Shown here in pieces: positions 1 to 64,000 of a stretch of 64,000 nucleotides of DNA; the first letter of the stretch is position 1, and each line of letters begins with the position of its first letter. The stretch spans positions 14,946,998 through 15,010,997 of the forward strand of contig OZ037767.1 in assembly GCA_964035545.1 (NCBI GenBank). The letters are read 5' to 3'. The notes under the pieces were generated by a model, which saw nothing but the letters and a program-made list of their open reading frames with translations, made no database searches and was not told where the DNA came from. The translations under genes and the position numbers were made by a program. This stretch comes from Bugula neritina (taxonomy: Eukaryota; Animalia; Bryozoa).

Positions 1-51
1 TTATATGCGAGTATTCTCATATATTATAAAGCAGTCATATCTGATACCCAC

Positions 52-2050
52 CAGAATTGGCTCTGTTCAAGTGATTAATGCAGCCGTCACAGCCCAGCAT
101 TCCCACACAGTCATGAAAAGATAGCCTGAGGATTCCTGCATTGAAGGGGTGGTGGCCTAAGGGTGTTCTGTTATCGTTGACAAGTTTTCTTATAGCCACT
201 TGTGCTCTGTTCACCTGAGACCTAGTTAGGGGCTCTCTCTGTATAATCCCGTCTTTAGTGATTGCCGTTGTAACTCCCTCTGCCAGGAGGTAAAATAATG
301 CTTTCAGCTTTATTTCATAGTACAGGGAATGGAATACAGGACTGATAATGGAATTTCTATATATTCGAATACTTTCATACTATTTGTGGGCTTAAAATTT
401 TTCCTTTTTTTGGCTTCAAAACATTTGTAAAAAACTTAATTTATTTTACTTTAAAAAATGGTACCTTTTAGAAATTTTGTCTCTACATAGTAGAATAAGT
501 TTGTGCAGTGTACAAAACATTACAATGATTTCAACAACAAATTCTTAGCTATCAAGTGACATAAAAAATTGCCTATGGCAGTTTGACACAGTTTTGGCAC
601 ATCTGCAGAGAATAATGTAATATATGCAGTGATCTACAGCTACGTCTTCTACGTCAGATGTATAGCAGGTGACGTATTTAGTCTAGTAGCCTCTGTTTCT
701 TATTCTTTAGCTATCTAACATATTCAACCTGCAGTTTATGTGCTAGGCAAAGAACATAAACTAAGAATATCAAAGCCTTAACTTCTAACGGATTACACGC
801 TATTAAACCTAATCTTCAAAGCATCTGTATCTAATGTCCAATTATATTTTATGATAAATTGTTTTAACTCACCATAAAACAAATTATTGTGGCTTTGTAA
901 AAACATCCCATTGAATACAACAGCCCAAAATCTTTCTTATAGAAAAGGAAAACTTCTTTAAAACCACCCCCTTCTATTAAAAACGTTTTTGTAGAAATTA
1001 TGGTGTGTAAAGCAAGGTTTTGGAGAAGCTATGTAAGATAAAAATGGCCTACCGTTCATGTGGGTGGTGGTAGGTGCTGGAGTGGTGGTGGTAGTTGGAC
1101 CAGCCGTAGTGTTGGGCATGTTAGCCAGTTCCAACTTGAACTGCTCGATTCTGTTCTTTAGCCGTAGTTGTGCTCTTTGAAATCTGGACATGGGTGGGGC
1201 ATTTTGAGACCCGACAATTGCTGATCCCAGTACCAGCACCAGGAGGCTACACTAAACACCAGATACAGAGTTTTAGCAACTCATAATTTTCAAGACGTAT
1301 TACATAACACGTGAGAAATGAGAATTGGTTGTAAGGAAAACTTGTTTGCTTCTAAAACTACTTAAAAACTCACAATTAGTATAGATACTAATGACTGCCA
1401 TGACTTGCAATTATTGGGCTAAATTATGACGATTGAAAAGTTGAAAATGACGTAGTAGATAATCCATGGTTTAAACTAATAAACTGGTTAGATTTCCTCC
1501 TTACTTAATCTCCCTGTAAATTAGCAGTGTTTAGCTAGCAGGTAGCTCCTCAACTCCATGCTACGAAACATAAACTCTCTAATGCAGAAGGTAGAAATTT
1601 GATGTCTTTCTACATACATGTCTGGGAACATGCTTTCATCAGCGGTTACATTTCATAAAAACCATATAGCAGAAAATAATAGTTCAAAAACAATTTTAAA
1701 CTGTTAATAATTTTTTACTGCACTCAATCAATGTGCATTTATAGTTTATCTGCAGAAAAACGTTTCATATCTATACTGCAGATAATAACTTTACTTTAGC
1801 ATAGAAATCTCAAGGATTCTTAAAGTCTATAAGCAACGCTAGAACTTCTTACTGTGCAAGAAATCATAATGCTTTGAAAGTTTATCTACAGTACACAGTC
1901 TAAAAGATCTAGACATTATGTCCATAACTTTTCTTTTTTTAAAGGGGCCTAATTGTTTTCAAAACTTCAAATTTTAGTATTTTAGTATTTAAAACCTAAG
2001 CTAGTAAAAGTATACTACCATACCTTCATTAGCAGCATGCTGCAGGTCAT
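52..2050 (-). CDS. Secreted heme peroxidase of the non-animal (peroxidase-catalase, ascorbate-peroxidase-like) superfamily; 3' part lies outside the window
   Basis: Exons 2050-2024, 1251-1053 and 279-52 join in frame through GT-AG introns. They give a signal-peptide-like start (MTCSMLLMKCSLLVLVLGSAIVG), a Thr/Pro-rich linker, then AGILRLSFHDCVGMLGCDGCINHLNRANSG, which matches the distal R-L-x-F-H-D-C...G-C-D-G motif. The start could instead be ATG 2038. Confidence 0.8.
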
Positions 2051-2669
2051 GGAGTCAATATTTTGCTTGCACAAACCACAACGTACAACCGAACTCAAGC
2101 AGAAGTAGAGATGAGAAAGTCCTGCTTCTCTCGCGTAGTACTGCTCGCATCTGGTGCGTCTCTGCAGCTTTTTAGACATTGCGTTGATGTTGCTTAGCAA
2201 CTGAAACACATAAATTATGTTTTCATCATAGTTTTGTTACAGAGAAGGGTGGCTCGACTACCCCCCTCCCTTAAGCGGTAAAACATAATAGCCTGTTGCT
2301 CTGCTGGCCAATGGCAGTCATGGTTCAAAAGAAAAATAGAAAATGTGAAGTAAGCCTTAAAATATGCTGCAATTAATAATCCCACCAGAACCTGTTACTT
2401 AAAGCCTTATCAATTTAAGATTATGATAAGTTTGGTCTGATCGTAAGTCTTTGCCACGGATTCACTAAACCCCTGCAACAAACAGATTAATGGTGGTTAA
2501 TATGAACATCCATCACATTAAATAATAATTACACTAACTGAGGGATATTGGGGAGTTGAAGAAGCAGGGATTACCTGAGTCATCCCCTGACCTTAGAAAA
2601 TAAAATAGTAGCAGATTATATAACTTACTTTTCCTGTTACTTACTCAGTAGTTTTAGACTTACTTTAGC

Positions 2670-3150
2670 ATATATATCTACTCTATATTACTTCTACATC
2701 TACTCTATATAACTTCTATATCTACTCTATAAAACTTCTATAGCTACTCTATATAGCTTCTATAGCTACTCTATATAACTTCTATATCTACTCTATATAG
2801 CTTCCATATCTACTCTATATAACTTCTACATCTACACTATATAACTTCCATATCTACTTTATATAACTTCTATAGCTACTCTATATAGCTTCCATATCTA
2901 CTCTATATAACTTCTACATCTACACTATATAACTTCCATATCTACTTTATATAACTTCTATATCTACTCTATATAACTTCCATATCTACTCTATATAACT
3001 TCTACATCTACACTATATAACTTCCATATCTACTTTATATAACTTCTATAGCTACTCTATATAGCTTCTATATCTACTCTATATTACTTTCATATCTACT
3101 CAATATAACATATATATCTGCTCTATATCACTTCCATATCTACTCCAGAT
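2670..3150. repeat. 22-bp minisatellite (TATATCTACTCTATATAACTTC-like), about 21 copies
   Basis: Direct tandem periodicity visible in the sequence. Confidence 0.9.
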
Positions 3151-3592
3151 AGCATTGATGTTTACCATAGATCTATAACTTTTAAACAAACACGCAGACA
3201 TTAAAACCAGGAGTTATCATACTATCATAAATAAGGTATTGTTTTCCCTGAATGAGAAAAGAGGTACCAGCCAATAGCAGTGATGCATTGAACTAGCTAA
3301 ACCTTAGATTAAATTATTTGTCAAATGGTGCGAGGAATTGACTACCAACCGAGTTCAATGCCATGCAGATGTTTTTCCAGCAACAAATCGTTGTCAGAAA
3401 TAGTTTCCAAAAGTATGAATTTAATATGCTTTATTTTTAGACATGCTTTATTTTTATATTTTTCTCAAATAAAATGTATAAATGTTACTGAATTTTTTAA
3501 AGTAAAGTTAAGGAATCAGTAATAAACATTACATCAATGCTTGTGAAATGGTTAAACCACTCAGAAATGCAAAAACTTGAACCAGTAATAGA

Positions 3593-6419
3593 CTAGCATT
3601 TTGTAGGCTTAGTTTTGAAGAATTGTCTGATACAGAAGATCTCCGCCACAGCTTTTATAGTGACAGCCACTAGAATAAGCAGAGAGAAGAGATCCACTTG
3701 GTAGAGTAGAGAGTCAGCAAACGCTGCAGATGTTATGGTTTTCTGCTTCAGCTTATGCAAGTGTTCAGCTGCAACGTTACTCCTTCGTACCAGCTCTAAA
3801 ACAACAAATACTACTTCGAAAAGGTTTCAATTGTTGGCAGCTTTAAAGTTGACAGTATTTAGATTTTGCTCTCTTGTGAAATTTTTTTCAAATTACAAGT
3901 GATGTTTGTTTGAGGCTAAATAATGTTTTATGGCATTTATAAGAGGCTATTGAGTGAAACTATTATAAAACTATAAAAAAGTTAATTTTAAAAAAGCAAA
4001 TTAATAAGAAAACTGCTACTAAAATCATGTCTTCCCTTTTAAAAGTGTGAGATTGAAATTGCCATAAAAATCGCAGCAAGATGTTTTTAGGGTTTCACCT
4101 GTCAAACTGTACTCGAAGGAGGTTTTCACAGACGGAGCTGATGATGGTTTGGTTTTGGGCATTTGCCAGAAGAACTCAACAGTTTTGGTGGTGACTACAC
4201 TGAAGGAGTTATCAAAGCAGATGGAGTACTGTCCAGTGGAGAGAGAAATGGTGTAGGTTCCAGTTTTCACTCTTCTGGTGCTGACATGGGTTACTCTACA
4301 AATAAAACAGTCTATAAATAGAACAGCTTAGTTCTAATAATAGAACAGTACTCTAATTCTTTGAATAGAGCAGTATAGTATAGATCTCTACATAGAATAG
4401 CATAGTCATATTTGTAGAAGAGTATAGTTATGATCATAAGGGAGCAGCTGTGGTCTAGAAGTTGGAGCGTTTGCCTAGTAAGCACAGTGTCATTGGTTCG
4501 ATCCCCAACAAAGACCATTGGTGATGTTAGGAAGAGCATCCAGCCGTAATTTCTCTTGTGCCCCGCCTGAACAAGTCCTTAGCCCGATCTAACAAAAATT
4601 CTTTCATCAGGAGTTTCTCACAGGATGATAATTATAAACTTGTGTGGGTATAGTTATCATCAAAAGTATAATTATATAATAAATAGAACAGCATAGTTCA
4701 TTGAATAAATCAGTATATTTTTTAAAACACAGCCTAACTCTATATTTAGAACCATGTAGTTATGTTTATCAGGTATCATAATTCTATGGTTAATCAGAAC
4801 AGTATACAAGGTCTCTTGATATAGCAGTATAGAAATCTGAGACACACATCATCAATATTTACGAATTATGTTTTGCCTACAGCTAGAAGGTTGTGTGGCA
4901 GCTAGGCAACCTAACGCTGAATGCTGACTCAGCAATTTTTGTTAATCTTGGCATACAGTAATGAGTCATAAAGACCTTCCCTAAGAAATAAGGGATACTG
5001 TTTCCAGAGCTGAATGTATAATTTGTAAGTAATTTAGGCCAAATCTAATGACCTTGAAAGTTATGAGTCACAATGTTCATAGCAGTACAGTGGTACACAA
5101 TGCAAGTGTAATAGAAAACATTAGTTAGAAGTCAATTGGTCTGAAGTTTGGTGCCAATTTGAAACCTTGATTAGGGTTTGGAGCTTTGGAGTTGGGTGAT
5201 ATGACACACCCATTTCCAATTGACGGGCCCATCTTCAATTGACGCGCCCATCTTCAAGCTTCTCAAGAAGAGAAAAGCACATATGAATGTTCCTGCATGT
5301 GAGAAAAGCTCAACAGAACATTCAATTGCCAAGTAATTTATGCTCATTTGTATTTTAAAGTTGAAGTCGAAATGACAGGTCAATGAATAGATTGTGTTGT
5401 AGGTTGGTTATTAAGTGCTTGTGAATATTACAATGTTGTGTTTGAGTAGAGAGTTTCGCCTCAGACATGCCCTCAAATAAATTAAAATAATTCATTATCA
5501 GTGATTCTTGCACATGTCTAGCACTGAATGTGTCAAGTCTGCTTTTCACTGGATAATACTGTTGAATAATAGGATTCCAGATTGGAATGCGAGAATTCAG
5601 AAAGGCTCAGACACATAATTGATTAGTTTGTTGAAAAGTGATGGAAATAATACATTAAGTTGTGGTTTGAATAGTTTCTACAGTATAGTGCACATGAGGA
5701 TATTATAACCATGGTTGAAAATGCTGTGACGTGAGAGTTTAGTCCTGTGACGAATTTCGTGTGTATATAGAGCTACTTCTTCAAATATCATTGATCTCTT
5801 AAAGCAAAAATATTTGTTATACTGCAAATAAAATTATTTGAAAATTTTACAGTATTATGATGATAGCAATAAACATGGGCTAGATAGGTTAGATCAGGTT
5901 AAAATTGATTTGGATTGGACTAGACATGCGGCGTTCATTGTTTATGATTCTATAAGTTGAAGAAAGTGATTCTTATGAATAATGCGAACATGTGAATTAT
6001 ATTCAACCTCAGTTAAGTTTTTGCTTTGTCAAACTTCAACTCTGAAAGATCCTGAAAGAAATCACTTTATAACAAGAATGTTTAGCAAGAAATAATGAGG
6101 ATTTATGCAAATTTGGAGCAAATTTAGCATAAGATACGTCAATGATTCACGATAGAGAAAGCATGAAAGCACTTAAGGTCATGACTGAAGTTTACGGATA
6201 CCTGAGGTCACGCGAATGGACACTCTTCACAAAGGCCAGGACATCTTGATATCTGCCGCCCTTCAACACAGTGAAAGTAAAACTGGCCGTCTCCTTGGCG
6301 TCCATCTTGTCCATTCTCACGTCTTCATAGAAACAGGAAGCACTTCCAGGCGGGACAGCGACAATGATTGTGGCAGCAACATTAATTAGAGACAGCGTTG
6401 TTAGCAATGTTGTCAGCAT
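3593..6419 (-). CDS. p24/TMED family cargo receptor (GOLD domain), divergent
   Basis: Exons 6419-6202, 4295-4099 and 3795-3593. Signal peptide, GOLD cysteines (ASCFYE; GQYSICFDNSFS), helical stalk, C-terminal hydrophobic TM segment and tail RQFFKTKPTKC*. Confidence 0.85.
4441..4650 (+). mobile_element. tRNA-derived SINE, copy 1
   Basis: A-box (TGGTCTAGAAG) and B-box (GGTTCGATCCC) head, then a shared body (TGATGTTAGGAAGAGCATC...AGTCCTTAGCCCGAT...TTTCTCACAGGA). Similar copies at 10335, 15673 and 34655. Confidence 0.8.
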
Positions 6420-6629
6420 GATGTGTAGATCTATTATGGAGAAGAGAAGGGGCGAGCGTGTAAGACACCTTTACAGTGACAGCAGGTGGTATCAAGAGGT
6501 TATGATGTAATAGCCTTGCCATGTTCAATAGTTGGAGAGCAGACAGAGTGATTGCACACCTTACTGCTGTGGAGTGTACATGCAACTTGTGAAAAAGGAA
6601 AATTAGCTTTACTTATAATTACAATGGTC

Positions 6630-6693
6630 GCATGACTTGTTACGGCAGTGACATGACTTGTCACGGCAGTCACATGACTTGTCATACTACCAT
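6630..6693. repeat. 21-bp tandem repeat x3 upstream of the TMED start
   Basis: CATGACTTGTYACGGCAGTSA repeated. Confidence 0.8.
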
Positions 6694-7684
6694 GCAAGTA
6701 AATTGTTATAAAACTTGAATGCGACTAAAACATGCATAACAATGCTTAAAGTATGATTAAATATGTAGCAATCATTCCTTACTGCTTTACCTGTATATTG
6801 AAAGTAAATTCTACACAACAATTTACTGAGTATTAAGGCTAGATTTCACTGCTCAACTATTTTCTCTTTGCTTTCCTAATACAGCTGCTTATAGCTCAAG
6901 TAAAACTCTTAGCAAAAATCTCTCTTTATTTATATACCCTAGAATAAAATTGTATATTATACATGTAAGTACACTATATGGTAGGGAAACTATGTAGACT
7001 TGCACTGTATACAGGTGGAATTTTAGAATCATGTATTTTATTTGTATTGCAAGAATCATATTAAATAATATATTATATAATATTTTTATAGTACAATGAT
7101 TACATGCAATTAAAATTATGACATGACAATAGGCAAGATTGAAATTATCCAACAGTTTATTTCTACAGAATATTTCTACACGTAAAGTAAATGAAGCACT
7201 ACACTAAACATTCTCATTCCTAAGTGTTGATACAAAAATACAGCTTGCCTTAAAAGTACCGGCGAAATAATATTGAGTTATTTTCCAATTGATGGAAATC
7301 TTATGAAGAGAAGATAAACCTGAAATAACAGTCTAAAGGAAGTAATATTAACATAGCATGTTGAGTGTATTTGGAGTTAGTAATAAGACGGTCAGAAAGG
7401 AGTGCTGGTGCAACAGCTGCGTAGGGGGGGGACTAAACATCAGATCACGATTAGACTGTAATACACAGACAGGGGGGGGGGGGGGGAGTAAGAGGAAAAT
7501 AATATAACTACTCTATTACTGAATGATTATAAACTAAGAAGTTTACACTCCACTATCAGTATGATATTGGAATGGTGTTCTATAAAGATATATTTTGTTG
7601 ATTCTGAAGTGTATATATGAACTTCAGTTGAAATGGACATTGTATCTGGGAAATATTCTTTGCAGTTACAGCATCACAGTAGGA

Positions 7685-7830
7685 ATTATATCCACCACTG
7701 TATTGCTGAGTCAGGGGGATAAATCCACCACTGTATTACTAGAGCCAGGGAGATATATCCACCACTGTATTACTGAGTCAGGGAGATATATCCACCACTG
7801 TATTACTAGAGTCAGGGGGATATATCCATC
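7685..7830. repeat. 31-32-bp tandem repeat x4-5 overlapping the MNAT1 stop codon
   Basis: The minus-strand unit GGATATATCYCCCTGACTCTAGTAATACAGTGGT begins in the last codons and TGA of MNAT1. Confidence 0.8.
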
Positions 7831-10800
7831 CCTTCGCTGCTCTCTACGGACGGAGAATTACTGACTACTGGAGAGGCACTCTTTGGTAGAGAAAGGAAGA
7901 GTCCTTCAACTGCACTTTGCAGAGCTTTCATACAGCCGATAGATGACTCATAGCCGCCAGCTCTGTCTGCTGCACTCGCTGACCTCATGTGCCGTAAGTA
8001 TCTGTGAGTATACAGTATAGTATAATACAGTATACAGTATAGTATAATACAGTATATAGTATAGTATAATACAGTATATAGTATAGTATAATACAGTATA
8101 TAGTATAATACAGTGCATAGTATAATACAGTATATAGTATAGTATAATACAGTATATAGTATAGTATAATACAGTATATAGTATAATACAGTATATAGTA
8201 TAGTATAATACAGTATATAGTATAATACAGTATATAGTATAATACAGTATATAATATAGTATAATACAGTATATAGTATAGTATAATACAGTAGGCCTAT
8301 ATAGTATAGTATAATACAGTATATAGTATAATACAGTATATAGTATAGTATATAGTATAGTATAATACAGTATACAGTATAATATAATACAGTATATAGT
8401 ATAATACAGTATATAGTATAGTATAATACAGTATATAGTATAATACAGTATATAGTATAATACAGTATATAGTATAGTATAATACAGTATATAGTATAGT
8501 ATAATACAGTATATAGTATAGTATAATACAGTATATAGTATAATACAGTGCATAGTATAATACAGTATATAGTATAATACAGTATATAGTATAGTATAAT
8601 ACAGTATAGTATAATACAGTGCATAGTATAATACAGTATATAGTATAATACAGTATATAGTATAGTATAATACAGTATATAGTATAGTATAATACAGTAT
8701 AGTATAATACAGTGCATAGTATAATACAGTATATAGTATAATACAGTATAGTATAATACAGTATATAGTATAGTATAATACAGTATAGTATAATACAGTG
8801 CATAGTATAATACAGTATATAGTATAATACAGTATAGTATAATACAGTATATAGTATAGTATAATACAGTATATAGTATAATATAATACAGTATGTAGTA
8901 TAGTACAATACAGTATATAGTATAGTACAATACAGTATATAGTATAGTATAATACAGTATATAGTATAGTACAATACAGTATATAGTATAGTACAATACA
9001 GTATATAGTATAGTATTATACAGTACATAGTATAGTATAATACAGTATATTGTATAGTATAATACAGTACATAGTATAGTATAATACAGTATATAGTATA
9101 GTATTATACAGTACATAGTATAGTATAATACAGTATATAGTATAGTATAATACAGTACATAGTATAGTATAATACAGTATATAGTATAATATAACACAGT
9201 ATATAGTATAATACAGTATATAGTATAATACAGTATATAGTATAGTATAATACAGTATATAGTATATTACAGTATATAGCATAGTATAATACAGTATATA
9301 GTATAGTATAATACAGTATATAGTATAATACAGTATATAGTATAATATAACACAGTATATTGTACAGCGGGGAAGGGGGGACAAACACCCACCCTTTGTG
9401 TTTTATGTCATCCAGGGAAGGAGTTGCTGGTCCCAGACTATCGTGGATGGACTCCTCATACTTATACAAAACCTCCACCTTCTTAGGAATGGGCATGAAT
9501 GTAGTCTGGTGACCCTAAAACAGTAACCAAGGTCAAGGTCAAACAGATACAAAGCCGCTGAAAACAACATCGAGAGAAAATAGAGATTGGGTGAATGTCA
9601 GAAATTAAAGAATTCCTCATAATAGTTCGAATTCAACCAACTATTTGGTACAACTATAAAATTGTTATGAAAGACATTTGAAATAAACTATTTTTTAAAT
9701 ATGAAACATTTTAGTGTAACTTTGGTATACCAGGTAATCAACAAGGAATACTAAACTCTGTAACTTTTAGCAAAACGAGTAGATGTGAGACCTAAACTGC
9801 AAGTTTGCCAGAAAGTAGCTCAAATGTGACACAAACACTAATCAAATCTAGAGCAAACAGTTTGATGGAAATGATAGAATAACTCCCAGTAAAACAAGGA
9901 AAATTCAATGTAAAATACAGCTGAGTTCAGCACATTTCAGTGTTATATATCACACAGTCTACACGAGAGAAAGTAGTAAAAGGCATTAAAACTATATTGA
10001 GCACACAACTCCAATAATAATCTGATGCTAACGCACTGCGAACAAAATAAAATAGACATGTTTTTTACCAGCTGGCTGGCCATATCACGGGCGGGTGCCA
10101 AGGCTGCCTTCTTGTTAGCCTTCTCTGTAGCTTCCTGTTCTAGAGCTCTTTGAGATTCGTGGTGGGACTCAAGAATTTCCTCGGCGGGTGCATCAGTAAA
10201 CATCTAACATGATATGTATAGTAAAAAGTAGTTGTTTGCTCAACCAGAGTACATGGCAGAGAGAAGACAAACACAGGATAATAATTCTACACATGGTTTA
10301 TTTATTATGCAGTGTTTAAAAATTAATATATAGAGAGCAGCCGTGGTCTAGAGGTTAGAGCGTTTGGCTTAGTAAACTCGAAGTCATGAGTTTGGACTCC
10401 AGTAAAGGCCATTAGTGATGTTGGAAAGAGCATTTAGTCATTTAGTTACATATGAATAAGTCCTTCGGCGACTTAAAAAACATTTTCATCAGGGTTTCTC
10501 ACGAGACTATAAAATTAAGTTAGAGTTTAAAAATACATATTTACATTCAATGAAACTTTTTAGTCGAACCATGCAGTAAACATTATTTTACAGCACATGA
10601 ATAATTGCAACTTGTAAATTCCCAACTACCACTTCCTTAGCCAATAGACCACTCTCTATTCACTAGACCACTCCCCTATTCACCAGACCACTCCCCTATT
10701 CACTAGACCACTCCCCTATTCACTAAACCACTCCCCTATTCACCAGACCACTCCTCTATTCACTAGACCACTCCCCTATTCACTAGACCACTCCTCTTAT

Positions 10801-12489
10801 TAACTAGACCACTCCCCTATTCACTAGACCACTCCCCCTATTCACTAGACCACTCCCCCTATTCACTAGACCACTCCCCTTATTCACTATACCACTCCCC
10901 CTATTCACTAGACCACTCCCCCTATTCACTAGACCACTCCCCTATTCACTAGACCACTCCCCTATTTACTAGACCACTCCCTCTATTCACCAGCAGCTCC
11001 GCTATGAGTCATCACTCACCAGGTTATCAATGAGAAGCCGCTGCCGCTTCTCCTTCTCCAACTTCTCCCTCTCCAGCTGCCTCATGACGTCTGAAACTGA
11101 AGAGTTGACCTTATTGGCAGCCTCCACAGCTATGCAGTTCTCTATGTGCAGCTCATCTGCTGACTGCAACAGACAACACTTTGTATCTCCAGCATTAAAG
11201 AGCAGCTTACTATGACTTGATACTCTTTATTATATACTATACTATTACTATAACTATATTCTGATCTATTAGAAACAACTGAAATTATATGGAAACACAC
11301 AAAAACCACTGAATTACTGTTTATTTTGATCTACCAGCCACTATAAAACTGTGCGAACAACTAGTGTAGGACTATAAATATAACCACATGTGCAGACTGC
11401 AGCTAGCAACTCTGAACATACACCAGATCATGCTCTATTCAATCTGTTATAGACACTGCCAAAAGTATTTTAGTTTACACAGAGATCAGGGATAACTCCT
11501 AATAACTCACTTTTTTAAACTTGTTGTGCGCTATTAGCTCTTTGTTTTCTTTTTTGTAAGCTTCTACTTTCTTTTTCGTACTTTCCACATCAACACCATT
11601 CACGAGATTAAATACTAAAACACAATCGTGAACAAAAACATCATATCAGATTGTAGCCTATAGCCATCGAATTTAGACTAACATGCAGATAAAACAACAC
11701 AACAATAAAGTTCGCAGTACTGTCTCATCATCCAGAAAGAAAACAATAGAAAATTAGGCCCAAAGTTCTAAGCTTGTCACAGTTCTAAATTGTAAAGTAA
11801 ATAAATATGCATAATCTGACAAGATAAACATATAAAGATGATAAGACGTATAAATACACATACTGATTGTCTCCACTTCTTCTAAGTAGTCGTTGTATTC
11901 CCTGAGAGTACTAAAGTTGTCTTCTTTTAAATTATAACTAAAGATAAACAAGGAAATACCATTTAAACTGGCTGCTAGGCAGATTTAGAATATTGTATCA
12001 TCATATTTATTAACTTCTGAAACAACTATTAAAGAAAAAAAATTGAAGTGAGTTGCCTGAGATTATGCTGACTATTGAAGCTTCTAGCATGTTTGCTGGC
12101 AGTTAGAATTATGCATTTCTACTAAAATAGTTAATCTTGATAGGTGAAACCAGACATACTCTTTAAGTATTTTTCTTCTGATTTCAATTTCCTTTTCGAT
12201 GCTAGCATCTTCAAAAAACTGTAGTCGGAAGTTGGCTCGCCTCAAGCTGACATTGCATTCTGGGCAGAGACCACTTCCTCTGACAAATAGAAGCTCTACA
12301 CAGTTTTCACACCTACAATTTTAGGAAAATACTCTGACTATAAAACTTATTTTAAACAAAGTGAGCTGATAGAAGAGTAGTCAGATAAGCCACTTACAAA
12401 GCATGGCCACATACGTTCACCAGTAGCTTTAGGTTCGGGTTTCTGTATTTAGTGGTGCGACATCTCGGACAAATGGTGTCGTCATTCAT
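7812..12489 (-). CDS. MNAT1: CDK-activating kinase assembly factor MAT1
   Basis: Exons 12489-12398, 12312-12160, 11937-11864, 11614-11511, 11163-11020, 10203-10069, 9514-9393 and 8001-7812. RING: [44 protein letters not shown]. Also [18 protein letters not shown] and C-terminal [17 protein letters not shown]. Confidence 0.95.
8008..9362. repeat. AGTAT-based micro/minisatellite filling MNAT1 intron 7
   Basis: Mosaic of AGTAT, AATAC and AGTATAT units; it produces the spurious Y/T/I/L ORFs. Confidence 0.95.
10335..10513 (+). mobile_element. tRNA-derived SINE, copy 2 (internally deleted)
   Basis: GAGCAGCCGTGGTCTAGAGGTTAGAGCG head and body similar to copy 1. Confidence 0.75.
10640..10992. repeat. 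20-21-bp minisatellite (CACTAGACCACTCCCCTATT), about 17 copies, MNAT1 intron
   Basis: Direct tandem periodicity. Confidence 0.9.
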
Positions 12490-13980
12490 TTTTAATCTCT
12501 GTAACATTGAAGTACAATAAGCTACTTCCAAATATTATATGCAATAAATCTCAGAGCTTTTAGAGTTTACTATTGTCAAACTTTAGTTGAATTCATACAA
12601 AAAATTGATTTAACTATTTTTTCTATCCTACCTCGAAAGTGTCAAATTGATTGAATTTTAAATCTTATGTTTTAGGTCTTATTAAATTAGATAGTATTAC
12701 TATTAGTATTACTATTACTATTAGTAATACTAATAGTAATAGTATTAGTGTATAAGTATTACCGTAAGACTAAATGTATTGGCATTACTATTAATAATAC
12801 TCAAACTTAAACTCATTTACTTTTAGTATAATAAATTAAATTATATATTTATATTATTATTAATAATAATATTATAATATTATTATTATATTTATTATTA
12901 ATTAATATTATCAACAATATGAAATTGAATATAAAATTAAATATCGACTATACCTATCAGTATAATATTAATAATATTATTGAGCCTATCATAATATTAG
13001 CAAACGTCGTTAAATTAAACACTAAGTCTAACATTAGCTTACAATAACTAATAAACATTGTCATAGACGTAGTACAACTACAATAATGAATAAAATTAAA
13101 TAGACAGTGTTATAATTAACTGCAACGCTTATACAATAAAAACTGATAAAGTTACTATGTAAGACTCGTTATTTCAAAATAGACAACTGGCCTTTACAGA
13201 TTTTCCTATAAATTTATATTCTCGAAAATCTTTGGGCGCATAGATTCCGGTTTTTAAATTCTCGTAGTTCAAAGGGCAACTTGAGGGTTGCACAAACTCA
13301 CTTGTTCACTTTGATTTTATCAGTATAAATGTGTCACCCAAGTTGACGCGTGTTTTAATTGTGTGTAACTGTATTTTGTAATTATTTTTATTCCTGGGAT
13401 AAATTTTGTATGTGTTTGATTGCCAATTTTGGAGACTACTGCCAAAAAGTAAAACATAAATAAGCATTTTCTTGAATAATTAAGCTAGCTGTAAGATTAT
13501 CATTAAGTGCAACTGTAAGACTAAGTCTAACTCTAAGTGAGTAAGACTAAGTGTAAGTCATGCTGATACTCACTTAGTGTTAGTCTTACAGTTACTGTGT
13601 TAGACTAAGACTTACAACACTTTTTTGTAGGTAACAACTTGCATAATTAATAAACTTAACCTTTATTAAAAAGAGATTTTTTCTTGCGTATGTTTAGAAT
13701 GTTTATGTTGCTTCTAGCTAAATCTATATTATTACATAATATAATTTACAACACTTGGGCATGTTGACCATTTCACACTGCTCTTAGGGTCATAATTATT
13801 TAGAATACAAAGTCAATTTAATCTGTTCTCTACTTAATTTTTTGTGAGTCTAATAGCAACTAACTTTTTATAAAGTTATAGTTATGCACACAGTATATCA
13901 CTGTATTGGGGCTTAAAAAATATAGTTTCAACTGCGAGTGTTTATTTTAGCAGACAATATTTGTTAGCAAACATCTTATT

Positions 13981-16264
13981 ATGGAGGTGAGAGATGTGTG
14001 CTCTAGTCTCTCCAATATAGTTTCTACAATTGAAAATACACTTTTTGAGGCTACTGGTTATATTCAAAGTGGTAAGCTGTATGTTAATAAAATCTCATTT
14101 TTTTATTTCGTTCTACTTGATTGCTGAATATTTAATTTTATGCAGAAGTCTAGTTTACCACCAGAAAACTTCTGCCTGAGATATTGTTTAGCAGTTGAAA
14201 GTTTTGCTATTCCAATCTTCTATATGCAGGGTCTCTGGAAGACTTTGTATCTAAAAAAGTCGGCTGTCTTTTTAAAGTAATCCGCTGTTATTCTGAGGAG
14301 TTCAAGAGGTGAGTTGAGATATTTTAGCAATTGTCGAGTGTTGATAATTTCGTTGCTGTCAGCTGTAATTGTTTCTATGATGTCATAGCTTGACGTAAAA
14401 CAAGTTCAAAGTAAAAGTTGCTCGCAGTTCTGTCATTGGGTGTATTCATTTTTCTGTGGGTATGTTCTTAGACTCAGTATCTCTACCAAACGAGAGTTGG
14501 ATGATTTCTGTCAAGGTCACTTCAGAGAAGTTGGAGTGCAACAGGCAGTTGCTGACTTAGATGAAGCAGAGGTACTCGTTCTATTCAGTAACCTTTGACC
14601 TTTGTTGGATTAGTCAGCAGTTAGATGTTTGCAATGGCTGATTACTTTGTTGAACCTTTTTGAAATGTGAACTTTAATAATTTATCAAATAGTTTTGACA
14701 GTGAAATAAGCTGAATAGCTTTGGAGTGTGCTAAACCTGAAAAATAATTGCCAGCATTGGGATTCGAACCCCAGACTTCCGGCTTGCAAGCAGGCGTGCT
14801 AACCATTACACTACGGGGACTACTAGGTAATCTCTTCATTACAAAACCCATTCACCCTAATCTCATTGATGAGTGGAACTCCCATTTCCTTTATTTTTCA
14901 GATTAAGTGGGAGGAGTTTCTTCAAGATGTAGACAAAAGATTATTGGGTTCGAATGATACGTCTGCAGCCCTGCCACGTGTGGGTGACCTGCTGACTCTA
15001 AACACAGTACTGACGGATGCACGCACCGAACAGGAAGTGGAAATACAAACATTGTTCAGAGGAGATCCGGTGCTGTTGATACTGCTGCGCCACTTTGCTT
15101 GACTACCCTGACGAGACCACGTAGCTGACGTCCTTGCTCGAAAGGTAGTCTGTAATATATATGTTACTATCTCTATAATATATGTGTTACTATCTGGGAT
15201 ATATATATTACTATCTATAACATATCTTGCTGTCTATAATATATGTTACTGTCTATAATATCTTTGGTGACATCCTCTTGCGACATGGTGGGTGATGATG
15301 TCGTAGGCTAGAGATTATTGGCAGCGTTGTTTGTTGTAGAATGAGTTGAGGTCAGCAAACATCGTGGTCATCTCTTTTGGAGTTGTTCAGGGAGCCAAGA
15401 AGTGGTTAGAAGAAACGAGATGCCCGTTTACTCTGCTTTTAGACCCGGAAAGAAAGTTGTACAAGTATGTGGGGCTGCAACGCTCACTCTATAAGGTGAG
15501 GCAACACTGCAGAACTACTGTATGGATACTCATGACTTGAAGCTTATATTGGTGTTCTGGGTTAATTCATCGTCTAGCTGGTGTTATACTGAATCCATCT
15601 AATACAACTTTTGTATTTTTCACAACTCAAGTTTTCAAAGCCAGTTAGAATGTATGATTTAAGTCAAGTCTTAGCAGCCGTGGTCTAGGGGTTAGAGGGT
15701 TTGCCTAGTAAGCACGAAGTCATGGGTTAGAGCTTGACAAAGGTCATTGATGATGTTAGAAAGAGCATCTAGTTATAATTGCTCTTGTGTCACATCTGAA
15801 TAAGTCCTTAGCCCGATTTAACAAAAAACCCATCAGTGGTTTTCTCACAGGAATGGTGACTATAAACTTGCGTGAGTCTTTATCAACTGTAAAAAGTGAT
15901 GGGCATTATGATTGTAAGTAAATCAACAGTGCAGTTATGTGCAGATTGCAGATAACCAAGTAATTGGTTTTCTTGACTCCATAGCAGGCCGTATTTTCAA
16001 AGAAACTTTTATTTTGGTAATTATAATGTAATCATGTTTCTTCACCAGACGTGGGGCTTGAAGAGTGTGATTTTCTATGCTGAGCAGATGTGCCAAGGGA
16101 GACAATTGCCAAAACCGTTTGAAAATGTTGAGGATGACCCTCATCAAATGGGTGGAGACTTTGTAATCAGTGGGAGTGGCCGATTCCTGCTGTTACACTG
16201 CAGTACTAATTCTACTGATAGGCCTAGTGTAGACACCATTCTGAATGTTCTAAATTCAGGCTAA
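13981..16264 (+). CDS. SELENOL: Selenoprotein L (thioredoxin-like AhpC/TSA fold, UxxU motif)
   Basis: Exons 13981-14071, 14230-14308, 14472-14571, 14902-15144, 15340-15495 and 16049-16264 join in frame if TGA 15100-15102 and TGA 15109-15111 are read as Sec: LLILLRHFA-U-LP-U-RDHV. Downstream VVISFG, LLLDPERKLY, DDPHQMGGDFVI and TDRPSV match the SelL/PRXL2 family. Confidence 0.92.
14749..14820 (-). pseudogene. tRNA-like sequence (probably an Ala-TGC-derived pseudogene or SINE head) in a SelL intron
   Basis: GTCCCCG TA GTGT AATGGTTA GCAC G CCTGC TTGCAA GCCGG AAGTC TGGGG TTCGAAT CCCAA TGCTGGC A. A and B boxes and D arm are intact, but the anticodon loop is 6 nt and the acceptor stem is mispaired. 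A T5 run follows. Confidence 0.6.
15673..15877 (+). mobile_element. tRNA-derived SINE, copy 3
   Basis: Colinear with copy 1 over about 200 bp. Confidence 0.8.
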
Positions 16265-16635
16265 CTGTATTGGTTATTTTAAAAATTAATCCTGATGCAT
16301 TTTTTGATTTTGTTGCAACCAGAAAGCCTGCCTCAGTAAAGTTAATTTTTACAAACTCTCACTGGGAAAATAACTCCATTTCACTTGTAGTTTTCTGAAA
16401 AAATCGCCTAAAATAATGCTTTAAGCAAACTGATTACTAATTAGCTTTATTCAATGACAATCAAACAAACTTATGGTTTAAATTAAATTTCTTTTTACAC
16501 ATGAACTATTTTTGTACAGACGCATAAGATGTCCCCTGATACTGTAATAGTAATAGTTATCTCCCATGTACATATTTTCATTGGTACTTTGCAACACTAT
16601 TTGTATACTGGTATTTTATTCATATTTAGCTGATA

Positions 16636-16712
16636 TTAGTGTCTGTATAATGAAGCTTTTTATCCCATTCTTTACTGAGAAGATAAATAGTGGACAACTC
16701 CCAAGACACTAA
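16636..16712 (+). promoter_or_regulatory. Candidate SECIS element (type II, CC apical motif) in the SelL 3' UTR
   Basis: Helix I TTAGTGTCT/AGACACTAA (9 bp). Core ATGAA (16650) with GGAC (16692). Helix II GCTTTTTATC/GATAAATAGT. CC at 16665-16666, 11 nt after ATGA. Apical ministem TTCT/AGAA. AATAAA at 16731. Confidence 0.75.
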
Positions 16713-17139
16713 ACATTTTGACTAGAAATTAATAAATAACCAGTTAAAATGGTGCCTGTTATTAAAACTGTGCATTGAAAATCTGCATTTAGTAATGAAT
16801 ATAACTAATGTGATGTTTTATACAGAGTTGCCTTTTCATGTAATTGCATTGCGGCTATACTTTGTACTATTGGGATGTAATAATACTAATCATTCGTGTA
16901 GATCATAATACCACAGCATACTACTGCTGTAGTTTACTGCAGCAAACCCTTAGACATAGTAGACACATTCTAGATAACTATAAGCATACAGTTTAATTAT
17001 TTAATAAAAAAGTTGGCTCTTAATATTGATATGATTATATATTTTAGAATGTTATTTTATATGTACATGAATATTTCAGGAAATATCTTGATAATGACAT
17101 GCAGACTTATAAACTAAAGAAGCTCCATGCATGATATAT

Positions 17140-18333
17140 TTAAACTAGTCTCCGAACAGGACTACCTACTGCTAAATTGATCTGCCCCTTAGCATACACA
17201 TCTGCAGTTTTAACGACAGTGTTCTTTGGTTCGGAAGGTAGTGCAGCGGGAACACATCCTTTAAGAGGATGCCACACACCAACTGTGTTAGCTGTGGTGG
17301 TTGTAGTTGAGAGTGCAGTGGCACAACATGGGGTCAAAGGTTGCACGGTCACAACCGGATGTTTCATCTCTCTACCGTGACCAGGAGTAAGTGAGAGTGG
17401 TGGTCGCGAGATGACTTTACTGAAGACACTCGGTTGGATTAGTTTTGATGATTCCCGTGTGTTTATAGCTGCTTCAAACCTGCACAGATCGCTTGTTCGT
17501 CCTGCAGATGGTAAAGCAGTAGTGGTGGGCTGCACAGAGCAGAGTTCTTTAGATTGCCCGGTGCTCCATTTTACAGGTGGCTTACCATCGCAATGCGGTT
17601 TATACGGCTCACCTGGAGATGTTGTGAATATTCGCTGAGCTCTTTCACTTCCCACAGCTTTTGTTGCTATGATTGGTGGTTGTTGCAAATTACGGACATT
17701 TAAAATTTCAGAAGAATTGTCAACAGAAATAAGATGTGAAGCTGGTGGTGGTTGCTCTTCATAGCTAAGAGGAGGCTGACATGGGATTCCGTCAACATCT
17801 ATTGAACTTAGCACAGTTGGTAGAGGGTTGTGCACCAAATAATGAGTAGGCAATGGCATGAAAACAGGATTGATGACTGAGTTGGAAAACAGTGGATCTT
17901 TCTTCTTCGCCAAAGTGGGAGGCATGTCAACAATCGTAGGCTTTTCTCCCGTTTTCAAACTTTGATCAATCATAAGTTTCTTTGGGGAGGAGAGGGTGTT
18001 CTTGCTTTTGACCAAATCACAGTCAACGACTTCATTAGAGTTCATTCTCATTGTAAATATTGCAGCATCAGCATTAAGTTTACTGCTGTACTTGTTTTCA
18101 CTTGAACTTACAGTTTTACTTGGAGTGTTTCTGTTTTGAATTTTGTTAGCGTCCTCACACAGCATTGGTTTGGCATCATCGTCTACTTGTTCGGGTTTTA
18201 GCTTCTTCTTGAGTTGCTCGATCTCATCTTTGTTAAGATTTGGCTGTTTTTGTAAATGTTGAGCCAAGAGTAATTTATACCTGTTAGTGCCTTGAACACC
18301 CGAGGGGCGAAGGTCATCTTGTCTTGACAGCAT
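17140..18333 (-). CDS. Intronless 397-aa protein of unknown function, mostly low-complexity, with a PAM2-like motif
   Basis: Uninterrupted 1.2-kb ORF that is not a tandem repeat, with AAAATG start context and higher GC than its flanks. SKLNADAAIF at aa 84-93. Confidence 0.65.
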   Translation of the reverse strand: MLSRQDDLRPSGVQGTNRYKLLLAQHLQKQPNLNKDEIEQLKKKLKPEQVDDDAKPMLCEDANKIQNRNTPSKTVSSSENKYSSKLNADAAIFTMRMNSNEVVDCDLVKSKNTLSSPKKLMIDQSLKTGEKPTIVDMPPTLAKKKDPLFSNSVINPVFMPLPTHYLVHNPLPTVLSSIDVDGIPCQPPLSYEEQPPPASHLISVDNSSEILNVRNLQQPPIIATKAVGSERAQRIFTTSPGEPYKPHCDGKPPVKWSTGQSKELCSVQPTTTALPSAGRTSDLCRFEAAINTRESSKLIQPSVFSKVISRPPLSLTPGHGREMKHPVVTVQPLTPCCATALSTTTTTANTVGVWHPLKGCVPAALPSEPKNTVVKTADVYAKGQINLAVGSPVRRLV

Positions 18334-18936
18334 TTTCGGTTATTTTCAAAGTTTGACAATTTAGTAAATGAAATAAATATGAGAGTAAGAGAAAGTGTAG
18401 AATTAAGTAGTATAAAATCCAGTAGAAAATATAAATTCCTAACATAAGTGTGCTAAATGGCTGCACTAATATTTAAAATATTAGCTTCATGCATGACTGA
18501 ACGCTATAACTCAATGATTTTTTAGAATGTATAATTTTGCAACTCATTACTAGTCATTGCAGTTGTAACTAACATTTATAATTACGATCAATGACTACAG
18601 TTTGTAAACAAAATAAATTCCACATTTATTAAACTACAATTCAGTAACAAAAAACAGTGACAGAAATACCAAGAAAAGCTAAATTTTGTGAAGTTTAAAC
18701 AGCTGTTTGTATGTTATGGGTAGTTATGGTACTATATCAAGTGCCGTTGATCAAGATGGCAAAAATATTGAACACCACAAAACAAATGATTACATAATAT
18801 TCTGCGATCACCCGACAGCAATAAATATAGAAATAAACATGTAACTCAAATGATTATTCTAGCATATTCTGCTCTAACACATATAGGCAAATGAGCAGCT
18901 CACTTCTGCTGTAGTATTTTAGTGTTTAGTTACTCA

Positions 18937-21900
18937 TTAGAAGTCCTTCTCTTTAACTCCTTCAAGAGGATTCGGGGCTCCTGCCACTATAGGGATGGGC
19001 TTCTCAATGGTAGTCGAGGGTATAGTGACGACTCTCATGGTGTTGGTGAAACCCGCACCAGCCTTCCATCCAGTCACCACAATCACGTTATCTCCTGAAG
19101 CAGTGAATAGACATAATTACAGCTGAAAGACAAGGATGCTGCTCTGTAATGGGCAAGAAATCAGGCAGAATTCACAAGTTTGTTAAGCCACTGTGAATGT
19201 GACTTCCTGTGTACTACCACAATACTACTACTTCCTGTTTACTAACACCGTGCCAACTCACCCGGTTTAAGGAATCCTCTGTCCAAACCGACGCCGATAC
19301 CTTTGTGGATTCGGTTGTCCATATCTTCTGTCCACTCATCAGCCCTAGCCTCTACAACAGTCAGTATTCCAGTGACTCATCGGTGCTTTATTAGTGAATA
19401 CAAACAGCAAACTTTGTTTAGCAGAGCTACTTAACGGAGTTGCCAAATCTATTATGCATGCCTTCTTGATGTCATAATCATATAAATCCAAGTAAACAGT
19501 TGAAGAGACTATGAAATACTACGAAAAGAAGAAGTGGTGAGGTTTTGAGTCATATGTTATGTAAAAATCTACAACATCTTAGAAATATAAATATTTTAAT
19601 GACGTCTTCTAGCGTCTTTGGTTTGCATACACATCGTTTTTGGAAATTTTTTATAAGACTACATGCTAAATCATTCGGATATTAAACGTCTTGACCCTGA
19701 ACTTGTTATAAATAATCTTTTCCATCACCTACGGGTAGAAAAGAGAGTTATAGAAAGAGGGGTACATCAACAGAATACGATAAGCTGACAAGCTTTCTAT
19801 ACCACTACAAAGCCTGGCAGCAGTGCATGCAATAGGTCAAGGACACACAATAGTCTGAAAAAGAATCGTAGGTGTTGCGGGCCCACTGCACCAGTTAATC
19901 ACACAGAAACATATACAGCGTGCATGCTGGTACCCTTAAGGTGTTCATAACATATACTCAGCTTCCTTAACTTAATGTAACCAGTGAGGGGTGGGTTAGT
20001 GCAAGCGGGAGGGTTAGAGAAATTATAGGACCTGAGGCTTAGAAAAATAATATAACTAAATCAACTGCACAGCCATGTTGGAAAGTATAGTTTAGTTCGA
20101 CAAAATAGATAGATAGATAGATGCAGTGCAAACACCCAGCACGATATATATTGTATACTTTTACCATCTGAATAATGTAAAAATAGAATGGAGACTATTA
20201 GCATGAAGGAACTACACATTCATTACATACAATACGTGAGCACGTCTTACTATCAGTGGAAGTCATATTTCTCTCTCCTTCCAATTAGAAAAATTAGTGG
20301 TCAATGCAGTTTCAATCCTAAATTTCATTGGTCGACGCAATTCTTATCACAAATATCATTGGCTAATAAGATGCAAAAACAAAGCACAATAATATGTCAC
20401 ACACCAGGCAATGAAAAAGCAACATGTCTATAGCCTTATTACCAAGGTGCAAACTATCTAAATATGGAGGGGTGGGCAATACGCACCGACATAGTGTATG
20501 GGGAATACACCTCTGTACAGATGGGCTTGTCTAGCTGTCCGCCCATTCCTTGTGACAGTTATGATGGGAGCCCTCGGTCTATACGAGGAGATGAGATGAG
20601 ATGTCCTGCAAGACAAGCAGATATTTAATGCTAACCAGTAACTTTAGAGTCTGTATTGAGAGTTGTCTCTCCACAATTACCAGGAAACATGAATAAATGC
20701 AAAGAGTCACGTATACAAAACTATTAACAGTAGTGACTAAGAAGATGTTGTAATCAATCAATTCTTTAATCTCCATAATAATGACTACATGTATACTACG
20801 TATGGTGCAGGATTAGCTACTAACTTTCCTGTGGTGGTGCAGACGATGATTGCCTTGGCCAGGCAGCGAAGGGATGCCTCTACCGCTGCCACGGCAGTCG
20901 TGTGAGTCACATCGATTACTGTCGGAGTGAGATGTCGCAGTTCGTCAAATATTCCCTACAATACAGGAAGTAACATACAGGAAGTACAAAACAGGAAATG
21001 TCATACAGGAAGTCAATAATTGGAGTACAGGAAGTAGAGTACAGGAAGTAAAACAGAAAGGAAGTGAGTTACCTTATGAAACATGGCCGCCTCAGCCTCC
21101 CTGCATATCCGGTGCATCATCCTGAGAGACTCGAGGGGGTAGTCTCCCTTGGCCGTCTCTCCGCTCAGCATGACGCAATCCGCTCCGTCCAGAACAGCGT
21201 TTGCTACGTCACTAGCTTCGGCTCTGGTGGGGCGGGGCTTCGAGACCATAGACTCCAGCATCTACATAGACATAGAGTAGACCTTAGACTAAATATTAAT
21301 ATTTTACAGTATATACTACATAATAGACATAGAGTAGACTTTAGAATACATATCAATATACGGTATAGGCTTTAGCATCCACAAATAGAATACTTATAGG
21401 TAACCTGATATCAACATATTAATACAGAATAGCCTCTAATCTCCACACCGCATCTCCGCTCACCTGCGTGGCACATATAACCGGCACACCCGCCTTGTTA
21501 CATTTACTGATCATCATCTTCTGAGCTAAGAACACTTTCTCTGGTGGAATCTCAATGCCAAGGTCACCGCGAGCCACCATAATACCGTCAGTCACGGCCA
21601 GAATCTCGTCAAACCTACAGAATTAAAATGCTGGACTGTGTGACTGATGACTAATAGTAAAGGGACTGAGAGTAGAGGTACTAAGAGTGGAGGTACTGAT
21701 AGTAGAGGTACAGAGAGAGGAAGTACTGACAGTAGAAGTACTGATAGTGGAAGTACTGATAGTAGAGGTACTGAGAGTGGAAGTACTGATAGTGGGGGTA
21801 CTAAGAGAGGAGGTACTAATAGCTGAGGTACTGGCAGAAGTTGGGAACAGGTTTCAACTTATAAACAGTAACTTCTAATTGTCAGTGCAACTGTTTTATC

Positions 21901-24900
21901 TCAGGGAAAGACAACTTCAACATTACAAAAATCTGCCAAAACAAACGCAGAGGAAGTCCTGCTGCTGAGCACCTGCCCAAGTAGGAATATTCCCAACTTC
22001 CTGGAAGGCAGCATGATGTGTTTACTTTTACCTAGTACACAATAACTGCCTCGAGTTATCAAAACATCTATTGATGTGGCAGCAAAAGAAAATATTGTCA
22101 CTCAATGGTTGTGTTGACATAACTTAATGCAGTAATTTCTTACCTTTTATCCATGAGAATTGATTTCTCAGGTCAACATATTAAACTATACTTTGCTGTA
22201 TACACGATGTTTAAACTATATATATACATGCATATACTATATATAAACTATATGTACACATGTATATATACTGTATTTAATAACCCCAACACAGAAGTGT
22301 ATAGTTTTACTCAAAGTACTGCACCCACTAGAGCTCGAGTTCTACTCACTTTCGGACTCCCTCGTGATTCTCAATCTTAGCGATGATTTTGATGTCCTTG
22401 CCTTTCTCACCGAGGATTTCCCTGATTTGTTTTATGCCGTCTGCGTTCCTGATGAACGAAGCAAACACCATGTCAACCTAAAACAGCACCAGTATAGAAT
22501 GTACATCACATTGGCTGGTTACATGATGTGTGTGACACTTAGTAACATCCTAAAATTCGAAGGCCGTAGCGGAGAAGTTGTGTAGAGTGATGCCTCAGCT
22601 CCAACTAAAACTTACAATACACAACGCTGGCTGTCCTTGCAGCAAATTAATAAACTGTAAACTCAGAACTTTAGGCCATATTTTACGCAGATGAAAACAG
22701 TACAACTGAACCTGCTTAAACCTTGTTACTCCTACTTATGAGGGTACAACATCTGCACTACTATCTGCACTACTATCTGCACTACTATCTGCACATCATA
22801 TGGTCAGACAACTCCCACCACACTCACCTCTTGCTCCACTCCAAATTTCAAGTCAGCGATATCTTTCTTCGAGACAGCGGGCAGATCGACAGCGGCCTTG
22901 GGCAGGTTACAGCCCTTCTTGCTGCCCAGCATGCCTCCGTTATCAATGTTACACACCAGGTAGTCGGAGCCTGGAAACAGCAACAAGTACGGATTGCAAT
23001 GTATAAAAAACGAGGCTCAATGTGACAGAAATAAAAAGACGAATATCTCTGAAAGTATAAAGAATGTCAACAGGGTAATGCTAGGAGAGACCAGGGTGGG
23101 GTCAGTTATGTATTAATGTGATTAATAACAACTGTTAGAGAAAGTATGAAGTTTATAAGATTTAAAAATTTGAAGTAATTGTTAAGTAATTATAAAGTAA
23201 TGGTAGAAATCAATCACATTAGCTATGTAATTAATTACAATTACATTTTCATACCTCATTTACAAATATATGATATTAGCCTACTTGAAAAAATGTAATT
23301 AGTAACAACCAGTTACAATTACTTCAAATCGTAAGAAACTTGAGAAAAAGGTAGTTCGGGTTCAACAACTCCTAGCTTACCAATCTCGGCAACAGAGAGA
23401 GAAATCAGGCCATCGTCCAGGTAGATAAGGCCGCCAACCTGTAGAACCTTGGTTATGTTAACATAGTCTATGTATATACAGGAGTCGTCCCCGATCTCGT
23501 AGTACTTCTCATCGGTGCTCAGTTTAATCTGATTGCCTTTCTTTAGCTCAATCTCAGCTGAACCCCCCTGCAAAATACAACACACCCCTGTAAAATATAA
23601 CACACCCCTGTAGAACATAACACACCCCTGTAGAATGTAACACACCCCTGTAGAACATAACACACCCCTGTAGAATGTAACACACTCATTTAGAATACAA
23701 CACAATACTTCATACACTTAATTAGTACATTCTACGCTGTAGACTGTAGAGAAATGAGAGGTAGCTAAACAGTTCATATTCATGCAACTTGTTTGCTTTG
23801 CTGTACCATTGAACCTTGTTAGCTCACAAATCTGCATTATGCAGTGGACTTCACACTATCGTACTTCATACCAAATCATTACAAAATACTCAAATTGGAA
23901 TCGCTAAAGGTGAGGCAAGGAATATGGTCTACTACAAAGTACAACTATTAACATTACGTTATCTACAATTCCTTCCGCCTACTGATAGGACACATAGTCA
24001 CATACACACTGATAACCTTCCTACACTAGTGTATGGTACTAGAAATAGAAAACAGGCAGTCAGTGAGTTGACTGAGAATATATTAGTGTCACACGTGAGT
24101 GTTTCAACAACCTGCTAACAAAGAACACCTGTTCACAGAATGTGAATCATATATCCAATCTCAAGGGTTGGCCGTTTAATGAGTAGAGTTCACATTCACA
24201 CTGTATAACTTACACTGCTGTGCAGGATGATACAAAGGGTATATATGACATGGTATAGTCATCAGTGTGAGTGATGAAAGAGTATATGATAGCCAACGCT
24301 AAACACTAGTTTAGACAAGAACCCAGTAGATACAACCTTTACAGCCTAGCCAAAGTCTGTATATCACAGTAACAGTGGCCGGCTGTGTGCAAGTGTAGAG
24401 GTAGAGGTAGAGGTAGAGGTAGTGCAGTGTAGTGTAGTATAGTATAGTGTAGTGTAGTGTAGTGTAGTGTAGTGTAGAGGTAGTGTAGTGTAGAGGTAGT
24501 GTAGTGTAGTGTAGTGTAGTGTAGTGTAGTGTAGTGTAGTGTAGTGTAGTGTAGTGTAGTATAGTGTAGTGTAGAGGTAGTGTAGTGTAGTATAGTGTAG
24601 TGTAGTGTAGTATAGTGTAGAGGTAGTATAGTATAGTGTAGTGTAGTGTAGTATAGTGTAGAGGTAGTATAGTATAGTGTAGTGTAGTGTAGTGTAGTGT
24701 AGTGTAGTGTAGTGTAGTGTAGTATAGTGTAGTGTAGAGGTAGTGTAGAGTAGTGTAGTATAGTGTAGAGGTAGTATAGTATAGTATAGTGTAGTGTAGT
24801 ATAGTGTAGAGGTAGTATAGTGTAGAGGTAGTATAGTGTAGTGTAGTATAGTATAGTGTAGAGGTAGTATAGTATAGTGTAGTATAGTGTAGTGTAGTGT

Positions 24901-27505
24901 AGTATAGTGTAGAGGTAGTATAGTGTAGTGTAGTGTAGTATAGTATAGTGTAGTATAGTGTAGTGTAGTGTAGTGTAGTATAGTACAGTATAGTGTAGTA
25001 TAGTATAGTGTAGTGTAGAGGTAGTATAGTGTAGAGGTAGTATAGTGTAGTATAGTGTAGAGGTAGTATAGTGTAGTGTAGTGTAGTATAGTATAGTGTA
25101 GTATAGTGTAGTGTAGAGGTAGTGTAGAGTAGTGTAGTATAGTGTAGAGGTAGTATAGTATAGTATAGTGTAGTGTAGTATAGTGTAGAGGTAGTATAGT
25201 GTAGAGGTAGTATAGTGTAGTGTAGTATAGTATAGTGTAGAGGTAGTATAGTATAGTGTAGTATAGTGTAGTGTAGTGTAGTATAGTGTAGAGGTAGTAT
25301 AGTGTAGTGTAGTGTAGTATAGTGTAGAGGTAGTGTAGTGTAGTGTAGTGTAGTATAGTGTAGAGGTAGTATAGTATAGTATAGTGTAGTATAGTGTAGT
25401 GTAGTGTAGTGTAGTATAGTACAGTATAGTGTAGTATAGTATAGTGTAGTGTAGAGGTAGTATAGTGTAGAGGTAGTATAGTGTAGTATAGTGTAGAGGT
25501 AGTATAGTGTAGTGTAGTGTAGTATAGTATAGTGTAGTATAGTGTAGTGTAGTGTAGTATAGTGTAGAGGTAGTATAGTATAGTGTAGTATAGTGTAGTA
25601 TAGTGTAGAGGTAGTATAGTATAGTGTAGTATAGTATAGTGTAGAGGTAGTATAGTATAGTGTAGTATAGTGTAGTGTAGTATAGTGTAGTATAGTGTAG
25701 TGTAGTGTAGTGTAGTGTAGTATAGTGTAGTGTAGTGTAGTATAGTGTAGTATAGTGTAGTGTAGAGGTAGTGTAGTATAGTATAGTGTAGTATAGTGTA
25801 GTGTAGTGTAGTATAGTGTAGTATAGTGTAGTGTAGAGGTAGTGTAGCATAAAGGCGGGTGGAGTATATTTACCCCTTTGAGAAGACCTGTCCTAATCTC
25901 AGGTCCCTTAGTGTCTAAGGCTATGGCGGTGGGGCGGGGGTGGTGGAACGACTTGGCGGCCTCCCTCACATTGGCGATAGTTTGGGCGTGGTACTCGTGT
26001 GTCCCGTGAGAGAAGTTCATTCTGGCGATATTCATACCGGACAGAATCATCTCCTGTAACATCTGAACCTCGCGACATGCTGGCCCTGTAACAGTCGGAC
26101 TGCAGGTATGAAACGGCCTGGACCACAACAGATCTCATCACTGACCTCAGTTTTATATAAAATGGACATTTAATAGAATAAAACACAAAGATTTGCAAGT
26201 TACAGGATTACTATACTACACTATACTTTTCATTAAATGAACTCTCTTTTACAGGTAAAATGACAGCAAAACTAAATGCCGACTAAATTAATGTGTAGCC
26301 ACTCTATTACTACTATCATAATGTATTTATCTATTACCTACATATTATAGTTTGGTATATTGAATACAGAACAGACAGAACTAGAAGCTATATGTCACAT
26401 GACAGTACGTCACATGACTCAAACCCATTAGGCATGTGAGTAATCCAAAGAGAGGGGAAATGCAAATTATTTTGTAATTATTCACTAATTTGCATATTTT
26501 ATTAACCAAAATATTTTATTCATAAACTGCCGCCCTGTGTTACAAATGCAACTAGGTAGTGGAGTAAATTAGAGTAAACATTATTCACTACCTGTATCTA
26601 CCTGTACTACCTGCATTTATTTCTACAACCATGAAGAAGTGGGGCTAAAGAAATGGTAATGAGACAAATCAACGGCCGGCAACCAGTATATCTCTGTATT
26701 ACTCATTACTAGGGCAAAATATGGACTCGTTGTCGCACAGGAAATCAGCATAACAGCCGGTGTTGCAGATAATATAGTGTTGGATTTATACATACTATGC
26801 AGGGGTGGATGTATACAGTAGATATACTATACAGGGGTGGATGTATACAGTAGATATACTATACAGGGGTGGATGTATACAGTAGATATACTATACAGGG
26901 GTGAATGTATACGTAGATATACTATACAGGGGTGAATGTATACGTATACAGTAGACATAGTATACTATAACCAATCAACCCGAACTCACACACTCTCACC
27001 TATAGTACAGATGAGGCCAGAGTTACGCAGCAGCGTAGGATCTGAGTCTATGTCAAGGAGACAGTTGTGTTCAATATGGCCGCCAGCCCTGAAGCAGGAG
27101 TACTGGGCCTGGTCTTGTTTGTAATAGTCGCCAGAGTGCTCTTGCTCGAGAGTGTAAGACCTCTTCAGGCTTCTCTGTTACATCATCACACATTGAGACA
27201 ATATCCGTAGTAGACATCATGTGATATACACTTCAACAGCTGGTGCTAGAGCTAATGCATGTCATAACATCCCTAACTTAAATGGCATGATCGTAACTTG
27301 TTAGTTTTTTCCTCTTACAGTATCAAAAGAAGCCATTATAATTGGAAATATGCATAGCTTAGCTTCAAACTGCCAAATGACTACTCATTAATATAAAGTT
27401 CCTTTAGTTATAGCACTATTAGTTATTATAATTTAAGCAAAGGTATTGCACAGTTTATCAGTAAAACAAATGATGAAAGTAACTTACATGAGCTGGTGGA
27501 GGCAT
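18937..27505 (-). CDS. PK: Pyruvate kinase
   Basis: Exons 27505-27488, 27174-27000, 26085-25874, 23567-23381, 22970-22828, 22477-22350, 21614-21464, 21261-21073, 20955-20825, 20605-20487, 19351-19262 and 19094-18937. Motifs [75 protein letters not shown] and [13 protein letters not shown]. Confidence 0.97.
21660..21835. repeat. 15-bp minisatellite (GTAGAGGTACTGAKA) in a PK intron
   Basis: Direct tandem periodicity. Confidence 0.8.
23563..23703. repeat. 20-bp tandem repeat x6-7 that duplicates a PK acceptor site
   Basis: Minus-strand unit GTGTGTTRYRTTYTRCAGGG; the last copy is the functional acceptor of exon 23567. Confidence 0.8.
24393..25848. repeat. (AGTGT/AGTAT)n pentanucleotide satellite in a PK intron
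   Basis: About 1.45 kb of AGTRT units with AGAGGT interruptions; source of the H/Y/T/L ORFs. Confidence 0.95.
26790..26960. repeat. 32-bp minisatellite x5 in a PK intron
   Basis: ACTATACAGGGGTGGATGTATACAGTAGATAT repeated. Confidence 0.85.
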
Positions 27506-29622
27506 TTCAAGTATTCAGGAGTTTTCAAACTAAAAGTATTTAAGAGATTATGAAACTATACATTTAATTTGATTTAACAATTTTTTTATCTAGAGTTGAA
27601 TACATAACATTTACTAAATTTAGTGAAGGAAAAAACAGATATTTAATCTCGAAGCTTTTACTTTTCCTTGTAGTTTAGAAGTCATTTCTGAAGATATTAC
27701 AATTATATTATTGTTTAAAGTTCATGATAATATAACTTTTGGTGGTAGTTTAAATGCTGGTTTTAAATATGTCTAAAAAACTGAGAGGACATACAGCAAC
27801 AGTGATACTCCTATTAATATTATTATAATTATTAATACTAATACTAATAGTAATACTAATACTAATAGTATTACTCTATTACTATTCGTCTATTGGTATT
27901 ACACGTACACGGTACAGCTACACTTACAGTAACAGTTACTGTCAGTGTTACAGTAAATGTAATTTACTGCAACTGTCGTACTAATACTAATAGTTATACT
28001 TAAACTAAGCCGTAGAGTGATAGTCATAGTATAACTATAAGTATAACTATAACTATAAGTATAACTATAACTATAAGTAATACTAAAACTAGCAGTATCA
28101 GTATCACAATCAGAATCACAATGACAATGACAATCACAATGATTTTTAAAAAATAAAACTAATTATAAATATAATTCAAATAAAAAAAAATGCGTTCAAG
28201 AGTATACAAATATAATTATATGATTGTTTACATATAAGCATTCAAATTGACAACTTGATAAATTATCCTGATTTTGTGGTGATTAACACGACATGCAATT
28301 ACACTATCACGCTGCAAACTGTAATTGAGTTTGTGCAGTGATGTTGAAACTGCTTCACGTAGCCGGCTGTAGCCTTCTCACGAGAAGCCGGCCTTGCATC
28401 AAAATTATTCTGGTCCTATTTTAGAAAAACGAAAGCAGAAACACAGGCTAAAAGAAATGTAGCGGGAATATATTGGTTCTTCATTGGCTGATACATGGCG
28501 TGCCGTAATTCCTAAATTTATAAGGATGGTACTGAGAAGCCAACCGCCTTACCCGAGTGATATAATGTTAAGCGCTCTTTGCACTGAGCTAGAAATAATT
28601 TATTATCTTTTCCAGCTCATTGCCCGATTGTCAAGTCGAAGTTGTCTGTTCATTACAACATGCGCCATCAACTTCATACTCATATTATTACATATAGTCT
28701 CATATAAGAAATAAATAGCTATACGCAGTGAACTGCAATGTTTGCTAGCAAAACTCATCAAACATTCCTATAACATTTATACCAGTTATAATCTATAAAA
28801 TTCAATAAAGCAAAACCAATACATGCATAAATTGCTACCTAATTGTTTAAAATACCAGCCCTTTAAAAATTTTGCTCAATTTTTTGCTACTAGTGTATGC
28901 TGATGCTGTTCCAGCTCTATAAAATTGCACTTACACCATGGGCAAAAATAGTATCAATAATAAAATTAAGGTTTACAAAAATATGTTTTCCCAGTATAGA
29001 GCTTAGAATAAAATTTATTATGTATGCAGGCATGATAATGTCTAGTTTAAAGCAAAGTTAACAATTAAACTGTTAATTATTGCAATTTTACGAAATTTTA
29101 GCATTGCCAGCTTTTGAACTTCATCCCCACAAATTAAATGCCTATAGTTTGTACTGTGGCTCATATAATTAAAACTTGGAAGTTGGAATATTGTCTAGAC
29201 TCTAGGCTATGCTACAAATCACAAAGCAGGTCTATATTAGAGTTTATTATTTTGACCATATTTTAGTCTACATTCACGTAGGCATTTTATTGTTGCCAAA
29301 AGATGAGATTCAAGGAACAAACTTAGACTACAGTTCTGATTAAATCAATAAATTACATTAAAGTGAGTATATGTACAAAACTTAGTGTAAAACTTTCAGA
29401 ATATTTGGTCATTTATTGAAAAGTTTTCAATGAACTAAAAGCACCTAAATCTGTGGTAAAACCAGCCAACATGATCTAATATTTAAAAGGCTATTGCTGG
29501 AAATAGCTCCAACTTAAGAGACAACTCCAAACTGGAGTACAAAAAGAGATGATAACCCTAATATTTGGTGATGCTACACATAGCAATAGAGATCCTGTTT
29601 TAGTGGAGGCACAACTCCAACA

Positions 29623-32600
29623 CTAAGTAGATTGTTCGGAAGATGACATGTCAACAGGCGTTGCGTCATGACTTGTAATACTGAGAAACCTAATAAAGTC
29701 AGCAACGCTAAGAGTCAGCGTAGCTGTGTTTATCATTGGGTGGAAGTTGACGTGTGTGAATGAGTCATCTAGTAGCCTCTGGTCACACAGAAACCTGAAA
29801 TATACAGTTGCTGTTACATGGTTACACAGTAAGACTACTGTTACATGGTTACACAGTAAGACTACTGTTACATGGTTACACAGTAAGGCCACTGTTACAT
29901 GGTTACACAGTAAGACTACTGTTACATGGTTACACAGTAAGGCCACTGTTACATGGTTACACACTACGACCACTGTTACATGGTTACACAGTAAGACTAT
30001 TATTACATGGTTACACAGTAAGACTACTGTTGCATGGTAACACAGTAAGACTACTGTTGCATGGTAACACAGTAAGACTACTGTTGCATGGTAACACAGT
30101 AAGACTACTGTTGCATGGTTACACAGCAAGACAATTTTTACATGGTTACACAGTAAGTCTGCTGTTACATGGTTACAAAATAACCCCCGTTCACACATTG
30201 CCGCACCATACGCCGTAACTGCAAATGTCCGCCATCTTTGATAACATCCGGGATGAATCGTACCCGGTACACGCTGCGGCGTTGATCAAGCAGTGCTTGA
30301 TTCAAAAAATCATGGCGGGCTCCTATTGGGCAGAGAGACAACTGTAAATGGTGCAATAGGGTAAAATATGCGCCATCTTATTGAACAGTTATAACCAATG
30401 TGCTGCTGAGAGATTCCTTTGTTAGGCATAAGAGAGTGTACCAAGGAAGTTGCAGCAGTGGTGCTGCCAGTACTCCAAAACCTTCATGGAAGTATTACGA
30501 AGACATGAAATGGTTTAGTAACTTCCAAAAAAAGAAGGAAGCAAGGTTTGAATAAATTGCTTTCTCAATATATTGTTGTATATTATACTCACTTGTAGAT
30601 GGTTGAACTGAATATTTTAATTACTATGTTTTTAATTAAGTTTATTTGGTTTTGTAGTGCGTGTTTTTGTGTGTATTTTTGTATATGTACTGTATATAAT
30701 GTATATGCATATATATTATATTAGTATCAAGAGGACAAATTTCATCTCGCAGTAGCCCTCCCCATCATGTTCGTCAACTCTACCGACTGCCTCCACATCA
30801 TCGGTCCTATCAGCAGACAGCTCACAATCCTCAATTCTTAACTTGGAGAATGATTCAGGAGATTTTGTGCCATTAGAAAAAAGGAAACGTAAAAGGCATG
30901 AAGATGGCGATCCCATCAAGAATATAGACAAGCAACTTAAAGAGCTACTTGAAAATGATAAAGACGAACAGGATGAAGCATATTACTCTGCCATGAGCTG
31001 GGCAGTCCGCTTCAGGAAATTATCTAGCTATCAGCAAATTGTGTTTAGGCAAGGGCTTGAAAAACTGTTTTTCAAGGGTGAGTATGAAACACCAAATACA
31101 TACTTGCTGCACCAACAATCACCCACCTCTGTCACCACAGAACATTCATATTTAATGCGATCATTATAAAATTTAAAAAATATAATACTTCAATTTGTTA
31201 AGCATATAGGAAGAGTTTTATTATTAGAATTTAGACAATACATATTATATAAAGTATATACATTTCTATTTATATGGGCATGATACAATTCACAAATTCA
31301 ATCTTATCTACGGTGAATGTACTCCATTTGCCAGAGCACACTACCAATATCGCTTGTAAAGTAATTTACATAAGTGTTTCTCGTATCATTGGCAGCAACT
31401 GTAGCATGGCGTGACTGTGTTGGCACCACGCTGCTACTGCGTGTTCGCCAAAAACTATCTGCTGACACACTATCAATGCTATCCTTGTAGAATGCATCAT
31501 TTGTCGTTCTTAAGAAATTGTGTAGTGCACACATTGTTTTTACTTGCAGTTCCACTTTACTTAAAGTTGCTACTATCGTTCTTAATAGCAGCCTCCATCG
31601 CTGTGACAAAATTCCTACAATTATACCAAACTTTGTGTTTCATATCATTGCACCAATTTAGTATATTGTACTTATAGGACTAATCAATATTTGCATGTAG
31701 GTAATCAAAGTAATAGTGATACCACAATAAAAATGAAAAAGAAAAGCATACTTACCAAACGCATTTTCCACGACTATTCGCGCTCTGGAGAGTCTGTAAT
31801 TAAAAATGCGTTTGCTGTCAGTAGATAACTGGCGTCCTGGGAATGGTCTTATTAAATAGGTTTTCAGGGGGAAAGCGTCGTCCCCAACAAACACGTATGG
31901 TAAAAACTGAGTTGGTGATATGGGCTTAGGAGTTGGCAGATTTACCTGATCTAAAAAGCAGCGTTTTATTATAGTGGAAAAACATATAGCTATTTATAGT
32001 CAATAGTTGAACAATCTAGGATTTTACAAGACACACATTTGACCAAAACAATTATCAAATTTTATTTAATTACACCTGCGTTTTTAGCAAAGCTTTAGTT
32101 ACCTCTTGCTAGCGCCATTCCAAACACTGACGATTCCCCAACTCCACCATCCCTCTGACTTCCTGGTTGACTAACATCAATGATCAGGAACTTGTAGTCG
32201 GCATCTACGATGGCCATCAGCACAATGCTTTCTCGGTGCTTGTAGTTAAAGAACACAGACCCACCTGCACTGGGTTTTTAAATGGTTACGTGTTTACCAT
32301 CTATGCTTCCCAGGCAAGTAGGAAAGTTCCATTTTTCAAATCTGGAAAAACACACAAAATATTGACGAACTAATGCTATATATATTACAACAAATTACTA
32401 GTGTCAAAATAACTATTACTAACTGCAGCTAGTAATAATATAAACCGATGAAAATTAATGCTTTTAATGATTATTTTCAAGTAGGTGTCATAATTTTTTT
32501 TAATTCTTGCTAATGCTGCCTCTACTGCTCTTGCTACTACTACTAGTAGTATAACTACTGCTACCGCTGCTGTTACTACTACTACTACTACCACTACCAC

Positions 32601-35600
32601 TACCACTGCTACTACTACTACTACTACTACTGCTACTACTACCGCTACTACCACTACCACTACTACTACTGCTGCTACTACTGCTGCTACTACTACTGCT
32701 GCTACTACTGCTGCTACTACTGCTGTTACTACTACTGCTGCTACTACTGCTGTTACTACTACTGCTGCTACTAGTACTGCTGCTACAACTGCTGCTACTA
32801 CTACTGCTACTACTGCTGCTACTACTGCTGCTACTAGTACTAATACCAATAATCTGACTACAAGTGATCAATTAAAATTAAATGGCAGGTAGCTAACTAG
32901 TTTTGCCAAAGAAGTCCTTATTAACTACAACCGATTCTAAAAATTCGCGTCGTGTATATATGTACCAATAATTTCAATTCATCACATTTATGTTGATTGC
33001 CATTATAACATTGATAACGATAATCGATAATAACAAAATTAGGATACTTGATCTTACCCATCTGCTACTTTTTTCCAAGCATCCACACCACTTGGAGGCT
33101 GCAAATACAGTGGTTGCAATGTTTTATACAAAGCTTTGCATGTATCATCAACTATTCCGCAAACTGTAGACTTTCCAAGTCTGTAGTGAAATGCTATAGA
33201 TGTCAAGCTTGCCCCTTCTGCCAAATGGTGTAGTGTTACCGCTAGTTTGATATCAGGCTTGATAGCAGGTCTCCAAAACGTATCAATTTTTGTTAATTCT
33301 TGCGCAACCAAAGTTATTAAATAGTTATAATTTGTCACTGACATTCTAAAATATTTAAAAAATCTATCATTATCTTTTTTCAACTCTTGAATTAGGTTGC
33401 TGAATAAACCCAGGGTTTCTCGTTTATTTATTGGATGAATCCAGCAAGCTCTTTTTTTATTTTTTCTTCTGTTGATTAGTAGTAATTTTTTTCGTAGTAG
33501 TAATATTCCAATTTTTGTTTTTGTTTTCATATTCAGTAATTAAAACGAGTAATATAACAAATAAAACTAACAACCTACAAGTGTATCTTATTATTGAGCA
33601 ATAGTTGACATGGTAATTGAAAGGCACACTGCGTCGCAGAAAACATTTTGCATAACTTTGATTGGTTACAGTCAACCGTCATTACTTTATGTCATTACGT
33701 CAATGTGTGAACGCCGGTTGACAAAATGTAACAGTGACGCCATTTTGTTTGTTCTGTTACGGCGTACGGTGCGGCAATGTGTGAACAGGCGGTAAGATTA
33801 CTGTTACACAGTAAGTCTGCTGTTACATGGTTGCACAGTAAGTCTGCTGTTACATGGTAACACAGTAAAACTACTGCTACATGGTTACACCGTAAGACTA
33901 CTGTTACATGGTAACACAGTAAGACTACTGCTACATGGTTACACAGTAAGACTACTGTTACATGGTTACACAGTAAGACTACTGCTACATGGTTACACAG
34001 TAAGACTACTGTTACATGGTTACACAGTAAGACTACTGCTACATGGTTACATACTGAGACTAGAACAAGCTTTTGCATCTATAAATGCTTATAGCAATAA
34101 TGATGGTTATTAAAATTTAGATAAATGAGATTTTTAATAAATGGAACTTAAAAACTCCTTCAAACACATTATAAATTAATAATGCTTCTGGTAAATCTTT
34201 CTACGTTTAGGTTTTTTTACATCTATTCTGTCCCAAAAAGAGAAGACAACTCTTATTGAGTTTTGGAATATATGACAGAGTAAAAGCAGAGTGCTGTACC
34301 TCACTTTAGCCTGAGTATCGTAGTACAGAGCGAGGGCGGTCACTGACCCCTGAGTCACTCCCAGACATTCTAAAAGTGTTGACTCATCAGCAAATCTAAG
34401 ACCACCTGCAACAAATTACATGATCTGAATTTGTCTTGACAGCACTTTTAGTCCCTCCCTAAATCAGCAGCTTGTTTAGCCCAGCTCTATATCTAACTTC
34501 TGTCCCAGAATAGTATTGGCGGCACCACTCACTAGATATACACAGATAACTCTCCCTGACAGAAATGTTGACAAGTTCAAGGGTTCGATTACCTAGATAA
34601 GTATAAGCTAATATCTGTGATTCCAAGAAAGCTCATGTTTATTTTTAAAGCCTCCACGTCTGTGAGAACCCTTATCAGTCCTTTAAGCAAACCAAGGACT
34701 TGTTTCTATTGTGACTCAGGAGCAATTATGACCGGATGCTCTTCCTAACATCACCAATGGCCTCGGCAGGGATTCAAACCACTGACCCAGTGTTTACTAG
34801 GTCAGTCCTCTAACCACTAAACCATTGCTGCTCTCCATCAACATGTTGGAATATGCTATAGACTTAATATTTTTACACTGAACACAATATACCTGCAATT
34901 CCAAGAGACTTAGAGATGTCTTTCAGATTAACTTGAGCATTGGAAAGGCAAGACAGAAGAAAAAGATTCTTCTTTTTGTCTTTCAAAAACAGATTTTTAC
35001 AGCAGGCCCCTTTGACGTCTGTAAGGTGGAGGTTTTGCTCTTCAACAGTGAATACCTTCAAGAGGAGACAACCACAAAACTTGAAAGAAATAAAAAGCGT
35101 TATCAATATGTAAGTTGAAGTTGAAGGAAGGATTTGCAAATACAAACACTAATTCTGGAAAAATCAGGTAAGTAGCCTCAACAATGGGAAAAGCAACACT
35201 AGTAACCATAAACTTATTAACAAAGAGCAGCCATTATGTAAGTCAAACTTGAAGAAAGAATTTTAGAGTATTAGAAAACCAGCAATGCATCAACAGCAAC
35301 AATAAGTATATTTATAGCCTACTAACAGAGCTAAAATCAAGTCATGTTGATTTAAGTCCTTGCTGACTTGATTACTAGAGATTTCCTGACTTTTTCAACA
35401 TGACTTAAATGAAATGTCTTTCTAATGGCAATTGCCAAAATTTTTTTATATTTATGATAAAAATGAAGACGAAATTACTAAAATCTATTAACTAGATAGT
35501 AGAGATACAGCCTTTTAATGCAAATCAAAACAAACCCAGCAATCAAATTAATCACAGTGTTATTAGCTGTAGCTTCTTCTTTTCATGTGACCAACTGAAT

Positions 35601-35873
35601 AAATAAGTAAGTAAACTACTTAATAATCCTCATTACAATTATGTGAACTATTAAACAAATCCTACACACATAGACTTGCCGGTCCATTCAGAACAGCCGA
35701 AGTAGCGAGAGTCATTTCAAATATGATCTAACTAGTTCGTAGGGGATCGAAAGACTCTAGAAACTAATCATACAAACCGCGGGATGCTCTGTAACCTCAT
35801 ATGTGATAGAATTTTCATCTAAAAGTTTTTCTAAAGCTGCCCTCTTTTCTGCTGTTGATGTGCTACCAGCCAT
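29623..35873 (-). CDS. PRORSD1: Prolyl-tRNA synthetase associated domain protein (ProXp-ala/PrdX trans-editing deacylase, YbaK-like fold)
   Basis: Exons 35873-35778, 35055-34893, 34405-34300 and 29794-29623. Motifs EHPAVFTVEE, KNLFLKDKKK, GGLRFADE, LGVTQGSVTALAL and VNFHPMINTAT. Confidence 0.9.
29808..30180. repeat. 27-bp minisatellite, left arm (CTGTTACATGGTTACACAGTAAGACTA)
   Basis: About 14 units; continues in the same orientation after the transposon. Confidence 0.9.
30398..31169 (+). pseudogene. Harbinger accessory MADF/Myb-like and BESS protein, disrupted
   Basis: C-terminal half of MADF (LLRDSFVRHKR...SGAA...WKYYEDMKWF) near 30400-30546 and BESS-like DEAYYSAMSWAVRFRKLSSYQQIVFRQGLEKLFF. 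The N-terminal MADF half is not recognisable and there is an in-frame TAG near 30752. Confidence 0.7.
31304..33530 (-). pseudogene. Harbinger DDE transposase (HARBI1-like), 4 exons, premature stop
   Basis: Motifs FFKYFRMS, KLAVTLHHLAEG, WNFPTCLGSIDGKHV, FFNYKH, VGDDAFPL, FNYRLSRARIVVENAFGILSQRWR and CALHNFL. In-frame TAA at 32278-32280. Confidence 0.9.
32515..32845. repeat. (CTA/CTG)n trinucleotide microsatellite in transposase intron 1
   Basis: ACT/GCT triplet run; gives spurious poly-Ser and poly-Val ORFs. Confidence 0.9.
33796..34052. repeat. 27-bp minisatellite, right arm
   Basis: Same unit and orientation as 29808-30180, about 9 units. Confidence 0.9.
34655..34836 (-). mobile_element. 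tRNA-derived SINE, copy 4
   Basis: The reverse complement reads GGAGAGCAGCAATGGTTTAGTGGTTAGAGG...GGTTTGAATCCC...TGGTGATGTTAGGAAGAGCATCC. Confidence 0.75.
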
Positions 35874-37331
35874 GGCCCTAATAAAAAATATAAAAATGCA
35901 TAATTTATATTCATTTATTCAATACTACTAAACACATACAGTAGCTATTCAAGCCAGTAAAACTAAATGTAATCAATCGAAGACAAACCATCAAGTAATT
36001 ACAACTTTAATGCTTGCAAAAGATTCATTAGAATTTAAAATAACTTGCCGAAAAAACTGAATAACATGTTTTGAAAGCATTACTAAGCAACTCCGACTTT
36101 ATTTGTAGAATGCAGAAGATGGTATTTGCTATGATGACTAAACCAATGACTAAACATCACCTAAACAGTAAATAATAATGAAATTAAATATTCAAATCTA
36201 ATAATCATTAACTTTAAGCAGTAAATACAACAGTTATGTTTATTTAATTTTATTATCAATGTAGTATTTTGATTATTCCTACGTATTACACGTTACTACA
36301 GCTTCTTTAGCTTGTTTGCTCCCTCTATTCAAAGCATCCCCTCATATTATCTATCTCAGCTACTCACTCAGCTACTGCTTTGTAAACCACAGCTGGCTTT
36401 GTGTTCACTATTACAAGGCAATGATTCTTTTAACCACAATATTTGTCAGCTTTTATAGCTTGTAGCTAGAGATTAGAGCAGTTGTTCTGTGCTTTCATTC
36501 TTGCCTGGTGCACTTTCTCCACTGACTACAACCCTTGTGTTAGATATCTCACTAGTCACTTTTTTGATTGAGTAACAGCATTCTGTACATGATAGATATT
36601 TAACCTCCCACTATTACAACCATATTTATCTAGTTCTAACTCTCTCCAAGAAGGGTGATACTGATAGTGGTATGTTAAACATTTTTATGCAACAATTTTG
36701 CAATGCTTCATGTTTCATTTTTCTTTTCATTCATGCCTTTATTATTAGATAGTATTACTATTATTGCATTATTGTAGTAATATAATTACTAAGGTGGTAT
36801 TAGAAGTAATTATTAGTATTACATTTACTATTACTTAATCTTATAGTTATAGTTATACTATGTCTATTACTATTACTATATCAATATGTATTACGTATTA
36901 GCATTACTATTAGTATTACTATTACTATTAGTATTACTAATAGTAATACTATTACTATTAGTATTAGTATTAATATAAATATTACTGTATAAGATTAAGT
37001 GTATTACTATATTACTAATACTATTAGTATTAGTATCAATAATAGTATTAGCATTACTATTTTATTAGTATTACTATTACTATTAGTATTACTATTACTA
37101 TTAGTATTACATTTACAATTACTGATTAGTGAATTACTTTACATTTACTGATTTAGTTTTAGATTTAGTCATTTACTATTCGGAATGATAGCAATTTCAA
37201 TAGCCATAGGCCTAGGAGAGTGACTCCCTGGTAGCTTATAAAATTTGCAGTAATACTAATAGCTAAAGTAATCAGCAAGACTAATAGTAATAACACTCCA
37301 ACTCACAATAAGTATAACTTTTTATCTCACC

Positions 37332-37612
37332 TGTCTCAGTCGGAGTCTGCTTACTTAAAAAGTAAAAAGCAGGATGTACCTTTGGGCAAGTTGAAAATAG
37401 CAAAAGTGGAAGTTTCACATTGCGTTATATAAAAGAACAAAATAGACATTAAATTTCTTTTTTCGTAATTCTGAAATTAATGTTCGGGATTTGTAAAAGT
37501 TCTCAACTGTATTAACGACAACTCCTTAAAAAATTAATGCGTTGAGGAAAAGTCCCTCATGGAAAGTTTATGTAGTGCGCGTGCGTATTTAACACACATG
37601 TGGTCATCGAAA
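37332..37612. promoter_or_regulatory. Probable compact bidirectional promoter for PRORSD1 and WDR43
   Basis: A minus-strand donor CAG|GTGAGA at about 37331 suggests a PRORSD1 5' UTR exon (an acceptor lies just before its ATG at 35878). This is under 300 bp from the WDR43 ATG. Confidence 0.45.
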
Positions 37613-40600
37613 ATGGTTGAGACGGCTAGTTTGTATTCTGATTTTGAATATTCAACTAGTAATCTTGCTGTTTCAACTGTAGATGGGCCTCTCCGACTGT
37701 GGGATTCATCTACCGGAAAACTTTTGAGTGAATATCTACACAGTTCTCACCTTACTGCCGTTTGTACTTGTCTTAAATGGAAGCCATCTAGTTCTTGCCA
37801 CTCGACACGCCAGCGGGTAAGTAAGCGAAACAGTCGTTTAAGTTAAATTTTATAATTTTAGTTTTTAATTAACCCGCCGCCTTCATTGTTTTTTATCTGT
37901 AAATTGATGAATATTAATTTATATAATTATGATAACTATCTTGATTAGTAATAGTCAATGACATTGTATTTCAATTTGTAAATAATCATTTTCATTTTGA
38001 TTTATTATTTTAATATATTTTATAAACTTGAAGCTGCAGTAACACTAACTCAAAGTTGGAGTTGGTTTGTTCAGCTGTGGCAGTGTGAGGCTATGTTCTT
38101 AATTCTTAAAGTTAGGGTTTCCCGGGATCAGATTTACTTTTAAGATAGTATTGGCTATTGCTATAAGACTAAGTAAAGGCCCTTGATTTAGATAGAGATA
38201 CTGATAGTGATAATAATGCTGCTTTTATTGCCTCATCATAAGCTGATGATGATTAATTATCATATGCCTATTCGTATTGTATCTGATGTAGAAAACTAAG
38301 AAGTCAAAAGTAAATCATGTGTCCGAAGAATCAGACTATCAGTCTGCTGATGAAAGTAAGATAGTAGCCATTGGTTCAGCTACTGGAGAAGTGAATCTAT
38401 ACAACGTAGACAAAGGAGAAGTTCAATGTCAGTTGGTGAGTGGTCGACACTGCTCTCGTGCTTGAAAGGTAAATGACTTGACAGTTTGTGCGGAGATATA
38501 ATGCACTAATGTGTGTTTCAGAAAAGTACACACAACACAGAGGTAACAGCAATCTGCTGGTCTGAAGATGGCACTAGTTTGTACAGTGGATACTCAGATG
38601 GCCTCGTCATACACTGGGACACATTATCTGGCAAACAGAAAAGGTCAGCTTCTAGTTAGTCTGTAGATTTTTAGTGGAAGTAACCATATTTATGGCATTA
38701 GTTTGTCATTGCTACTTTTCTCATTACAGGCATTGGAAATCTAGTAAATCGGGAGTCACCTCCCTGGCTGTGTGCGGTCAATCACATATACTAGTAGCTA
38801 GTCTTTCAATATCCATGTGGGACTTGGACTCCCTCTCCATAGTTCAGGTACGGGCCGAGATCCAGTCTTCAATATAAGTATATTATGGCACTTGAATACT
38901 ATAACACTGCTATACTGTAACACTGCTATACTATACACTGCTATACTATGACATTGCTATACTATGACACTGCTATACTATACACTGCTATACTATACAC
39001 TGCTATACTGTAACACTGCTATACTATAACACTGCTATACTATGACATTGCTATACTATGACACTGCTATACTGTAACACTGCTATACTGTACACTGCTA
39101 TACTGCAACACTGATATACTGTAACACTGCTATACTATAACACTGCTATACTATACACTGCTATACTGTAACACTGCTATACTATATACTGCTATACTGT
39201 AACACTGCTATACTATATACTGCTATACTATACACTGCTATACTATACACTGCTATACTGTAACACTGCTATACTGTAACACTGCTATACTGTAACACTG
39301 CTATACTATACACTGCTATACTGTAACACTGCTATACTATACACTGCTATACTGTAACACTGCTATACTGTAACACTGCTATACTGTAACACTGCTATAC
39401 TGTAACACTGCTATACTGTAACACTGCTATACTATAACACTGCTACACTATGGCTCTGCTACACTATGCTATACTATTTTATATCTGCTTGCAGAGTTTC
39501 ACTGGACACGCCACAGATATCCTTCAGATACATTCTATACTCACAGATGTAGAAACACTAGATATAAAATCCTTACATTTAATATCAGTAGCCAGTGACG
39601 ATAGGGTTGTGTCGCTCTGGGCCCCTTCCTCCAAATCTAGTAAATCTAAGCGAGCTAAGGCTTCGTTTATATTAGAAAATGAGCCTATTTTCTCCACTGT
39701 ACACTATGACAGGGTAGGTTTCTCTCTCATTCAGTGTTGAGTTTACACTTGGAAATATATTACAGAGTGTTTCTGTCAGCTGTTATTTTGCAATGTTGAA
39801 TTGAATATAAATTAATTTGTGATCTATATCTTTGCTGTTTATTCTTTAATCAAGGTATTCTTATAGTAACCCCTGTGTAGATAGTTTTCACGTCACCTTG
39901 TAAATACTTTAAATGATCTGTTATTTTAAGTAATCCAACAGAGTTCCGACTTTTCCAATCTTTTCATGCCTACTTGTTATGGTCAGTATTTACACTGATA
40001 TTCGCAACATGTTTTCACGTCTGATATGCAATAAATCAATCGATCAATCTCTGTCCTCACATAGAGTCGGACTCATGAAACTACACCATACGTACTCATG
40101 TATTCTCACTCTCTGCTTAGGCTGTGAACCGTCTAAGACTGGCCGTGCTGACTACTGCTAAGACAGTCGAACTGTTTGAACACGAGTTGACAGCCGCTGC
40201 CAACAAAAAGCCAATCAAGGCCCTGCATGTTGTCAGCATCACTAAACCAAAACCTTCAGGAAAACCTCTACCCCTGCTGGCCTGTAAACTGGGGTCAGAC
40301 GACGGGTTGCTCCTTGCTTACGGTACAGAAGTATCGCCCGCCTTCCACACTCTACAGCACCTGGTTAGTAGCTCTTCTGTTCACCAGGCTCAGGGTTGAG
40401 GTCAAATACATATGAATGTAATAAATTATAATTACTTGAAAATTATAATTACATTTTAAATTATTGTAATTTATTACAATTACTCCAACCCTACAACCAG
40501 TACATCTGCAACTCTGTGACCACTTACCTGCTACTCATGTGCAACTCGTGATGTTGTAGTCGAGTCTGGGAGAAACAGAGGTGAAGATAGAGAAGGAAGA

Positions 40601-43600
40601 TCCGAGTAAAGCACAGCCGGTCACCAAAGTCACTTCAATGGGGAACGTGCGGCAGCCAAAGCTGGACGGGAACGTCACGACCCTCACCCCCGCTGTCGAG
40701 GGTGGCAAGAGACTCGGTGCTAAAAGGGGGCGTGACGCTGGCGAGAAGCGCCCCCTGGAGGAAGGCGAGGTTAGCAGCTGTTAGAGAAAGTATCTGTTAG
40801 TGTGGATGGTGCACTTTTTATTCTGCAAAGAAGATTTTTGTTTACTTTAATATTTTTGAATTTAGTGTGTTTTATGTTGAGCGTGATAGAATAATCAGTG
40901 CTAAAATACTTGTCGTAGCTAGCACGTCCTACTTTACCCTAATGTAAAAACTGTATCTTTGCTATGCACTGATGATTGCACACGTCACACATCTGGTATG
41001 CTGCAGGCTACGATAGAAGAGAAGCTGGCTCTGTTACGGGGCGGTGCAACTGACAAACCTACAGAGATCACAGGTCCTACAGACTCTCTGGCTACAGTCT
41101 TGTCTCAGGCCCTCCAGTCGGACGATGTGAGCATGTTGAAGGTGAGTCACTCTTGTAGAGGTCAATGTGATATACTAGAAGTCGATGTACTACACACACA
41201 TTGTCGGTGGCTGTGGTAGCTGGTAGTAGATGTAGTAGCTGTTGCCATTGCTTTGAATTATGCTAATGAATGCTTGTATGGTTGCAGTTTGCATTAACTT
41301 ACAGTTGTGTTTTCATTCTATGCAACTGTTGTCTAACATCGAAGGAAAAATCCATTCCCACAGTGTGAAGCTTGAAAACGCAATGTATGAAAAAGATTCA
41401 ATTAGATGTAGATTGTTTCTGCACTGATACCTGTTATATTGTCGAGTTGATGCAATTCGTCCATTCAATAGAGAACGCTGAGTCACGGAGACGCTAAGGT
41501 AATCAACACAACGATCAGACGACTCCCTCTGTCCTGTGTCATGCCTCTGATGAAACACCTCACGCTGTCTCTTGCCAGCTCGGGCAGTGGTAAGGGAGAC
41601 GGCACGGCCAACATCCCCCTCGTCAAGTGGATCAAAGCCCTCCTCCACATTCACGCCTCCTACCTGGCCACTGTAAGTACCACCTCTCTACTGTAAGTAC
41701 TACCTCTCTACTGTAAGTACTGTCTCTCTACTGTAAGTACTACCTCTCTACTGTAAGTACCACCTCTATACTGTAAGTACTGTCTCTCTACTGTAAGTAC
41801 CGTCTCTCTACTGTAAGTACCGTCTCTCTACTGTAAGTACCACCTCTATACTGTAAGTACCACCTCTCTACTGTAAGTACTACCTCTCTACTGTAAGTAC
41901 TACCTCTCTACTGTAAGTACTGTCTCTCTACTGTAAGTACCGTCTCTCTACTGTAAGTACCGTCTTTCTACTGTAAGTACCACCTCTCTACTGTAAGTAC
42001 TATCTCTATACTGTAAGTACTATCTCCCTACTGTAAGTACTATCTCTATACTGTAAGTACCACCTCTCTACTATAAGTACCACCTCTCTACTGTAAGTAC
42101 CACCTCTCTACTGTAAGTACCACCTCTCTACTGTAAGTACCACCTCTCTACTGTAAGTACCACCTCTCTACTGTAAGTACTATCTCTCTACTGTAAGTAC
42201 TACCTCTCTACTGTAAGTACCGTCTCTCTACTGTAAGTACCATCTCTCTACTGTAAGTACCACCTCTCTACTGTAAGTACCACCTCTCTACTGTAAGTAC
42301 CACCTCTATACTGTAAGTACTATCTCTCTACTGTAAGTACCACCTCTCTACTGTAAGTACCACCTCTCTACTGTAAGTACCACCTCTCTACTGTAAGTAC
42401 CACCTCTCTACTGTAAGTACCACCTCTCTACTGTAAGTACCACCTCTCTACTGTAAGTACTACCTCTCTACTGTAAGTACTACCTCTCTACTGTAAGTAC
42501 TGTCTCTACTGTAAGTACTACCTCTCTACTGTAAGTACTACCTCTCTACTGTAAGTACCATCTCTCTACTGTAAGTACCACCTCTCTACTGTAAGTACCA
42601 CCTCTCTACTGTAAGTACCACCTCTATACTGTAAGTACTATCTCTCTACTGTAAGTACCACCTCTCTACTGTAAGTACCACCTCTCTACTGTAAGTACCA
42701 CCTCTCTACTGTAAGTACCACCTCTCTACTGTAAGTACCACCTCTCTACTGTAAGTACTACCTCTCTACTGTAAGTACTACCTCTCTACTGTAAGTACTG
42801 TCTCTACTGTAAGTACTACCTCTCTACTGTAAGTACTACCTCTCTACTGTAAGTACTGTCTCTACTGTAAGTACTACCTCTCTACTGTAAGTACTACCTC
42901 TCTACTGTAAGTACTACCTCTCTACTGTAAGTACTACCTGTCTACTCTAAGTACTACCTGTCTACTGTAAGTACTACCTGTCTACTGTAAGTACTAGCTC
43001 TCTACTGTAAGTACTACCTCTCTACTCTAAGTACTACCTGTCTACTGTAAGTACTACCTGTCTACTGTAAGTACTACCTCTCTACTGTAAATACTACCTG
43101 ACCACTGTGAGTTTTATACTGTTTTTATTTGTATTGCCTTGGTCCCAGCTATTACTAGAGTTGAAAGTAGATAATTTTCAAGGGCTGAAGAAGTGTTTTG
43201 TAGCCAGTTCTAAGTTGCTGTTGTTTGTTATATCGACTGCATTTGTCTCCCCCTAGTTCCCAGAGCTGGTGGAGAAGCTGCAGAAGATGTACAACATAGT
43301 GGAGAACAGAGTGGCGCAGGTTGGCTCCTTCACCAGACTGCAGGGCAGACTAGACTTGACTCTCTCTCAAATAGCCCGACAGAAAGATGATGAGCAAGGG
43401 GCCGAGGCTTCTGCCGCCCTCCTCACTCTACAAGATGGTTAGTAAACTCTCAGGCTAATAGTCTCGGAGCTAGAACCTGTAACAAACTTGATGTGTAATA
43501 TAGCAACTTACAAGTAGTACATAATAGTACTAATAGATATAATATATCTTATATTGTATCTGTTATAATATATTGTATTTTATATAATATACTATATATA

Positions 43601-44250
43601 ACATAACATATGTTACATTTTATATTATATTAGTACTCATCAATATTCAATATTCTGTTCTATTGTAATATAGCAACTTACAAGTAGTACATAATAGTAC
43701 TATTAGATATAATATATAATTTATGATATATTATATCTTATATAATTTACTATATATAACATAATATATATTACATATTTCATTATATTGGTACTTATTA
43801 ATATCCAATATTCTGCTCATTCTGCTGGCACAGAATGCCTGGTTGACCTGGTCATCTTTAGTCTTGGTTTTCTTTCGCAGAGTCTTCAGGGGATGAAATG
43901 ATGGATGAGCTGGACATGATGATGGTTCACTCTGAATCAGAGGTCAGTGTTGTCTCCCCTCTGTGTTTATTCTTGTCATTGCACTTGGAGTTGTCTTTTC
44001 ATTTCCCCTGGTTTTGATTAGCTTTAAAATCTACCAGATGATTACGGTTGCTCTAGAACCTTAGTAGAATATACAGCAATAATGTGAGTTTGTTATTTAG
44101 TAGCAGTTGTTGTTACAGAATTACAATGCAGTAGGATATTTCGCACGCATACAAAGTGCTAGTGTGAAATGGTGATTTTAGTTCCATCATTAATTGTTGA
44201 CATTACAGGATGGATATTTGTCAGCAGATGAAGATGACTTAGTAAAATGA
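37613..44250 (+). CDS. WDR43: WD repeat protein 43 / UTP5 (SSU processome)
   Basis: Exons 37613-37816, 38292-38435, 38522-38643, 38730-38847, 39495-39713, 40121-40363, 40560-40769, 41007-41141, 41472-41672, 43257-43437, 43881-43942 and 44209-44250. WD40 repeats (LRLWDS, CTCLKW, FTGHATD), a Utp12/Dip2 domain (SLATVLSQALQSDD, INTTIRRLP, KWIKALLHIHASYL, RLQGRLDL) and an acidic tail. Confidence 0.93.
38897..39470. repeat. 16-17-bp minisatellite (TATACTGTAACACTGC) in a WDR43 intron
   Basis: Direct tandem periodicity. Confidence 0.9.
41671..43112 (+). repeat. 20-bp minisatellite (CTGTAAGTACCACCTCTCTA), about 70 copies, each a copy of the WDR43 exon-9 donor
   Basis: Begins exactly at ACT|GTAAGT and ends with TACCTGACCACT GTGAGT, a near copy of the exon end TACCTGGCCACT GTAAGT. 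Confidence 0.92.
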
Positions 44251-44254
44251 CAAC

Positions 44255-44490
44255 ATTGCAACCACCTGCTGTCAACCTGCCACCCACATGCTGACACCTA
44301 ACAACCACCTGCTCTCAACCCTCCATACATCTGATAACACTTAGCAACTACCTGCTGTCAACATGCCATCCACATGCTGACACTTAGCAACCACCTGCTG
44401 TCAACCCTCCATCCATCTGATGACACTTAGCAACCACCTGCTGTCAACCCTCCATCCATCTGATGACACTTAGCAACCACCTGCTTCAAC
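44255..44490. repeat. 43-bp tandem repeat x5 at the start of the WDR43 3' UTR
   Basis: TTAGCAACCACCTGCTGTCAACCCTCCATCCATCTGATGACAC units. Confidence 0.8.
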
Positions 44491-46083
44491 CATAAAACAT
44501 CTGCATGTCGACATCTGACAATTTCTTGCAACTGTCAACTTGCAATCACCTGTCTGCACATGGCATCATATGCCACAATACATTGAGCAATGTAAATACT
44601 TTACACATTTTATGTATAATATTTTTTCTTGTTACAGCTTGTGGCGTATAAACATCACATCAATCTGGCAGCAATTTATTTATTAATATTGTTGTTTTGT
44701 GTCACTAATGTAGTTTGGTGAAATGGTAATTGCATACAGCTCAAGACTAACTTCTTGTTCTGTGTGGGTTGAATGGTGGTGGTGGTCCATTTTTAAAAAT
44801 TTATCTTCGAATGAAAAATTTGTCCTTTCGTGTTTTAAGCAGCAGTTGGAACTACTATATGTTGTATAGTGATTTTTTATATTTCATTATTTGTATAAAA
44901 GCTTCATCACTCACCATCAATAAATTTTATGAACTATTTTTATCCTAATGATTTTCTACAGGTCTTGTATTACACTTGTAAAAGGTTGCTTATAAATACA
45001 TTGACTCAATCTTGCTTGCATACGGTTTAATATTTCACTGGGCTGGTATAACAGTACTGGTTGGTCAGTTTAAACACTGTCTGCCTAACTCCATCACCTA
45101 CTAGTCATTAACTACCATGATTTTGGCTCTACTTGTTACTTTGGAGGTAACTGACTTGCTGACCACAAACTTGGTGCCCTTGCACTGTGACTCATGGCCC
45201 TTGGCAGCTTTCCTGTTGAGTGGGTAACTCCACGCCCCTAATTGTGCAGGGTGGAGAACTAGGGCTAATTAGCCAATGATAACAGCCACAGAAGTCTAAA
45301 GTAATTAGTATCAAAGTAATAGAATCATATCAGCTGTTCCTTAGCACGCCTGCCTTTCCCCTCAGTGGTGCCTTAAAGCTTTAAAAAGATCTCAGGCTAA
45401 TGAGTGATTCTTAGTGCATAGCCTAATTTCCTAATAGCCAAAGGTGCCGAATTCTTGAACTGATGCCCAAAGTTTTCCTAGGGCACTCGGTAATTGTGTT
45501 GAAGGTATAAGCCATTGTTGGGCTGGTGAAAGCATTCTTCGTACTGAGTCGATAATTGCTGGTAGCTAATAGTTGTGTGAATCATGGATATCAGTCAAGC
45601 CAGCATTCAAAGTGCTGAAAATATGCATTAGTTGTGCCGAAATAGTCGGTATAAGTTTAGCACATGGAAGTGTCTAACTAGGAAATTCTAACACATCTTT
45701 ACCATCGGTAAGTTATAAACATTATGGTAAGCCAGCATGTAAATATGTTACTGAAATATAATATGTTACATAATGATTAAGTGTAGCTGTGATGTTAATT
45801 AAGAAATGTCTGTGCAGTTCCAGTTGAAAATTCTAAAATAAACACTGGCTTTAGAGGCACGTGTTATTACAGCACAGCTGGCTAATGATGTGCTAATTAA
45901 AGTTCAACAATTTTGTTTACGTATTGATATGCAATTAGCTTCCCAGTTAGCCCCTCATTGCTGCTGCCTGCTGCTCAGTTTAACTAGGAATGAGTGTTCA
46001 TTTCTTATCTATTAGTCAGATATAACCCAATCAACTTATTGATTTCTGCAGCTCTCAACACTAAACACTGCATAGAGTTGAAC

Positions 46084-49000
46084 ATGTTGAAACATCGACG
46101 AATAGCCACACCAACGAAAGACACGGGAGTCAATCTAGCTAATAGCAGAGTTCCTGACTCTCCCACTAAGAGATGCTCTTCTGTACCCCCCAAACTAGAT
46201 AAAACTATGGTGCTGGAGAATTCAGAACCCAGGTAATAAACACCTATTCTTCATCTACCTTGAAAATCAGGTATTTTCAGGTATGAGTCAAATTTATTAC
46301 TTTGTGCATGTCCATGCATATATCCTTGTATGTCTAAAATTTTATAATTTCTTATAAAAGTTGCTAGTGGAATCACTTTATTAAAATTTAGAAATTTAAT
46401 ATGATGAATTATCAATCAATATATTTATTGTTTAGAGTGCAGTTTTGCTTATATTGCATAATACACTGTCTGGTATGTGATAATTACGTAACTGAAGTAA
46501 AAGTGGTGGTGTTGGCATATTTAACATATTGCTTTCTACAAAAGAATTATATATGCATGTAATATTATATAAATATTACTTATATTTAAAGAAGCGAATG
46601 ATGCACAGTATATCATAATATAATATTATACTAAAATACTCTGTATAGTTGGTTATATATTATGCAATATTACAGTACTGTGGGTATTATACTATGTGGT
46701 ACATTATATATGGTATTACAGTACTATAGTTAGTAGCTATACAATGTGGTATATTATACGGTATTACAGTACTATAGTTAGTATACAATGTGGTATATTA
46801 TACGGTTTTACAGTACTATAGTTAGTATACAATGTGGCATATTATACGGTATTGCAGTACTATAGTTAGTATACAATGTGGCATATTGTACGGTATTACA
46901 GTACTATAGTTAGTATACAATGTAGTATATTATACGGTATTACAGTACTATAGTTAGTATACAATGTGGTATATTATACGGTATTACAGTACTATAGTTA
47001 GTATACAATGTGGCATATTGTACGGTATTACAGTACTATAGTTAGTATACAATGTAGTATATTATACGGTGTTACAGTACTATAGTTAGTATACAATGTA
47101 GTATATTATACGGTATTATAGTACTATAATTAGTATACTATGTGGTATATTATACTGTATTACAGTACTATAGTTAGTATACTATATGGTATATTATACG
47201 GTGTTACAGTACTATATTTAGTATACAATGTAGTATATTATACGGTGTTACAGTACTATAGTTAGTATACAATGTAGTATATTATACGGTATTATAGTAC
47301 TATAATTAGTATACTATGTGGTATATTATACTGTATTACAGTACTATAGTTAGTATACTATATGGTATATTATACGGTATTACAGTACTATATTTAGTAT
47401 ACAATGTAGTATATTATACGGTGTTACAGTACTATAGTTAGTATACATTGTGGTATATTATACGGTATTACAGTACTATAGTTAGTATACAATGTGGTAT
47501 ATTATACGGTATTACAGTAATATAGTTAGTATACGATGTGGTATATTATACGGTATTACAGTACTATAGTTAGTATACAATGTGGTATATTATACGGTAT
47601 TACAGTACTATAGTTAGTATACAATGTGGTATATTATATGGTATTACAGTACTATAGTTAGTATACAATGTGGTATATTATACGGTATTACAGTACTATA
47701 GTTAGTATACAATGTGGTATATTATACGGTATTACAGTACTATAGTTAGTATACAATGTGGTATATTATACGGTATTACAGTACTATAGTTAGTATACAA
47801 TGTGGTATATTATACTGTATTACAGTACTATAGTTAGTATACTATGTGTTATATTATAATATGGTATACAATGTAGTATATTATACAGCATTACAATACT
47901 ATAGTTAGTATACAATATGGTATATTACATGGTATTACAGTACTATAGTGAGTATAATATATCGTATATTACACGGTATTACAGTACTATGGGAGAACAG
48001 AGTCTCATCTCCATAAGAGCCAGTGTAGTCATATACGATGACACTTATAAGAAGTGGTTGCCATGTGGACAACTCCCGAGTGGTATCTCCAAGATCCATA
48101 TCTATCATAACACAACAGACAAAACCTACAGGATTGTGGGAAGGAAAATACAAGATAAAGAGGTGAGATTTCGAAATTGTCCTATAAGCAGCACCGAGTT
48201 GGAGGTGAATGGGGGCAGTAGTTTGGGGTTCTCAAGGTCACCCAACTCCGAACTGAGAACTCCCAATTATACTGCACTCAATCACCCCCGACTCGGTGCT
48301 GCTTATAGAATAACTTTAGTGTCCGTGGACTAACACTGCGTTTCCATTATCGCATTATGCGAATGGATTTTTTCATTCGGCTAATGGAAACAGTTACATC
48401 GAATGAAACCGCAACTATAAGTTAATGCAAACCACAAACCACAAATATACTGTACGGGGAATCCATTCGCATTATGCGCAATCATGGAAACGCAGTGTAA
48501 AACTTATAGTCATAGTTCAATGGTTGGTGCCTTGAACAAACTTAGATCTGACTCTGCACTAAACATAGAGTTATAAAACTGTTAATCGTCATCATTCTGC
48601 ACTCCATGACTATCAGTGTTGTAATCATATTGTATAAAGTGCGGGCAACACTATAATAACCTGTCTCATACATTGAAGTTGTCCTCCATTTTTTTTCATT
48701 CGGTTATTCAGTAAATTAATTTCAGCCCGATAATAAGTAAAAATAAATAATTTGAAGCTTGTTCAAGAGTACAGGGTTTTAGGGTCTATAGCTTATAACA
48801 AGGAAGTATATATAGAAAGTTAGGCACAGTTAATTAATCAATGCCACACACTTAGTATATAATTATTATTTAGTTTCTCTTAGTAGCTCTAAAATATCAC
48901 AAGCTACAAGTTGTGTTTTTATCATCAGTTGAAAACTGGTATATATACAATTTCTCTGCTTGATATTTTACGGTGGAGCTTGAAAAGGGTTAACCCTAAT

Positions 49001-52000
49001 AGTATATTTAGATAGTTGGCATTCATGAAATATTTGAATTGTGTAATATTATGGTGGTACGGTCACATGTGTATAGTTATTTTAAATGTGAGTAATAGTT
49101 TCTACCTTTAAGCTTTTAGTGATTGAAAATCATTGTCAACTTATTATACACTAGCCATCTTTTTAATAATTCAATCTATGCGCTAATAGCCGAAAAATCA
49201 TATTTCATAAATAACTTGAAGCTAGACTCTTGTCGATTAGTGAAGAAATGCATTGCAAGCTAGTGCGTTGGAAAGATATTGGTGTATATTCATCTAAAAA
49301 TAGCATATTTAAAGCATTAATGCACTGATTGTAGCTTTGCCTTAATGTTCTGTACATCACATATCTCTATTCAGATAATATCAGTAACTTGTAGATCAGG
49401 GTTTTCCATGGTTATATAATGTATCATTTCTATAGAGTTGTCTGACCTCTTCCTATCCATTTAGCCTAAACTTATTGGCCATGAGTCACTTTGGTACAAA
49501 TTAAAATATAAAAAGATTTTATATTTTAGTTTTAGAAGTTAAAAAGCTCAGATATTAACTAATGTACTAGTTTGTAGGTCTGCAAGGATTAACAGAATAT
49601 AAAGAGGGTTTTCAATAATTTGTGTGGAAACTCACTGATTTTAAGATAAAACTGCTATAATAGTGTATTGAACTGCATGCATGCCTCATAATAAAGCTCA
49701 ATTCTCAATTCCAAGGTCATAGTAACAGCTGCATTTCTTCTTTAATTCATAAAAAGAAATGTATTATATATTACAGAGGTTTGTTTTTCATTGTCTCAGC
49801 TTGTATTATATACAAACTGATTAATTTCTTATTTATACCCTAGATGAAATCAAATACTTCTTCTTTTACTCGTTTTGCATTTCACTTCCTTTTTAAACAG
49901 CAAGCTGCAGATATTTCAATTATATTGTATCGTATATTCTTTTTTTATAGTTAACCATAAATGTGAAAATACAACCCAGTATGAGGTACAGCGAAGCCAC
50001 CCCAACTTTTCACCAAATCAGAGATAATAGAAGAAAGATCCACGGGATAAATTTCTCAACCAGAGATGAAGCTGTAGCTTTCAGTAAGACAGTCAATGCA
50101 GTTTTACACATTTCACAGCAGAATTCAAACGGTACGTAGATTCGATTTTACCTTAGCAAAAGGTTATTGACAAATTTTAGCATGTGTTCCCTAGTTTCAT
50201 CATGAGCAGTCAATACAGTCATATATCGGCATATAGTAAAGATAATCCAGTCTATTGTATATCTCAACTGATAGTAACATTTGGAGTAACTGAGCACATT
50301 TCAACATGTCTGAATGCCTATATATGAGACATAATTTGGTATGTGTTGGCAAATGTATAGTGGAATGCTGGAAATAAGTGTATTACGTATGTGAAGTGTA
50401 TTTCATGCTAAGTTATCGCATATAGTCATACTCAACATGCTCCTGGTTAGTCAATAGACCTAATGTAATGTATTTACAACTTACATGATAGATAACTCCA
50501 ACTTCTCTATTCTTAGCCCTATAGGATCCACATTTACTCAACTCGCATTGTGTTAGGGGAGAGTTATTAAGCAACACATTATGTAACATATTATATAACC
50601 TGATGAATCAGAAACTAATTAACAGAGTAGCCTGAATAACTTAAAATACTTGAGTATTATTAGAGAGGACATTGAACTAACGCATCACAGAACTATAGTT
50701 TCAAAAAGTTAGAGACGGGCAGTGCTTTTTTATATGATATGCAACAGTTCAATTTCGGTCTTTTTTCTACCAATATTGCATAAGCAGAGTTAACTGTGTT
50801 GGTAGTGGGTAGAACATTATGAGGGCTACAGCTATAATATACGTACTTTCACACGGTAACAGCACATATAAGTTATATTTCCATGGAATGCTTGACGCAT
50901 ATCAAAAGTGAGCCAAGATAAAGCTGGCTTGACTCACTTACTGCTCATTTTACATGACGAGTTCTTCATTTGGCGTCTTCTAGTAGAAATAGAAACATAT
51001 GTTCGTTATAATAGTTGTATTCTATAAGATTACCTGCAGTTCGAATAACTTTGATGCTCAACCAGCACAAGTCAAACTGTTCTTTTATGAGAAGTTATAT
51101 AATCCATCACAAGTTTGTTCACAGAAAAGGGTCAACATAAATTTATGAGGAAATATATATTTTTTTGCAGTTTAGTTATATAAATGACATTTCATGAAAC
51201 TAACTTCCTGTAACTGTGAGTAATGCTATAGGGTTATTAAACAAATCATCGAGACCCTAACTGTTTGAGGTAGATACATGCAGTAATGGATTAGAAATTG
51301 TTCCAGATGAGAAATGTATTAAAAGAAGTTATGTCCTCATGAAAAATTCAACCTTCACCCCAAGCCGTAATTTATAAAGAAAGTTAAAGCCCTTGAGCTA
51401 TGAAAATTTCTCACTATTGCAGCTAAATTGCTAATATGATTATTAGGTTTAGACTTTCAGTAGACGCCATTGTTTGCTGGTCCAACACTTCACCAGAAAG
51501 ATTTTCTGCATCTAGCTAGTCACATGATATGTTGTAGATTCACAGAAGTCTTCACGTAAAACCTCAGCTGACGAGAGAAATGCTGCAGATATCCCTCGCT
51601 CACACTCTGCTAACATAATGTCTGCTTTCAACACTCCCTCTAGTGATCAACCTTTTGTCACGTGAGTATTACCATTTGAAATCCGTGCAACTAAAATAAA
51701 AAGTAAAATATTATGCTGAAAAGCCTCATTTCAGTGTTCAAAGTTATAGGGGGTCTACGGAGACCCCCCAACTTTTCCAGACTTGGAGTACTGGTTATAT
51801 GACTGGAACTTTAAAAAAGCTCAAAATATGAGTTTTTGCTAATAATATGGTTGGTTAGTTTAGGATACATTAGGCATAAATTTCCTTATAAGTGCAACCA
51901 AAATTAGTCATAGTTTCATGGTAACTTGAGACTGGAAACCTTATGGCTGAATTGTTTTCAATACTTATAAACATGATACACTGTGATACATCTTTATGAA

Positions 52001-55000
52001 AGCTTGCAATCTATACACTCATGGCTCATAGTTCCATATCTTCCAGTCTAAATATCGTATTCATCTATGCATGCCTTATTAAACCAAGCTGTCAGTAATT
52101 AGCCCATCAGCGATGCACGGTTCTACGAGTATGAATAGAAGGAGGGGAGAGTTGTTACATCATTACACGTCTATATATAGCTAACAGTATCGGCTTTCCT
52201 ATTGGCTCGTTAACAGTTGAGCAAACACGAGTATTCTCATTTCATTTCTTTAATGGCCGTTTGAGAGGTAAGATGGCTGAAACGGAAGGAGTTATAAATA
52301 TACCAGTACACATAGCCGCAGAAACTGCGGGACCATCATTCTACCGGCGTTCCCCCTCCAGGCAAACACCGTCAATGTTTACGATTAGGGATAACACGGT
52401 GTTTCAAAATCCACCGAGTTTTGATTATAATCACATTCACAACGGAATAGCCGGGAGTGTATTGCAGAATGGCTCAGGGGAGATAAACACAGGTGGACAT
52501 CTTTCGCCCCCTGAACAACCTCAGCATCGTTCAGTCAGCCCACGACTTATGTAAGTTTAATTTTTTGCGAAAAGTTTGTAACTGTTGAAAATATTGAAAA
52601 ATTTCATCATTTTCTTTTATGGAATGACCCAAAGTTTTAAAAAATATTGTATGCTCATAGTTACTGCATTACTTGAATATAAATTAGCAATATTTTAGCA
52701 TATTGGAAAATATCCAAATAAATGTTTATGCAGCTGGGAATTTCATTGGCTCCTCAAATAACAGCATTACGTAAAAGATTAATACCATATATAGTAAAAG
52801 AATGTCTTCTATAACCTATATAGTGTGTTGTAAACAGTCTTAATGAATGTTGTTTATTTCGAAATACACATCTGTTAGATTATAGAGCAGCTGTAGATAT
52901 GTGTACAGGCTGAGGTTTTGATATACTCACATGTACTGTAGTTGTTGTCTATACTACACAGCATCTTACAGCCTTGAACTATACCATGTAGAGAGTGACC
53001 TTTGTAGTTATGTTATTGTGGTAGTATAATTATTAAACCCCATAGGGGTAAGGTGTAATAAAACAATGCAAATCAACTTGGCCCATGTTTTTGGGGGTAT
53101 AGGTTTATTACCATGCATGTGCTTTTAATATCCGTAACTACTGATGGTTTATACAATTGGAATGTACAATTCCCATTTTATAACAGCATATAGCATAACA
53201 TCTTAACCACATTGCTTTACACTCCATGTGATATGTGAAATAAACCTTATTAACCTTATTAACTAACTCTCTATTAGAAAAATAGAAAATGAAACTCCTA
53301 TTTTATTTTATAGTTAATAAACCATGCTAAAACGATATCATATGCTCCAATTATCGTTGTACAATTCTTTTTGTTTTGCTGATTACTTCAAATACATATC
53401 ACCTCACAGTTCAAACTAATGTCAAACTTTGTTGGTATATCCAGACAACTTAATTTTTGAACAGCCAGTAGCCAATGATGACTAAAATTGACTTCTACGA
53501 CTGTTTTATGTTGGGATGAGTCATAGTTTGCACGCCAACTCTACTTCCTGTTTTTATAAGAATGAATTTACTAAAGACCTCCGAAGATATAGCCCTTGCG
53601 TTGACATGCAGTGTGCACTATGACATGCAGTATACACACATCCATATTCAGTTGTACGTCTTTCCATGTTTATACTGCATACAGCAAAAGTTTCTCACGT
53701 CTCCCACATGTTTCACTCCAGTTCCTCAGAACTATGGTGGTTGATTCAAACAACACTTCGTTTAGCAGCATTATGTAACTGTTTTTTCCAAAATAGTAAA
53801 AAAATTCATTCACTAATCAGCCGAATGCAGCGAAGTTATAAACAAATACTAAATTATGTTTTATAGTCATCATTCTATGGAATATGTGTGATGAAATATA
53901 AGCATATACTAGTATAATAAGCATGCTATATCGATAATAAGCATGTACTGATAATAAGCACATGCTAGTAATAAGCATATAATATAGTTATGCACATGTT
54001 TCAGCTACAGTTCGAACAGTTGATAATTAATTATTTTCATCCAACATATCAAGTTAATTAGTTCCATAACTATTAACAGGAAGTAGGGCTGTATGCTGCT
54101 TATAGAAGATGAAATCCCTACTATACTATCAGGTGTTAAGAGCAGTTAGTATATTATATTACTCATCCTGGTTTAAGTGCATCTCACATGTATATCTGTT
54201 ATATACTCAACTATAGCCTCAGATCAGTGTATTGACAAGCCTGTATCTATTATATCATTATGGAATATGATACATTATGAGAATTACAGCAATATTTTAT
54301 GCAGTTTCAAGTTAAATTGATGGCTGAAGTAAATTTACCCATAGTAATGTGGTACTTACAATTTTATAATTAGTGTGTGGTGCATTTATCTTAGACTATA
54401 ATATTATTCAAGTGCAGGTATAAACCATGCATACATTGTTTGAAAAGAAGTTGACCTACAAGTAAATAGCCTATCACCATGGTAACTGCATTTATGCTAA
54501 ATACAGTCTGTAGGCTATTACAAAATTTTTACACACACACGCACGTACGCACAGGCACGCACACATACACACACATATTTATATTGAATTTCCAATACCT
54601 ATTATTTGTAAAAAAAGCTGATTTTTTTAATTACATATCTAACAATACTTTAGTTGTACCTAGAGAATATATTGTGTATTTTAGCAATCGCTCCTAAACA
54701 TTTACAACACTAAAAAGCTAATAAACTTGAACAGTTGTTTTTAAAGTTCTATTTAGTTATTATTATTATATGAAGATGTATCTATATACTCCATCTGCAG
54801 CACACAATGCTGTCGTAAGCTAAATATATTATTTTAGTATAGTTTGAAATACTTCACAAAAGCTGGTTTGTCTTTAGAAATGTAAATATGTCAGCCCCAA
54901 CTGGTAAGATCACCTTTTCATAACTTTCTTTGTTTATTAGCATTTATTATGTATAAGTTACTCTAAATCAGACAGCATTTAGCAAGAGTATAAATAGCTG

Positions 55001-58000
55001 TTTTTCTCTTTTCAGATTGAAAACCAATGGTACTGCAGTGACTAGCTCCCCTTCACCCACCCTCTCTAATCACAAGGTACTCATTTATACAACTTTGTTA
55101 ATTACTAGTACTATAACTTCTACACAGTCTGCTATAGATTAAGGTGTATTGTAGTTAAAATTATTAATGAAAGATGTTACTGCCTAATTTTGCACTTTAT
55201 TTCAATGCCAGTGCAAGGTGGAACAGTGCTTAGTATTTTGAATGTAGACAAATACAAAACATAAATACAACTACGCAGATATTATAAAAGTAACACTGTG
55301 ACAATGTGTAATGCATGGTTTAGTTAGATTATAAAAACTGTTATTATAACTCCTAGAAACTCAAACTACTGCAATATGAATTAAGAACTGTAATAGTTTG
55401 CTGTATTTTATATTGTTATTATGTTACTTTGATGTAAATGTGATAAATTAGAGTTAATATGTTTTGATCAGTACAATGCTTGGGAAACATGGCTAAAGAA
55501 TGCCACGGTAATTGTCTGCCCCTACCCAATTGTTAGTACATATTGGTAGAACCACGACCTATAAACTTCCTTTCCCTATGTTTTGTGTCAGCGGTGGTGG
55601 GTATCACAGTATATTGTTGTGGTGGTGGTTAGTATATGTTCTCATTTTATAATCTGTCATCCTGCAAGGTGGCACACTGCAAAGTGTTATAATGCAAACT
55701 GTCACAATGCTATGTGTCACAAGGTGTCACAAGATGTCACAGTGCTATATATTGTTTTTATTTAATTCTTATGTTACCTTGCACATGTAGCTCCTTTACA
55801 ATGTGTAGCTTGTTATGTTGTGAGAAAGTGAGATTTTGAGCAAGAAAAATGTTTTTTTTTTATAAATCCCCAAACGATAGCTATATATTTACATATGTTG
55901 GCAGCCATCATTTTATTTATTCTAAAGTGCCAGCATCTCTTTCTTTTGGACAAAAAGTTCCGCATTCATACTTTTCTATCATATGCAGTGACTCATTCAT
56001 TGATATCCATTTCCTGTTCAGGTTTCGTACGATCGGCAGACACTTCCTGTGACATCATATCCTGTAGAAAGCAGCTCGTACCCGCAGCCAGTCATGTCGC
56101 CCACTCCCCTTCCATATTCCCACTACACTAGTTACAGCACTGTGGCTACCCCAGCCGCTGTCTACAGCAATTCTCGTCAAGTTCACCGGCAGCCCAGTCA
56201 GGCTGACTCGTATGCTAGCGTTCCTGTGAGCTACGGCAGCGCCACTAATGACAGCACACCAATCAGTGAGCAGCACACTCTGGTTAATAACTTCGCAGTA
56301 AATAAGGATGCTTACAAACACTTGCCGACGCACAGTATTGAAAGGTCTGCATCTATTGGTGGAGATCAGAATGGATTAGCCAATGAACTACCGGCTGCCA
56401 TATTTAACATAGCCAACTCTGTCAAAGGAAGTTCAACATCAAGTTTGGATAGTCCGACCGCAGGTATCTGACAATAGTCTATCTATTAACCCACCTATTA
56501 TAGACTAGCTCACCTATTAGACATGATCCAGCTAGTAAACTTTCATCTACTTACCACCCATGTATAGTACTACTACCTCACTACTCACTCGATTTAGAGT
56601 TTTCTGCTCATCAAACATCTACTAGAATTTAGTATTCTAATAATTCTTATAATAGTTATTCAACACACCACGGCATTTATCAAATTTTGTCCTTTAACTG
56701 TGTCATAGTTAAACTAATCTTCTTGTTTATACAACTCATCCAGTAAAACTATTTCTGTTTAAATTGATACTTTTTGTGCCCATAGTAACAATCTTTCTTT
56801 CAATAGAACAAGTCAAGCTACCATCTGTACCATCTCCTCCACCACCTCCACCACCTCCAGCTCTTCCTGAAGGGGGCATACCTCAACCCTTTCGCCCTGT
56901 GCCCAGCTCTGCAGGTTCCTCTGCGGCTCCTCTGTCAGGATTAGCTGCTGCCTTGAAGTCAGCGACACTGAAGTCTGTCTCGTCTAAGGTAAGTTCTGTC
57001 TCGTCTAAAGTAAGTTCTATTTTTAGCCTAGCCGGAGTTCTAGCAGATATTTTTAGCATAGAAGAAGTTATTAACTGTTTGAGTTCTTTGTAACTGAAGA
57101 CATAAACTAGGCAGTGAATAACATCTGTGAGCATATAGGTAGAAAGTCGTTGTTGGTGTCTAGTGGTGTTATGTCATAGCGGAAAGTTACATGTTGAACC
57201 ATTGTTAGGCTTAATGCTGCTACCAACAATAATAACTTCTATGATAGGGTTTTTTATATATTCAATTTAATTAATAACTTCGTTAGGAAAGCAATACAGT
57301 TTTCTAAGATATGCAAAATTTAGGTTTATATTGCAAGTATGAAGGTGTGATGCAACAAAAAATAACTGAGTTGAACAACATGTAGCTCTAGTGGTAATAT
57401 GAGAAATGCTGATTTAGGTAGAGACATCTAATATCCCAGCCCCAATGGTAACTGCTAAGGCTGGTTTAATGGAAGAAATGCAGAGAAAATTAGCCAGAAG
57501 AAAGGCTAGAGCTGATGGGGAGGTGAGATGTATGGATTTTAGTATCTAAGAATAGCTTCTGAATTACCCTGGTATTGATTTGTCTCGAGTTTTTGCTTTA
57601 TAACTTAATTTTCATTTATTCTATATTTTCGAATAAAACAGGATATGACATCAGCAAGTAGTGGCAGCTCCAGATCTTCTCCTTTTCAAGCTGTACCTCA
57701 CACGACTGTCTCTACATTCAATCAGCAAGTTTTAAAGTAAGTCAGGCATCTCCTCTCACTGCTACTACAATACTAATTCTATATTTATGTTAGAGCTTCA
57801 CAGTATATAGTTCAATAATGTAAATTGTTGCTGTTTGTAGTTGCTATCAGGTTGCAATCAAATTAACAAAACTATATATATTAATTATTGCAACAAAATC
57901 ATAAAAATTAGCTGAATGTAGAATGAATTTCAATGATAATGGCTGTACCTTGTCTTTATTCTGTTAATCTATACCGCGTGCGTGCAGCTTACTTGTAATG

Positions 58001-59469
58001 AATAGTAAAACTTTATAGTGATTATAATAATTAATTTTCCAGAGTTGCTCAATTGTATACTACTTTGGAGTTACCCACTCTCACATGTAACTTTAAAATA
58101 TTAATTCTGCCCTTTTCATCTTGTTCACTAGCAGATTTTTCTATAAACAACATCATCATAATATGTTCCTTCACATTACTTTACTATGCAAAGACCCGAG
58201 TTTGGTTGTTGCATTACATCTAAAAATAGAACTACTTACTGATTCATTAGAGAATCTTAGGTTCTCAGTCTATCTCCAGCTAGTCCCCAGACTAAGTTAT
58301 ATTAGTGCTGACTCTGTTATCCTATGCTGCCAGGCCCTCCTACCAACAATCACCGCTGCCGAATAATTCTCAGCTCAACAAGAAGGCAGCAGCTGAGTCG
58401 CTGCCGCACCAACTCGAGCAACTTAAACAGGAACTGATGGTAGAGATCAAGGATGACCTTGAGAAGCTGCGACAGGACATCATATTGGGTATAGAATAAT
58501 CTAATTTATACAATATATGATAAGTAATAAATCATATATATTATTTATTATATACAATAAATAATATATATATTATTTATTACCTCTATGATATAATAAA
58601 TAATATATAATAAATATAGTTTATTATATATAATATATAATAAATAATATGAATTTTCTATTATATGCAATGTATAATATATCTTACATAATATATATCA
58701 TAAATGATATAATATATGCCATGTATAATATGTAATATTTATATATATGTATATATAGTGTATGATGAATAATATATATTATATATAATATATAATATGT
58801 AATGTATGATATAATATATATTTACCATGATATATTAAGTTTATACATATTGAATATATAATGCAAGTTGAAATTACAATTACTTGTAGTTCAATAATAA
58901 TTGAATAGTCACAAAAGTTTGATTAAATACTGTTTTCCTGCATATTTCTGGTTTTTTAATAAGGTTGTTTTATGCAATATTATTTACATTATGAAGCTTA
59001 AGTTTTGTTCGTATGTTTAAAAAAGGGTTCTAGGTTTTTGCTTAGACCTAATTGCTTTGATTTTTTGTAGATCAACTTTTAACACAGTACCCTGTTATCT
59101 TAGTTATTAAAATTTTGATGAATAATTTTACTTTATGATAGCTTGAAGCATATTCATGTTTTGTTTTATAGCCATTGAAGAAAGTAAATGAAGACGTTGG
59201 TGTCCGTGAATAAAGACGGAAAGAGAATGTTCCGCATATTTTTCTGCATAAATATTTCTGCATATATATTTCTGCATATATACTTTTGCATATACTAGTG
59301 CATATGTTTCTGCGTACATCAGAGTGCAGCAGATAATTTTATTAGCTGAGTAAGCTATGTAGAATAATGGCTCATTGTAGTTAAATAAATTATGATAAAT
59401 TTTAAAGAGTTTGTAGCAATAAATTCTTTCAATTATATATTTTCAGCAGTTATTAAAAATAGACAATAG
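46084..59469 (+). CDS. ena: Ena/VASP family actin regulator
   Basis: Exons 46084-46232 (tentative), 47985-48162, 49951-50131, 51538-51661, 55016-55076, 56022-56463, 56807-56988, 57418-57522, 57642-57736, 58334-58488 and 59447-59469. EVH1 (MGEQSLISIRASVVIYDDTYKKWLP...ATPTFHQ...GINF), poly-Pro, GAB (GLAAALKSATLKSV), FAB (GLMEEMQRKLARRKA) and the tetramerisation coil (LEQLKQELMVEIKDDLEKLRQDII). Confidence 0.92.
46665..47990 (+). repeat. 44-bp minisatellite, about 30 copies, each a copy of the Ena EVH1-exon acceptor
   Basis: Unit TACAGTACTATAGTTAGTATACAATGTGGTATATTATACGGTAT; the last copy reads GGTATTACAG|TACTATGGGAGAA. Confidence 0.9.
48182..48308. mobile_element. Palindromic MITE-like element (127 bp)
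   Basis: Perfect 18-bp terminal inverted repeats CTATAAGCAGCACCGAGT / ACTCGGTGCTGCTTATAG with further imperfect pairing inside. Confidence 0.7.
48334..48497. mobile_element. Tourist/Harbinger-type MITE (164 bp)
   Basis: TIRs CACTGCGTTTCCAT / ATGGAAACGCAGTG, flanked by TAA at 48331-48333 and 48498-48500. Confidence 0.8.
52273..52550 (+). CDS. Alternative Ena exon (likely an internal first exon of an EVH1-less isoform)
   Basis: Open frame MAETEGVINIPVHIAAE... ends at a strong donor AT|GTAAGT in phase 2, compatible with exon 55016. TATATATA at 52172. Confidence 0.6.
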
Positions 59470-60693
59470 ATGAAACTAATCAAATGAGTTCTTGTATATA
59501 TCATATATATTATATAATATATACTATATCAATAATATACTATATTCTTTTAATTAGCATTTGAAGATATAGTTTTAAATTTATATTAATTAACTTCTCA
59601 AGGTTGAATTTTCTTATAGTTATGAATTTATTTATTTTATTGTGTCAAGTTTTTTGTATATTTTTTATTAGATTTGAAAGTAGAAATGAAATATTTTACT
59701 AAATTTTCATGACTTAACATTTATTTAAAAATTTTTTTTGACAATGTTAAAACCAATATATACTAATACAGATACATATACATGTTATAAAGATTACCAC
59801 GTATACACTTATACATGTTAGACTCACGTATTATGGTTAGACATATATTGCTTATATATTTATTGTATTGTAAAATATTTGAGCTGCATTTAGATGTTAC
59901 CTAACAGTAGCAGCTAGTGTTGCAATACAAATAAAATATTTAATTGCTATAAAGTGGGTCTGCATTTATTATCATATAATACACTAATTGAATAGATTAT
60001 ATATATTATATCATAATATATATATATATATATTCCCATAATTATTTGGCTTCATAGAGGGCTGCTCATAGGGGGCAGTGAAAAGTTTGACTGAGTCAAT
60101 ATAATTATCATTGACTCAGTCAAATATTGTCAACACTTGATGGAAACAAATCATTAAATTTTCAATAATCACAGCATTCCAGTAAAAGGGAATGGATCAG
60201 TACGGATTACATTGAAGAAAAGCCACACGTTTCTATGCAATCCATACGAAGCTAGCTTCTCCTAGTATAATTATTATGTAATAAGATCCACTTTCCCAGG
60301 AAAAAGCCTGATAAATCTGAGAGGGATAAAAATTGAGAAACTCGGAAAACCAAAGTATTTGGAGTCAACATCATATTGCTTTTTTCCTAATGTTTAGTGT
60401 TTAAAGGAAAAGACACGTCTGATTTCAATTTATAGCAAATAATTTATTCTAAAAGTACATGTTTATAAATACAATGTTATTTGCTACCATCACCAACATA
60501 ATATTATTTACAGATTACAAAGCAGCAAAACTCATCTGTTACTGATAAAAAAAGTTTAAAAAGGTTTAAGATAATTTGGCTAAAACTTGTGAAGTAAATT
60601 ATAACACAACGCCTTGTTTACAAGGAGGGAGAGAGGGAGGGGCGAGTCTATGAATAAACATAAAGCTAGTTGATGAGTTGATGCTGTGGTTAT

Positions 60694-63175
60694 TCAGTCT
60701 GTCTGTGTAGACACAGATCTGGTAGATTTCACAGGACGCTTCCTAGCAACAGGTATGTGTTTTTGTTCACACAATAAGTGACAGTCCAGCCAACAGCGTT
60801 CACAAAAGTACTAAAACATAGAAAATACATTCATTGTACTTCATAGACAAAATGAAGGCTGATCTTGACGTGCGAAGCCATATAACTTAAATATTTCTAT
60901 ATTTGCAAAATATGCCTACCACATGAAAAATAGAAGAAATCTTCAACCATTAGCACTTTAATAGGACTGAATATGTATCAATTGTGTGGTAATAATTTAG
61001 AAGTATAAAGACATTGGCTATTGGGCATTTTACCTGAAAGCATGAGGAGTGTTTACAGAAGTAGGGTCCCTCTCTCAACATACAATTACCACAGAGAGAA
61101 TCTTTTACAATGTGAGGATCAATCTGTATCTATACAACACAATTTGCACTGTTATAATCAGTATAGAAACAACCAACATAATATTGTTGCACCTTGAAAT
61201 ATTATACAAGAAATATTGTAGAACAATCAAAATAAAAATAGCAAACCAATGAATCAAGGATTGAAATTGTTGCAACATTGCCAAATTATTACAGTTAGTC
61301 AAAAGCTAATTAGAAAAAATTACGGCTAAGCTAAATATATAGCCATTTCAAGTTACTTGTCAAACTACCTTTTTTTGAAAGCCTATCGTATTAATAAATA
61401 GACATCCTTCCTCCACAGCCATTTTATAACTATTTTTGCATAGAAACTGCACTCGACCAGAACCTGAAATATTATCATATTTACTTTGCACCAGTAACAC
61501 CATGTTACAGAGTAACACATTATTTTAATGTTTATTTAGATTATAGTGTATGTTTGCAAACTGCTTACATATAAACTTCATGTAAATAACTAGAGTAGGT
61601 ATATATTAAATTAACTTAAGTATGAGGGTCAGTCTTACCAATTGGGTATTTGTTTTTATCCGTGTCTATGCTTGCTGAAATTACCCTCCCATAAACTTCT
61701 TTCATAATTTTTGCCAACATGCTGGCCGTAATCTTTCCATGTAATCCGCCTACAAATATGCTGTTCCCTTCTCCAATATTTTTTCTAGTCGTGAGATGAA
61801 AGTTATTATTTATATCCCAAGGGATTATCTCCACCTGGTAAACATTAAACTTTTCAGGTATATGGCATAGTCATTGTAATTTATAAACAAAACTATACAT
61901 TACAACCACTACACACATTTCATGGAAAGACAAATATAATAAATAACTGTTTATTCACCTTTTTACCCCTAATAGTAATTTTCCTTTCTCCATATTCTGA
62001 TTGAAGCAATCTCAGCATACTATCCACAGTTTGACCATCTTCAAATACTGCGTAAGCATATCCTACAAAAAGAAGTATTATTTTGCAATGAAGACTGTAA
62101 AGTTTTTTCTTGCACCAGACTGGGTTTGGGGACTGCACTTCACCTGGGCTATAGGATTTGTGCCAGTTTCCTCTGCTGGTTTTTATTACCAACTCAACTT
62201 CAAAGCTAGCTTGACTCAGCTGCATAGCTAACTACCGTTAGTTATTATAGCAAACAAGTAGACGAAAATTAGCTATCAGTATCTTATTAGGAACAGAACC
62301 AAACGGTTTCAGGGTTGGTTAAATAAGAAAGGTTGGTCTGTTATATAAGAAAAATAAAGATGAAATATTATTAAGATATTATATTTGCTATCATACCAGA
62401 TAATAAACCTTTGCTAGGTAGTTGAAGTTGGACTTTTCCAAATCTCTCCAATGCTAACTTTATTTCGTCTGAAATGTTTACATATAACAACAGTAATATT
62501 ATTCATAACTAACATTAACTTTGGAGTTCACTCTCACAGCTAACCTATAAACTAGATTTACAGCTATTCTAAAGGACAACATTAAACAAGTAAACAGACC
62601 TTTAGTCACATGCTTTGGTATTCCTCCAAGAAAAACTTTGCAAGAAAAACGTGGATTTTCGTTTTCATTTGGCATCTCACCTCGCCATTCGTGTGTTGCT
62701 GTCAGAAATTCTACAAAAATATTTAGCAAATATTGAAGTATATTTAAGTTTATAGTGTCACAAAGCTAAAATAATACATAATGTTAATAGAAAACAAGAA
62801 AATTTTGTTGTTGCCGATTATTAGACATATGAAACTACTGCTAGCTTACACTTGTCTTGAATAAATTGCTTTATATAACTTAAACAATAAACAGACTAAA
62901 ACTATTATTACACTGCTATAATGAAATATAATATTTCCTGGAGTATGACTTAAAAGTTTCTATTAAAATAATTGTTTCTGTTGTCTTTGCAATAGAAAAT
63001 ATATTTCACAGGCAAATTCAGTAAAAACAAATGTGATTTCATTTTCAAATATTTGTTAAAACTTTCTCTAACTTTCTGAAGTTGTATATATATATACCAT
63101 ACAAAGTATATAATCTATATGCTCTAAAGTATTTAATATGTAACTTTATGTACTATACTGAGTCTTACCAGCCAT
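60694..63175 (-). CDS. Divergent CPEB1-like RNA-binding protein (2 RRMs and ZZ zinc finger); 5' end uncertain
   Basis: Exons 63234-63169 (ATG at 63175), 62710-62600, 62468-62409, 62062-61959, 61834-61639, 61463-61369, 61129-61034 and 60810-60694. Motifs FSCKVFLGGIP, KGYAYAVFE, VEIIPW, IFVGGLHG, IDTDKNKYPIGSGRVQF, KIQIDP and CGNC...FCKHSSCFQYFCERCWLDCH...H. Confidence 0.88.
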
Positions 63176-64000
63176 ATTGTACTGTGATGGTGATTGAAGG
63201 ATCTGTTGGTAAACTCTGAGAGATGTATTCTTTGCTGTAAGAAGTCAAGAACTGAAGAGATCACCCAGAAGACCTCCATTATATATAGGTACTGATCACC
63301 TCAATAGGGCAATTATCTCTTGGAGTCAAATCCTTAAGAACTCAATCACAACACCAGAACCAGTAATTAGAGGTACTCAGAGTAACAAAGAAAACTCATC
63401 TCTCAGGTTGGTAGGATTAAGAAAGTGTTACAAACACCAGAACCTGTAATTAGGGGTATCAAAAGAAGCTCATCTGAAAAAAGAGTTACAAATTTGCTAG
63501 AGGTAATAACACACTATACTGAGATCACTGAGTTTTGGGGTAATTTAATAATTGTAAAGACACTACAAATGGACAAACCTTTTCCACTAACACTTTTTGA
63601 CTTGAGGTTTACTTTTATTTTAGCTGATCTAACAAATATTTCCTTTACCTCTAAAGATATTTTTATGAAATGTATATTTTTGCTAAAGCCTGCTATAATG
63701 TTTTAGCTGATAATCGGTTTTTGCATGGTATAAAATAACTTTTATATACCACCTTGATTTTTCAAATATATATCTTAAATAATGTTATATAACTTTAAAA
63801 CTTCATAAATATAATCACAATTAACCAGCCATAAGGGTAACTAGAGTTTGTTAGAGCTATGAATTTTACCAAAATCTTATTGATCATGCAGATAAAAACA
63901 TTTATATAACCAATACCAAAGCATTGATTTATAAAAAAAAATACTGAGTCTGGCCGTTCTCGAGCTAACACAAAAGTAATCAAATATACTTGTAAAAGTT

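What the first reader, a model, noticed from the sequence alone, without database searches (positions are those of the whole stretch)
16636..16712. Non-canonical SECIS with CC in place of the apical AA
Seen: the only convincing SECIS-shaped fold in the SelL 3' UTR has a 9-bp helix I, an AUGA/GA kink-turn core, a 10-bp helix II with one mismatch, and then CCA exactly where AAR is expected (11 nt after AUGA). A small apical stem follows and a poly(A) signal lies 19 nt later. Established: CC-type SECIS elements are rare and best known from mammalian SELENOM and SELENOO. Inference: an independent AA-to-CC switch in an invertebrate SelL, in an element that would have to drive two Sec insertions.
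Basis: partly seen in the sequence, partly recalled or inferred. Interest (0 to 1): 0.8.

Follow-up and report, generated by a model that had tools for sequence, protein, structure and literature searches.

The report
SelL SECIS with CC, not AA
The hairpin is very probably the real selenocysteine-insertion signal of a bryozoan selenoprotein L gene and carries CCA where nearly all such signals carry AA, a rare variant already known from three human genes and predicted in one sea squirt gene.

Summary
At 16636-16712 there is a 9-bp helix I, an AUGA/GA core, a 10-position helix II with one U.U, a CCA bulge 11 nt after AUGA, a ministem, and AATAAA 19 nt downstream.

It lies 372 nt after the stop of a spliced SelL gene with a U-L-P-U motif. 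A convergent ORF limits the 3' UTR to at most 875 nt.

It is the best SECIS-like fold in the window by three scans. One is a covariance model built only from 14 AA-type SECIS elements: 24.7 bits, E about 0.009, runner-up 17.3.

A sibling species keeps AUGA, GA, helix II and CCA. Its five substitutions fall in loops or preserve pairing.

SelL orthologues from five other source species, not identified, all carry AA, so AA-to-CC is derived here.

The same genome has a second CC-type element, in MsrB1 (UCCA bulge). It is conserved in another species' mRNA with compensatory helix changes. Eleven other selenoprotein genes carry AA.

CC-type elements are known in human SELENOM, SELENOO and TXNRD3, and one is predicted in Ciona savignyi DsbA. 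This is therefore a new member of a known kind. Activity is untested, and the CC versus CA register is slightly ambiguous.

The scan had already noted the SelL UxxU motif on this window, and SECIS-bearing PRXL2B and MsrA genes elsewhere in this genome.

The parts
14902..15144 (+). SelL exon carrying the two Sec codons (TGA 15100-15102 and 15109-15111; motif U-L-P-U)
   Evidence: Translation. A GT..AG joint 14569|14900 and a spliced contig 15142|15338 appear in the sibling's RNA-seq contigs. The same HFA-U-xP-U-R context is found in orthologues.
15340..15495 (+). SelL exon, AhpC/TSA-like fold
   Evidence: Pfam PF13911 AhpC-TSA_2, E = 1e-8. Both sides are spliced in RNA contig record 4.
16049..16264 (+). 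Last SelL coding exon, stop TAA at 16262-16264
   Evidence: Translation. It is 97% identical to the sibling's ORF P0001. Against the sibling, 9 codon differences are synonymous and 2 are non-synonymous.
16636..16644 (+). SECIS helix I, 5' strand
   Evidence: Nine Watson-Crick pairs with 16704-16712.
16650..16653 (+). SECIS core AUGA
   Evidence: Invariant in the sibling.
16655..16664 (+). Helix II, 5' strand
   Evidence: Pairs with 16682-16691, with one U.U at 16658/16688. Invariant in the sibling.
16665..16667 (+). Unpaired CCA bulge in the place of the AAR motif
   Evidence: It is unpaired in the minimum-energy fold and invariant in the sibling. Infernal aligns 16665-16668 (CCAU) to the model's uAAA bulge.
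16668..16681 (+). Ministem (16668-16672 with 16677-16681) and apical loop: a form 2 SECIS
   Evidence: The sibling's substitutions at 16676 and 16677 lie in the loop, and G16677A turns a U.G into U-A.
16682..16691 (+). Helix II, 3' strand
16693..16694 (+). SECIS core GA (3' half of the G.A/A.G tandem)
   Evidence: Invariant in the sibling.
16704..16712 (+). Helix I, 3' strand
   Evidence: The sibling's A16706G changes U-A to U.G, so pairing is kept.
16731..16736 (+). AATAAA hexamer, a possible poly(A) signal
   Evidence: It reads AATAAT in the sibling. Other hexamers on the + strand are at 16482, 16761 and 17003. The cleavage site is not determined.
17140..18333 (-). Convergent 397-aa ORF that bounds the SelL 3' UTR
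   Evidence: The same ORF is called in sibling contigs L003 and L004.

Best explanation
The hairpin at 16636-16712 is the single SECIS element of a bryozoan selenoprotein L mRNA.

Shown:
- It has every structural hallmark of a form 2 eukaryotic SECIS.
- It sits in the only available 3' UTR of a gene with two conserved in-frame UGA codons.
- Its structure is preserved in a sibling species.

Inferred:
- Its kink-turn core (AUGA/GA) recruits the SECIS-binding protein and the Sec-specific elongation factor with Sec-tRNA.
- Both UGA codons, three codons apart and about 800 nt upstream in the mRNA, are then read as selenocysteine to make the U-x-x-U diselenide motif.

The apical AAR motif is replaced by CCA. 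Other SelL genes carry AA, so this is a lineage-specific AA-to-CC change of the kind seen in mammalian SELENOM and SELENOO. The same genome tolerates CC in MsrB1 as well, so its decoding machinery presumably accepts both forms.
For: - **Anatomy and fold:**
- **Top candidate by three independent scans:**. R1 was built from 14 AA-type elements only and gave 24.7 bits, E about 0.009, with the next hit at 17.3 bits.
- **The reference set is real:** 87.9% of cells are paired against 58% in shuffles and about 40% when partners are slid.
- **Gene identity and splicing:**
- **Both TGA codons unchanged in the sibling's spliced RNA contig:** one search lists no difference at 15100-15111.
- **Purifying selection downstream of the UGAs:** 9 synonymous against 2 non-synonymous codon differences.
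- **UTR bounded by a convergent ORF:**
- **Sibling comparison:** 5 substitutions in 77 nt, none in AUGA, GA, helix II or CCA. One is U-A to U.G in helix I and one improves a loop-closing pair.
- **Orthologues carry AA:** L010, L011, L014, L015 and L006.
- **Second CC-type element:** MsrB1 in the same genome (L036:3032) is matched in another species' mRNA contigs (L054-L056). The UCCA bulge and ministem are identical, and helix II has two double compensatory changes.
- **One SECIS serving both Sec residues of SelL** is established for fish SelL (PMC3316567, citing Shchedrina et al. 2007).
Against: - No functional assay has been done.
- Rfam RF00031 gives no hit at E<=10. That model also scores the canonical SelL elements at only 23-25 bits, below its 35-bit threshold, misses two of them, and finds only two weak hits in the whole genome.
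- Identity to the sibling is 93.5% in the element against 88% for the UTR, so it is not a sharp conserved island.
- The RNA evidence is assembled contigs without strand. The piece covering the element could come partly from the convergent gene's transcript.
- An ATTAAA at 16482 lies upstream of the element, and the true cleavage site is unknown.
- The register is ambiguous by one nucleotide. Infernal places C16666-A16667, not C16665-C16666, on the two conserved A columns.
Confidence: 0.78

Rival explanations
1. It is the same functional SECIS, but the apical motif should be read as C-A rather than C-C. Helix II keeps all 10 positions, the 4-nt bulge is CCAU, and only the first conserved A is replaced.
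For: Infernal's alignment to the AA-only model puts 16665-16668 (CCAU) on the uAAA columns. In 13 of the 14 reference elements the two A's are bulge positions 2-3.
Against: The minimum-energy fold closes U16668-A16681 and leaves a 3-nt CCA bulge directly before the ministem. That matches N-A-A-A|ministem in the references and U-C-C-A|ministem in MsrB1. One reference element (DIO1, UCAA) shows that the register can shift by one.
Confidence: 0.15
2. The hairpin is a chance SECIS look-alike, and the real SECIS lies elsewhere, for example in an alternative 3' exon or beyond the convergent gene.
For: RF00031 gives no hit. The canonical AA is absent. A similar CCA look-alike in a GPx intron proved to be a false positive.
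Against: No other candidate was found in 16265-19000 by three methods. The structure is preserved in the sibling. It is the best hit in 128 kb and lands inside an 875-nt UTR. The sibling's RNA contig shows no splicing within the UTR.
Confidence: 0.05
3. SelL is decaying in this lineage. The UGAs now terminate translation, and the hairpin is a disabled relic whose AA mutated to CC.
For: Two of the three human CC-type elements (SELENOO and TXNRD3) are among the weakest in reporter assays (PMC2761289).
Against: Codons downstream of the UGAs are under purifying selection (9 synonymous, 2 non-synonymous). Both UGAs and the CCA are retained in the sibling. The gene is spliced and expressed in the sibling. 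MsrB1 keeps a CC element across species.
Confidence: 0.03

Closest known systems
CC-type SECIS elements of mammalian SELENOM and SELENOO (and human TXNRD3)
   Same: Both have an otherwise standard SECIS (AUGA/GA quartet and two helices) in which the two unpaired apical adenines are cytosines. Both arose from AA-type ancestors within one lineage (PMC3316567, PMC2761289).
   Different: The gene families differ (SelL and MsrB1) and so does the phylum (a bryozoan). Here the SelL element must serve two adjacent UGA codons. Activity is unproven here.
Canonical form 2 SECIS (Rfam RF00031) of SelL in other animals
   Same: The gene, the 3' UTR position and the architecture are the same, and helix II has the same length and register.
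   Different: Those elements carry GAAA, UAAA or CAAC bulges, while this one has CCA. RF00031 scores them at 23-25 bits and does not report this one at all.
Predicted CC-motif SECIS of Ciona savignyi DsbA (PMC2874816)
   Same: It is a non-mammalian animal SECIS, form 2, with unpaired CC, and a close relative (C. intestinalis) has AA.
   Different: The gene and phylum differ. It too is only a computational prediction.

Membership tests
Eukaryotic SECIS element (form 2) | Lies in the 3' UTR of an mRNA with an in-frame UGA at a conserved Sec position | tested here: met
   It lies 372 nt after the stop of a SelL gene with a U-L-P-U motif. The UTR is bounded by a convergent ORF.
Eukaryotic SECIS element (form 2) | AUGA ... 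GA non-Watson-Crick quartet at the base of helix II | tested here: met
   AUGA is at 16650-16653 and GA at 16693-16694. Both are aligned to the invariant columns of model R1.
Eukaryotic SECIS element (form 2) | Helix I, an internal loop, and a helix II of about 9-12 bp | tested here: met
   Helix I has 9 bp, the internal loops are 5 and 9 nt, and helix II has 10 positions with one U.U.
Eukaryotic SECIS element (form 2) | Unpaired AA(R) in the apical bulge or loop | tested here: not met
   The bulge is CCA and no unpaired AA exists in the apical part. This is what defines the CC subtype.
Eukaryotic SECIS element (form 2) | Ministem and small apical loop above the bulge | tested here: met
   The ministem is 16668-16672 with 16677-16681, and the loop is 4-6 nt.
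Eukaryotic SECIS element (form 2) | Reaches the Rfam RF00031 gathering score | tested here: not met
   There is no hit at E<=10. The canonical SelL elements used as controls also stay below the threshold, at 23-25 bits against 35.
Eukaryotic SECIS element (form 2) | Binds SBP2 or SBP2L and supports Sec insertion | not testable with these tools
   This needs a reporter or binding assay.
CC-type SECIS (SELENOM/SELENOO-like) | CC at the positions of the conserved AA | tested here: inconclusive
   Aligning on the ministem side gives CC-A for AA-R, as in MsrB1's UCCA. Infernal's alignment gives C-A on the two A columns. The first A is replaced in either case.
Selenoprotein L | U-x-x-U redox motif in a thioredoxin-like (AhpC/TSA_2) fold | tested here: met
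   TGA codons are at 15100 and 15109. PF13911 hits at E = 1e-8. Orthologues share the context LLRHFA-U-xP-U-R.

The most novel reading that the evidence does not exclude
CC-type SECIS elements are not a mammalian peculiarity. In a bryozoan lineage they arose at least twice, in SelL and in MsrB1, and are stably kept. In MsrB1 the element persists across species with compensatory helix changes. This would show that the invertebrate Sec-insertion machinery accepts CC, and that a CC element can drive two adjacent Sec insertions.
Probability: 0.6. Interest if true: 0.5.

Novelty: new member of a known kind. Interest (0 to 1): 0.4.

Why it matters
The role of the apical AA motif in SECIS function is still unclear. 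Natural CC variants are the main evidence that AA is not strictly required.

Two further independent CC elements outside vertebrates would widen that natural experiment. One of them serves a two-Sec protein.

They also show that standard SECIS finders tuned to AA can miss real selenoprotein genes in invertebrate genomes. Here RF00031 gave nothing.

The practical consequence is modest: better annotation, plus a convenient pair of elements for reporter tests.

Tried and rejected
- **Rfam on the window and on the UTR.** There was no SECIS hit. Controls showed the model is weak here.
- **A 'CCA' SECIS-like hairpin near GPx (L016:2628).** I first counted it as a third CC element. I rejected it because the exon before it ends in a GTAAGT donor and the exon carrying IKWNFSKFL lies downstream, so the hairpin is intronic. 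The real GPx element is AA-type at L052:1799.
- **UTRs of SelL relatives L005 and L007/L008.** They are too short (318 and 198 nt) and contain no SECIS, so the switch could not be dated more finely.
- **Synteny test of L006's convergent gene against the window's.** No similarity was found.
- **Genome-wide search with model R1.** Only 150 of about 226,000 first-look candidates were scored. It returned five of the model's own training elements plus one weak new hit (27.1 bits, E 6.5) and no new census.
- **Pattern scan of JGI metagenomes for the SECIS core.** All 27 hits were chance matches.
- **Searches for SRA accession numbers and for 'SECIS' plus 'bryozoan' in papers.** Nothing was found.
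- **Searches not run.** The large protein-representative search was not used.

Full report
**1. Observation**

- Helix I: 16636-16644 with 16704-16712, nine Watson-Crick pairs.
- 5' internal loop: 5 nt.
- AUGA: 16650-16653.
- A16654 opposite G16692.
- Helix II: 16655-16664 with 16682-16691, with one U.U.
- Unpaired C16665-C16666-A16667, starting 11 nt after AUGA.
- Ministem: 16668-16672 with 16677-16681.
- GA: 16693-16694.
- 3' internal loop: 9 nt.
- AATAAA: 16731-16736.

RNAfold gives exactly this shape as the minimum-energy structure (-19.7 kcal/mol, z = -3.13).

**2. The gene**

Upstream on the + strand is a spliced gene. One exon reads ...LLRHFA-U-LP-U-RDH..., with TGA at 15100 and 15109.
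- The following exon matches AhpC-TSA_2.
- The last exon ends with TAA at 16262-16264.
- Assembled RNA-seq contigs of a sibling species about 90% identical show the joints 14569|14900, 15142|15338 and 15493|16047. They show no difference at the two TGA codons.
- Against the sibling's genomic contigs (L003 and L004, collinear with 15839-21636), the last exon has 9 synonymous and 2 non-synonymous codon differences.

The reading frame beyond the UGAs is therefore under purifying selection, and the mRNA needs a SECIS.

**3. Where a SECIS could be**

A 397-aa ORF on the minus strand ends at 17140 and is also called in the sibling contigs. The two genes converge, which leaves at most 875 nt for the SelL 3' UTR.

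Three scans agree on the candidate:
- A pairing-based scan ranks 16651/16693 first in 16266-19000. It is also first in all 128 kb of the window, with score 16 and one other candidate at 15.
- An energy-based scan ranks it first, at -20.1 kcal/mol. The only other candidate lies inside the convergent coding sequence.
- Covariance model R1 ranks it first in the window: 16648-16696, 24.7 bits, E about 0.009, runner-up 17.3 bits with broken pairs.

R1 was built from 14 AA-type SECIS elements, eight from this genome and six from SelL orthologues, and it excluded the candidate. The reference set itself shows strong covariation: 87.9% of cells are paired, against 58% in shuffles and about 40% when partners are slid.

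The element is single-copy in the assembly.

**4. Why Rfam is silent**

RF00031 gives no hit at E<=10 on 16200-17400. The model is weak here for three reasons:
- It finds only two sub-threshold hits in the whole 216-Mb genome.
- It scores three canonical SelL elements at 23-25 bits, below its 35-bit threshold, and misses two others.
- Among the loci holding the other own-genome candidates, it reports only a deiodinase element (33.9 bits) and the thioredoxin reductase element (24.1 bits).

Its silence says little.

**5. Comparison with the sibling species**

In L003 and L004 the 77-nt element has five substitutions:
- 16646, in the 5' internal loop.
- 16676 and 16677, in the apical loop. G16677A turns a U.G into U-A.
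- 16702, in the 3' internal loop.
- A16706G, which changes U-A to U.G in helix I.

AUGA, GA, all of helix II and CCA are unchanged. Identity is 93.5% in the element against 88% for the whole UTR. That is compatible with constraint but is not a sharp island. The AATAAA hexamer is AATAAT in the sibling, so it may not be the site actually used.

**6. Other SelL genes**

The word-index protein search and contig look-ups gave SelL transcripts or genomic pieces from several unidentified animals. Wherever the UTR is long enough, the top candidate is a canonical element with AA:
- L010: GAAA.
- L011: GAAA, plus a second GUGA element with AAAA.
- L014: GAAU.
- L015: UAAA.
- L006: CAAC bulge, fold z = -3.75.

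AA is therefore ancestral for SelL, and the CC form is derived in the lineage of the window and its sibling. L005 and L007/L008 have truncated UTRs and are uninformative.

**7. Census in the same genome**

| Gene | SECIS position | Apical motif |
|---|---|---|
| GPx | L052:1799 | AA-type |
| Deiodinase 1 | L046, minus strand | AA-type |
| Deiodinase 2 | L048, minus strand | AA-type |
| Deiodinase 3 | L047, minus strand | AA-type |
| Thioredoxin reductase | L040:2175 | AA-type |
| SelO | L034:3876 | AA-type |
| Sep15/SelM | L038:1156 | AA-type |
| SelK | L035, minus strand | AA-type |
| MsrA | L062:5658 (36.3 bits) | AA-type |
| PRXL2B | L059:4751 (23.5 bits) | AA-type |
| MsrB1 | L036:3032 | CC-type (UCCA) |

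The MsrA and PRXL2B loci came from leads in earlier notes s1-456725 and s1-469137.

MsrB1 is the exception. Its Sec exon reads ...GGSRF-U-IFS. The best candidate downstream has a UCCA bulge in front of a CUCA/UGAG ministem.

mRNA contigs of another species (MsrB1 about 85% identical; L054-L056) carry, 420 nt after the stop, an element with the identical AGC-UCCA-CUCA...UGAG-C-GCU upper part. Its lower helix II is rewritten with two double compensatory changes, U-A to C-G and A-U to U-A. With filters off, the AA-only model picks both MsrB1 elements as the best hits in their loci (16.7 and 14.8 bits) and aligns UCCA onto uAAA.

So 2 of the 13 SECIS elements examined in this genome are CC-type. 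One caveat is that in this genome the MsrB1 element lies 1.85 kb after the stop.

**8. Register**

Infernal opens the U16668-A16681 pair and aligns CCAU to uAAA, which would put C-A on the two conserved A columns. The minimum-energy fold leaves CCA directly before the ministem, as N-A-A-A and U-C-C-A do in the other elements. I favour CC-A as the equivalent of AA-R, but the one-nucleotide ambiguity is real. Either way there is no unpaired AA.

**9. RNA evidence and its limits**

Only Logan contigs were available. A spliced contig continues from the coding exons through the element to beyond 17994. Contigs carry no strand and can merge the two convergent transcripts. An ATTAAA at 16482 and minus-strand signals at 16615 and 16446 exist. 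The cleavage site is therefore not established.

**10. Literature**

- Among vertebrates, CC occurs only in mammalian SelM and SelO, and fish SelL uses one SECIS for both Sec residues (PMC3316567).
- Human TXNRD3 is also CC-type, and SelO and TXNRD3 are weak elements in reporters (PMC2761289).
- A CC motif was reported in the Ciona savignyi DsbA SECIS while C. intestinalis has AA (PMC2874816).
- Invertebrate SECIS elements were described as almost all AUGA_AA (PMC3473315).
- No paper in the library combines SECIS with bryozoans.

**11. Verdict**

The thing is a new member of a known, rare kind of SECIS. It is not SelL-specific in this genome, and it is not the first such element outside mammals.

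The organism is most likely a Bugula-type bryozoan. This rests on earlier notes of the scan and on record names such as BRYA16 and 'symbiont metagenome'. I did not verify it independently.

Noticed in passing
G000:C1:21375531-21375575 (L036:3032-3076): MsrB1 (SelR) of the same genome has a CC-type SECIS with a UCCA bulge. It is conserved in another species' mRNA contigs (L054:855-900), with compensatory changes in helix II. In this genome it lies 1.85 kb after the stop, which suggests a long or interrupted 3' UTR.
   Followed up: yes
L011:1096-1172 and L011:1429-1505: One SelL orthologue transcript carries two similar SECIS elements 333 nt apart. The first has AUGA and the second GUGA. This looks like a tandem duplication, in a protein otherwise said to use one SECIS for its two Sec residues.
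   Followed up: partly
L016:2614-2683 (G000:C1:8341697-8341766): A SECIS-like hairpin with AUGA, 10/11 helix II pairs and a CCA loop start sits inside a GPx intron. Helix I is weak, so it is most likely a chance look-alike.
   Followed up: yes
window 14749-14820 (-) and 15670-15880: There is a tRNA-like sequence (Rfam tRNA, 31.7 bits) and a tRNA-derived, SINE-like repeat inside SelL introns. Contig depths here run to thousands and up to 300,000 in all three runs, so these belong to very abundant repeat families. A similar head sequence occurs at about 10340-10400.
   Followed up: no
window 8000-9360 and 10630-10990: Two long tandem arrays are present. One is an AT-rich unit of about 22 nt (cagtatatagtatagtataata-like). 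The other is a unit of about 21 nt (tattcactagaccactcccc-like).
   Followed up: no
G000 contigs C230, C133, C44, C295: Matches to SelO, MsrB, Rdx and Pyr_redox_dim on these small contigs contain many in-frame TAA and TAG codons.
   Followed up: no
window 17140-18333 (-): A convergent 397-aa ORF, rich in Pro, Ser and Thr, has no obvious family. Its 3' end faces the SelL 3' UTR, and the two UTRs may overlap.
   Followed up: no
G000:C2:4323900-4349000 (-): Three tandem deiodinase-like genes each have an in-frame TGA and their own AA-type SECIS.
   Followed up: partly
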